From NCBI RefSeq assembly GCF_011745625.1, contig NW_027191498.1, positions 1 through 64,000 of the forward strand: 64,000 nucleotides of DNA, in the 5' to 3' direction. The stretch's first letter is position 1. Every line of letters begins with the position of its first letter. The stretch is from Cladosporium halotolerans. Taxonomy: Eukaryota. The notes beneath the pieces were generated by a model, which saw only the letters and a program-made list of their open reading frames with translations, was not told the origin of the DNA and searched no databases. Shown here in pieces: positions 1-64,000 of the stretch. A program made the translations under genes and the position numbers.

Positions 1-878
1 ATTCCTCCTGTCGAGATATGCGACGATAGAGCCATGTGTTGACAAACGCGTCGCGTGAGCACGCGGTGGGTCTGTGCACACGGTGGGGAAGACTTCTAAG
101 GAGAACGCCTCGGCCATCTCCTCGTCTACACCAATCGATCTGGCTCTGGTCTCACCGTGGACTGGCTCATGCAGACACCCCTACTACATCGTGTTCGTAT
201 CAATCGGCGACTTCTTCCTAAAGAGGCCGCGACCTCCACTGAGGGAATCGTCGCCTGCAGTCCTTCAATACAGACCTGGAGAAGAGGTCCGGGATCCACT
301 CTGCTCTACCTCTGCAACAATAGTCTTTGGACGATTGGCGAGATCTTACCGGTGTAGAACCGTATCATTCCATCATTCGTTTTTAGCATGCATGCTTGTA
401 CAACGAGCCGGGCAATTCCCGAGACCATCCGGGAGGCCACCTTGCATGCCAAGCTTTAACGTGCATCTGAAGGTTCGGGCCGTCTGTCGTCCCGCCTCGA
501 TCCGCCATGTGGGCCCCGGCGACGTCACTGTCCGATGTCAATGTTTGCGTGACTATCTGTCACCCTGTCGAATCACGCCCTTTTGTTTTCGGGTGTGCCG
601 GCATGATGCAACTGGCAAGTCTACTTCACCAGTGCTCTCCACAGCCTGTTCGGAGCCGAGGCAGCTCGGCCAAAGACCGTGCCACGCGAAGATGCTCGAA
701 GTGAAGGATAAAGCGGCATGGTTTCGGCCGCAAGGCCATCGGCCGCATGCTTCCGGGCCCGTCATCTCGTCTTTACATATTGCATATTGCCGCTTGATAG
801 ACCTACTCGACGCCTGATCCCTCCTGCCAACGGCAATTTACATCTCATCCTCCCTCACCTCCTTGTTCGTCTGCAGCA

Positions 879-3241
879 ATGGCGTCTTGGCAGCCGCCCG
901 ATGATTACCGGAACCGCCCTGTGACCGTGCTGGGCGGTGGTGTACTTGGTCGCCGCATTGGTGAGATAGGAGAATGTCTACAGTCAAGAAAACATGTTAA
1001 TACGGCACAGCGGCATGTTGGATCGCGGCTGGATACGACGTCGTTATAAGAGATCCTTCAGAGAAATCGCGCAACGATGCCGTGGCATATGTCAATTCCG
1101 AATTGGGCACCTTCCAGGCACTCGTAGAGAATAGTCGTCCGGGTAAAGTAGAAGCTACGGATGATCTGGCGTGTTCAGTCAAGCATTCATGGCTCGTTTT
1201 CGAAGCCGTGCCGGAGGTGTTGAAGCTGAAAGAGGATACGTTTGCCGAGCTCGAGAGATCTGCGCCCAGTGACTGCATCCTTGCCAGCAACTCCTCTTCA
1301 TACAAGTCCAGCGAGCTGGTTGGGAAGATCAAGGATGAGACGAAAAGTCGTGTCTTGTAAGTATTATGCATGCGGTGAATTGAGGTTGATTGCGGAGCGC
1401 TGATAGCGGATAGGAATACTCGTATGACCTTTCACTCTCACTTATTTCATGAGCATCGATATTGACGTAGCCAGACTATATGATGCCTCCAGACGCATTG
1501 ACTGTTGAGCTGATGACAGACGGGAAGACACATCCAGCGCTGATCGATTTTCTGTTCGATCGTCACAAGGAAGCGGGTCTTCACCCTATTGTGGCCTTGG
1601 TGAATTTTTTCGGAGGATACAGAAAGCTACGGAATTGCACTGACGACTGCGCAGAAAGAGTCCACTGGTTTCGTCTTCAACAGAATCTGGGCCGCCATCA
1701 AGGTCAGTCAAAGCGAAATACTCTATGAATTCTTGCTCACTATTCTTCCAGCGAGAATGCCTCATGGTGCTTCAAGAAGGCGTCTCCACAGCCGCAGACA
1801 TCGATCGCGTCTTCAAGGAGCAGTACGGTGCGAGAGATGGGCCTTGCCACCTGATGGACTTGGTTGGTCGCCCGTGTCTTCGTCTTTGACCATGCATTGC
1901 GCTGACTCCTCGCCAGGTCGGCCTAGACACCGTCGAACACATCGAGAGGCACTATATCGACGAGCGAGGCCTACCCTCAGCTCACGCCGATTGGCTTCAC
2001 GATGGGTTTGTCTCCAGTGGTAAGCTGGGCGCCAAGAGCTCCAAAGGTGGTCTTTATGATAAAGCCGCGCCGGGGGCGGAGACGAAGCTGTTTGTCCTGA
2101 ACCTGGGCATGGCGGAGACTTTGCACGATGGCATGAGCTTCGACCAAATGGCGCACCGAGGACAAGTCCTTTCTCTGAATGCAGATCAGGGAGGGAAGCC
2201 GACGCAGCTTGTCGGTAGCGGGTTAGTCTGACACCACATAGCAGCAAACAATTGGATCTGACACCACGCACAGCTATCTGCCAGACGGCATCGATGTCTC
2301 CACTGACACGAAACGTCTCTACTGGACGCAGATGGGCACACCAACGGTAAGCTGAAGCGGATGGCACCGGGCAAGTTGTAACTCTGTTGACGGTCTTACA
2401 GAAGAACGACGGTTCAGTTCTCTCTTCCAACCTGGACGGAAGTGACATCAAAACCATCGTTCCAGAGGGGTCGGTTCATACTCCTAAGCAGTGCCGCGTC
2501 GATGCAGTTAACAAGAAGCTGTACTTTTGCGATCGCGAAGGCGGCAGAGTGATGCGCGTGAACCTTGGTGGCTCAGAGATCGAGACCTTGTACCAAACCG
2601 CCGACTGGCAGAAAGAGCCCGAGAAACTGAAAGACGAGAAGAACTGGTGCGTCGGCATCGCTCCGTCTCCCAAGACTGGGAAAATCTACTGGACTCAGAA
2701 GGGCAGGAGTAAAGGAAGCGAGGGTCGCATTTTCTCCGCCAACATAGATATGCCGAGAGGTGCAACTGCTGCCGACAGGACGGACGTCGAGCTGGTCATT
2801 GGTGGGCTGCCAGAACCTATCGACCTGGAGCTCAATGACGAAGAGAACGTTCTCTACTGGACTGATCGCGGCGAGCTTCCGCTAGGTTAGTCGTTCTTGC
2901 ATTAGACTGCTGGTCTTTACTGATGCGTAGCAGGCAACACTCTCAATATGAAGACCGTAGTTGGTCCGCAGCCTGAGAGCGAGAAGGCTCTTGGACGCCG
3001 CATACTTGCTCAAGGCTTTGGTGAAGCGATTGGTATGACCCTCTTTGCTGGTGGATGATGAATAGTGCAAGCTGACATACCTTCCGTAGGCCTCAAGTTC
3101 GACGTTCAGAAGAACGCTATCTGGGTTGCCGACATGGCCGGTCGCATCTGGAAGTGTAACCCCGATCGTCCGGCTCCCAAGGAGAAAGTGTTCGAGGGAG
3201 CGACTGCGGCGTTCACCGGTCTGACACTGATTCATGTGTAG
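879..3241 (+). CDS. 3-hydroxyacyl-CoA dehydrogenase-like (lambda-crystallin/L-gulonate DH-like) domain fused to a C-terminal YWTD-type beta-propeller; about 10 introns
   Basis: Spliced translation gives MASWQPPDDYRNRPVTVLGGGVLGRRI (GxGxxG), VFEAVPE, ILASNSSS, NTHYMMPP, GFVFNRIWAAIK and GPCHLMDLVGLD. C-terminal repeats VYWTQ, LYFCDR, IYWTQ, LYWTDR. Stop TAG at 3239-3241. Confidence 0.85.
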
Positions 3242-3765
3242 ATTGGGTGCTAGAAGGGCGTCGGCAATGCTGTAGCTATTGGTTATGATCGAATTGAATA
3301 GTTAGATCCTGCATCTCTGAGCGACGCGCAGACGAGTCGTGTAACTGGAGATAGCAGCAAGCATTTTAGACCATCCAGCGATATGTTTTTGCTTCGGCGA
3401 TAGTGCTGAACTAATAGTGATCAGGCACTGTTGTGGCGATCAATTACGGACGTAAGGTGCAGATACCGAGGTCGTCCAATGATGTGAGGGGATCGGAGGG
3501 GTCTACTTTCCTTCTCGTCCCGGATTTCGTCTTCTGCGAGAACAATTGAGTCGTGCAATTGGAGCAAAGGAAATTCGGCTTCGATCAAGGTTTCCGTTAC
3601 GATTGCCCCTTACTGATTGAAAGTCGGTTCCGCGCATATAAGATCTGCGGTCCGGGCCAAGACCTACGTCTGCCGAGAGCGTGCCGATTGACTACATAGT
3701 ATACATTAGCTTGTCAAGACTAATATTCGACTCTTCACATTTTTCCGTCGACATCTGATCACGAA

Positions 3766-4923
3766 ATGGCTAGTCATGTCAAGCATCAAGTCACGTTGAC
3801 GGAGCGAATTGGAAACGCCATTCAGTTGTTACACCTCGGTAAGCCGTACTCAACCGCACAACGAAACTACGCTCTAAGGCTAATCACAAGATGGTACAAA
3901 GTTGTGGCAGGATTCAAAGATGTATTGACGACTGCACCCGCACTCTACCAGGTCGGCTGGCCGCTCAAGCAGATCTTGGCCGTCTCCTTCCTGCGCCACA
4001 AGACGGGCCTCACAAGACGCGAAGCTTACCAAGCCGGTCGACCGACAACTGGAGAAAACCTCACGCAAGGGTGCGAGGCTCTCGGAGTTCCACTTTCTTC
4101 CCAGGTATTTTCGTGCGAAGGGTATCCGGACGCGACGCTCCACGAGGCTACTGTCGGCAGCCAAGACTCACCGACGGTCGTTTTCTACCTTCATGGCGGT
4201 GGCTACAGGAATCAGATAAACGGCACGGCACAAGTTCCGGTCGTCTTCGACTGCGCGCGTGCGATGGGCGCTTCGAAGGTGTACTTTCTAGAGTACACTC
4301 TCGCGCCCGGGGCGCAGTTCCCTGGCCAGCTCGTGCAAGCCTCACGCGCCCTAAATATGCTTTTGGAGAAGCACAGCGCGGGCGATCTCGCCCTGGGAGG
4401 TGATTCGGCTGGGGGCAACTTGGCTCTAGGCTTGCTTGCACATATCAAGGAGCCGCATCCGAAAGTACCGCCCATCACGGCTTTTGATGGTAAGGGAGAG
4501 ACGGAATTCAGAGGCGCGTTCTTGATCAGCCCGATGGTGGCGACTACGTTCACTGCAAAGAGCTTCAAAGACAATGCCGCGAGGGATTACATCAGCGTTG
4601 AAGGTGCGGAGATGTTCACGCATTATTGGGCTCCTCAAGCAGGGGTTTGGGCGGATCCTTTGTCGGGTGGTGCTTCGTTCTGGAATGCTGTGCCGGTCAA
4701 GAAGATCATCATTACCGTAGGAGGGTTTGAGTGCCTGCGGGACGACATCCTGGATTTTGCGAACATGGTCTGCACACCTGCTGACAAGAAGACTTCACTG
4801 ACTCTTGCACAAGGGAAGACCGAGGTGCATGTGCAGCCGGCCATTGACAAAGCGTTGGGCTCTCCGCCTTGCGAGACGTTTGTCAATCTACTGGACTGGT
4901 GTCATGGGCTCAGGAGTGGCTAA
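3766..4923 (+). CDS. Alpha/beta hydrolase, HSL-like esterase/lipase (Say1-like)
   Basis: YLHGGGY oxyanion motif, GDSAGG nucleophile elbow, late VH His. Possible in-frame 72-nt intron 3839-3910. Confidence 0.85.
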   Translation: MASHVKHQVTLTERIGNAIQLLHLGKPYSTAQRNYALRLITRWYKVVAGFKDVLTTAPALYQVGWPLKQILAVSFLRHKTGLTRREAYQAGRPTTGENLTQGCEALGVPLSSQVFSCEGYPDATLHEATVGSQDSPTVVFYLHGGGYRNQINGTAQVPVVFDCARAMGASKVYFLEYTLAPGAQFPGQLVQASRALNMLLEKHSAGDLALGGDSAGGNLALGLLAHIKEPHPKVPPITAFDGKGETEFRGAFLISPMVATTFTAKSFKDNAARDYISVEGAEMFTHYWAPQAGVWADPLSGGASFWNAVPVKKIIITVGGFECLRDDILDFANMVCTPADKKTSLTLAQGKTEVHVQPAIDKALGSPPCETFVNLLDWCHGLRSG

Positions 4924-5557
4924 GGCGGCGCCTGGCATTGGTCGCTACCGTGTATGCGGTTTGAATAGTGATTGTGTGTGCAGAACTTTGAGGCATGATG
5001 CATCGGAAGGCTTGGTCTCGTCGAGAGATGTAAGACCTGGGAGAGGTCGATAGAAATGGAGGCTCGTATCACACCACGTACACGAGCAATACGGGGTCGG
5101 CTAGTAAGCTCCCAAGCATTCACTTCATCACCACGCACGCACATGTGATGGCGTATAATCTTGGTCTCGAGAATCGCTGCTGTAGGATATGCAAGAGCGC
5201 TATGTTGGCTCTTTTGGGCAAGCAAAGCGCTGTTGCTCAGCCATGCGATAAGCCTGCCCCCAACGGACGGAGTTGCGCCCGGAATACTCTTTATGGCAAA
5301 TGCTGTAGCGCTAAGAATCCTGGCGAGCCTTTAACAGCGTAGCATTGAGCTTGCCTATGCTTGACTTCGCAAAATGAATGGGGTCAGGATCTTCTCAGTT
5401 TCAGGTATCATGAACCGGAGATCCAATGCGATTTGTTGAAACATTTTGGCAAGTATATAAGAGCCATGGTATGTCATATGAAAGACTTTAGGTCCAATCC
5501 TCATTCTGACACTCTTCCTTACTCGATCACATCACTTCTACGCTTATTGTCTCCTTC

Positions 5558-7007
5558 ATGGCCATGCTTGATACGAAAATGCCTTTCGATCAAAAGTTGG
5601 ACCACAAAAGTCCTCATCACAATCCCTACCCACTCGATCGATCTCCCTCAGATCTACCTCCATCGTACGAATCACACTTCGCCTCCCAGCCAGGTCCGTC
5701 CAGGGTGCCTCTGCCGCATAGTGCATCTCTTGCCAGGCCTTCCCGCACATACAGCAATCCATACATTCAACATGACGTTACCTCCGTCGATTCGACAGAG
5801 TATGCGCGCTACCAGTCAACCGTCACGCAGCAGGATCAACAATATCAGCCATATCTCGCCTCTCACAAAACCCAACAGCACTCTCTCCCGCGACTCTCAC
5901 ACCGATCGATCCGCCCAACCATGCCAAACGACCACTCCCTCCCCGTCGTGATCCCCCGTAAGATCCCCCCTCTCCCCTCCCCGCCATTAGAACCCCGGTC
6001 CTAACCCTCCCTCCCTCTCAGAAACCTCCAAAGCCTTCGGCTCCACCTTCGCCAGCCCCTTCACACGCGCCTACCCACCCTCGCTCTCCCCCCTCATCCC
6101 CCAGCACCAATTCCTCGCCTTCCTCGACGGCCTCAACGAAGTCTTCATCTCACACCCTGCCTTCCAGACCGTCAACCTAGCCGGCACGCTCATGGGCTTC
6201 GCGCACGGCGCTCCCGTGACGCAAAGCGTCGGCGCGGGGCTGCAGTTCGCGGCCGGGCTGGCGTCGGCCGCGACGTCGTTCGCGAGGACGAAAGCGTACG
6301 TCAAGGAGCGGAATGCGGATCTGTTCCACCCGGTGGGGCTGCATGCTTCGGTGCTGGGGACGGGGGATATGATGGCCAAGGTGGGCCATCCGGAGCGGAG
6401 GCTGGTGCTGCCGCCGTTGGAGACGGTGGGGGATCTTGATGTGGAGACGGCGGGGATGGAGGGCGGTGTTGCGGCGCGGAGGGCGGGGAGGCCGTGGGTG
6501 GATCCGAGGGTTAGGAGGGTGAGGGCGCTGGAGGGCTTTGTTGCGCCGCTGGACTTTGATGTGCCGGAGGCTGCTTCGTCTAGCAATTTCTTCGACAAAA
6601 TGGGAGCGTGGCAGGCGAAGAGGGCTGCTAAGAAGCATGAAGAGGAAGAGCAGGAGAGGTTGAAGAAGTGGCGAGAGACAGAAGAAGGGGTGCATGAGGA
6701 GATGAGGAAGGCTCAGGAAGATCTTGCGAAGAAGCAGGCTAGACTGGATAGAGAGCTTGCGAAGCAGGGCAAGAGGAGGAAAGAGTCCGAGATTAGGAAG
6801 GCTGAGAGAGATGTCGCGAAGGAACAGCGCAAGGTGGAGAAGAAGATGAGGGAGAAAACTGGCGAGAAGGCTGACGAGCATAGTAAGATCTCGAAGGAAG
6901 AGAAGAACGCGAACAAGATCCGGTGGGTTGTGATCACCCAGTGGCAAAGCGAGTCTGAGGAGGACGTCGTTGGTGAGGATGACGACCGAGAGTCGTCAAG
7001 GTCGTAG
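5558..7007 (+). CDS. Conserved fungal hypothetical protein with a lysine/glutamate-rich coiled-coil C-terminus; one intron (~5958-6021)
   Basis: ORF 5558 joins via GTAAGA..CTAAC..CAG to a frame reading PVVIPQ..SPFTRAYPP..FLAFLDGLN..KIRWVVI, which continues into ORF 6192-7007. Confidence 0.7.
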
Positions 7008-7144
7008 AATCTACTACATGTACATTTCAGCGCAAATCCATAGCCTTATTTGAATCGTGCCCAAATTGCCTTGCAGCACAGATGGCTACGCTCCCTAAGA
7101 AAATCAGCACATAGAAGGCCAGGACATGATCATCCGTCAATTAC

Positions 7145-9066
7145 CTAAAACCTCGGCAATCTAACAGGCCTCGAAACCTGCTGGTTCGCCCGCCTACTCA
7201 GCATCTTCGTGCTCCGCCCACTCAACCCCCTCTTCGACTTCGCCGCAGCCTCCGTGCCATCACCAGCAGGTAGATCCGGCTCGTTCGTCGTAGTATTGTA
7301 AGTCGACCCTTCAGGCACAACCTCAAACTGCACCGTCGCATTACCTTCACGGTAAGTACTCTTGGGGGTACCCACGGTCTTGAAGCCCTCGCCCTTAGCG
7401 ACCCTGCGCTCGCCCGTAGCAACATCGAAGCCACTGACGACGCGCTCGAACATCTCCAGCGCCACGAGCGGCTGGTAGAACGGCACCTCGTGCCCGCTCT
7501 CGTAGATGCGCGCGAAGGCGACGTTGTCGCTCTGCTTGACCTGGCCGTGCACGATGGCGTCGGACGTCGAGATGTTCACGTACCCGGCCTCCGAGTAGCC
7601 CGGCGCATCGATGTGATCCATGACAACTTCAATTCCTGCCCAGTTGCATATGAAATCCGAGTCGCCTGCGAAATGGACGGTGTAGACGCCCTGGTCGGCC
7701 AGGGAGCGCGAGGCGGCGACGGTGCCGGACTCGCGGTCGTCGTCGCCGGTGTTGCCGAAGGCGCTGCCGACGGTGCTGCCGCCGTCGCCGGTGTAGTTGA
7801 CGAAGGCGCCGAGGGCCTGCTGGATCTTGGCGGAGTTGAGGTAGTCGCGCCAGTAACCGTAGGGGAAGGGGTCGGGGACGAGCTCGCGGATGTCGTACTC
7901 GCTGCGTCCGGCGTAGCGGCCGAGGACGGACTCGACGTTATTGTAGCAGAAGGTATCGGCTACTTCGCAGAGGGCGTTCTCGCCGCGGTTGTTGCAGTCG
8001 ATGCTTTGGTCGTAGCAGTTGCCAGGGCCGTAGAGAGCGTTGTATATCATGCTTTCTACGGAGGAGTTGTACGGTCGGTAGTCGTAGGTGTTACCAGGCG
8101 AGACGGTGAACCAGTAGAACGCCTGGTATTGGATCCGGGGATCGTACCAGCCGTTACCGATCATTACAGACTGAAGGTCAATCTCATGTGCGCCGGGAAG
8201 CTTGTCTTCCTGAATCAACTCGTTTTGCGTCAAGAAGTACCTACACACGTCAGTGCGACTCTTCGCCAAATCCAAACATCACGACTTACTCGTTGAAGAT
8301 AGGTCCGTAATGACCACCATAGCTCTCCGTGGCAAAGTGAACGCCATTGGCCGAATATTCGGGAAAAGCACCCATAAATCCCTGCAGCGTCTTCCACATG
8401 CTCGGCGCCGCACCCTCAGTAGTGTTCGCTGTGTTAGAAACATTCGGAGAAGAGTACGTTCCGCAAGTTCCCATGTCCAGCGCGTAATCAGGGCAAGTCG
8501 CGTTCGGCAGAGCGATGATGTTGCCCATGTTCGCATCAACGTAGCCGGGCACGGGATCGGAGTAGCTAAAACCCACCTGGGCCGGGTGATCGACGAAAAG
8601 CATGTTGGAGACATTGCTGCAAGCAACGAGATTAGCAAATCTTCTCAAAGCCCATAGCACTCACTGGATTCAAGACTCACTTCCACGCAAACTCATTATA
8701 CTCCACCGCCCCCTCCTCACTGATCCAGCACGGCCCAATCTCCTCGAACAACCCGATCATACTCGAACTGCCGGGCCCGCCATTGATCCAGACGGTCAGC
8801 GGCGCCTCCTCCGGATCGACATTGCGCGCCTCGAAGAACCACCAGAAGACCGACTGCTGCGGCGCGACGTCGACGTAGCCGGAGTAGGATTTGACGCCCG
8901 GCGTGAGCTCGCAGATCTCGCTGGCGACTTCTTTGTAGCGGACGGTGAGGTTGTAGTAGCCTTCTGTTTTGGTGAGGTTTGCGGGGCCTTGGACGAATTG
9001 ACTGAGGGCGAGAGGGAGGGCGCTGAGAGATAGGAGGGAGGCTGCTGCGGTCTTTGGTCGAGCCAT
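7145..9066 (-). CDS. Secreted serine carboxypeptidase (peptidase S10, carboxypeptidase S1-like); 2 introns
   Basis: Signal-peptide-like N-terminus, YSGYV, FWWFFEA, WINGGPGSSS, TESYGGHY (catalytic Ser), IGNGW, SGHEVP (catalytic His). Confidence 0.93.
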
Positions 9067-10027
9067 GGTTTTCGAGGTCCCGGCTCTTTCTTGCGACTCA
9101 ACGCTTGGTGTTCCCGAGAAAAGAACAAGAACAGGAAGAAGGAAGCGAAGAAAAAGACACAAGACTTGGACCTACCCACAATACCACCCTCTCTTATCAC
9201 AATCCAAGAGCCATTGGATCTAAGTACCTACCTACCTAGGTAGGCAGGCGAACGTAATGTAACATCCACCCTGCCAGTCCCCACCTACAAGACACCGCAC
9301 CGTCCGCAGCGAATAGCATTCCACACCGCCGAGCGAAAAGGCTCGCTTCAAGCAAACACAAGACTCGCGCCTTGAAAGCGATAAGCCGGTGCCACGGAGC
9401 TAGAGGCGATGAAGAAGGTGACAGTTGGTGGGATCGACGGAGCTTGGAGCAAGGCGGGGGTTGGTCCGCGCTGTGAGACATGGGAGTGTTGCCCTGTGCA
9501 TTCGTTGATGGGCGATCGGGCGGGAGCATAGAAGTATAAGAACATGTCGTTCTGCTAGGGTGCGTCAGATTGTACGATTCCGTGTCAGGTCATGAAAGAA
9601 TGCAAGCCTCCGAAGACGCTGCAGGAACCCGGTTGTTTACGGACCTCGGCCACTCGTCTTCACGAAAAGCACTAGTCCGCGACATGTTCCGCGGAATCGA
9701 GCATTCCGGGCTTGACGAGAAGTGACGGCAGTGTTTGTCAAGATTTCGGAAGACCACGGCGGTTTACACCTTGTGCATCCTTCGCTAAAGGTGCTAGGTG
9801 ATTGACCTGCTCGGCTCAAGGACTGGACCGCCAACAACCGGATTGGGATCCCCGCGGAAACAACAGAGCCACAAGGTGTCGAGACGAAGATTGTGAGGTG
9901 AAGCTTTTTGTTCAGAGTTTCTCTCTATTCATGCATGATCATAAACTACCGCCTTTAACAGCATGACAAACACCCAAGGCTGGATCTTGTCACGTACGGC
10001 TCATATCTGTTGAGTTTTCCAACACAT

Positions 10028-11277
<1,250 letters not shown>

Positions 11278-12439
11278 TGTGGCTTGTTGTGGATGTGTGG
11301 TGGGGTTGCTGGGATGAGTGTGAGCGGGAGAGTGTGCGGCGATGGCAGGAGATGGAGCGCAGCGGCAGCAACGTACAGGAAGACGGAGTGTGTTTGGAAT
11401 GATGATGGTGGAGAGGTGGCAGAGCGGCGGGAGATGTTGAGCTTTTTCTTGGAGGGGCAGCGGTCGGCGGGGCTGCTGGCGAGCTTTGACGTATTCGCGC
11501 GCCAAGTGGTGGCTCTGATTGCAGCCCGCCCAACAAGCTGCTCGTGGCCGGAGTGGGCCGCGCCCTTCTCCAGACGCCTGCCTTCTCCGGACCCCTCGTG
11601 GGGTGCCTCCGGTCTGTTTTCGCGCCCTGTCGTGCTCCGGTTTCTTTTCTTAGACCGGGCAATATGGATATCAGACTGCTCGGCGCTCGCCCGAGGCCCG
11701 CGTGGGTGCTTTTGCGCGGCAGAGAGACGTCGTGGTCGTCAGTCTGGCGCCGCAGCCATCGTGGTTGCAACGGCCCTCAACCACTTGCGCTGGGGCTTCG
11801 CCAGCCGACTCGGACCTTCTGCGGCCTCCGGGGTCGGCTGCGGGCTGACAAACACGCCAGCGCTGGGGCGGATAGTGACAAGCCGTCATCAATAATGGTC
11901 AAAGATAGTCGTTTGGGCGGTGTTCGACAGGCAGGTGACCAAGGAAGTCGGCTGTCACCTTTTGCCACACGCTGGTATTAAGGAGGCAATGCACCATCAT
12001 CTCGTAAAGCTGACCCAAGCACTTGGAGTCGAAAACGCAATCTTTCGTGCCGTTCACCCGCTACAACGTGAGAATCCATCACCTGTTACTCTCGTTCAAG
12101 CGCATCAATTTACCGCAAGCATGACCAAGTCATTTTCAAACCATCCATTATCAAGTCGTTCAGCTATAAAAAGCAAAGCAAGCACACGTGAGCGTCCGCA
12201 GAGCGTCAGCCCATGGAACAACGTCCCATGAACCTGACGCCCTTTCGAAGCTGGAAATGCCGGGTGAAGCGACACTGTCCAACCCGCTCTTCCGGGTTCT
12301 CCCAAAACATCGATCACGCAATAAAGAAAAGTAAAGAAAGTGCCGTGCTGCCCAAGCGCGCTGCCTTGTTGGCCTCACCGCCCGGCCTCGACCGAGCAGG
12401 GTAAACACACGCAGCGCCCTGGCAGACAGCGACACATAA

Positions 12440-12655
12440 ACCATGCTTGTGAGCATTGACAGACGACGCGGTTGACCAACAGCTGCACCCTGGCTAGCAT
12501 GCCAGCGTGACTGTTTCTCGCCAACCGCGCCGTCTGCTCTCCATCACCATGCTTGTGAGGACGGACAGACGACGTGATTGTCTGAAAGCTGCACTCTGAC
12601 TAGCATGTCAAAAGTGACTGTTTTTCTGGCCAATCACGCCGTCTAAGCCCCATCA
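12440..12655. repeat. Two imperfect tandem copies (period 106 bp) of a self-complementary hairpin unit
   Basis: ACCATGCTTGTGAG at 12440 and 12546. Both units carry CAGACGACG..AGCTGCAC..CTAGCATG..GTGACTGTTT..CGCCGTCT..CCATCAC. Confidence 0.9.
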
Positions 12656-12692
12656 CAGGTGTCTGCCCACAAGCAAGACTCTTGACTTGTGC

Positions 12693-14045
12693 TCAGTCAG
12701 TCACCTCGACCTTGATGTTCGGCTGTGCAACGAACTTCGCGACTGACTCTCTGATGCGCCGAATCTGCCGTCTCTCGGCTCTCGTCAAAGCCGACTCCTT
12801 GACAGTGTGCCCAACGACGTTCCTACGGACCACGCCACTCCCTTTGGCCGGAATTTCGTACTGGCAGGAGTGAAGCAGGGTGCAAGTCTCGTCATCGCAT
12901 CTGAATACATCGCACAGGATGTACATGCACTTGCTTTTGCTTTTGCAGTGGTTGCAGGCCGCTTCCCCGTCGCATCCCTGCTTCTTTTGGCTGATGCACT
13001 CCATGCAGGCTGGCTTGCCGTGGTTTCCAGGGCATGCGATGCAGGATGACTGATACTCGTTCGAGGATCCTCCGCTCAGTTGTGGCAGCAGTGCCACATG
13101 GCTTGGAGCTACCACTAGTGCCTGGGACGTCGCTGAGGTCTGCTGCTTTGACATGGCGGGAGCAGCTTGCACGGCGGAAGTCTTCGCCTTTTTGGTGGCG
13201 CCCATGATTTCTGAAGCATCCGGAGCAGCCTTACGCTTCTTTGAGCTCGGAGGCGGAAGCTGGCCGGTCTTGTGCTTGGGTTGGTTGGAGGGGTTGTACA
13301 GCGGGCGAGCCACTGCCGGCACGCCTGGCAGCTTCACGCGAGGTCTGACTGGCTCGGTGTTTGCAGATGTAGCTGACTGCGTGTTAATGCTGAGCGTCTC
13401 GAGCTTAGACATGGGATCTTCATCTTCATCATTGGCCTGTGGCGGGGCTTGCAGAGCTCGAAACCTGTCTTGATTAAAATGTTCAAACCCCACAACAGGG
13501 CCTTCGGTGGCGCTCTGCGGGGCACGAGCCGCCTGCGCCCTGGGCGGAGCAAAAGTAGCACTTCTGATGGCAGGAAAGGTTGGCTGAGCCAGGGGGTTGC
13601 GATGATCGATGGGAGCTCGGGGTGCCGTCGGCGGCGGAGGCTGCTTGTTAGTTCTCAGGACATGATCTGGTCCATAGTCAAGGTTAGACGGCTGCGAGCG
13701 AACTTCATGGATGCGGCCGTTGCCTCGAGTCTAGATGCTCTGGTCAATAGCTGTCCTTCGAAGTAGCTCAAGGAAGTTGTTATGGCGGCTTACCGTGGGC
13801 GCCTGCGCTCTGCGCGGCGCAGGAGCATCGGAGTCGATGTAGCGCGGAGGCTCGTATGAACCTCCACGCTCAGCGGCCCTCTCGCGGAGTCTGTTGATCT
13901 CGTTGATGGCTGCTGCACGCTCGCGATCAGCGGCCAGAGAGAGCTTCCCGACAACAGACACAATCTCTGCTTTCCTCTGCGCGCCGAGGTCCTCCGCGAG
14001 CGCGAGCAGCTTGACTATCAGACCGTCTACCTCGCTTGAAGCCAT
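12693..14045 (-). CDS. Uncharacterised ~429-aa protein: N-terminal helical/coiled-coil region, low-complexity middle with a basic NLS-like KKRK, C-terminal Zn2Cys6-like cluster followed by a CCCH-like finger
   Basis: A 63-nt intron 13793-13731 (GTAAGC..TTGAC..TAG) joins ORF 13731-14045 in frame with ORF 12693-13493. Cys pattern CMEC-x7-C-x5-CNHC-x5-C, then C-x4-C-x4-C-x3-H. Confidence 0.75.
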
Positions 14046-14361
14046 GGCGGTTGGTAGTAGTGCAAGGGGTTGAGAGAGTAGATGTTTGCGTGATGTGTTT
14101 CGTGTGCGGTATTCGGTGCGTGATGAGAGTCGGTGCGGGAAAAGGTGAAGTTGAATTTAGGCAGCTGTGCGGTAGTTGCGTTTGCTCTGGCGTGCGACGT
14201 AAACAAGGAGCGGAATTGTAGCCAGGGAAGGCGCGGCTTTCACTGAACAGAGATTCGAACGCCTTCCCGTGCGGCTGGAGTGATCCGTGACGGGGCGAAA
14301 GCAGTAGGACGCGCTTCTCAATCTCCTCCTTCACTTCCCAATCGTCATTTCAGCCTTTCTC

Positions 14362-14763
14362 TCAACTCGTCATGGTCTGCTGGTGCAGACACATCTTCCA
14401 TTCTCCATCAGCCTCGACCCGCCACACAGAGCAGCACAGTGCCTCGAACTTGACATCGTCGTCTTCGGGGTCAGCCCCTTCGCGGGTTGCTCTGACCAGA
14501 TAGCTGATCACTGCGCCGTCCTTGCCCACCGGCGTAACGTCCATCTTGGACAGCCGGTACGACTTCCATGGGACGAAGGCAGGGGAATGCAAGATGTCAT
14601 GCACAGAAGGTGTAGTATCCCGGGTGAGCTTCATGCCGAGCGGGAACTGCATGACACAGTCCGCAGTCAGGTACGGTACCATGGCGGCACCAGACCGCTT
14701 GAGAGCTTGCCAGGTCTCTTCCTCGAGGTCCTCAACGAGGTGACGGATCTCGCGGGTGGCCAT
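14362..14763 (-). CDS. Small NTF2/SnoaL-like fold protein (DUF4440-like)
   Basis: MATREIRHLVEDLEEETWQAL...YLTADC...AVISY...CSVWR...WKMCLHQQT, a typical DUF4440 pattern. Confidence 0.75.
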   Translation of the reverse strand: MATREIRHLVEDLEEETWQALKRSGAAMVPYLTADCVMQFPLGMKLTRDTTPSVHDILHSPAFVPWKSYRLSKMDVTPVGKDGAVISYLVRATREGADPEDDDVKFEALCCSVWRVEADGEWKMCLHQQTMTS

Positions 14764-15136
14764 TGTTGGGAATGTGGAAGTATGTTGCAGGATTGTAGTA
14801 TGTGAATGATGTTCTGGTTTTATCTTCCAATGCCGAGTCACCAAACGGCTGGGTCAAGTGAGGTTCACATGGGTCCGGAAGCTCCGTCATAGCGGCCCGT
14901 GCACGACACGCGATTCACGACGACCATGCTTCGCCTTCGCTTCAAGGTTCCCCGCAACGATCAACCACCACTTCGCGTGCTTCGCTTCTGGCCGAGGTAG
15001 CGATTGCGTTCTGCGCACAGAAAAGCAGCTCGGCTCGCGGCACATAAACAGGTAGTATAACGATCTTCCGGTAGGTGTTTTTTGCTTCAGTCTCTTCTTC
15101 ATCGGCCAGAACCACAACATCGTAGCCACGACCACG

Positions 15137-16435
15137 ATGAACTTCGATCTCCCTGCCGGCCTCACAGACTACCTCGCCCAGCTTGACTCTTTCATCGAAC
15201 GCGAAATCCAACCTCTCCAGAACCAAGAAGACAACAACCGCTTCTTCGACCACCGCCGCGAGCACAGCCGAACAGATTGGGATAACGACGGCCTACCGCG
15301 CGAAGAATGGGAGGATCTACTTGGGGAATGCACAAGACGTGCCGACGCAGCGGGCTTCTGGCGCTTTAGCCTGCCGAAAGAGTATGGCGGGCAAAACGAG
15401 TCGAGCGGCCGAGGTGCCAACCTGTGGATGGCCGTGATCAGAGAACACCTCGCGAGCAAAGGATTGGGCCTCTTCAATGACCTGCAAAACGAGCATTCAA
15501 TCGTTGGCAATTTCCCTGACGTCGTCATGGTACAACACTTCGGCACAGCAGACCAAAAGCGAGAGTTGATCGAAGGCAGACTGCAAAAGAAGGTAAGGAT
15601 CACATTCGGGCTGACAGAACCCGGCCACGGCAGCGACGCAACGCACATGGAGACTCACGCAGCCAAACAACCCGACGGCAGCTGGCTCCTCAACGGCGCC
15701 AAAATGTGGCAAACCGGCATGCACAAAGCGACCAACTGCTTCATCTTCGCGCGCACGAGCGGCTCGCCCGGCGAGGCCAAAGGCATCACCTGCTTCAACG
15801 TCCCGCGCCACACGCCCGGCCTGCGAGCCGAAAGCTACCAGTGGACGCTCAACATGCCCACGGACCACGCCACCGTCTCGCTGACTGACGTCCGCGTGCC
15901 CTCGAGCGCCATCATCGGGCCCCTCGGCGGCGGCCTCGCCGTTGCGCAAGCTTTCGTGCACGAGAACCGCATCCGGCAGGCGGCCTCGTCACTCGGCGCG
16001 GCGGTCTACTGCGTCGAGCAGAGCGTCGCGTACGCGCGCGCGAGGCGGCCGTTTGGCAAGCCGCTCGCGGCGAATCAGGCGATTCAGTTCCCGCTCGTGG
16101 AGCTCGCGACGCAGTGCGAGATGCTGCGGCTTCTGATCCGGAAGACGGCGGCAGATATGGACCGCATGGACCATGTGGAGGTCGAGTCGAAACTAGGGGA
16201 TAAAGTCAGCATGTGCAATTACTGGGCGAACAGGCTGTGTACTGAAGCGGCGGACCGTGCGATTCAGGTCCATGGCGGGTGGGGGTATAGTCGACACTGT
16301 CAGTTTGAGCATATTTGGAGGCATCATAGGCGGTATCGGATTACGGAGGGGAGCGAGGAGATTCAGATGAGGAAGATAGCTGGGTATTTGTTTGGGTTTA
16401 TGGGCCCGAGGAAGGAGAGCTTGTCGAAGCTTTAG
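15137..16435 (+). CDS. Acyl-CoA dehydrogenase, peroxisomal (C-terminal SKL); intronless
   Basis: FGLTEPGHGSD, LNGAKMWQT, FGKPLAANQAIQF, AIQVHGGWG, ITEGSEEIQ; ends -SKL*. Confidence 0.93.
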   Translation: MNFDLPAGLTDYLAQLDSFIEREIQPLQNQEDNNRFFDHRREHSRTDWDNDGLPREEWEDLLGECTRRADAAGFWRFSLPKEYGGQNESSGRGANLWMAVIREHLASKGLGLFNDLQNEHSIVGNFPDVVMVQHFGTADQKRELIEGRLQKKVRITFGLTEPGHGSDATHMETHAAKQPDGSWLLNGAKMWQTGMHKATNCFIFARTSGSPGEAKGITCFNVPRHTPGLRAESYQWTLNMPTDHATVSLTDVRVPSSAIIGPLGGGLAVAQAFVHENRIRQAASSLGAAVYCVEQSVAYARARRPFGKPLAANQAIQFPLVELATQCEMLRLLIRKTAADMDRMDHVEVESKLGDKVSMCNYWANRLCTEAADRAIQVHGGWGYSRHCQFEHIWRHHRRYRITEGSEEIQMRKIAGYLFGFMGPRKESLSKL

Positions 16436-16674
16436 AGAATAGGAATGCTGGGACACGACGCAGTCGAAGATGCATTTGTAATGAAGAACATACGATTGAG
16501 TTGAATAGCGTTGCTTTTGTGCCCTCTATGTCTAAGGTAGGTTTACGTCAAGCATCCAAACGCCAGGCAGGAATAACGCCGCGCCATGCATTAAAAGATT
16601 CCCAAATCTACCGCGTATCTAACATCTTCCACGTCTAATCAATCAATGCAACAAGTTCAAACGGCATGCTGAAT

Positions 16675-18578
16675 CTAGTCGAAAGTGATCTTGGTGGCAG
16701 CCTTCATGTCGGAGGTATCCTTGTAGAACGCACCGTAGGCGTCGTGGCCCTTCTTCTTAACGGTGGTACCGTACTTCATCAGAGCCTCGGGCACCGGCTG
16801 GTTGGCGGCCTTGAGCACGTTGACCAGGGCGCCAGCGAGATGCTTCTCAGCATCGCTGAAGAACGTAATGGCGCGGCCAGTTGTTCCAGCACGACCGGTA
16901 CTGAAATTGTTAGCTACCTGTGAGAAGAGCGGAGTGGTTGAGAGTAGACTTACCGGCCAATGCGGTGCACGTAATCCTCGGCGGTGAGCGGGAAGGTAAC
17001 GTTGATGACCACCTTGACGTTGGGGATGTCCAGACCTCTGGCAGCAACGTCGGTTGCAACGAGGATGGGGACTTCGCCGCGCTTGAACGCCTCGAGAGAC
17101 TCTGTACGCTTCTGTTGAGCCAAGTCGCCGTGGATGCCGCCGACCTTGAAGCCCCTGCGGCGGATGAACTCCTCAATGCGCGTGGCTTCCTTCTTGTAGA
17201 GGCAGAAAACGAGAATGCGGTCGTCCTTGTTCTTGCCAGACTGGTACTTCTTGAGCAAGTCGATGAGACGGTTCTGCTTGTCCTGCTGCTCGATGACCTC
17301 AACCTCTTGAGTGATGCGGGTGTTGGCGCGCAGCTCGCCTGTTGGGTTGTCACCGACTGTGACCTTGACCGGGTTGGACATGAAAGTCGAGGCGAGATCC
17401 CGCACGGAGGGCGGCCATGTAGCGGTAAACATGACAGTCTGCTTGCCGGTAGTGGGAGTGGTGGAGATGATCTTGCGGATCTCCTGCTCGAAACCCTTGT
17501 CCAGCATGCGGTCTGCCTCATCCAGAATCATGTGCTCGACCTTGGAGAGATCGATAGAGCCTTCCTGAATGTAGTCGTTCAGTCGACCAGGAGTGGCGAC
17601 AATGATGTTCGCGCCGTTCATCTGCACGCGTTGTGCATCCTTTGGCACACCACCGTACACAACTGCGATCTTGATGTTGTAGGGCTTCGAAAGCTTCGCA
17701 AGCTCGTCATGGATCTGAACCGCCAACTCGCGTGTCGGGCTGACAATGCAGGCCTTGATGTTCTTGCGCTCCTTCGCTGACTGCGCGCTCAGGCGTGATA
17801 CGGTTGGCACACCGAAAGCCAGAGTCTTGCCAGAGCCAGTCTCTGCAACACCAATAACATCCTTGAAGGCGAAAAGATGCGGCCAAGCGGCAGCCTGGAT
17901 GGGTGTCGGAGTGGTGAAGTTCTTGAACGGTTCGCGCTGTCTCTCGTCCGTGACCGGCAGGTACTTGAAAGAGGTGAGCGGGCGAAGAGGTTCTTTGGCA
18001 TCGATCGTGATCATCTTCTCCGTCAGGAAAGCGTCGATCTCGGATTGCGGAAGAGCAGTGAGCTCGGTGTGCTCGGTGTATCCAGTCGGCGCGGCGGTGG
18101 TGGTCTTCTCAACGATCGCCTCGCCGTCGTCGGCCTTCGCGCTCACGGCGCCAGCTTTGCTGGCCTTCTTCGCGGCCTTCTCAGCAGCCTTAGCCGCTTT
18201 CTTCTCAGCCTTCGCAGCAGCATCGCTATCGCCAGTGCCCTCCTCAACGCTGCCAGCCGCCTCTTTCGCCGCAGACGCCTTCTCGGCCTCCTTCTTCGCC
18301 CGCTTCAGAGCCTTCTTCTCTTTCCTGGCGATTTCCTCCGCATCCTCAACGGCCTCCGCGACGTTCTCGACAGCAGCGTCGGCAGCAGCAGCCTTCTCGT
18401 TGTCTTTCTTCGCACGCTTCAGCGCCTTCCTGGCCTCTTTGGACAAGTTCTCGCCAGTCCTCTCTTCGGCAGAGCCGTTGGCGGCGGCGAGCTTCTGCTT
18501 CTTCGCCTTCTTCGCGGCGCGCTCGGCCTTGATCGCCGCGTCGGCGTCGGCGACGTCTTCGTGCAATCGCTTGGCCAT
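16675..18578 (-). CDS. DBP3: ATP-dependent DEAD-box RNA helicase DBP3; one intron (~16901-16953)
   Basis: K/A/E-rich N-terminus, [44 protein letters not shown]-terminal [19 protein letters not shown]. Confidence 0.95.
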
Positions 18579-19024
18579 GGTGAAGTGGTTGGCGAATTGG
18601 TAGTTCAAAATCGAGACGAATGCCGCTGCAAAAGTCGCGGAGTGGCTGCTCAAAGTTTGGACCCTCGCCCGATTATTTTCTTCCTCACCCCAGGCCGCGC
18701 CTCGCTTCCCCGGATTCGGCTTCGGATGCGATCAAGATCTGATTAGCCGGAATAGGACGAGTACGATCGCCGCGATTTGCGCCGGGCCGGACTAAAGACG
18801 ATCGGGGAATGAATCGACGACAAGAGGTGAACGACGATGGTAGACCATATACGAAATTGCTGCAAAAGAGATTTGTATATCGATCTTTGGGTATACAAGT
18901 ACTAACGTACCGCCGATTCCATCTTTTTCCAAACGCCTTATGCTCGCAAGCATTTCTCCCAGAACGCTCAAATGCCACCTCGCCAACATCCATTCCCCCT
19001 CATTTGTACATACGAAATCAAATC

Positions 19025-20206
19025 CTAGAGGTGCCTTGGAGGCTTCAAGCATTGGCCTTTGGCGATCACCTCGTTTTGTACATAGGCAAGCCTTGACTTG
19101 TCGCCTTCGTGATAGAACTCCCCGGACCAAAAGCCACAGCCGATGTTGCTCGTCTCTTTGCGCCATTTCACCTGCTCAAGACCCGCTTCATCCACGGGCG
19201 GCCGGGGAACCGGCTCTGTCTCCTCGCCTGCGATTAGAGACTCGCCCTCCATGTGGTGGAACAACTCCGGCTGCAGGGTGTAGCACAGAATGTGTTTGTC
19301 GCGGCAGGCTGTCAGGATCGCCGCATCGTAGGCCGTGATGTGTTTGTGAATGTCTTCCTTTGGAGGCGCGAGCTCACCGAGTAAGCGTTGAGCAGTGCTT
19401 CGAGTGATCGCGTAGCCAAAAGTGCACAGAGGCCAGACGGAGTGGTGGAACACGCGATTCTGCTCAGGAACTGTGAGAGCTGTGAGGAAAGAGGCGGTGA
19501 AAGGGTGTAGATCGGTGTGGTTGAGCATGGTGGGATCTTCGTAGATGACGTGGGGCAGAGCCTCCAGATCCGACGGGTGGTGGTGCCCGACCCCGACACC
19601 CTTCGTAATCATGTTCAGATAGTCGCCGCAGTGTCCCAAGTACAAGAGGTCCCAGTCCTTTGGCGTTCCCCATGGATAGAGGGTCGCATCGATAGTCTTA
19701 GACTTGCCCAAGGAGCGCGCTGCGCGTTGCGCCAGCGGTACTTGAATTGTCTTCAGTCGGATATCCCAGTCCACGTCATCCTCAAATATCAATGCCGTCT
19801 CTTGTCCCGACTTCAGAAACTCGCGCAGTACCACGTGGTGGCTCAGCCATGCTTTCACCGTGCCCGTCGTGACTTCCGACTCCGACTTGTTCGGCCACTT
19901 GAAGTTGTCCACGTCTTCATCCGTCCAGGTAGGCTGTGTCGGTATGGTGAGCTCCAGTCCTGTCGCCAATGCTGCCTGCTCCAGATGATCTCTTCGGGGC
20001 GATCCTGGACCGGACACGGCCCACAGCCCACCAAAGCCTAGCGTCGCATTCGTCGCAGCCGTCGCTTCGCTGGCGTAGCTTGCGATGGGAAAGTTGGGTC
20101 TTGTGCTCGATGAAGCGCCGCTATGAAAATAAAGGAACAAGGTGACAAGGGCGATGAACAGAAGAGCGTAAAGCGAAGGAAGCCTTGAGGCGCGAGAAGC
20201 GAGCAT
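19025..20206 (-). CDS. Glycosyltransferase family 25-like type II membrane protein
   Basis: N-terminal TM helix, TLGFG, WLSH, ALIFEDDVDWD, WDLLYLGHC, CTFGYAIT. Confidence 0.85.
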   Translation of the reverse strand: MLASRASRLPSLYALLFIALVTLFLYFHSGASSSTRPNFPIASYASEATAATNATLGFGGLWAVSGPGSPRRDHLEQAALATGLELTIPTQPTWTDEDVDNFKWPNKSESEVTTGTVKAWLSHHVVLREFLKSGQETALIFEDDVDWDIRLKTIQVPLAQRAARSLGKSKTIDATLYPWGTPKDWDLLYLGHCGDYLNMITKGVGVGHHHPSDLEALPHVIYEDPTMLNHTDLHPFTASFLTALTVPEQNRVFHHSVWPLCTFGYAITRSTAQRLLGELAPPKEDIHKHITAYDAAILTACRDKHILCYTLQPELFHHMEGESLIAGEETEPVPRPPVDEAGLEQVKWRKETSNIGCGFWSGEFYHEGDKSRLAYVQNEVIAKGQCLKPPRHL

Positions 20207-20875
20207 TGTGGCTGTTCTGTCCGGATTCGATGACGGGCATGAGACACGGCCCTCGTCGGTCTAGCGCAATCGCGATGGCATCCAGGCGCCGAGCAGAGCA
20301 AGGGAGTGTGGAGAAATAGCGCGTGCGGGTATGTGTGTATAGTACAGTCGACTGGGAGAGAGGGAATGTGGCTTCAATCCCCGTTCGCGGGCCCTGCGAC
20401 AAGGCTGACGACGTAAAGATGGGGCGAGTAGCTGCGCATGTAATGTGCCGCGTAAGGTAGGTACTTGCCCCCCTCCCCCCTGAGGCCAAGCCCTGCCGAT
20501 CAGCTGGATTGCTGCACATCTCGGCCCTCACCGTGCTTGTCGTGAGCATCTCACATACGGTGTATGTCTCACAACATTCAGTATTATCGCAGATTCGGCC
20601 AGAGCCGCATTGTCATCAATGTCAGCATCAGCGCCAAAGAACACAGCCTCCCCTGCAGCTTTTGCGCCAGTCTGGGGTTGGCACAGATCACGCCTTGTCC
20701 AGCGTGCCCACTGTCTCAAGGTATCAGCAGATGCTGAGGCACGAACCAGGTGATCCTCATCCGTGGGTGTGCGGAACTCTCCTTCAGCTCTGGACTCAGC
20801 TGCCCGGCACGACGTGTGAGAGACTGAGAGCCATTGAAAACCAGCCTATTCTGGACGCTTACTGGCGCGGCTGCT

Positions 20876-21133
20876 GCCGGCGCTAGCTGCGGGCTGTGTC
20901 TTGTAAATTCACCAACCTCACGTGACCAACCGCCTCTTCACAAGGTGATCGCACTTGTGTGCGAAGCTACCGACAACTTGGCAATGTGATATCCAGTTTT
21001 ACCCGTTCGAGAGTACGTAGGTTGACTGGTACGAGCGCTTGGTGTCGCTGGACGAACGTCGAGTACTGATTGGCTCGGCTGAGGCCGGCGCTAGCTGCGG
21101 GCAATGTTTGTGAATTGATCAATCTCACGTGAC
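20876..21133. repeat. Dispersed ~50-bp direct repeat (20876-20926 and 21084-21133), each copy ending in TCACGTGAC
   Basis: GCCGGCGCTAGCTGCGGGC is identical in both copies, followed by a similar AT-richer segment and CTCACGTGAC. Confidence 0.8.
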
Positions 21134-21775
21134 TTGGTGTCTCTCCATACAGCCATCACGACGCTGCCATCAACCTCGGAGCTCATCATCAACAATCACA
21201 AGTGTGTGATATACTCTTTGAACGTCTGGTCACTCAGTCTGCCTCGAAGGCTAGCAGGTCTGCAGAGTGCGTGGCCTCTTGAGTGCTGCTGGGGTCCATC
21301 GTCTGCTTCAGCCGCTCGGTCTGTTCATATATGCTCTTCCAGATGTCGGCACTGACAGATATCCTCGCGTGAAAGCTCGCATCCCCGTAGATTGTCGCCC
21401 TATGCCACTAGTCTTCTTCTTCATTCTCGCCCATTTCTGAAGGCCGTAGGCTCGACTGATCTTGGTTGAAACAGAGACGCCGATCTTGTCACGCCCTTGG
21501 CTGCATGGACTTTGAGGATGAACGGTCGATTGGTGGCTGAATTATATGTTCACTTCCACCACTGGCTCAAATACTGCATGCCATGCCTTATCCTACCTAC
21601 CAGTGTGTTGGCCAAGACACGAGACGACTGCGCTGACCTTGGCCTCGCTTTCAGCTCTCGCTTTGCAGCGCCCAGCTAGGCAGCATGGATGGCGACAGCG
21701 CGATAGCATGCAACCACCTTTCCGACTCCTTTTTGCAGTTTTTCGGTACCTGATAAGTACCACAATATCGCAAAC

Positions 21776-24228
21776 ATGGAAGGAGGCCGAGCTTTGTTAT
21801 CCTGCGCTCTCTGCAGGCAGCGAAAGTAAGCCAGGCGGCTTCGTCAGCTGGAGGGGTGAGGCGAACCGAGCTGACAGCTCATCACAGGTTGAAGTGCGAT
21901 CGCAACGTGCCATGCAGCAATTGCATCGCGCGCAAGACGACATGCGTGTTTTCTCCACAGTCAAGAAATCGGATCTTGGGCGCTAGAACGGAGGCCAAGC
22001 AACAATTCGATTCACGCATCAGGCGGCTGGAGCAGCTGGTCAATTCTATGGTCTCTCAGAGCTCGCAGTCACAATCACCTGGATCGACAAATCGGGACGA
22101 GAGAATCAAGAAGTCTGTTACTGGATCTTCAAATGGTCCGGAATCGGAGGCCGAGATTGAGTCAGGGCGCATCGTGTCCAGCAATGATCAAACAATCTAC
22201 GTGTCTGGCGCTCACTGGGCATCCATATGCTATGAGGTACGTAGGAAATAATCTTGGAGCAACGGTTTCTGACGGATTCTGTAGGTCGCGGATATCCGGG
22301 AGCATTTCGACCGCTCAAACCAGGAGGACCCGGCGAATGTCTTGGGTTCCGACCAGGCCAATGGCCCAATGCTCCTTGAAGGGCTGGGTCCTGCTCCGGA
22401 CATCGAGAGCATCCTGTCCGATATGCCACCGCAAGATATCACGAACAAACTGGTATCTCGATATTTCAATGGTGCAGAGTTCCCAGTGGGTACGACATTT
22501 CTAATATCTCTAATGTAGCGAGCCTTGCTGAATCTTCAAATAGTCATTTTGCATACACCCACATTCGAACAGGAGGTCAGTTCCGATGCAATCTTTATTC
22601 TCTAATTGCAATTATCTGACATATCTTCTATTCAGTACCGTAACTTTTGGTTGCGGCCAGAGAAAGCACCAATTCCCTGGATCGGCTTACTTTTCGGCGT
22701 CCTCTCAATGGGTGTCTTTCTATGCAGACGCTCGGCAGAAGGTCTGCCAGAAGCCCTTGGCCCTGCTGGAGACGCCATGGACGCTTTCCACAGGCGTTGT
22801 ACTCAGTGCCTAGTGCTGTCGAAATACTTCACAACACCAGGGCCGTACACCATCGAAGCACTTCTGGTGAGCCAGCAGCTCGAATTCTTGAGGAGCAAAG
22901 ACGCACGTCTAGGAGTCTGGCTTATGGGTGGCGTGGTAATAAGATTAGCATTGCGCATGGGTTACCACAGAGATCCCGTACACTACCCTCGAATCTCAGT
23001 TTTCGATGGAGAAATGCGGCGCCGCGTCTGGGCCTTAATCATACAGCTCGACGCCTTGACTTCTTACCAGCTTGGGTTGCCTGCCATGATACAGGATCTT
23101 CATTGCGACACAAAACCACCCAGGAATCTCTTAGACGAGGACTTTGGTCCTGACTCAGCACAACTGCCGCCTTCTCGCCCAGAGTCGGAAGTCACGCCAG
23201 TCCTCTATACTGTCAATAAGGCTAAGCTCTCTGCTTGCTTCCGGGACATCTTTAGCCGGGTATCACTGGGAGGAACGGAGGACTACATGGAGATCATGGC
23301 TTTACACCATCGTCTCTGCGCAGCGAAGGACTCTATCTCGCCCCGCCTGCGAATGAGCAGCTTCCAAGACGCAGTCCCGGTGCCACCACATCTGCTCCTT
23401 CGTCGCATCACCCTTGATCTCCTGTTCCATAAAACCATGTGCATGTTGCACAGACGTCATATGACAAAGTCGTTCCAAGAACCGAAATTCACCTTCTCGA
23501 GATCTTCCTGCGTCGAGGCAGCTATGGCAATCCTGGCCATGCAATCTGACATTCTCGACGAAGAAAAGTACGGCTACTTGTTCCGCGAGAGCAAGGGACT
23601 ATTGTCTTCCCTCGAGCAAACGGATTTCATCCTGGCCGGGACGATCATTTGTTTGGAGCTCAGCTCCCGATCTGTTCAAAGCAACAACCTGTCGCAGAGA
23701 CATGACTCTGGAGCAGCTGGGAACGGTTTCAGTGACGAAGAGTTGATCAAAGCGCTCCAGACGACACTATATCATTTGGGCGAGATGAAAGGGGCTTCAG
23801 CAGAATGTCAGCAAGCTTTCGAAATTGTTTCCATCCTGGCACGGAAGCTTGGGCGCTGGAATGATTACCATGAAGTTGAACAGCACGCAGCAAGCAGCCT
23901 GAGTGGTACCTCGGACTTGGACTGGAGCACTGCAAATGGTATGTCAACTTGTCAACCATGCCAATAAAAGTCACTATTGCTGACCTGAGTGCCAGAAGCG
24001 CCAGCGCAGACTCCCCAAAACCCACAAGTTACCAACGCGCTATCGCCAAATGCACAATTCGAGCGCTCAACTTTCGAGGGTATCGAGTCATTCTTGGAGA
24101 ATCCGGAAAACGCAGATTGGGTAAGGCCGTGCCAACTCACAAAATGTCATAGTCGTTCTTCGCTAATAGGATGTCTCACATAGGAGTTCTGGGAGGCCAT
24201 CATGAGGAATTCGCCGCCTCGTGACTAG
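21776..24228 (+). CDS. Zn(II)2Cys6 transcription factor with fungal-specific TF middle domain; multiple introns
   Basis: MEGGRALLSCALCRQRK|LKCDRNVPCSNCIARKTTC; ILHTPTF; ALRMGYHRDP, EMRRRVW, SYQLGLP, PRNLLDED. Confidence 0.9.
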
Positions 24229-24921
24229 GTCTAGTCACCAGTCGGGCCGCTGCGTTGAAATTGATGATCGTGTGTCGTCTATGATCCCTTGGAATGCTAT
24301 CAGAAAGACAAAATCGAACCTTTAAGTCGGCGCCCAATGCAGGATTTCTCATGTCATTTCCAACACTTCCCTCAATCAGCGCTCACAATTGTGACCAAAG
24401 AATCTTAACCCCAAGTAACCCCAAGGACGCACCCTGACCCTAACCCTAATTTTGGTGCGGGGGGCTGATTTCTGCAGGCAGCCGCGAGCTTCGGTCGATT
24501 TCAAACGAAGATAAGGCAATCAGTGCGGTGTTCGTCGCAAAGAATCTCATCAAGGCATAAAAAAACGTCGGGCGATGTCCGTTTCACGTCCGCCATGGCC
24601 ATGAATGCTTTCGAAATGACAACAGAACCATGGAGATAGCTACAAGGCAAGTTGTGCACCGGAGAGCGAATATCAGAAGTCCGGCGCAGCTGCAGCTCAG
24701 CCTCGTCCGTGGATTTGGGTCAGCTCCGCGGACCATCCAGATGCGAGTCCGGGTATAGGTAGTGATTTGGGGCAGACACAGGTGGGCTGCGACACAACGT
24801 TCGATTTATATACTTTGTCAACATCCGCTCCATCATGTTGCTTTTTAAACCCCAGCCATCCGTCTCTTCGTCGCATACATCCCCTTAGCATATCGAGACT
24901 CGCAATTCACCAACGCCCGCA

Positions 24922-26086
24922 ATGCACGGCAACGCTAAATTTACCGCCAAGGACGTTCCGGATCTCACTGGTTATGTCGTGATCGTAACAGGAGGTCAGC
25001 ACAGCCGAACCTCCATATTATCTTCGTTCGCTGAACAGCTTTGAATCAGGCAACAGCGGCATCGGCTACCAAACATGCCTCCAGTTAGCTCTCCGTCAGG
25101 CTAGAGTCTACATCGGCGGGCGATCGGGAGAGCGTGTGAGCAAGGCGATCGAGGAAATGCAAACAGCTGCGGGTACAACGAAGCTTGATCTGCACTTCCT
25201 CCAGATCGATCTCCAGAACTTGTCGTCAGTCAAAGCCGCTGCGACTTCGTTCGCGCAGCGAGAGTCGCGACTTGATATTTTGATCAACAACGCCGGGGTA
25301 TGATTGTCCATGTGTTCTCAGAGAAGCTTCGCTGACTCTTACCTTCTCATACAGATCATGGGCGTGCCGTATGAATTGACAACGGATGGGTACGAACTGC
25401 AGTGGCAAGTCAACTACCTGGCACCATACCTTCTGGTATCGTGCCTCATGCCACTTCTCTTGACGACCGCATCGCAATCGCCAAGTAAAGATCGGGTCAG
25501 AATCGTCAATCTATCATCTGAGATGACGACTCTTTTGGGTCCCAAACACATGCTGCTGGACGATGTCAATATGCCAAACCACAAAGGCATGACGGTGCTG
25601 CTGTGAGTTACGAATTTCATGAGCCGCAGCATCAAGTCTGACAATCGTCTCACAGACAGCGTTACTCGCATTCGAAGCAAGGCTCGATCCGTCACGCCAA
25701 GGAGCTCAACGATCGTTACAGCGCTCAAGGTGGGTTTCCGTAAGGCGTTATACCCAATAACAACTACTGACTCACGCTACAAAGGTGTCACGGCGTATTC
25801 TCTACACCCCGGAGTCGTCTATACAAACCTGCAGGGCGCGGACCCCTCGTGCTTCGGCAGTTTCATGCAGCTAACCATGAAGATCACGCCAACAGTCACG
25901 CCGCAAGAGGGAGCCCTGAACTCCTTGTACGCTGCCACCAGTCCGGATGCTCCAGCTAAGGGCCAAGGCAGGTTCTTCGTTCCGGTCGGCAAACTGCAGA
26001 AGTCGGTTGACAAATGGATTGACGATCGCGAGGGCAACGCAAAGTTGTGGGAGCACAGCGAGCGTGCAATTCAACACATCAATTGA
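24922..26086 (+). CDS. Short-chain dehydrogenase/reductase (retinol-dehydrogenase/WWOX-like); about 4 introns
   Basis: VPDLTGYVVIVTGG|NSGIG, LDILINNAG|IM, RIVNLSS, YSHSK, SLHPGVVYT. Confidence 0.9.
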
Positions 26087-26725
26087 TTGGTATAATGTGC
26101 CAGTATGATTGGTGTCCGCGTGGAGGATAGGTGTGTGGATGGTTGATCGAGCGGCGAATTGTTGTAGATAGCTTTGCGATAGTTGAAGCGAAAGGCTGCC
26201 TTTTCTCCTGGAAAGATTCCAGCTGACTGCGCTTCTATCATAATCTCTCATGGGCGAAGGCTGCAGTTGAAAATGTTGATATGAGTTGTTACAAGGTCGT
26301 GGCACATCGTTCCAACGTCCACTATTCGCAGGATATTGTCCGCGTTCAGCAGCTGAAGTGCAAGCCTTCCTTGTAGGAGCACATGCAACCTCGGGACTCA
26401 CAGCATGCTTCGGATCATGAACGAGATGGAGGTTCAAGGGGCATGTCGCAAAAATGCTGTTGAACGAACATGTGTGTGGGACGCGTCGTGCTCGATCGCA
26501 AGCCTGTCCTCAGCCTAGCCTGCAAGCAACATTGGAGCACAGGGTCGAATCCACGGACCCTTCCGCGAGCCTCCACCAATCAAACTCCACCACGCCACCC
26601 CGCACCACTTCGCCAGCACTTTCTTCAGGCACGCTGCGCCCGCACCCCTTATCACCAAACCCGTGGGACCATCAAGCGGTGGGACAATACATATAATAAC
26701 CCAGCGTTGCCACCACAACGCAGCC

Positions 26726-27490
26726 ATGCCAGGCAGCGGCAAGCAAAACGCCGATGTCCAACGGCAGATTATCGAGTTCCTGGAAGCCGGGATCGATCCC
26801 ACGACGATCCACCGGCGGCTCAAGGTCGGGCGCAGCTCGATCTATCGCATGAAACGATGCCTGCAGCAGCACGGGACCGCGTACGCGCCGCCGGCGACGA
26901 ACAAGAAGAATGGACGGCCGAGGGTCATGACGAATGAGCAGGAGCAGGTGAGTGCAGATTCAATCGATTCCAGAAGCAAAACATTCTGACAATATCGACA
27001 GGAAATCCGCGCCTGGCTCCAAGACCCCGCCAATCGCGAGCGCTACCTGGACGACATGGTGTGGTTCATCCACGACCGCTTCGGCATGGTCTGCAGCACG
27101 ACGACCTGCTCCAAGATCAAGCGCAAGTGGCTCAAAGTCATCGAGGCCGAGGAGCGCGGCGAGCAACTCGACCCGGCCGACGCGCAGGAGCAAGTCCGCC
27201 AGGAATCGTTTCGCGTCGCGAAGCGGACGTCGAATGCTTCCAAGCGACAGCAGCAGGCTGTTACGCCGGTGGCAACTGACGATGGAGACCTACAGATGTC
27301 GGCGGATCTGGAGGCGGCGATGTTGCACCAGGAACATCAGCAGCAGCAGCAGCAGCAGCCGTTGCCGGAGTATCGGCCGGAGATCGACCAGACCTTGCAG
27401 GATTACAAGCCAGAGATCGATCAGCATTTACAGGAGCAGCTACAGACAGAGGTGGCGCATGCGGCGCTTCGGCAGAGCGGCCTTGGATGA
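26726..27490 (+). CDS. ~236-aa protein with a Tc1/IS630-type bipartite helix-turn-helix head and a Q-rich tail; no DDE domain
   Basis: Exon 1 26726-26947, intron 26948-27001 (GTGAGT..CTGAC..CAG), exon 2 27002-27490. Reads IHRRLKVGRSSIYR..NGRPRVMT..YLDDMVWFIHDRFGMVCSTTTCSK. Confidence 0.75.
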
Positions 27491-27905
27491 GCTGTCCGTT
27501 TGTGATGGTAGCATCTGATGCTAAAGGCGCCGCATGTTTGCGGCACTCACGAATTACGAGAGACGATAGCGATTTGACTTTGTTGGCGTTAGACTTTGCA
27601 TAAGATCAATCCGGAGGCGTTCATTCACGCGATAGGATGGTCGAGGTATGGTCATATCAAAAATGAATTCCCTTATACTAAGCATAAGCAAGCTCCGGAT
27701 CGCCAATACCGCGCTCTAATGCTTGCAAAATATTGCGTCTAACGCTCGTTCCCATCACCTTCCGTCTCTTTATACAATTGAGGCGACAGTCCCGATGGTT
27801 GCAGACCCGCGAGGGCCTAAGCGGCAATGGAACCCTAGCTTCTCTGACCACTCCTCCCGACTCTTTCTGGTATCTTGACTCTCACAAACAACAAGCGCTC
27901 GTCGA

Positions 27906-28874
27906 CTACTCTTCATACTTGCCTCCTGGCAGGTAATCCCGGCCCTTCTCAAGCACGCCCTTCAGGTACTCGTACACGGTGAACGTGACCGCCTGCCCCG
28001 GCGCCACACGCATGACACGCGGCGTGATGCCCATCCAAAAGGCCCTAACGCCCTCGACCTTCCACATATGGTTCGCGATTGCCATGATGCGGCCCATGGC
28101 CGTCTGCCCGGCCTCGGCGGGAGTCTTCTGCAGACGGGTCTTGATCGTGTCGATGGGAGCGTTAGAGAAGGGCCCTACAGCACCAGAAATCAGACCGACA
28201 ATACTGGTCTGCCAACCAGGCAGCTGGGCCGTGGGGTCTGCGCTGTTGCGCTGCAGGTAGTCCTTGAGCTCAGTGTACGCGGTGAAATTCGCGGCCTGGT
28301 TGGTACCCTGGCGCAGAGCCGTGAGCGAGACGCCGCGGTACAGCGCGCCGAAGCCCTCCTCGCGAATGACGGTGTACATGGCGTGCGCTGCGTTGCGGTA
28401 TTTGGGCACGTCGAGCGGGTCGCTCATGCTGTGGTACTGCGACTGCAGGCGGATCTTGACGACCTCCATGGGGCACACGACGGCGACGGCTTCTGTGACG
28501 CCGGCCGCGAGGCCCGCGAGGAAGTTGCTGCTGCCGGAGACGGTGCCTTCTTTCGCAAGGAGCTGTTTGTACCACTCGTAGCTGGTGAAGCGAATGGCCA
28601 TTTTGGGTACGATGCCCGTCATGACGGCGCCGAGGCCTTTGTAGAGCGCGAGCGGTGATTCTTTCTTTGCGATTTCCAGGCCAGTCGTAACGAAGCCTCT
28701 TCGCTTCATGCCGGGTGCGCGCGCTCGCCGCGACAACTGCATGCGGACTTTGATTGTGTCGAGCGGGTGGCATGCGAGCGCTTCCATCATGCCGGCGCCG
28801 CCGCCGGCTATGAGGTTTGTCGCCGCAGAGGCCGGTTTCTTGCCTGACGGCCCTGCTGTTGATTTGGCGGACAT
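27906..28874 (-). CDS. SFC1: Mitochondrial succinate/fumarate carrier
   Basis: Three PX[DE]XXKXR repeats; NLIAGGGAGMMEALACHPLDTIKVRMQL, RQGTNQ, RVAPGQAVTF. Confidence 0.93.
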   Translation of the reverse strand: MSAKSTAGPSGKKPASAATNLIAGGGAGMMEALACHPLDTIKVRMQLSRRARAPGMKRRGFVTTGLEIAKKESPLALYKGLGAVMTGIVPKMAIRFTSYEWYKQLLAKEGTVSGSSNFLAGLAAGVTEAVAVVCPMEVVKIRLQSQYHSMSDPLDVPKYRNAAHAMYTVIREEGFGALYRGVSLTALRQGTNQAANFTAYTELKDYLQRNSADPTAQLPGWQTSIVGLISGAVGPFSNAPIDTIKTRLQKTPAEAGQTAMGRIMAIANHMWKVEGVRAFWMGITPRVMRVAPGQAVTFTVYEYLKGVLEKGRDYLPGGKYEE

Positions 28875-29679
28875 TGTGGACGTGGTCTCAAATCATGCGC
28901 TTACAATGCGCGGTGCCCTTGGGAAGTGGTGTCTCGTCTCTTCTTTAGGCAGCTGGAGCCCAACTCTTGATACAGCAAAAGTAGAGAAGGTGTGAGAGTG
29001 GGCGGATGAAAGTACGCGAAGGCAAAGAAACAAAGGAGGAATGCAAACCCTTGGATTAGAGACAGCCCAGCAGGTGTCACGCTTTATTACGTAGGTTCAG
29101 ATCAGAGCCAAGCAGTGGTCGGAGTCAGGTCAGTCGTCGAGGACGAGCGGGTGCGTGGGCGAACGGAAGTCTACCTCGGGTGCCCTGGCGAGGCTCGGCG
29201 TAGCCATTGAGCTGTGGCTGCGCGAGGCCGAGGAGCAGGAGTTGCGCGGAAGGCATCCTCAACCATATGAGTCAAATACGCCCTGCTCGCTCTCCATTCC
29301 AGGGCTGCTGCGCGACGCCGCGGCTGTCAGTGTTCGGCCGCAAGAGTCGAGCTTCGAAGTTGGCGGGCGTCACAAGCCGAAGCTCGCCGGCTTTCACATG
29401 GCGATCCTCTGACGCGCTTCCCCACGCTCAGCCAGCCTCGGCATGGGGAAGCTGAGTGATGCCTGAGGGAGCTTGTTCAGCCTTCCGCGTTCGTTCCGAG
29501 GCCAGGGACAAGCTCGGGCGGACGATAACTGCTGCAGCGAGCCTCACGACCTCGGACGTCTGGAATGCTTCTGAGGGCAAGCTAATGCTCGTGACTGGCT
29601 CTGAAAATGACTGTTCAATACGATTGAATTGGGGAATGCGAAAAATCTCATGCCTACTCCCGAGAAGTGCCGCAGAGCC

Positions 29680-30826
29680 TCAGGTGTCTGCCTCTTCTGT
29701 TACGTGCTGCTCGCTGGGCCCTGTGCCACCAGGTGCCCCCTTCTTAATTTTAATGGGCGAGTCTGACTCTTTGTACGCCTTCAATTTCTCCAAAGCCAGC
29801 TGCGCACGCCTCGCTGCCGGGCTCTTGGCTACGTGAACCAACCCTCCATCCAAGGCTTCCAACGTTTCTGGCGAGAGAAGCGACGGGAGGTCATATGCCA
29901 TGACACTTGAATCTAGCTCCGGTCCAGGCTCCGCGACTCCATCTGCTGGTGCAGCATATCGCAGAGCAAACGCTGGCTGTTGCGAGCGATTCGCGGGTGA
30001 TTCTCCCTCGCCAACCTTCACCTTGAAAGCCTCCAGCAAAGCCGCCTTGACTCGCCGCTCGAGGTACATCTCGACCGCCTCCACCTGGTCTTCCCAATCG
30101 TAAAACTCTTGAACCATGAATCTTCCATTGGGCTTTCGGCCTGCCAGCTTCCCGATCGCTATCCTTAGTCTTTCCGATACCAGTGAAACCCAGGTGCTTT
30201 TGCGCGACAGATGCCGGACAACATCCTTCCGGTTGAGCACGTAGCTAGGCCCCGGGAGGCATTCGCCCGTCATTTCGGAGGGGCGGCCTGGTTGTAGGAT
30301 AGCTCTGATTCCTGGTCGTCGGCCTTCACTCGCGGGAGGAATTCTTTCGATGACCGTGCTGAAGGGGACGAGGAAGTGGGATGGCAGTTGGATCCAGGTA
30401 AGTTTGCACTGTCGGATGGGAGTCGCGAGTGCATGGGCTGTATTTCATATGTCAGCGAGGGCGTTCTTGTTGCGGCCAATGTTTGCACGTACCGTGTACA
30501 TTGTCCTCGAACTCATTCTGGAACTCTACCAAGTCTTCAGTACTAGACATGCCCACGATCTGCTTCTTCGTCTGCCCCTGCTTCTTCTCGCGCTTCCCTA
30601 GCAGTGGCGAGACCGGCAGATCTCGAAAGCCATGCTTTCGCGCCTTCGAGAGGACTCCATCTTCGTTCAGAGAGGTGTGCGACTGGAGCAGGGAGTCTGC
30701 AACAGAAGGGTGACTGCGTGCAGATGCCTCATGATAGCAGCGCACTGGAGCGCAGAGTCTCGAGGGACATTGGACGAGCCGCCTCAAGGTTGATGGCGTG
30801 GCGACACGAATAAGCAGATCGGGCAT
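29680..30826 (-). CDS. Conserved fungal hypothetical, probably mitochondrial (ALATPxRxC..LP..FL motif, Rrg8-like); one intron
   Basis: Arg-rich N-terminus. Intron GTACGT..GCTGAC..CAG (~30491-30439) joins DNVH|AHALATPIRQCKLTWIQLPSHFL in frame to ORF 29680-30273. Confidence 0.65.
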
Positions 30827-31084
30827 AGATGATGCGCGCGGCGAGTGTCGCGGAAATGTTCATGCGATCCACATGGCCATGGGTGATCTGAAAAGCCGAG
30901 CGACTTCGGCAAGGCCACCACGTGTGGGGAACTTGCGAACCGCCTTATGGCATCATTCACTTTATCTCCTATGTCCGTCTGTTACCTGTCTTCTGATAAG
31001 ATACATAAACGCACTTTGGCACCATTGCACAGACTATAGACTCTTGCTGTACAAAAAAATCAAGTTCAGACTAATCAATTGACC

Positions 31085-32164
31085 ATGTCTCGCGTTCTCC
31101 TCACCGGTGGTTCTGGCTTCATCGCCGCCCACGTTCTGGATATCCTCCTCCAGCGCGGCCACCGTGTCGTCACAACCGTCCGCTCGCAAGAAAAGGCCGA
31201 CAAGATCAAGCAGGCTCATTCCTCATATGGCAAGGACAAGCTTGACTTTGCCATTGTAGAGGACATCGCCAAAGAGGGCGCCTTCGACAAGGCCGTCATC
31301 TCAGACCCTCCCTTCGATGCGGTCATCCACACAGCCAGCCCATTCCACTTCAACGTGACCGATGTTCAGAAGGTATATCTTAGTAGCATACCCAAGAAGA
31401 CAGCCAAGACAATGCTAACAGTCCTCCAGGAACTCCTCGATCCCGCCGTAATCGGCACGACCGGCATTCTCAAATCGATCAAAAAGTCCGCCCCGACCGT
31501 CAAGCGCGTCGTGATCACCTCCTCCTTCGCCTCCATCGTCAACCCCTTCAAGGGCAACTGGCCCGAGCACACCTACAGCGAGGCCGACTGGAACCCCATC
31601 ACGCAAACCCAAGCAGTCGAGAACCCCGCCAACGGCTACCGCGCCAGCAAGACCTTCGCCGAGCGCGCCGCCTGGGACTTCGTCGAGAAGGAGAAGCCCA
31701 ACTTCAGCGTCAGCACCATGTGCCCGCCGCTCGTGCTCGGTCCCATCGTGCACTACCTCAACAGCCTCGACGCGCTGAACACGTCGAACCAGCGCGTGCG
31801 CGACCTGATGCTCGGCAAGGGCAAGGAGGAGATCGCGCCGACCGGCACGTACCTGTGGGTTGACGTGCGCGACCTGGCCGAGAGCCACGTTGCGGCGATC
31901 GAGAGGGAGGCTGCGGCCAACAAGCGCTTCTTCGTCACCGCGGGTTACTTCTCGAACAAGGAAATCGCGCAGGTGATTGAGAAGCGCTACCCCCAGTACA
32001 AGGATGCGCTGCCGACTGCCAGCACGCCTGGCGGCGACTACCCGCCTGAGGGCGTGTACAAGTATGACAACAAGAGGACGAGCGAGGTGTTGGGCATCAA
32101 GTGGAGATCCCTTGAGGAGAGCATTGCGGACACCGTGAAGAGTCTGCAGGCGGTTGGTGCGTAG
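31085..32164 (+). CDS. NADPH-dependent aldehyde/carbonyl reductase (extended SDR, Gre2/Ari1-like); one in-frame intron (~31372-31428)
   Basis: VLLTGGSGFIA, VIHTASP, VVITSSFAS, YRASK, WVDVRD. Confidence 0.92.
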   Translation: MSRVLLTGGSGFIAAHVLDILLQRGHRVVTTVRSQEKADKIKQAHSSYGKDKLDFAIVEDIAKEGAFDKAVISDPPFDAVIHTASPFHFNVTDVQKVYLSSIPKKTAKTMLTVLQELLDPAVIGTTGILKSIKKSAPTVKRVVITSSFASIVNPFKGNWPEHTYSEADWNPITQTQAVENPANGYRASKTFAERAAWDFVEKEKPNFSVSTMCPPLVLGPIVHYLNSLDALNTSNQRVRDLMLGKGKEEIAPTGTYLWVDVRDLAESHVAAIEREAAANKRFFVTAGYFSNKEIAQVIEKRYPQYKDALPTASTPGGDYPPEGVYKYDNKRTSEVLGIKWRSLEESIADTVKSLQAVGA

Positions 32165-32361
32165 ATGACGTGAGATGGAAAGTAAATTGTTGATGATTAT
32201 ATACGAATAAATGAAAACGAGGAGAGTCGGTACGATTGCATTCGAGCCAGCTGATGCGAGGTGTGAAATATGTTGTAGATACCTATTGGGTTCTGCGTTA
32301 GCAATACATCCAAGGAAAATCAGATGAATTTCATCGAGAAGACAAAAAGCCCGTTCCTTGT

Positions 32362-32446
32362 CGTTATCAGACTGTTGAACTTGACATTAAATTTTTGGAC
32401 GTCATTGAGCCCTCAGTAGTAGCTGGTTATATGATCATCACCAAAG
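32362..32446 (-). ncRNA. Intronic box C/D snoRNA with two guides complementary to LSU rRNA
   Basis: C box GTGATGA (32441-32435); guide AACCAGCTACTA + D' CTGA (32416-32413); C' ATGACGT; guide GTCAAGTTCAACAG-T + D CTGA (32370-32367). Lies in an intron from GTACGC (32492) to GCTAAC (32302-32297) and an AG. Confidence 0.88.
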
Positions 32447-33124
32447 GAAAGGGGATTTGGAAGGGTTAGAAAAGAGATGGCGCATCGCGTACCTTTTGTT
32501 GCATTGACGCCGACCCCTTCAAGTAGAAGCAGGCCAGCGTGGAGGGGTCCCATCGCAGCATGTCCGTCTCTTGACTAGCCAGTGCGGCTACGACTGGACC
32601 CCAATGGAGGTTGTAAACAGTTTGTCGCGGGAAAGTTATCTGAAGTACACGCGGCAGAAAATATATGCTTCGGGCGCGGGCAGTTCGGAGGAGAAGCTGC
32701 GGGCTTGGCGAAGAGGAGAGGGTGAGAGGGCAAGGAGTGGTCGGCGCCCGGCAGCGCGGGCAGCAGCCGCAGAGCCGACGTTTCTAAGCAGGTCATCGAA
32801 CGACTTGTCAACACCTGGAGAAGAGTGTAGCCCCGACCACGCTTTGCTTTCTTTGTTTTCTCCTTTCCCCGCCTTTGCGAACAGCGCAATTTGATACCCC
32901 GTCAGCAAAAGAGTCGCAACTTAAAAGCAGCCCGTCCTGAAAGACCAAGACCCATCGCCGAACAACCTCCGCCCTATCCCTGGATCGAAGTGTAGAGCCT
33001 CAAACCACCGCACAGCTCACTCGACCACGCACGGGGTTCACAACCCACTCCATCGCAGCGCAACCGCCATCCCGTCTCACCTCACCTCTCCCCACCGAAA
33101 ACAAACCCACAACCACACACAACG

Positions 33125-33740
33125 ATGGGCTCCGCCCTCTCCCTCTTCACCCGCCTTCTCTGGAGCAGCAAAGAAATCCGCATCCTGATCCTCGGCCTCG
33201 ACAACGCGGGCAAAACGACGCTCCTCTACCGCCTCAAGATCGGCGAAGTCGTCACCACGATCCCCACAATCGGCTTCAACGTCGAGTCCGTGACGTACAA
33301 GAACCTCAACTTCAACGTCTGGGACCTGGGCGGGCAGACGTCCATCCGGCCCTACTGGCGCTGCTACTACAGCAACACGGCGGCGGTCGTCTTCGTCGTC
33401 GACAGCACGGACATCGAGCGCCTGGGGACGGCGGCGGAGGAGCTGGCGGCCATGCTGGGCGAGGAGGAGCTGAGGGATGCGGCGTTGTTGGTTTTCGCGA
33501 ACAAGCAGGATCAGCCCGGCGCGAAGGGCGCGGGGGAGATCAGCGAGGCGTTGAGGTTGGGCGAGCTTAAGGATCGGAATTGGAGCATTATGGCTTGTAG
33601 TGCGGTCGATGGGCGGGGGGTTAATGAGGGGATGGATTGGCTTGTGGTGAGTTTGTGAACATACCCGTTCTGCGGGGAGGCGAGGGACTCGATTGCTGAC
33701 TTTATAACTTTCACAGCAAACGGTTGGCGAGAACTCATGA
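33125..33740 (+). CDS. ARL1: ADP-ribosylation factor-like GTPase Arl1; one 3' intron (33647-33716)
   Basis: MG start, [29 protein letters not shown]; last exon QTVGENS*. Confidence 0.96.
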
Positions 33741-34192
33741 TCGTTATACCAAAGAGAGGCTGGGCTTTTTGGATGATGGGAAACTTGTTTGAAATTTGTC
33801 GTTGTTATCAACAACCTGCATGGCGCTGGGGTGTGAAATGAACATAGGGAAGAGATCTAGACGACATGCATTATCGAGAGCCACTGCGCGCAACAGACGC
33901 GGCGGGGCAACGGGAGGTCTTAATGTTCGATTTTCGACTCGTTTCGGATGGTCGCGTGACCTCGTCTTACATTTTGTCTCATTTCTTGACGTGGATATGT
34001 ACAGCATAGTAACGCATTGCTCAACCGAGGCGTGTGGGGTTACTTCAAATTCCGAGGTGGAAAGGTCAGGTTGCACTGTTAAGTGATGATAATCATGGTA
34101 TCGTTATTCGATTCAAGAAACCCCCTCCTCGCAAGACCGATGCTTTTCCTACGCTACAATGAATGCCCCACCTCCTCACAAAGTCCGACCCC

Positions 34193-35716
<1,524 letters not shown>

Positions 35717-35986
35717 TCACGTGCGCAGCATCTTTTGGGAAAATGGCGAATGAGTGGTCGTCGAAACATTCGAATATGGCTAGAGAATGTTACTGAGAAC
35801 AATGTGCTTTTCGAATATTAAGTGAGCAAACATGGAAACAGTGATACGAATAAATCATAGTCTGCAGATTCTGGGGCCGCATATTTCAGCGGCCCTCACA
35901 TCATTGAATTGATTGTAAATTTAGTTTAATCGTCTGCTTCGTGGATGCCTTTCATTCATCGCTTCGTCCTCGTCCTTTCTCTTCAT

Positions 35987-36988
35987 TTACAAGATAGTGC
36001 CAAAGCCAAAGGTGGTCTTGATGCTGCGCACGTAATACTCCTCCCAGTTGCGCTTGGTCGGCTCCTCCTGGCCGATGGGCACGCCGACCCAGTCGACGCG
36101 CATGATGGTCACGGCGTCGACGTCGTTCTGCTCGAACTTGATCTTCATCGTGCTGAAGTGACCCTGTGGCCACTGCGCCAGCCGCCACTTCTGCTCGATG
36201 TACGTGGGCTTGTCGAGCTTGGAGAACTCGCCGGAGACGTTGCCGCCGAAGATCTCGAACTTGCCGCCTTCTTTCGCACCCTCGAAGATCTTGGGTGGCG
36301 CGCGTGTGAAAGCTGCGATGCGCTGCGGGTCGGTGAAGGTCTCGAAGAGCTGGTCCGCGGTCGTGCGGAACTCCTGCTGGTCGCTGAGGGAGGTCACGTT
36401 GACGGCGGCGCCGGCGGCGGTGGATGCCGTGGAGGAGCTTTTCGACTCTTCCTTGGGCTTGTTGATGGAGCTCTGCTGCATCGTCCTAGGCGTGCTGAAA
36501 CCAGACGAAGGGTTGCTACCGGGAGCGTGCTGGAGGCCCGAGCCATGCTTCTCGATGAGCGTGGGGCCGAGCTTCACAAGTTTCTGACGGATCTGCGGGG
36601 TGATCTGTGCCTTCACGAGGTCCTTCACGGGCTGCTTTGAAGAGTCTTCACCGTAGAGTTCTACTTCGAAGACGTACTCGTCCTCTTCGGTATCATGGGC
36701 AACTTCCGGGATGGTGATGGTGCCGCTCACTTCCTGGCTCTCCTCTTCGCTCTTCTGCACGCGGCCGGTGTACTCTAGCTGTAACTTCACGTCGAAGATG
36801 GTGATGACCTTGTTCTTGCGCTGGGACACGTCGACATCACCGTCCATTGACAGGACTTTGCTGACCTCCGCGGTGTGGCCGCCCTTCTCTGCTTTGAGAC
36901 CGACCAGCTCCCCGGTGAGGTACTCCTTCGTCCACTCGCTAACATCCTTGTTCACCCAGTGCCAGTTGTTGGGGTTATGGAGGACCAT
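35987..36988 (-). CDS. AHA1: Hsp90 co-chaperone, activator of Hsp90 ATPase
   Basis: MVLHNPNNWHW (NxNNWHW), VSQRKNKVITIFD, C-terminal YYVRSIKTTFGFG. Confidence 0.97.
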   Translation of the reverse strand: MVLHNPNNWHWVNKDVSEWTKEYLTGELVGLKAEKGGHTAEVSKVLSMDGDVDVSQRKNKVITIFDVKLQLEYTGRVQKSEEESQEVSGTITIPEVAHDTEEDEYVFEVELYGEDSSKQPVKDLVKAQITPQIRQKLVKLGPTLIEKHGSGLQHAPGSNPSSGFSTPRTMQQSSINKPKEESKSSSTASTAAGAAVNVTSLSDQQEFRTTADQLFETFTDPQRIAAFTRAPPKIFEGAKEGGKFEIFGGNVSGEFSKLDKPTYIEQKWRLAQWPQGHFSTMKIKFEQNDVDAVTIMRVDWVGVPIGQEEPTKRNWEEYYVRSIKTTFGFGTIL

Positions 36989-37101
36989 TGTGCCGGAGTA
37001 CGTGCAGCAATGGGGTTATTTAAACTACGGTTCTGTTCTTTCCATGCTGTTAGTCATTGGACGACGAATCGAATGGCGTGTAGTAATGCAATTAATGATG
37101 C

Positions 37102-37202
37102 AGTGATCAGAACAGAACAACATGTGTTCGCAAAGCTTATCCGCAGTAAAAAGAGTACAAGTCTTTCTCGGACTGGTGCCAGCTGGTGTTTCATCTTGAC
37201 AT
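37102..37202 (-). ncRNA. Intronic box C/D snoRNA in the AHA1 5'-UTR; guide for the 18S rRNA site equivalent to yeast Gm562
   Basis: C-like AAGATGA (37197-37191); guide GCTGGCACCAG (37183-37173) + T + D' CCGA; D box CTGA (37110-37107). Lies in an intron from GTATGC (37242) to GACTAAC (37055-37049) and an AG. Confidence 0.78.
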
Positions 37203-37874
37203 GAATCGGAGGGGAAGTAAGAGGAGAATGGTGGACGCATACCTCGCTGATAATGCAAATGGAGTGGCTATCAGTACTCCGGGGTATCAAAAGGAATGAC
37301 AAGAAACTAGGAAATGGTCGCAACTGGATTATTTGGGCGCTTGGGTGTAAGGGGATGGGGAAGGTAGAAAGCTCTAGAAAGGCTGGAGAAAGAAGTCGCA
37401 AAGCTGACCGGGCCTTGGCGCGCTAGGCTGGCGGGCTTCAGCTCTGAGTGCCTGACTTGACGCCTGATTGAGCGCTGAGGCCGAATGCACATGCTATACA
37501 TCCTAGCAAGTTGGTTGATACAGCGCTCTCTCATCTGATGTGGCATCGACTCATCAACAAAGAGTATCCATTGGTAAACACCGATGCTTCAACGTACTTT
37601 CAACATCGGAGAACATATGACAATTCTAGCAATCTCAGGAATGTTGGAAACACGAAGTATGGGAGCAAGCAACATGGACAAAGCGAGTGTAAAATCGGAA
37701 ATGATTCTTGAGAGATCAAATTGTCGCGTACGACATCTATCTGACTTTTGCTAATTCACAAACGCCTGGTTATGAAGAGTTGTTTTCGTATCACATTGCA
37801 AAATGCCATCAGAGAGCCCTAGCCACGACTGCGCGTGGTTCGAGCCTCCATGCTGTTCGTCACAGTCGATCTTC

Positions 37875-38829
37875 TTACTCGTCGTCGCCGAAGAAGACCT
37901 CGACGGGCAGCCAAGCGTCGCCGCAGACCTTGAAGCGGTCGGGCAGCGAGCTGAGCTTCTTCATCTCCTCGTCGGTCAGGCTCCAGCCGTTGAGCTGGTA
38001 GTTGTCCTGGATGCGCGAGGCGGTGACGGACTTGGGGATGACGGAGGTGCCGCGCTGGAGGCCCCACATGAGGAGGACCTGGGCGGTGGACTTGCCCTTG
38101 GAGTCGGCGATCTGCTTGAGGGTCTCGTCCTTGGCGAGGGGGCTGTTGGTGCTGCCGAGGCAGGAGTAGGCGGTGCAGTGGATGCCCTTCTGCGCGCAGT
38201 AGTCGATGAGCTTGGGGCTGGGGTTGTTGGGGTGCAGCTCGACCTGGTTGACGGCGGGGACGGTCTTGCAGGTCGGGTCGTTGAGAAGCTTCTCGAGGTT
38301 CTTGATGGCGAAGTTGGAGACACCAATGTTCTTCACACGGCCAGAAGCGGGGAGCTTCTGCATCTCTTGCCAGGTCTTGAGGAAGTCCCAGTCCTCGTAG
38401 TGCTTCTTAAGGTCGGCGGGGTCGGTGGAAGAGGGCCAGTGGATGAGGTAGAGGTCGACGTAGTCCATGTCGAGGTCCTTGAGGGAAGAGGTGATGCCCT
38501 CTTCCACACGCTTGTGCCAGGGGTTGTCGAGCTTGGTGGTGACCCAGATCTCGCTCCTAGGGACGCCAGAGTCCTTGATACCCTGACCGACCTCGTGCTC
38601 GTTGCCGTAGGCGAGGGCAGTGTCGATGTGGCGGTAGCCGGCGAGGAGAGCGGCCTTGACGGCCTCGCGGACCTCGTTGGGCTTAGACTGCCAGGTGCCG
38701 AGACCAACGGCGGGCATCTTCGCACCCTGTGAAGTGATTTGAGTCAGTGTCCTATTCTCGAGGCGTTGTTCCTCAGCAAAAACGTACCGTGTTGAGGGTG
38801 AAAGTCTCGGAAGTCCAGTTCTTGGCCAT
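37875..38829 (-). CDS. Aldo-keto reductase (NADP-dependent glycerol dehydrogenase Gcy1/Gld-like); one intron
   Basis: MAKNWTSETFTLNT|GAKMPAVGLGTW, GYRHIDTALAY, LYLIHWP, IGVSNF, NQVELHP, VIPKS. Confidence 0.93.
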
Positions 38830-39827
38830 GGTTGCGGTGTTGTGTGTTATGAGAAAGTTTTGTTGTATTTGTGAGGGTTGAGCTGAGTCGGATGGGGTAT
38901 GAATGGAGAAGAGGAGGAGAGAAGAATGCTGAAGCGAGGGCGAGGCGACTTTTTTGACGCAGCTCCTGGATAAGGTGGCCTTGTGCATGAGGCCGAGTGC
39001 TCACGAACACCTGGCTGCGAACCTGCCCCACCATCGTCACCGCGACACATCCGCCGCCCTGCTGCCCCTCCAAGCGCGCCACGCAGACAATGATTGGAGG
39101 AAGATTCAGGCTGAATGGCGTGCGGCAGCAGTAGCGCACGTGGGACCGAGCGTGTCTTGCATCAGCGCATCCACCCTGCAGAGGATGATTTCTCGGATGC
39201 CCTGCCGCCGCCCGCCACCATCATTGGGCCTGCGATGCTGCCGTATCTCTGCCCATCCGCCGTCCGCCATCCGCCGTCTTGCCACCTGGATGAATTCACG
39301 ACACTCGGCAGATGAGGTGAAACGACGTGTACCTGCACTGGAGCACCAGCTATCGACTAGCGCGTCTGCGGTATGGACGCCCTTTGCAGCTCGCGGTCCA
39401 CGGCTCAGCCGCCAGCAGACGGAGCATCTCCTCGCGTAAATCTATAGACTTTCTCCCAATCCAGAATAACGAAAGCAACAACATGAGGCTCTCCGACAGC
39501 CGATCGCCGCGGCCGCGCGCCTGGACTTTCCCCTGCCCTGCCCAGCCCATCCCACCCGCCAACCCAAAAAACAGCCCTCCCACCAAGTTCACCCCTCCTC
39601 CACATCAGCCTCCTGCCCACCCCCACATGCCGAGGCAACACCCGCCCGCCTGAGCAAATCAGGCGAAACGTCGGGACTGCGCCTCCAGCCTGCCAGCCTG
39701 CCACACGAACCCACGATCCATTTACCCATTGCGATTCCCGGCGCCCACATCGACGAAATCCTCTCTCTCCTTCAGCCGGCCGCAGCCGTCGCCGAGCCAG
39801 AGAGAGCAAAGACGGCAGGCAGCAGAC

Positions 39828-40600
39828 ATGTCGCGCTTCGTGAGCGGCGGCACGGACGAGCAGCCGACGCAGCGCGACGACGCCTGGCTCAAGGCCCAGC
39901 AGGAGCTGGACGCCGCCGCCATCGCGCGCCAGGACGCCGGCAAGCAGGCCGGCGGCAAGAGCTTGTACGAGACGCTGCAGGCGAATAAAGGTGGCTGGCC
40001 GCAATCCTCTCTCCTTCCATACTCATCGTAGTCCTACGCGGTTTGTAAGGTAATTCAAGTTCCGCCGACGAGCTGACCGGGGACGTCGCGCAGGCAGCCG
40101 CTAAGCAGGAGGCGTTCGAGGAGTCGACGCGCCTGACCAACCAGTTTCGCTCGCTGGACGAGGACGAGATCGAGTTCCTGGACTCCGTGCAGGAGGGTGC
40201 GCGCGCGCGGGAAGCGGCGGTGAAGAAAGACACCAAGGAGCACCTCGACGAGTTCCGCAGGCAGCAGGAGGAGGCTGAGAGGGCGGCGAGAGAGCAGGAG
40301 GGTGCGGAAGAGCCGACTCAGGTTGGGGAGAGCTGGGCTGCCGGGCCTAGGAAGAGGAAGAAGGGGAAGGAGAGGGAGGGGATCGGTGGATTGAAGATCC
40401 GGAGGACGGAGAGTGGAGAAAAGAAAGGCGAGCCCGAAGAAACGAAGGCAGAAGCGAAGGCAGATGACAAGACTGTCACGAACACTGCGACCAAGGAAGA
40501 GACCAAGGCAAAACCTGATCTGTCCACATCCCCTCCGCCCGTTACAGCATCTCCTGCCCTGGGCCTAGGATTGGGTGCTTATTCTTCAGACGAAGATTAG
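39828..40600 (+). CDS. FAM192A/Fyv6 (NIP30/PSME3IP1)-family nuclear protein; one intron
   Basis: MSRFVSGG..KSLYETLQANK|AAKQEAFEE..NQFRSLDEDEIEFLD; C-terminal LGAYSSDED. Confidence 0.88.
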
Positions 40601-40725
40601 GCACGATCTCAGGGCCATGCGTGCAGCAAATCATCAGCACATGTTAGAATAAAGCACTAGCGACGATGACCAAAGCAAGTCAATCACAATCATAAATTCC
40701 AGCTATTGGACCAAAAATGATCAAC

Positions 40726-41895
40726 CTACTTCGACGGGTCCAGCAGCAATTTTCCACTCGTCTTCCTCCCCTCCAAATCATTATGCGCGCGAGCAACCTC
40801 GCTGAGCGCATACGTCTCATGAATGCTCACATCCATCTTATCTTTCACGATAAAATCAAACAGCTCCTGTGTGTACCCGTCAAACTCCTCCCTCGTCACA
40901 ATGAAATTAAACAGCGTCGGCCTCATCAGCTTCACATTCTTCGCGCTCAGCCTCGCAATCGCCAACGGCGGCACCGCCCCGGACGCATTGCCAAACGACA
41001 GCAGCGAGCCCTTGCGCGCCAGGCAGTCGAGCGACAGGTCGAACGTCGACTTGCCCACGCCGTCGAAGACCGCCGCCACGCCCTTGCCGCCCGTCAGCTC
41101 GTCCACGCGCGCCTTGACGTCCTCCTGCGAGTAGTTGACCATGTGCGTCGCGCCGGCCTTCTTCGCGAGCGCCACTTTCTCCGCCGTGCTCGCCGTCCCG
41201 ATCGTGTTGGCGCCCACGGCTTTGAGCAGCTGGCACAGCCAGAGGCCAGTGCCGCCCGCGGCGGCGTGCACGAGCACCCAGTCGCCTTTGTTGACGTGGT
41301 AGGCTTCGCGGATGAGCGTCAGCGCCGTGAGGCCTTGCAGCAGGGCCGCGGCGGCGGTCTTGGGCGGCAGGGAGTCCGGGATCTTGGTCGCTTTGGCGGC
41401 CGGCGCGGCGGTGTATTCGGCGTAGGTGGCTTCCGAGAGGCAGACGACGCGGTCGCCGGTTGAAAGGTTGTAGGTTTCTCCTGAGCCGGTGGCGACGATG
41501 GTGCCTTCGGATTCGCGGCCGAGCATGTAGGGCCAGTGAGGGGCCGGGTAGAGGCCGGTGCGGAAGTAGCTGAGGGGGCATGTCTGTTAGGATATGTTGA
41601 GGTCTCATTTTGAAATTGGTGACACCTACGTGTCGATGAAGTTGACGCCGACGAAGTCGTTCTTGATCAGGATCTGGCCTTCTTTGGGCTCTGGCACGGG
41701 GAGGTCGGTCTTGTACTGGAGTACTTCAGTGCCACCGTTCTTCTCCATGATGACACCCTTCATGGTCTTGGGGATGGAAGCCATTGTGCGGATTGTGTTT
41801 GTCCTGGTGGGAGAGAGCTGTGAAGATAAAGCAGCTGCACGGCGGGTTGGTGATGATAGGAACGAAGTTGATCTGGCGGCACGTAACGTGAACAT
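40726..41895 (-). CDS. NADPH:quinone oxidoreductase (zeta-crystallin/Zta1-like MDR); possible mitochondrial presequence; one intron
   Basis: GVNFIDT|YFRTGLYP, LQGLTA, VHAAAGGTG, FDGVGK, FGNASG. Second in-frame ATG at 41784. Confidence 0.92.
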
Positions 41896-42741
41896 GGATT
41901 TTTAAGGAAGAAAGCTGATCGTGAAATGTAAGAAACACAGCTCGAGGCACCCAGGTATAGTCTTACAAATCCGTGCCTGGTGGTGCAAGTTGAGCTGCAA
42001 CCCATTGACGTGATGCTCGTGAACCCCGCCAAAACCCGCAGCCGACCTCGGCCGAGACCATTGATTGCAGAACCGAAATGTCGACTACCTTGCTGGCACG
42101 TCGATTCGCATGCTGATCGTTACCATGTAGTCGGAAATGTCGGATTGCTTGTTGCCTTCTACCAAAAACTGGTCTTACTCTTTTCTTCATCAAGCTCTCG
42201 TTCACGTAGATTTCTGTGTAGTCAGACTACCGGGTGAGCTCTCCGTGGGCGAACCCGTCATGAGGAGCAAGCCAGATGCTGCTTCAATATTACCATCGAA
42301 ATCATCTTGTCTTGTTGCAACGGTCAAGTCTAGTCTTCGGAGAGATGCTCGCGTCCTTGTCGATGCCCTGAAGACAGACAAGACATCCCGTCAGGGACAT
42401 TCCTTGATCGGAACGTGTGCTCACAGCTCCGCAGGCGGCCCGAAACATACTCAGTGTTATGAGTTGCGATTACCCCCAGGAAATGGTTTTTGACCACGCT
42501 AACCGCATTTGCTGCCTCACCGAACCCACCATTCGCCCTTCTAGAGCCAGCCCTCCGGCAAGGGCGTAGAATAATACAAGGCGCAGGCCGCTCTCCCTTC
42601 CTTCAAGCGTCTTTATCGTAAATCGTCCATATACTGTAGGTCAGACGACAAACTTGGATATTCACCTAGCTATCGGTCTTCTTCCATTTCTTTATCAAGC
42701 CACCAAACAATACCCGACAGGTACCGTAAGCACCATTCGCC

Positions 42742-44349
42742 ATGGCTCTGAATGAGCCGAAGGGCGCAGAGAGCGTCGTCAATGGAGCTGCGGACTCTAG
42801 AGTACTCATCATCATGACCGGAGGCACAATCTGCATGCGATCCAGTCCAGAGGGACTTGTCCCAGCCAAAGGATTCCTGGACGCGGGCATGGCACCCAGG
42901 CCTTCCTTCAATGATGGATCTGCGCCTGGAACTTTGAATGCATTTCCTGAACACGACGGACCTTCAGTTTCTCTCAAGAGTCTAAGGACTCCCCGCAGCC
43001 GGTACGGAAAGCATGTGCGGTTCTCGGTGCTCGAGTTCCAGCATCTGCTCGATTCTAGCTCCATCGATTCCAAAGGTTGGACCCAGATTGCCAATACTAT
43101 TCATAAGAACTACACGCTCTTTGACGGATTCGTTGTCCTCCATGGCACGGACAGTCTTGCCTACACCAGCTCTGCGCTGAGTTTCATGCTTAGCAATCTG
43201 GGCAAGCCAGTCATCCTTACTGGATCACAAGCACCCATCTTCCAACTCCAGAACGACGCCACAGATAACCTCCTCGGTTCCCTCATCATAGCCGGCCACT
43301 TCCTCATCCCTGAAGTCGGCCTCTTCTTCAACCACAGACTCTTCCGCGGCAACCGCTGCACAAAAGTCTCCGCCGACCAATTCGCCGCCTTCTCAGCCCC
43401 CAACTTCTCCCCCCTCGCCACAATCACCTCCTCCGACATCCACGTCGCCTGGGACGCCATCTACCGTCCGACCGAAATCAAGCCCTTCAGCATCCAAACC
43501 AGCCTGGAAACCGCGCACGTCGCATGCCTCCGCATCTTCCCTGGCATCAAGCCCGAGATGGTCGACGCAGTCCTCCGCGTCCCGGGCCTCCACGGCCTCA
43601 TCCTCGAGACCTTCGGCGCGGGCAACGCCCCGAGCGGGCCCGACAACACCCTCATCAAGATCTTCAGCGACGCCGTCCAGCGCGGCGTCGTCATCGTCAA
43701 CGTCACGCAGTGCCTGTCCGGCAGCGTCAGCCCGCTCTACGCGCCCGCCATGGTGCTCGGCAAGGCCGGCATCGTGCCGGGCCACGACCTCACGACCGAG
43801 GCCGCCCTCACGAAGCTCTCCTACCTGCTCGCGCTGCCCGACATCTCGACGCCGGAGGTCACGCGCCTGATGTCCGTCTCGCTGCGCGGCGAGCTGACCT
43901 CGCGCTCCGGCGGCACGCAGTTCAGCCACTCAAGCGCGGCGCCCGGCGACGCGCAGGCCGCGCGCCAGGCGCACCTCAGCAAGCTGTCGTACGCTATCGC
44001 TGAGGGCGACGTCGCGCACTTCAAGGAGATTTTGACGTACGAGCCGGACTGGCTGCTCAACGAGGCGGATTACAGCGGGAGCGTACCGCTGCATGTCGCG
44101 GCGGTGGGCCCGAATCTGGAGCTGTTGAGGTTGTTGTTGCAGAAGGGCGCGAGCGTGCACATGCGGAATAAGGCGGGCAGGACACCGCTGTTTCTGGCGG
44201 CCAATGCTGGGCTGGAGGATCGCGTGAGTTTGCTGAGGCAGTCGGGGGCACATTTGCATCCTGAGGAGAATGGGGTGGCGAGAGTGCTGTGTGAGAAGGG
44301 GTCGCCAGAGGCGCAAAGGTGCTGGGAGTTGGCTGGCGTGACGGTGTGA
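42742..44349 (+). CDS. Type I cytosolic L-asparaginase with C-terminal ankyrin repeats (60-kDa lysophospholipase-like)
   Basis: TGGTICM, DSS, HGTDSLAY, TGSQ, ETFGAGN; ankyrin PLHVAA and GRTPLFLA. Confidence 0.94.
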   Translation: MALNEPKGAESVVNGAADSRVLIIMTGGTICMRSSPEGLVPAKGFLDAGMAPRPSFNDGSAPGTLNAFPEHDGPSVSLKSLRTPRSRYGKHVRFSVLEFQHLLDSSSIDSKGWTQIANTIHKNYTLFDGFVVLHGTDSLAYTSSALSFMLSNLGKPVILTGSQAPIFQLQNDATDNLLGSLIIAGHFLIPEVGLFFNHRLFRGNRCTKVSADQFAAFSAPNFSPLATITSSDIHVAWDAIYRPTEIKPFSIQTSLETAHVACLRIFPGIKPEMVDAVLRVPGLHGLILETFGAGNAPSGPDNTLIKIFSDAVQRGVVIVNVTQCLSGSVSPLYAPAMVLGKAGIVPGHDLTTEAALTKLSYLLALPDISTPEVTRLMSVSLRGELTSRSGGTQFSHSSAAPGDAQAARQAHLSKLSYAIAEGDVAHFKEILTYEPDWLLNEADYSGSVPLHVAAVGPNLELLRLLLQKGASVHMRNKAGRTPLFLAANAGLEDRVSLLRQSGAHLHPEENGVARVLCEKGSPEAQRCWELAGVTV

Positions 44350-44556
44350 GAGGGGACGGAATAGAGAATACATTGCCGCATATGAGTTTCCATTGAGCTT
44401 TAGTGTGGTTTGTTGGCTGACGCCAAATATCTTGGAGTTGCTCCTCTACATGTATGCTTTTGGTGAGGCGTCTATCTACAGTTTCGGCGTGCTCGAAGGC
44501 TTCTTGTACATGACCGTCGCAGCCGCCTAGCAGACAAGTCAGACAGATGATTACAT

Positions 44557-45529
44557 TCACGATTTCTTGTGCATAACAGTTGCCGCCGCCTTCACCAAAG
44601 GTTAGCCACCATCTCCAAGCCACTAGCAACAAAATGAGACTTACCTGGTGATTAGGGAAGATCAATGTGTCAGCAATCACGACATTCTCCCTCCTGCCCG
44701 CCGTAAACACGACAACCTCCGCAATGTCCTCCGGCGTCAAGGGCTCGCAGCCCTTGTACACAGCATCCGCCTTGTCCTTGTCGCCGTAGAACCTGACGAC
44801 ACTGAACTCCGTCTCGACCTGTCCAGGATCGATTTCGATCACGCGGATGCGCGTGGCGATCAGCTCCTTGCGCATCGCGTCTGTGAAGCTTCTGACAGCA
44901 GCCTTCGTCGCGCAGTAGATAGAACCACCGGGGTAAGGCTCGCGGCCAGCGATGGAGCCGACGTTGATGATGTCGCCGGCGCCAGCCTCGCCGCGCGCTT
45001 TCATGGCCGGCAGCACGGCTTGCGTCACGTTGATCAGCCCCGTCACGTTCGTCGCAAACATCACGTCCAGGTCGGCGGTCTTGATGTCGCCGACTTTGTC
45101 GACGCCGCGCACGAGGCCGGCGTTGTTGACGAGCACGTCGATTTGCTGGAATTCTTTGGGCAGGTTGGGGATCAGGTGGGCGACTTCGGAGGCGTTGGAG
45201 ACGTCGAGTTGCACCGGCAGGACTTGCACGCCGGAGCCGACTTCGTTGGTGATTTCGCTGGCGAGCTCTTTGAGAGAGTCCAGGCGGCGCGCGGTCAGGA
45301 TGAGTTTGAGGTTCTTGGGCGAGGTGCGGGCGAACTCCTGCGCGGTGCTCTTGCCGATGCCTGAGCTAGCGCCGGTGATGAGGACTGTCTTGCCCTCGAG
45401 GCGCTTCCCCATTGCGGTGGTCATGGTTCGGCGAGTGGCGTGCACTGCAGTGCTGTGTCTAAGGAGGTTTGGGATGGGAGTTGGTCTGAGAAGGGCTGAA
45501 GAGGTGCGGAAGAAATGGCCGAGCTTCAT
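44557..45529 (-). CDS. NADP-dependent 3-hydroxy acid dehydrogenase (YdfG/YMR226C-like SDR); possible presequence; one 3' intron
   Basis: ITGASSGIG, NNAG, YCATK, PGQVETEFS, PNHQ|AAATVMHKKS*. Confidence 0.9.
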
Positions 45530-45857
45530 ACGAGATATGTGTAAGAGAGGTAAAGGCAGATTGATATGCTCAAGAGAATGGTATGGAAATATTCCTCAGC
45601 CGACTCACAATCTAGCAGCGGATCTGCGATAGGCGATTCGGTTGCGTGCTTTGAGTGGAGGAGGTGACAACAGACCATTGGCCTTGCGCGGGGTCGTCAC
45701 ACCGGCGTCGGCGAACCGGGCAATTGTGGCTCCGGAGAGCGAGCCAGGGTCCGTGTCTGCGCGCGGCATGTTTGCCGAGAACTTTTCAAGATCGCCATTT
45801 TCACGTGAAGCGCTCTGCCGATGGTCAGAGGTGCCATACCATCTCACGTCACCCAAG

Positions 45858-47138
45858 ATGTCCGACAGTGAAAGCCAACGCTCGGCTAGCAGGAGCCCAG
45901 AGCTCACCGAGAAGAAGAAGCGCAAGAGAAATGCCGTCGCGCCGGAAGACGAGCTGGAGATCGACGTAAACGCGCCCGAACCGGCGTCCAAGAAAGCGAA
46001 GCGAAAGGAGAAGAAGCAAAAGAGCAGCAAGCCTGCTAAGACCGAAGACGAAGAAGAGGAGAAGCCTGATGTCTCTGCTGCTACCACTGCGCAAGCGCCT
46101 GCACCTGGCCAGCGCAGCGAGTATGGCATCTGGATTGGCAACCTGCCGTGGAGCGCGACCAAGGACACCCTTCGCACCTGGTTCTTCGACCAGGGCATTG
46201 ACGACAGGAGTATCACTCGTCTGCATATGCCCGCACCGCCCGAGGAGAAGGGTCCCTCGCGCCCTGGCTTCAAGCCGCTGAACAAGGGTTTCGCTTATGT
46301 CGACTTTCTCGGCGAGCCCGAGCTGCAGCTCGCTATGGCGCTGTCTGAAAAGCTCATGGGTGGCCGCAAAGTGTTGATCAAGAATGCAAAGTCTTTCGAA
46401 GGCCGACCGACGCAAACGGCCGCTGAGCAGGCGAAGAAGGTTGCTGCGACGCCGGACGGCAAGGAGCCGACGCAAAGAATCTTTGTTGGTAACTTGGGTT
46501 TCGACGTCACGAAGGACGATTTGATGGAGCACTTTGCGCAGGCTGGTGGAATCGAAGACATTCACATGGCGACATTCCAGGATACGGGCAAATGCAAGGG
46601 TTTTGCTTGGGTACGATTCTACGAAGTTGAGTCTGCGGCTGCCGCTGTGAGGGGGTACATCTTCAAGTCCGGTGCAGACTCTGATGAAGAAGATGAGGAG
46701 GAAGAGGAAGAGGGTGAGGGTGAGGGTGAGGGTGAGGACGAAGGGAAGAAGAAGTCCGGCAAGAACAAGAAGCGCAAGGAAAAGAAGCGTAAGTGGTTCA
46801 TCAACCGCCTGGCTGGCCGACCTCTGCGCTGCGAGTTCGCCGAAGACGCACAGACGAGGTACAAGAAGCGATATGGCAAGCCTGCGGGCGACGGTGGCAA
46901 ACCAGATGGCCGCCATGCGCCCCGTCAGCGTGAAGACCGTGGCGAAGACTACAATGCTGGTGAAGCAGTACCGGATAGGAGGGCGCCCAGGAAGATGGAC
47001 GCAGATCAGCGACAGGCTATGCGCAGGCAGAGGCATATCGATGCGAGAAACGTTGCACCCGGCAAAGCGCTTGCGACTGCGCAGAGAGCAAGCACTGCGA
47101 TTGTCGCGCCGACCGGAAAGAAGACTACTTTCGACTAG
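45858..47138 (+). CDS. Nucleolar two-RRM protein (Nop13/Rnp24-like)
   Basis: IWIGNL, NKGFAYVDF, VLIKNAKSFEGRP, IFVGNLGF, KGFAWVRF, C-terminal TGKKTTFD. Confidence 0.88.
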   Translation: MSDSESQRSASRSPELTEKKKRKRNAVAPEDELEIDVNAPEPASKKAKRKEKKQKSSKPAKTEDEEEEKPDVSAATTAQAPAPGQRSEYGIWIGNLPWSATKDTLRTWFFDQGIDDRSITRLHMPAPPEEKGPSRPGFKPLNKGFAYVDFLGEPELQLAMALSEKLMGGRKVLIKNAKSFEGRPTQTAAEQAKKVAATPDGKEPTQRIFVGNLGFDVTKDDLMEHFAQAGGIEDIHMATFQDTGKCKGFAWVRFYEVESAAAAVRGYIFKSGADSDEEDEEEEEEGEGEGEGEDEGKKKSGKNKKRKEKKRKWFINRLAGRPLRCEFAEDAQTRYKKRYGKPAGDGGKPDGRHAPRQREDRGEDYNAGEAVPDRRAPRKMDADQRQAMRRQRHIDARNVAPGKALATAQRASTAIVAPTGKKTTFD

Positions 47139-47293
47139 GAGGGAAATATCTATCTATTGAAAAGACAAGTTCTTGCAACTTGCGGCCCATCATGCGCCAT
47201 TTGATAGTTGGTGCTGGATGTCACGGTCGTTTTCTCTGGGTCAATATAACTCAGTTATGATGCTCATTAATACAAGGTGGTCTACTTCTCGTT

Positions 47294-48856
47294 CTATATC
47301 GTCTCCTCATCGTCACTCTCATCAGTATCGTCGTCCTCTCCTACGATCTTTTCAACAATCAAATTGCCGCTCCTTCCAATGCGTTCCTTCAGACTCCCTC
47401 CCTTTTCCAGATCGTACACCTCCCTCGGCATCGGCGAGACAAGCTGGTACTTATACACATGCTCGTAGCCCTCCGGCTCCACAGTCTCTTTCTCCTCCTC
47501 AACCGCCGCATCTTCCTTCACCAGATCATAGCACTCCACAAACGCATACAGCTCCTCGAGATCCGCTTCCGCACGGAACTTTCGAATCACGCGCTCACCA
47601 GACGGCAGCCGAATACTCATTCGAACAGCATCCGCGACGTCGGCGCCCGGCTCGCCAGGCACACTCTGCGCCCGCCAGCGCCTCCACTGCGCCAGCTTCC
47701 TGGCCAGATCCGCCTTGCGCTCCCCGCGCTCGCGCTCCTCCCTCTCAGCTTTCTCCCGCGCAGCCTCCTCTTCTTTCCGCCGCCGTGCTTTCTCCCTGTC
47801 CTGCGCCAGGGACCGCTCGTACGCGCTCTCCTGCTCCTGGCGCAAGCTTCGGCTCGCCTGTTGCTCCTGCCGCTGCGCCCGTAGCCGGTCCAGCTCTTCT
47901 TTATGCGAGGCGATTGCAGCGTCGAATTTGCTGATCAGGTCTTGCGCCGTGACGGGACCCGCGGACGTGGCGATCTTGCTCATGGCTGTGGAAGAGACGG
48001 AGGGCGTGTGCGCGATCAGCGTCGCGAAGGGGAAGCGCGTGACGTTCAGGGCGTTGGCGACTTGGTACGCTTCGGCGTCTTGCACCGTGCCGGCCCAGAG
48101 GAGGATGTTGTTCGTGGGGTTCTTGATGTATTCGACGAGGTCCGGGGAGAGGAGAGTGTCCCGCACGAAGGGCGCGGTGTCGTCGTGTTCTGGGGACAGG
48201 AGGATAACGAGCAGGTGCTTGAGATCGCGCTTGGCGATGTCGAAGGCTTGCGCGTAGCCGCCTTCGTGGAAGGGGAGTGTTCCGTGTGTCACGCCGTACT
48301 CTTCTTCGAACTCTCGCATGAAGCGGGCGGAGGTATCTGTGGGGTTGAGAGGGCGTCGACCGGTGTCGCGGGAGGGTTGGAGGGCGCGCCCGGAGTAAAA
48401 GCGGCTGAGCAGTCGAGGGAGGAATGGGAAGAGGTAGCCGATGGTGCCGAAGATGCGCTGGAAGATGGTGTAGGTGATGTTGAACGGAAGAAGCAAGATG
48501 TTGAACGGGAACGGCATGGATTGTGTCATCTGGCTCTCTGGTGTCGGCACTACTCGCGGTGCAGGTTCCAGGCCTCTTCTAGCAGCTCGTGACGAATGTC
48601 TTGAGGGAAAGTTGTCCATCAGCGTTTCCGAGCGTCTCGAGTCGACTGGAGGCGGAGGAGCGCGTGCCACCTCTGCAGCAGGGTCGACGGTGTCAGCATC
48701 GCCATCGAAGAAGCGTGTAATGGCTATTTGAGCGTTCCACTGGCATTTCTGCAACAGCGGCACTGCTGCAGCCAAATCTTGGTCGGTGACGGACGTGAAC
48801 TGCTGCAGTGCGAGCTGCTGATCCTCGCTGAGACTCGAGATGTCGACGTCAGCCAT
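47294..48856 (-). CDS. UBA-UAS-UBX domain Cdc48 adaptor (Ubx2/FAF2/Ucp10-like)
   Basis: N-terminal UBA-like (WNAQIAITRFF), hydrophobic hairpin, QESAYERSLAQDR, IRLPSGERVIRKF, SPMPR. Confidence 0.9.
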   Translation of the reverse strand: MADVDISSLSEDQQLALQQFTSVTDQDLAAAVPLLQKCQWNAQIAITRFFDGDADTVDPAAEVARAPPPPVDSRRSETLMDNFPSRHSSRAARRGLEPAPRVVPTPESQMTQSMPFPFNILLLPFNITYTIFQRIFGTIGYLFPFLPRLLSRFYSGRALQPSRDTGRRPLNPTDTSARFMREFEEEYGVTHGTLPFHEGGYAQAFDIAKRDLKHLLVILLSPEHDDTAPFVRDTLLSPDLVEYIKNPTNNILLWAGTVQDAEAYQVANALNVTRFPFATLIAHTPSVSSTAMSKIATSAGPVTAQDLISKFDAAIASHKEELDRLRAQRQEQQASRSLRQEQESAYERSLAQDREKARRRKEEEAAREKAEREERERGERKADLARKLAQWRRWRAQSVPGEPGADVADAVRMSIRLPSGERVIRKFRAEADLEELYAFVECYDLVKEDAAVEEEKETVEPEGYEHVYKYQLVSPMPREVYDLEKGGSLKERIGRSGNLIVEKIVGEDDDTDESDDEETI

Positions 48857-49162
48857 AGCGGCGTCTGAGAGAGGTAGGTGTAGGCAAGTGACGGGTCAAA
48901 GATTGCTCAAGGCATTTGTGAGGTAAGGTAGTCGTGGAGGAGGACAAATAAAGGTTCCAGACGAGGCCCGGCAGCGAATGATGAAATGCGGCTGCTCTCC
49001 AGGCGTCGGCCCGCTTTCGGCGTCGCGGGGTCTGATCGCCTGTCTCAGGGAACATTTGACTTCGTCTTCTGACCTGCCGAAGTGAATCGTGAAATAGGCA
49101 AGTGCTATAGATGCTGATACGGCTGTATTTCATTTATTGTTGTCTTGTCTATGTGATCTAAA

Positions 49163-50270
49163 TTATGGCGATTCCTCGCCCAGACCAAACATCCGTATCG
49201 AATTCCGCCATGCCCTGCTGAACGTTAGCATTCACTTTTAGGTCACTGAGAAGCACGCGATCAACTTACGCTTCGACGACTTCCTCTACGCCGATATTCT
49301 TGACGCCAGCGATGACGTGTGCGACGCTCGTGATTTGACAAGGTTCGTTCCTGCCCTTCACCATCGCATCCGGGCTCCACTTCTCCTTCTTGACGGCTTT
49401 TGGCAGAGGTGGTGCATCCTTCAAATACTTTGAGCTGGCGTGGCTGGGTCGAATCTCACACCAAGGCCCATCCGTCTCGATCTGCAGGCGATCTAAGGGC
49501 ACTTCCTTAGCCACCGCCAGATTCTCCTCAGTCTTCAGCGAGCAGCCGTTGATGCCAACATCAAAGCCCAGCGCAACGATCTCTTGCATCTCTTCCAGAG
49601 TACCCGTGAAAGAGTGAACGAGACCGCGCTTGGGCAAATCCCCCAAGCGTTCCTTCAATATCGCCGCAAAGTCTTCCGCAGCGGCTCTCGAGTGCAGAAA
49701 CAGAGGCATCTGCAGCTCGACTGCAATGTCAAGCTGCTTCTTGAAGTAAATCAGCTGCGTCTCCTTGTCGCAGTAGTGAAATCTGTCATAGTCAAGTCCA
49801 AACTCGCCGAATGCGGTTGCTTTACCAGAATCCCTAGCTTCTTGCGCAAGCTTCTTGATCTCTTGAAGGAGAGCGTCAGGTCCACCTGGATACTCCTCGA
49901 AGCTCTTTGCCGAGCAAGGGTGCACGCCTACGGTGGCGTAGCACAAACCGGGAAATTGCTCGGCCAATTTGATGGCATTTTTGCTTTCCTCCAGATCAGA
50001 GCCCGTGACCATCATTTTAGAAACGCCAACCTCGAGGGCTCGCTCGACGACCTTATGGAGATCATCGTCGTGTGCTTTCTTGCCATAGTGTACGCCTCTG
50101 TATATTTGATCAGAAAGATTGATACCAATCTGCCTAGCCATCAATCAGCATTGGACTATATGTCCATGAACACTTGCACTGACGTCTGCGTAACGGAGTC
50201 GCGGTTTGCCTTCGGCATCCGTAACCGAATTCAAGCCTGTCGAGACTGGGTCGAGGGCGGTAGATCCCAT
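49163..50270 (-). CDS. TatD-family deoxyribonuclease; 2 introns; an upstream ATG at 50360 may add a presequence
   Basis: YAD|IGINL, TVGVHP, GEFGLDYD, LFLHSR, VHSFTG, IETDGPW, RNEP; last exon AWRNSIRMFGLGEESP*. Confidence 0.92.
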
Positions 50271-50609
50271 TCTGTAAAATGCGTTTAGTCTGTTTGGCGT
50301 GGTGGCTCTTGTCTGCTGGACGACCCGTCGTAATATGCTCGGTGCAATGCAGTGCCTCATGAATTCCTGCCCGTATTCAATAAAATTGCTTTATTATTCT
50401 GGGCTCTGGAAACAGTTCGTGACAACAGGAGGACGGCTTAATTCTCACCGAGTTGCCACATTGGGAAAGGTGACGTGACAAGGCGGAAGGCAGCCGCGGC
50501 GATCGCAACAACGACGCACAGCGGCGACGCCGTTCGCGACTCCAGCCTCCAGGGCATTTGTGAAGACCCACGACATACCGAAAGCCTCACACCTCACCAC
50601 CGCTTCATC

Positions 50610-52248
50610 ATGGGCGCTTTACTCAGTCTGCCCTTGCTGGCAGTGCCCAGTATCGGCACGGTAAGCTGCGATCGCCCATCCGCCACCAGCTCTTCATGCG
50701 ACAACACAGACTGATCCCTGCGCTCTTCAGATCGCTACCTTCGGAGCATCATGCTGCGGCGCCGCAACGTGCAGCGCAGTCTGCAGCATGTGTGGAAAAT
50801 GCAATAACAGTAAGAGAAGCACACACACGCCGGTCATACCACTACTAACGTGCTCCCCGCCAGGCATCGCAACTCGTATCGCATACGCGGCCATCCTTCT
50901 CCTCAACTCGATCCTGTCATGGCTTACCATGACCGACTGGGCCGTCAAAAAGCTTCAGGGTGTCCTTCTCGACTATGTTACAATCGACTGCGCTGGAAAG
51001 CAGTGCTTCGGATTTGCTGCGGTTCACCGCGTGAATTTCGCCTTGGGCTGCTTCCACGCCATCCACGCCGTGCTCCTCCTGGGAGTCAACAGCTCGAAAG
51101 ACCGCCGCGCGCCTATTCAAAATGGATTTTGGGGACCGAAGATTATCGCATGGCTGGGCCTGATAGTTATCACCTTCTTGATCCCGAACACTTTCTTCGA
51201 GGTCTGGGGCAACTATGTCGCTCTCGTTGGCGCCGTCCTCTTCCTGCTGCTAGGTCTGATCTTGCTGGTGGATCTTGCACACTCTTGGGCCGAACACTGC
51301 ATTGAGAAGATCGAAGACTCAGATTCCAAGCTGTGGCGCGGCCTTCTCATTGGCTCAACCCTTGGCATGTACTTGGGCAGCATTGCCATCACAATTGTCA
51401 TGTACATCTTCTTTGCGCAGTCCAACTGCTCCATGAACCAGGCAGCAATTACGGTAAGTCATGCGGCGTAATTCCTTACATTGCAACAAAACTGATTCTT
51501 CCTCCAGGTGAATTTGATCCTTGTCCTGGGCATCAGCGCGATGGCCATCCACCCGACAGTCCAAGCCTCAAACCCACGCGCTGGCCTTGCCCAAGCTGCT
51601 ACTGTCAGCATCTACTGCACCTACTTGACCCTCTCCGCTGTCGCAATGGAACCGGATGACCAGCACTGCAACCCGCTCGTGCGCGCCAACGGCACGCGCA
51701 AGGCTTCGATCGTTCTTGGTGCGATCGTCACATTCATCACCTGTGCGTACACGACCACCCGTGCCGCAACCTATGGACTTGCCATGGGCTCGAACAAGAG
51801 CGGTGGCAACTACTCGCCCATTGAAGCCGAAGAGGGCGGCCACGATCTCGTCTCGACACAGCCAGAAAGCCGCCGTGCCATGCGTGCTGAAGCTCTCCGC
51901 CGTGCTGTGGAGTCCGGTGCCCTCCCGGCGTCCGCTCTTGACGACGACTCGGACGACGAAGATGATGAGGGCCCGAACAACCGCAACGACGACGAGAAAT
52001 CTCACACGCAGTACAACTACGCGCTCTTCCACGTCATTTTCATGCTGGCGACTGCCTGGATCGCCACGCTCCTGACGCAGAACATTGGCGCTGACAAGCA
52101 CCTGCACACCGGGCACGAAGACTTCGTCCCTGTCGGACGTACGTACTGGGCCAGCTGGGTGAAGATTGTGAGCTCGTGGGTTTGCTATGCCATTTTCGGA
52201 TGGACCCTGATGGCGCCTGTTGTTCTTCCAGACCGATTTGAGTATTAG
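50610..52248 (+). CDS. TMS1: Serine incorporator (Serinc/TDE) membrane protein; 3 introns
   Basis: MGALLSLPLL..SCCGAATCS..CGKCNN, IQNGFWGPK, YNYALFHVIF, WASWVKI, APVVLPDRF. Confidence 0.93.
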
Positions 52249-52563
52249 TCTGACAGTAGGGTAATCGTCGCTGAAATTCGTAGTGTACATACTTGTTACT
52301 TCTCCAATGGCTTAATCTTGCATATTATGATATTCGTTTTGATTAGCCAGTCTTTGAGGACTACGCGCGAGGCAAATTTCATTCGCAAGAGCAACAGTCT
52401 CCTTGGTTGTCTACACAAGGTCGATAGCCTGCAGTGCGGTGCTAGTATGATATGCTTTATGTTCGCAATGTATTTATTCGAATGATCGTGGCCAAATCAT
52501 GGCAACACTGCGCGAGTTCATTAAGCATTTGTCATGTACAATACTCTACAGTCATCATCATCG

Positions 52564-54360
52564 TCAACCTCTCCCCCATCTCTTCCAAAACTTCCAACCC
52601 CCGCCCCCTTCTCTTCGCCCACTCTCCTTCTTACTCCCCACTCTCCACCAATACAACGGCATCCCCACTGCAATGAACGCAACCACAACCAGCGCCTGCA
52701 GCGGCTTCGCAAACACCGCGCGCGACAGCAAAAACAAGCTGACGCAGCAGAAGATGACCGGGGTCACGATCCAGCATTTGTAGGGCCGCTCGAGGTCCGG
52801 CTCGCGCACGCGCAGTACGATCAGGCCGACGACGCTGAGGAAGTAGAACAGGTACGACGCCACGCCGTAGAAGGTCGTCAGCGTCGTGAAGTCCCCAATC
52901 ACCACGTACACGCTCGTCAGCGCCGTGTTCAGCAGCATCGCGTAGATGGGCGTGTAGAAGAAGCCCTGCTCGTCCGCGATCCAGCGCGTGAGGGAGCGCG
53001 CGCGGGACGAGCGCCGCGGCAGCCGAATTTGTTGGCGCGATGAGACGCCGGTCGTGCCGAAGAGGGAGGGGATGTAGCCTTCTTTGCCTGCGGCGTAGAC
53101 TAGGCGGCCCGCGGTGAAGGTTGTTGCGTTCAGAGCGCCGAAGCAGGAGCCAGAGACTGTTAGGGCAAGGATTAGACCGCCCACAGGGCCGAGAACTGTG
53201 CTGCCGAAGGCGACAGCAACGGTGTTGGAGGCGTTGATTGTGGCGGTTGGGAGGACGAAGATGTAGCTGAGGTTGGCGAGGAGGTAGGCCAAGATGACAA
53301 GAGGGACGGAAGTGTGGATGGTGCGTGGTAGGTCGCGGCCAGGGTTGACCATTTCGCCGACGACATAGTTCGTGTTGTCCCAGCCGTCGTAGGCCCAGAG
53401 GCCTGCATACAAAGCGACCGCCCACTCCGAGGATGAGTGCGAGGTTCCTTCGAACCAAGAAGTATTCTTCCATGTTTGGGCGAGATTCTCCTTGTGGTAG
53501 GACCAGCCAGTGGCCGCGACAACGATGCCCAGCACGGTGATGGCCAGCAGAGCAACAAACTTCAAGAACATGAACAGGTCCGCACTCCGGGCTCCAAGCT
53601 TTGTCGATATCGAGTTGATCGCGGTCACGATGAAAAGGCTCAGCATGGCAACGCCCTTGTTGATCCAAGGACTCGCTTCCGCCGCGTCAACACCAATGAT
53701 TGCGCGCACAATGTACTCTCCAAAGATGATAGCGATGATGGCGGCACTTCCAGGTTTCAACACTGTGACCGCACACCATGTGAACAAGAACCCTGCCCAC
53801 TCTCCGAAGATCTTGCTTAGGTAGACCTGCGGTCCACCGTTCAGCGGAATGGCACCTCCCAACTCTGCATAGCTTGCTGCGCCTGTCCATGCCAGCAATC
53901 CAGCAACAGCCCAAACGATTAATGCCGCGCCTGGCGAGCCCGCATTTTGATTGACCGAAGCCGGCGACGAGAATATCCCAGACCCAATGATCAAGCCCAC
54001 GACCAGCGACAGGCCATTCAAGAACGTCAAGCTCTTGTGTTTCTCCAAGCTCTGTGCTCCTAGCTCAACATCCACCCCTGAAGGCGTTCCGAGCGCCGAG
54101 TATCCTGCACCAGAAGAAGACAAGGGAAACATCGCGCCTGCGAAATCGAATGCCGACGAAACGGAGTAGCTGCGCCTGCCATTTTGGAGGGGCCGCTCTG
54201 GTTGCGGATCCGAGAAGGAGAGTTTGCGACTCGAAGGGATGCCGGAGGATGAAGATTCGAAGCTTCCACGCGCTTCGGATTCGTGGTTTGAGGATGCGAG
54301 CGACGCGAGTTCAAGAGAGTCGCGTGGAGGTGCTAATGCGCGGGATGGTGAATGCGCCAT
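52564..54360 (-). CDS. APC-superfamily L-type amino acid transporter (LAT/Mup-like)
   Basis: GLIIGSGIFSSP, SYAELG, GLWAYDGW, multiple TM segments. Confidence 0.92.
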   Translation of the reverse strand: MAHSPSRALAPPRDSLELASLASSNHESEARGSFESSSSGIPSSRKLSFSDPQPERPLQNGRRSYSVSSAFDFAGAMFPLSSSGAGYSALGTPSGVDVELGAQSLEKHKSLTFLNGLSLVVGLIIGSGIFSSPASVNQNAGSPGAALIVWAVAGLLAWTGAASYAELGGAIPLNGGPQVYLSKIFGEWAGFLFTWCAVTVLKPGSAAIIAIIFGEYIVRAIIGVDAAEASPWINKGVAMLSLFIVTAINSISTKLGARSADLFMFLKFVALLAITVLGIVVAATGWSYHKENLAQTWKNTSWFEGTSHSSSEWAVALYAGLWAYDGWDNTNYVVGEMVNPGRDLPRTIHTSVPLVILAYLLANLSYIFVLPTATINASNTVAVAFGSTVLGPVGGLILALTVSGSCFGALNATTFTAGRLVYAAGKEGYIPSLFGTTGVSSRQQIRLPRRSSRARSLTRWIADEQGFFYTPIYAMLLNTALTSVYVVIGDFTTLTTFYGVASYLFYFLSVVGLIVLRVREPDLERPYKCWIVTPVIFCCVSLFLLSRAVFAKPLQALVVVAFIAVGMPLYWWRVGSKKESGRREGGGGWKFWKRWGRG

Positions 54361-55139
54361 GTGTGCTGAGGGTGAGGGCTGTGGCCTGCCCCGAGCGTAG
54401 TCGTATGTATTATCGTCGCCAGAATATAATTGGAATAACGTCCATAGCCAGAATTATCGAATGTACCTATGCTGTACACGTGAATTAATATGGATTTGTT
54501 TGTTGCTCGGTACTTGAGGTGTTAGGGTACAGGGCTTGTACGGGACGCGCGCAGCAAGTAGGCTGCATAGGGGAAAGCTTCGCCAAGAGTCCTGCTTTGT
54601 TTGCTTGTACAACGCTCGCCATGCATTATTTGATCATTTCATATCATCTGGATCGTTGTACAATTTATATCATACATCCTCAATCCAGCAAACACTGTTA
54701 TTAATGATGCTGGATCATCGGGCCGCACGCTTTGCCCGTTCCTTCTCCGACTCTTTGCATACACGAATCTTGTGCCAAGCGCTGGATCGGTCATTCTCCG
54801 TAGCCTGATGCGCCCTTGGAAACCCTACAGTAGTCTAAGCAAACTAGGCACCCTGTTTCGTCAAGGGCGTGCGTGAACAAGTTACGCGTGTGACTAATTC
54901 GTCGACACCTTTCGCGTCTCAAGACCGTCCCCCGAGCTAGGTTGCATGTAAAGCCGGGACAACGTCTGTTGACCATTGCACTTGCTTGTCATTGGTATTC
55001 CCGGGAACACTGTCGGTGTGCTGCTCAAGCGATCTGAATGTGGTTTTGATCTCGGTATAGAGATTTCCTTCGGACCACTGTAAGTAGCCACCAAAAGATC
55101 GGAGGTGGTGTGCTCCAGTCTCCCACGCTTCTGTACACC

Positions 55140-55916
55140 TCACTCGTCGTCAGAATCTTCTCCCTCCGCCTCAACCGCATCGCCACCACCCTCGGTCTTC
55201 TTAGCCTTCTCCTTTGCCTTCCTCTTGACTTTCTTTTCACGATTGCGTCGCGTGCGCTTCTCCTTTTCGGCTTCGTCTTTGGCTTCTTTGGCTTTTTGCG
55301 CGGCCTCTTGCTTTGCCTTCGTTGCCGCTGTTTTGGTTCGCATCTTGATCCTCAATTTTTTGCCAGCCCTCCTTCGCTTTGAAGGAGCTTCAAGGCGGCC
55401 GAGCTTAGCGAATCCTTCTGTTTGAAGCCTGGCTGCTCGCGAAAGTTGATCCGCCGACATATGCAAGACTTTCCAGTTGTATGCGCTGCCAGGACGCGGA
55501 AGTGTTGAGAGTTTCAGGATCTGTTCGGCGGAAATAGCGGAGGCATTGAACGCCGCTTTATCTTGGCCACTGGCGGTTTCGGCAAAGTAGTAGCGCTGAG
55601 GCCTGCTGGGCTTGAGAAACCCTACTTGTGTAGGGTCTACTGAAGGCGATCGTACCCTGATCTTTTGTACTGTTGGTTGCTCCGGTTGTTGCGCGTCCGT
55701 GGCAGCTGGCTTTGATGGGGCAAAAAGGCGGAACATCATCTCTTCGTCTTCGTCATCCTGTGTTGGTTCAACTGACGCATCGTCCATTTGAACATCTTCT
55801 GTGGTGAATTGTAGCGAGTTCAAGTTGCGCAGTCTTTGCAGTGCCTCGTCGTCAGAAGGGGGCGAAGGCGAGGCTGATACTGAGCGAAGCTCAGATCTGA
55901 GAACGGGGCGCTCCAT
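55140..55916 (-). CDS. Fungal DUF2011-like basic protein
   Basis: FRLFA..IRVRSPS..RPQRYYFA..KRRRAGKK..EKRTRRNREKKVKRK pattern. Start placed at MERPV. Confidence 0.72.
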   Translation of the reverse strand: MERPVLRSELRSVSASPSPPSDDEALQRLRNLNSLQFTTEDVQMDDASVEPTQDDEDEEMMFRLFAPSKPAATDAQQPEQPTVQKIRVRSPSVDPTQVGFLKPSRPQRYYFAETASGQDKAAFNASAISAEQILKLSTLPRPGSAYNWKVLHMSADQLSRAARLQTEGFAKLGRLEAPSKRRRAGKKLRIKMRTKTAATKAKQEAAQKAKEAKDEAEKEKRTRRNREKKVKRKAKEKAKKTEGGGDAVEAEGEDSDDE

Positions 55917-56334
55917 TGTGACACCCGACAGAATTGATAGAGATGCCTTCGGGCTCACTCGATGGTCGTTCCGGCAGCTCAATTTAACTTATGGCAATCC
56001 GCGTGGTTTGCGAGGCTCCAAAAGTCGGATGCCCAGAAATGTCTAGCGGCAGAGAGCAGACCAAATCCAGATGTTCTGACAGTCAATTCCTCTTCGTCGT
56101 CTGTCTTCCTTCTTATAGCTCTTCGGCCCGTGCGCGTCTTTCCAATTGTTAATGCTCAAGTCACCCGACAGACGTCGCATATGAGGGTCAGGGCAAGTCG
56201 CAAATTCATTGGAGTGCCTCAGGCCTCCGTGTCAGGGCGTCCGTTCCGAAAGCCTGGCGCGGCGTGCGCGGGCAACGTCGCGAACGACAACCAAGTCCAA
56301 TGAGATATACATCGCCATTCTCCAGAGTTCAAGC

Positions 56335-57500
56335 ATGGATCCCTCAATAGCGAGAGCGGTGTTCACAAGCGCTTTGCTTCGCACAGATGAGGCCGCGCCT
56401 GAGATCAAGCGGGAAGACGCCACATCGTTCACCAAAACTTTACTGAGAACGCTGAACATCTGCACCGGTCGTGAGATCAAGGTTCGTGAGGAAGACTACT
56501 TGCAATCAGCAGTGACAGCATAGCTGCTACGACCATCAAGCGACGATCGGAGCTGTGACACGTTTTTGCTGATTTGGTCAATCTGCAGGCTTGCAAGGAC
56601 TTCATTGTCAGGAATATTATCGCATCCAGTGCGAGGACCGCTGCTCTGACCAAATACCTTCTTTTCTTAAGCAAGATATGTGCTCCCAGAACCTCGGGAT
56701 CGATTGTCGAGGGATCTAAGCCACGAGAGGAAGACGAGGGTCTTGCAAGCACAGCGGATGGTAAGCTCATGCAACCGCCCAATGCTGCTTTCAAACGTGT
56801 GCATATCCTTTACATCGTTCACGATGTACTTTGCTTCATCATCGTTCGGTCGCGGGACGCGCAGCATGCCCAGCACATCCTCTACAACGACGCGGCTATC
56901 GGAACCCTCAAGGGCCACGCGGGCGTTCTCGCACAGCTTGCGGCGTGCTCTGCACACAAATCTTTCGCACACAGCACCCTCGACTCAGTAAAACGAGTGC
57001 TGAAAGTATGGCGGAAGCTCAAGGTCCTTGACTCGGATACGCTCAGCAGCATTGAGTCAAAATGCGAAGAAGCCAGCACGACATCCTGGAATGACATGCA
57101 ACAGAAACTCGCTGCAGACGAGGCTCAAGCAGTGCTTGATGAGCAAAGGCGGCTTGAAGAAGACAAAAAGTGGATTCTCCCTATGCAGCATCACCTACCA
57201 CACGACCCTTCAGCCCCGTGGCACGAGCTTCCGGCTGCCAACGCTCTTGTCCAAAAACGAACGCAAGGCTACCCTCTGCGAGCGGGCGATTTACCACCAG
57301 GTGGCTATCGCCTGAGGAATGGTGGACATCAGGCTGATAATTCGCTAAAGGCGGATGTCGAGGAGTTGCACAAAGAAGCGCTAAGATGCTTTGACAAATA
57401 CACCAACGCTGAAGATGTTGAAGACATCGATGCATTGGGCAACATCGTTTGGAAAGACCGACCGATTCGGAATTATTGGGGCCTTGAGGTCAAGCCTTGA
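56335..57500 (+). CDS. CID (RNA Pol II CTD-interacting)-like domain protein; one intron
   Basis: CTGREIK|ACKDFI..KRVHILYIVHDVL..VLKVW; APWHELPA; DIDALG. Confidence 0.65.
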
Positions 57501-57603
57501 GAGTTCGATGGGATGACTTTGAAGTGAAGTGCCATGGGAGCTTCAATTTGAAGAGCTTTATTCTCCGATAACAAATACCGATCCAGACATTCTTCCTAGG
57601 AGT

Positions 57604-58547
57604 TCACGCTTTCCCAGAAGACTTGATGTGATCCATCCAGAATTCCATCTGTTTTTGAATGATCGTCGTACCGTCTTCGATTACCTGCGTGAGAGGTACC
57701 TTGCCCGTCTTTTGTGCTATGAAGTCATTATACTCACTCAACACCAGTTTGTTTGCATTGATGCGAGTGACGCCGCGCTCGATGCACTTGGCCATTATGT
57801 CCGGGGGAAATTCGTTGGTACCATGTAAGACCACTTGCACCTTGCCGTGGGTCTTCTCATAGATGCTCTCTAACCTAGATATAGACTGTCAGATTGCTGC
57901 AATATTCTTGGAATGGAACCTCGTGGGGCTCACCTCTCATAGTCAAGATGGATGTTCTCTACGCCATGATAGTCACCATGTACATTGCCAAAAGCCGGCG
58001 CAATGAAATCGATCCCAGTCGCCACGAAATCGTCAATCTCCTCCGCCGTGGTCATCATCCCCTGTAGCTCCGCAGTGTCTTTCACGCCGTCCTCACCACC
58101 CTCTATCCTTCCGGGCTCGGCCTCAGTCGCAATACCTCGGGAGTGGCACAGCGCCACCAACTCCTTTGTCTTGGCTAAGTTCTCTTCTTTCTCGTGATGG
58201 CTCATGTCAACCATGATTGAATCGAAAGCAGGCGTCCCATCTGCTGCTTTGATGGCTGACGCTTGCTTGATAATTTCAGGATCTTGAGCATGGTCCATGT
58301 GCAGGGTGACAGGTACGGTAGCCTTTCGAATGGCGAGGGCACAGAAGTCAACGAGAAGAGGAGAATACTTCAGAGCCCAGGGGAAGAGGAGGATCTGGAG
58401 AGGAGATCTCTTGTTTTCGGCGGCTTTGATGCATGCAACGACTGTTTCCATGTTGTACGCCACGACACCAAGGACGCCGTATTTGCCTTCTGCCGCTGCA
58501 TCGAGCATCCTAACAGCGCGATTATTGGAGAGTTTTGAAGACGACAT
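57604..58547 (-). CDS. Class II ketose-bisphosphate aldolase-like protein (not the main glycolytic FBA1 type); one intron
   Basis: LHMDHA, SIMVDMS, EAEPGRIEGGEDG, AFGNVHG, VLHGT, RINAN. Confidence 0.9.
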
Positions 58548-59016
58548 GATGACAATGGGTTGATTCTCTTTAGTACAGGCCCCAGAAATTGGATCTGAGT
58601 CTTGGGTTGAAAGGACAGTGAGGAATCTCGATTCTAGAATTGTACTGGGGGTGAAATGCGTTGTGACCAAATTGCTACAATCTGATGATGAGTCAATGCA
58701 AACGTGTTTTTGGATGTACCTTATTAGTCTTTGGTGTGTCGTCCAATGTGTCGCGCTGCGGGGCACAATCTTTGGCATCGGCCTCGGGTTTTGGAGGGGG
58801 ATCCTCGCCCTCGGGCAAACATTGTCCGACCGACGACATCGGCAACGGAGGCTGCGTCGCCAGTGGTGGGGTATCCGAGGGGCGACAGTCGGCCTTCGCA
58901 GAAATGACATACCTCGGGGATCACGATTGAGTACATGTACAGTTTTCTGAAACGATTTCCACAATACTTTACTTTCTCCAAATTCACAGCTAGAACTCTC
59001 GATCTTAACAGCCAAG

Positions 59017-59964
59017 ATGAAGATCCTGATTACTGGCGCCGGAGGCTTCGTTGGTCAACTTCTGGCCGAACATCTTCTCAATGACAAGCACCAAGTAATT
59101 CTGGTCGACATCTTCGAGCCTCCTGTTCCTCAAAAGGCCTCGAATAAGCAAAATGCCACCACAATCAAAGCAGACCTAGCCCAAGATGCCTCCTCCGTTC
59201 TCTCAAAAGACCTCGACGCCCTCTACGTCTTCCACGGTATCATGTCCGCAGGCAGCGAGGAGAATTTCGATCTCGGATACCGCGTGAACCTGCACTCCAC
59301 CCTTAACCTGCTCGAAGCCGTCCGACAAGTTTGCCCTGGCGTGCGGTGGATCTACGCCTCCAGCACCGCCATCTTCGGCCAGCCACTGCCCGCAATGCCA
59401 TCGGAGGCGACAGTACCCACGCCACAGAGCAGCTACGGCACGCAGAAGATGATGATTGAGGCGGCAATCAACGACTACACGCGCCGAGGCTTCATCAACG
59501 GCTTCACGCTGCGCTTCCCGACCATCTCTGTCCGTCCCGGCAAGCCTACTCAGGCGGCGAGCAGCTGGATGAGTGGCATCATCCGCGAGCCGCTGCAGGG
59601 CAAGGAGAGCGTGCTGCCCTGCGACGACGATTTTGAGTGCTGGCTGTGCTCGCCGAGGACGCTGGTCAGGAATTTGGTGCACACGCTTACGCTACAGCGC
59701 GAGTGTATGCCGACGCACGTCAGGCAGATCATGCTTCCCGGCATCACTGCCAATGTGGCTCAGATGATGCAGGCGCTGAAGGACGTTGGCGGCGATCAGG
59801 CAGTAAGCCTGGTGAAGAGGGAGAAGGCATCGCCTGAGATCAAGGCTATGCTTGATAGTTGGCCAATTCGCTTCGACATTTCCAAGGCTCTTGGACTCGG
59901 TTACGTGGCGGACGGTAGCTTCAAGGATGCTGTTGAAGACTTTGCGGCCAGTCTCAAGGAATAA
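59017..59964 (+). CDS. NAD-dependent epimerase/dehydratase-fold enzyme, D-erythronate dehydrogenase (DenD)-like; intronless
   Basis: ILITGAGGFVG, IMSAGSEENFDLGYRVN, SYGTQK, DYTRRGF, LRFPTISVRPGKP, SGIIREPL. Confidence 0.85.
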   Translation: MKILITGAGGFVGQLLAEHLLNDKHQVILVDIFEPPVPQKASNKQNATTIKADLAQDASSVLSKDLDALYVFHGIMSAGSEENFDLGYRVNLHSTLNLLEAVRQVCPGVRWIYASSTAIFGQPLPAMPSEATVPTPQSSYGTQKMMIEAAINDYTRRGFINGFTLRFPTISVRPGKPTQAASSWMSGIIREPLQGKESVLPCDDDFECWLCSPRTLVRNLVHTLTLQRECMPTHVRQIMLPGITANVAQMMQALKDVGGDQAVSLVKREKASPEIKAMLDSWPIRFDISKALGLGYVADGSFKDAVEDFAASLKE

Positions 59965-60075
59965 GCAGCAGACTTTCAAAATTTTCAACATCTATCTTGG
60001 GTATCTGAGATGCTATATATGCTTCATGTATCTGAATGATGTTGACCCTTTCTTGCGTTTTATCATTTCATCGTA

Positions 60076-61821
60076 TCACCCTTCCTTTTCATTTGCGACC
60101 GCATATCCTCTCGCAACGCCCGCCCTGCCCTCTTCCATGGCAGCACCTCTGATCTTCCCGTTCTCGTCTCTCTCATACTCGACGGTATAATCGCTTCCAA
60201 GACCCTGCCATGTCCTCTTCGAGCGCAAGTACTCGGCGCCAGGCGAGAGTGCACCGTTGATAGAAGCAATGTCACCCTTCGCACGCTGGACAAGCGAGGA
60301 AGACGGTTTCGGCGCAGCAGCAGGCTGACTTGCAGCGGTAGATTCAGTTGCTGGTTTCGAGGTCTTCTTCGCCCGGCCCATCGGTCGAGAGTGAGAGACG
60401 TATTTGCCCGTGCGAAGGTCAAACTCGGGCGGCTCGTCGTCCGAAGATGCATCCGCGTAAGGGTCGTCGCCCTCCTTTTCAGCTTGAGCTTCGCCTTCGA
60501 TGGCTGCCGATCCATCTCCGTCGACTTCGATCTTCTTTTTCGTATCACGCGCGAGCAGTGCGCCAAAATCACTGACCCATTCGCCACCCCAGACTCTCTC
60601 CTTGTCATCCGTCATTGCCATCTCGAGCTCGAAAGGCGTAACGATCGGGCGGTAAAAATCGGAGCTCTCGATGAGACTGCTCTCCCAGCAGCCAATGACA
60701 ACCCATCCCTCGACTTCAGAGAAGTTCGCGATCTTCGCTGCGTTCAGCTTACCAACGACAAAGGTATAGGATTTCTTTCCAGCAGCGGCAATAATATCCT
60801 GGCAGTGCTGCAATGCGGTCATGTAGTTCTTGACGCTGAGCGTGTTGATCAAGATGCCAATGATGGGAGCCGTGGCGACTTTGGTCAGCAGAGCATAGCG
60901 TCGGCGAAGTGCGGCAGACGTATTTGTCTGAAGAGCTCTGGCAGATGCGGCGTTGCCCGTGGGAAAGATGTGCACGCGCGAGACGCGGGAAGAGAGGGTG
61001 AGGAGGAGACTGCTCGGGGGGTCGGAGATGTGGAAGACGGAGAAATCCTTGAGTGCTTCTGGATTCGATTGGACCTCTTCCGGGACTGTCCTGTTGGGCA
61101 GTGGGCTTGAAGGATTGTGGAGGATGCTCGTCTCGAAAACATTGGCGTACCCCTCGTCTTTCAGCTTGCGCTGAAGCTCCGAGACGTGGTGCTGGAAGGG
61201 TATGTCGGCCATCAATACGACCTTCTCTTCAAGGTCTGGGTATGTCGTCTTGAAAGTCGAAACAGCAACGTCCAGATCAAGAGGCTTCGTAGTGAAGACG
61301 TAGATTACTGGTAGTCTAGCAGTAGGGCTTAGACACGATCGGCCGTAATGCACCACGACCTCAGCACTGCAATGCTCAGCTGCTACTTCGTCCACGCAGC
61401 AAGCTCCGTACGAAGTGTCTCCCAAAATCGTCATGTGCTCTTCCTCATTTTCTCGCGATACTTCGCCCTGCCGAGCGACATCAACCTCTTGCTCTTCCTC
61501 TATCCCAACCTTCGCGACGCTTGCAGTGACTCCCTCGACAGTCGCATCCTTGTTCGCAGCCTCCGTCTTCTTCTTCTCCTTCTTAAGATCTTTCTTCAGA
61601 TTCTCAGCAACCCTCGGCGCATCCACTAGCATATCATCCGGGAACTGCAGAGCAATCCTCTTCCACTTTCCTCCTCTAATCTCTTCGACGGTCCTGCGTA
61701 TTTCATATTGGACGTAGAGCTGCTCGTCGGAAAGCGTGCTGCCGGCTTCGGTGACTGCGACGGGCGCTTCGAAGATATGCTCTGCGGGCGTCGAGAGGAC
61801 CGGAGCTCCAGAGGCCTCCAT
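60076..61821 (-). CDS. DPH2: Diphthamide biosynthesis protein 2
   Basis: IALQFPD, DTSYGACCVDEVAAEH, HYGRSCLSP, GKLNAAKIANF, RTWQGLG, GRAGVARGY. Confidence 0.95.
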   Translation of the reverse strand: MEASGAPVLSTPAEHIFEAPVAVTEAGSTLSDEQLYVQYEIRRTVEEIRGGKWKRIALQFPDDMLVDAPRVAENLKKDLKKEKKKTEAANKDATVEGVTASVAKVGIEEEQEVDVARQGEVSRENEEEHMTILGDTSYGACCVDEVAAEHCSAEVVVHYGRSCLSPTARLPVIYVFTTKPLDLDVAVSTFKTTYPDLEEKVVLMADIPFQHHVSELQRKLKDEGYANVFETSILHNPSSPLPNRTVPEEVQSNPEALKDFSVFHISDPPSSLLLTLSSRVSRVHIFPTGNAASARALQTNTSAALRRRYALLTKVATAPIIGILINTLSVKNYMTALQHCQDIIAAAGKKSYTFVVGKLNAAKIANFSEVEGWVVIGCWESSLIESSDFYRPIVTPFELEMAMTDDKERVWGGEWVSDFGALLARDTKKKIEVDGDGSAAIEGEAQAEKEGDDPYADASSDDEPPEFDLRTGKYVSHSRPMGRAKKTSKPATESTAASQPAAAPKPSSSLVQRAKGDIASINGALSPGAEYLRSKRTWQGLGSDYTVEYERDENGKIRGAAMEEGRAGVARGYAVANEKEG

Positions 61822-62128
61822 TTTGTCAGAAAAATTGTAGGTATTTTGTTTGTCACTCGGGTCGGATTTGGTCAGCCTTTTTTCGGCGTTCGACGACGCG
61901 GGGACTTTTTGGCGGGGCTGATGATTCGAATCGGTGAAATCTCGGGCACGTCCCACGGTATAGACAGATTGTCGTTGGGTGCATCCTAAGCGGCCGATAC
62001 ACGAGTTATCACTAATACTACTAGGTGGGCACTGGAAATCAATTTTTGAGGCACTGGCAATTGGTGGACGGGATATTGAGTGTTCTCTTTCTCACTTCGA
62101 GATGCAAATAAATTCATTTACATTCAAC

Positions 62129-63585
62129 CTAAGAAGTGGCAGCACCGTTCGTAGCAGTAGGCATAGGGACCTTGCCACCGGGCGAGTCGGCTAGCCTTGC
62201 GGTAAGAACCTCGACACCGTCCTCTGTCACGAGAAGAGTGTGCTCAAACTGTGCAGTCCTGCTGCCATCGGTCGTCACACTGGTCCAGTCATCCGGCCAG
62301 GTCCTATCCTTGTGCGTGCCGAGAGTAATCATGGGCTCGATTGTGAAGCACATCCCGGGCTTTGCCTCGCCGACAGCCTTGTTCTTGGCGTAATGCGGCA
62401 CGTTGGGCGCGCAGTGGAAGAGTTGGTTGATACCGTGGCCGCAGTAGGTCTTCACGACGCCGCAGTTGGCGGCCTTTGCAACCTTCTCGATGGTGTTGCC
62501 GTAGTCTCTGAAGAGCGCTCCGGGCTTGACGAGCTTGATCGATTCCTCGAGACAGTCGCGAGCGGTCTCGACTACGCGCACGCTGTCGGGGTCCTGGTCT
62601 GCCTTGCCGATGTAGTAGGTTTCGTTCAGATCGCCGTGAAAGCCTCCGTGGTAGAGAGTAACATCGATGTTGAGGATGTCGCCGTCCTGTAGGGGGCGCT
62701 GGTCGGGAATGCCGTGGCAGATGACCTCGTTGGGTGATGTGCAGACTGACTTGGGGAAATGACAGTAGTTGAGCGGAGACGGGTACGACTGCAGCAGGTT
62801 AGCATAACCAGCTCCAGGACGCAATGTCGCAGATTCAGGCTTACGTTTCTCTCCATGCAAGCATCGTGGACGACCTTGTCGATGTGGTCGGTGGTGACAC
62901 CCGGCTTGGCCTCACGTGCCGCAATGTCCAACACCTCGCGTGCAAGTCTGCAAACCTTACGCATGCCATCCTGCTCCTGTTTTGTAAGGATCTTGATCCT
63001 GTTTCTTCCAACGAACACCTGAGGTACCGTTAGCTGCCACTATCCGACAAATAGCTCGGCTACTTTCCACCCACCTGCTCGCTCTTAGGGATACCGTGGG
63101 ATGCGTAGTCGGGAAGCCTGATCGAATCGGGAACCTTTCGCCTTGGGCTGAGCGGGTATGAAGGTCTCAGAGAGCCGCTGAAGTTGTAGGTCGGGAAGGG
63201 ATTGAAGTGGCCTGCGGCGTCTGGTAAGGATACGACGCTCGGTGTAATGATGTTGGAGAGCATACTATTTTGCGATTTGTGCAGTTGCTTATGTGTCGAC
63301 TATACCAGTATTAGCCCATGCTCTTCAGTATGCGCCTGGTCTTGCGCCTAGCACCTCCAGCACGCTCGACCAGGCTCTCTCTCTCCTGTGCCCTCCTCTT
63401 TGCGCGAGAGCACAACACTAACCTACCCAGTTCCTCTTGAAGCACTCCTGACCGCAGAAGTACGACTCCTTGCCCAGCTTTTGGCAGGTCGGGCACTGTA
63501 GAGCGCCAGCATCGTTTCCGCAGTCCTCGCCCTCGCACTTGCGTGCCTGCTGGACTGTCACCTCTTTCGCAGGTGCTTGGTCCAT
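62129..63585 (-). CDS. MAP1: Methionine aminopeptidase 1 with N-terminal zinc finger; at least 3 introns
   Basis: [62 protein letters not shown]. Confidence 0.96.
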
Positions 63586-64000
63586 GATCGACGGTTTTAT
63601 ATTCGAGTTGTGTGATGGCAGTCTTCGATTGTTTCAAACCTCCTTTTCTGAAGGTCGTTCCGGAGTCCGTAGTTGGGAAATCGTGCTGTCTACGGGCCCG
63701 GCCGAGAAATCGATTTATTGCTTACAGTTCGGCACGCCCTGCAGACAGATGCGGCACAGAGCCCGCAGCTGTGGCGTCGGGTCGGCGCGCGGCAGTGGCT
63801 GAAGCTGGAAAGCGCATGCGCGCCGTCACATGCAGATCGTCGGAACGACCAGTCGAGACGACAGGAAATCGTGAAGCTGTTGACATCCGCAACCACAAAC
63901 CCAATCACGATCGCACCATGTCAATTCTCGTATGGCCACCCGTAAGCGACGCAGACCTCTCTAAAGAAATCGAATCTACATCAGCACGGGAATTAGAATG

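Follow-up and report, generated by a model that had tools for sequence, protein, structure and literature searches.

A pair of hairpins in the DNA of Cladosporium halotolerans, lying directly behind the stop codon of a minus-strand gene, raises the question of whether the sequence encodes an RNA structure that selection has kept or is what local duplication of DNA has left behind. We addressed it in the first 64,000 nucleotides of contig NW_027191498.1 (hereafter the window), together with three genome contig sets (X4, X7 and X11) and one metatranscriptome (X15), which were compared over positions 11300-14100. Several independent and individually weak signals converge here and point to an RNA element of the minus strand. 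Our leading reading, to which we give a probability of roughly 0.4, is a lineage-specific structured element in the minus-strand 3' UTR of a cysteine-rich gene; we infer both its transcription and the selection on its pairing. A neutral by-product of duplication is nearly as likely, and two further explanations, a transposon relic and a DNA element belonging to the neighbouring GAPDH gene, trail behind these.

Anatomy and surroundings of the tandem hairpins

The preliminary description of this DNA had proposed two tandem units that each fold on themselves, and the direct and inverted repeats, blastn and the sequence as quoted there all bear this out. Unit 1 occupies 12440-12545 on the minus strand, as delimited by its direct and inverted repeats and by fold energy, and its hairpin core (12448-12547) carries an apical loop at 12495-12500 that reads AUGCUA on the minus strand. 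Unit 2 (12546-12657, minus strand), recognised by its inverted repeat and fold energy, is the more decayed copy; its core spans 12554-12657 and its loop at 12601-12606 is identical to that of unit 1, so that the TAGCAT loop reported as unchanged is indeed the same in both copies.

A repeat search found a direct repeat of 65 nt with 82% identity at a spacing of 106 (12440-12504 and 12546-12610) and a second block of 34 nt with 79% identity at a spacing of 109 (12514-12547 and 12623-12656). The unit length of 106 bp given earlier thus holds for unit 1 only: since the 3' block is spaced by 109 and the 5' block by 106, unit 2 measures about 109 nt. The blastn alignment of the units covers 99 nt with 79.8% identity (E 9e-19), and MAFFT placed 21 substitutions (14 transitions and 7 transversions) and 4 gap columns between them. 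The arrangement is that of a tandem duplication, with two head-to-tail copies, about 80% identical, at a period of 106-109. TRF, run over 11000-14500 with a minimum score of 30, reported four arrays, and the hairpin pair was absent from them.

Within unit 1, the arms 12460-12474 and 12522-12536 (15 nt) are 93% complementary, and in unit 2 the arms 12554-12580 and 12631-12657 (27 nt) are 74% complementary. The A.C mismatch that the plus strand has at 12466/12530 reads as G.U on the minus strand, an earlier observation that is true of both units. An outer clamp formed by 12444-12455 (inner half) and 12664-12675 (outer half, 18 nt past the stop codon), again assigned to the minus strand, is 12 nt long and 92% complementary and is able to close around both hairpins; it is seen both as an inverted repeat and in the predicted folds of both strands. 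These folds use it in place of the clamp between GGCAGACA and TGTCTGCC that had been suggested to enclose the pair. The G+C content of the array is 50-59%.

Inverted-repeat arms of this kind are what the ends of a MITE look like. The foldback takes up almost all of each unit (~100 of the 106-109 nt), the unit arms end in TGTGA...TCACA and the location is intergenic, as would be expected if a small foldback transposon had inserted downstream of the gene and then been duplicated, or had inserted twice side by side. We nevertheless regard such a relic as improbable. The linker is homologous too: ACCATGCT... stands ahead of both units, within the repeated unit, and is absent after unit 2, which argues for one tandem duplication and not for two insertions. 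No target-site duplication was found after unit 2. In the 64-kb window we detected no further copy with blastn, with an nhmmer profile (next best E 0.99) or with a covariance model run with its filters off (next best E 0.33). At a likeness of at least 85%, the three genome contig sets returned just the one or two contigs of this locus each, with no partial placements, and the array is spanned without a break by contigs of 6.9-17 kb. Dispersed copies, named beforehand together with target-site duplications as the signs of a transposon, were therefore found neither in the window nor in the three relatives' contig sets. With no further copies, a duplicated linker and no target-site duplication, a dispersed transposon family appears unlikely; old, diverged copies could exist in a complete assembly.

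The array likewise matches no recognised RNA family, as had been supposed from the letters alone: Rfam cmscan over 12000-13000 at E <= 10 gave two matches, one scoring 17.5 against a gathering score of 50 and the other 13.4 against 44. ARAGORN found no tRNA or tmRNA genes in 11500-13500. A limited search of the literature on Cladosporium MITEs, small RNA, Dicer and milRNA returned no description of such an element.

The gene on whose 3' side the array lies is represented by a last exon or ORF at 12693-13493 on the minus strand, with its stop codon at 12693-12695; the array begins 18 nt after this stop. The encoded protein is cysteine-rich and belongs to an uncharacterised fungal family. Among 1.84 billion proteins, 15 representative clusters matched it at E <= 0.001; one is a close homologue with 96% identity, and the identity of the remaining ones is 30-39%. 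Eight cysteines and one histidine (C163, C166, C174, C180, C189, C194, C199, C204 and H208) are invariant in the 16-sequence alignment. The C-terminal consensus of the family, SIKxExxD, agrees with the end of the ORF, NIKVEVTD, which argues that the stop at 12693 is genuine. No Pfam family was found in the two window ORFs or in any of the 14 distant homologues scanned (14/14), and the best ESM Atlas feature scores, 0.77 and 0.75, were under the lead level and gave no protein name. The earlier label of a zinc-finger gene thus has no Pfam family behind it; what persists of it is the invariant set of residues, which makes metal binding by this family plausible.

The gene that follows on this strand is presumably GAPDH, judging by the MVVKV start within the ORF at 11209-11505, with its ATG near 11277. 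The array lies 1.15-1.4 kb upstream of that start codon. Taken together, the positions of the cysteine-rich gene's stop and of GAPDH place the array where a 3' UTR is expected. RNA evidence over 11300-14100 consisted of a single contig from the metatranscriptome, which covers 11300-11379 at the GAPDH 5' end and leaves the array uncovered. Each of six RNA runs contained just ~0.2 of the sampled sequence words, and the lack of cover over the array does not speak against its transcription.

The same geometry would allow the tandem palindromes, which fall in the GAPDH upstream region, to act at the level of DNA, as candidate sites for a dimeric transcription factor or as an insulator. That GAPDH follows as the neighbouring gene on this strand, and that the RNA contig extends to 11379, suits this idea. 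The array is, however, far from the GAPDH start and just 18 nt from the stop of the other gene, and binding sites need neither compensated stems of 35 bp nor a strand-biased pattern of G.U pairs. We consider a GAPDH upstream element very improbable.

Fold strength and strand preference

The structure of the array is real and exceptional within the 64-kb window. The predicted minimum free energy of a 266-nt stretch was -125.8 kcal/mol for the minus strand (z -5.9) and -102.8 kcal/mol for the plus strand (z -5.0); none of 200 shuffles of either strand folded as well. Unit 1 reached -59.9 kcal/mol on the minus strand (z -7.83) compared with -44.3 on the plus strand (z -4.67). For unit 2 the two strands are about equal, with -42.6 (z -4.32) on the minus and -38.4 (z -4.36) on the plus strand. 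The minus-strand z values of -7.83 and -4.32 are those of stable hairpins in the sense used for fungal milRNA precursors. In a scan of both strands across the entire 64 kb, 12,780 segments of 110 nt were folded and the results regressed on base composition. After this correction, the minus strand of unit 1 ranked first of all 12,780, at -6.2 sd.

Strong folding extends beyond the two units. A hairpin region at 12191-12300 ranked second of 12,780 after composition correction, with z -4.51 on the minus and -2.65 on the plus strand, and a further hairpin at 12331-12440 (z -3.62 on the minus and -1.84 on the plus strand) adjoins the array and is possibly part of one transcript with it. Neither is homologous to the units according to the nhmmer profile and the covariance model built from them. 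For the 551-nt stretch 12150-12700 as a whole, z was -7.3 on the minus strand versus -5.2 on the plus strand.

Three of the four hairpin segments in 12190-12680 therefore fold better on the minus strand, and two of the segments are unrelated to the units. Measured against all segments of the scan, the strand difference of unit 1 is among the lowest 0.1-2%. A palindrome maintained at the level of DNA predicts no such bias, and RNA read from the minus strand predicts it. A mutation bias linked to transcription would produce a minus-strand bias as well, and would likewise imply transcription of the minus strand. A strand-neutral count of transition mismatches, read by eye from an alignment of the four arms, gave about 7 for the minus strand versus 4 for the plus strand, which is not significant; with this count at merely ~7 to 4, we take the strand bias as suggestive and not as proof. 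Wobble counts made on the minus-strand fold also favoured the minus strand, and were dropped because the choice of pairs biases them.

Compensatory change, duplication history and close relatives

To score pairing between the copies, 27 Watson-Crick pairs were fixed on unit 1 alone, in a strand-neutral manner and blind to unit 2, and were then evaluated in unit 2. In the MAFFT alignment of these two paralogous copies, three of the 27 pairs had undergone double changes that keep pairing (P 0.003). They are 12469/12527, 12471/12525 and 12493/12502, which confirms the compensatory substitutions of the preliminary description. Of the 27 pairs, unit 2 retains 25 when read on the minus strand (P 0.015) and 24 when read on the plus strand (P 0.064), with a best-strand P of 0.03. 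The pairs with other changes comprised two that persist as G.U on the minus strand only, one that does so on the plus strand only and one that is broken. Two uncompensated changes in unit 2 were missing from the preliminary description: 12478/12515 has become G.T, leaving pairing on the plus strand only, and 12480/12513 has become A.G, with pairing lost on both strands.

These figures depend to some extent on alignment. An equal-scoring pairwise alignment, in which one gap is moved, yielded two double changes (P 0.05), and the same 27 pairs then survived in 24 cases on the minus strand (P 0.064) and in 22 on the plus strand (best-strand P 0.12). RNAalifold proposed 28 consensus pairs on the minus strand, of which three were double-changed, two had gone from C-G to U.G and none was broken. 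Its consensus energy of -41.5 was reached in 2% of 1,000 neutral simulations, and at least three double pairs arose in 4-7% of 1,000 such simulations. Unit 2 folds at -43.4, versus -37.3 +/- 5.8 for unit 1 carrying 21 random substitutions (P 0.15), so its stability is within what neutral decay from unit 1 would give. The ten substitutions in stems under the MAFFT alignment amount to a rate of 0.185, versus 0.204 outside stems.

The order of events could be read from the four arms, which we aligned after reverse-complementing both 3' arms. Eight columns separated the 5' arms from the 3' arms, three showed agreement within each unit against the other unit, and none showed the crossed pattern; the three columns of the second type are the covarying sites. 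This distribution argues that an inverted duplication came first and the tandem duplication later, and the eight columns that distinguish the sides imply that imperfections were present in the hairpin before the tandem duplication. The 15-bp core stem is still kept in both copies. In the scenario that we propose, a segment of about 50 nt would first have been copied in inverted orientation, giving a hairpin, and the entire hairpin plus its linker would later have been duplicated in tandem.

Much of this would also follow if nothing had been selected. An inverted duplication or template switch would create the palindrome, a tandem copy would be made of it and both would decay slowly, with the apparent compensation stemming from template switching at the DNA level or from conversion between arms. 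Replication template switching is described in PMC8794818 as a process that creates and repairs stems without selection on each mutation. Two of the three double changes sit 2 nt apart, so that one template-switch event could account for both, and clustering of this kind is what a single switch tract would leave. The pattern of 8, 3 and 0 columns fits inverted followed by tandem duplication; stems change as fast as the remaining positions, and the stability of unit 2 does not exceed what random mutation of unit 1 gives. Against a purely neutral history speak the minus-strand preference, seen in three of four segments and unusually strong for the window in unit 1, where a DNA-level process predicts none; the intactness of both core stems in a hairpin that was imperfect before the tandem duplication; and the count of double changes (P 0.003-0.05). 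We see this neutral history as a serious competitor that falls just short of our leading reading.

The sequences of relatives bear on both. X4 differs from the window at 3 positions in 2,801 nt. X7 and X11 carry 69-70 differences each (~97.5% identity), and both units are present in them. Eight listed differences fall within the array or right next to it. The substitutions are 12437 T>A, which lies between hairpins, 12483 C>G, at the edge of a bulge, 12505 G>A, by which C-G becomes U.G on the minus strand, 12506 C>G, by which a mismatch becomes a pair, and 12581 T>A, at the end of a helix. The insertions are CC after 12516, inside an internal loop, and, in X11 only, A after 12609 and C after 12624, each in an unpaired run. 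None of these listed differences is in a core stem; beyond them there are 38 differences found only in X7 and 32 found only in X11, about 6 of which could by proportion fall in the array. Differences common to both relatives number 5 in the 255 nt of the array versus 8 in the ~1,005 nt of non-coding flanks. Because shared differences are denser than in the flanks, the primary sequence of the array is not conserved, and a divergence between strains at least equal to that of the flanks is also what the neutral history would leave.

The 11 shared substitutions in 12150-12700 shift the minus-strand fold from -254.5 to -259.5, making it 5 kcal/mol more stable, with random sets at -244.8 +/- 6.3. 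On the minus strand 1 of 197 random sets was as low as the 11 shared substitutions, and the corresponding value for the plus strand was 0.10. The energy effects of the strain differences are balanced in sign. We rejected this apparent sparing of structure as evidence because its null assumes that all changes are derived in the relatives; neutral drift with changes of either polarity would give an equal sign balance, and the strain energies were therefore not counted.

The comparison set for selection thus consists of two paralogous copies and one lineage of ~97.5%-identical relatives, and the signs of selection on pairing that it offers appear modest. Beyond close relatives, the element was untraced in the collections searched. 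A degenerate pattern for the 21-nt apical stem-loop had no match in metagenome contigs, and a search of such contigs guided by the neighbouring protein gave 56 pattern matches, none of them confirmed; the collection seemingly lacks this fungus and is uninformative on distribution.

The claim of a selected RNA structure on the minus strand accordingly stands in part. It agrees with the excess of compensated pairs, the 25 of 27 pairs kept, the strand bias, the position behind the stop and the single-copy status wherever searched. On the other side are the unremarkable stability of unit 2 (P 0.15), the ability of template switching to mimic compensation (PMC8794818) and the weaker figures from the equal-scoring alignment.

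A possible role in the mRNA and comparison with known systems

If the array is a 3'-UTR element, as we tentatively favour, its history and action might be pictured as follows; every step of this mechanism is one that we infer. After the tandem duplication, the loops and bulges would have drifted, and in the core stems pairing would have been preserved in the RNA, by double changes from G-C to A-U and by G.U intermediates. With the 12-bp clamp closing them off, the two hairpins would make up an extended double-stranded platform in the mRNA, right past the stop codon. Its most likely use would be to admit a double-strand-specific RNase, namely RNase III or Dicer, or another protein that reads structure, and whichever of them binds there would control how stable the mRNA of the cysteine-rich gene is or where its 3' end lies. 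Perhaps the platform also blocks read-through into the downstream GAPDH promoter.

A bolder version of this idea, to which we attach little probability, joins the clamp-enclosed pair with the two unrelated, minus-strand-biased hairpins of 12191-12440 into a double-stranded RNA buffer of about 500 nt at the end of the cysteine-rich gene's transcript. Cut by a double-strand-specific RNase, this buffer would end transcription ahead of the strong GAPDH promoter, insulate that promoter and shed small RNAs as a by-product, and would thus be a fail-safe terminator of a filamentous fungus, evolving by local inverted and tandem duplication.

Should the array prove to be a working part of the mRNA, it would be a clean and young case of a structured 3'-UTR element that arose through an inverted duplication followed by a tandem one and was kept thereafter by compensatory change. 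It would add a new lineage-specific example to a familiar type of element, and would offer a way into a cysteine-rich gene family that is still uncharacterised; to our knowledge, almost nothing is known about post-transcriptional control in this fungal group. Should it be neutral, it would serve as a caution that two paralogous hairpins can mimic textbook compensation, with a nominal P near 0.01, without proven function.

Among known systems, stem-loops cut by RNase III enzymes of the Rnt1/Pac1 type occur in yeasts within mRNAs and past poly(A) sites, where they serve mRNA control and fail-safe termination. The array resembles them in having long double-stranded stems between a coding region and the next same-strand promoter. 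The budding-yeast enzyme reads AGNN tetraloops, whereas the loop of the array is the six-base AUGCUA. Fungal milRNA precursors share with the array a bulged, imperfect stem-loop of ~100 nt within a probable transcript, and the tandem pair resembles a small cluster of them; in contrast to such precursors, which are transcribed and give rise to Dicer- or Argonaute-dependent small RNAs of discrete size from one arm, the array is known here from DNA sequence and predicted folds alone.

MITEs and other foldback elements share with the array a short unit that is almost wholly inverted repeat. In contrast to them, no dispersed copy of the array was found in the window or the three contig sets, there is no target-site duplication, the linker is duplicated and the G+C content is 50-59%.

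The hairpins attributed to template switching by Monttinen and Loytynoja 2022 (PMC8794818) have a stem made of a reverse-complement repeat and clustered 'compensatory' changes two positions apart, as the array does. The mechanism as presented there is strand-neutral, and alone it leaves the minus-strand bias of the array unexplained. It covers the origin of a hairpin and not its use, and so is compatible with both the 3'-UTR element and the neutral by-product.

Locus-specific minisatellites and local inverted or tandem duplications are a further comparison, which the array resembles as a two-copy tandem repeat of a ~106-nt unit at one locus. What sets the array apart from these is that each of its units is a compensated hairpin whose fold is stronger on the strand that is sense for the neighbouring gene.

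Hairpin regions adjoining the array

The neighbours of the two tandem hairpin units include two further regions of strong predicted folding, at 12191-12300 and 12331-12440, both on the minus strand. Each folds better as the minus strand than as the plus strand, with folding z-scores of -4.51 versus -2.65 for the former and -3.62 versus -1.84 for the latter, and after correction for base composition they rank 2nd and 11th, respectively, among the 12,780 windows of the folding scan. The units of the array have no sequence relation to either of these neighbours. Taken as a whole, 12190-12680 looks, from the modeled folds, like one minus-strand region rich in hairpins.

A U-rich run of the minus strand (AATAAAGAAAAGTAAAGAAAG on the plus strand, 12320-12340) is found ~350 nt beyond the stop codon of the cysteine-rich gene. 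The run could indicate roughly where a minus-strand transcript has its 3' end; alternatively, it could be a poly(A)-like signal of a plus-strand RNA.

Other folded stretches of the window

Before any correction for base composition, nothing in the window has lower folding energies than two very G+C-rich minus-strand stretches, 43861-44030 and 39811-39970, which have a joint G+C range of 0.73-0.77 and reach -60 to -67 kcal/mol per 110 nt. Of these, only 43901-44010 was still near the top after composition correction. Unusually good folding on both strands was also predicted for a stretch within the 5' part of the cysteine-rich gene (13761-13880), which ranked 3rd and 8th in the same corrected scan of 12,780 windows.

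The cysteine-rich gene beside the array

In the two relatives X7 and X11, the cysteine-rich ORF carries 18 shared differences in 801 nt, a higher density than in the non-coding flank. Common to both is a three-base replacement of TCT by AAA at 12780-12782, and X7 additionally lacks 6 bases in frame at 12930, adjoining a short TTGCTT repeat (12931-12946).

The neighbouring gene itself (12693-13493, minus strand, with a possible upstream exon within 13731-14045) belongs to a family of uncharacterised fungal proteins comprising 15 representative clusters, in which a Pfam scan found no domain. The family shares a conserved block with 8 cysteines and one histidine, all invariant, that probably binds metal.
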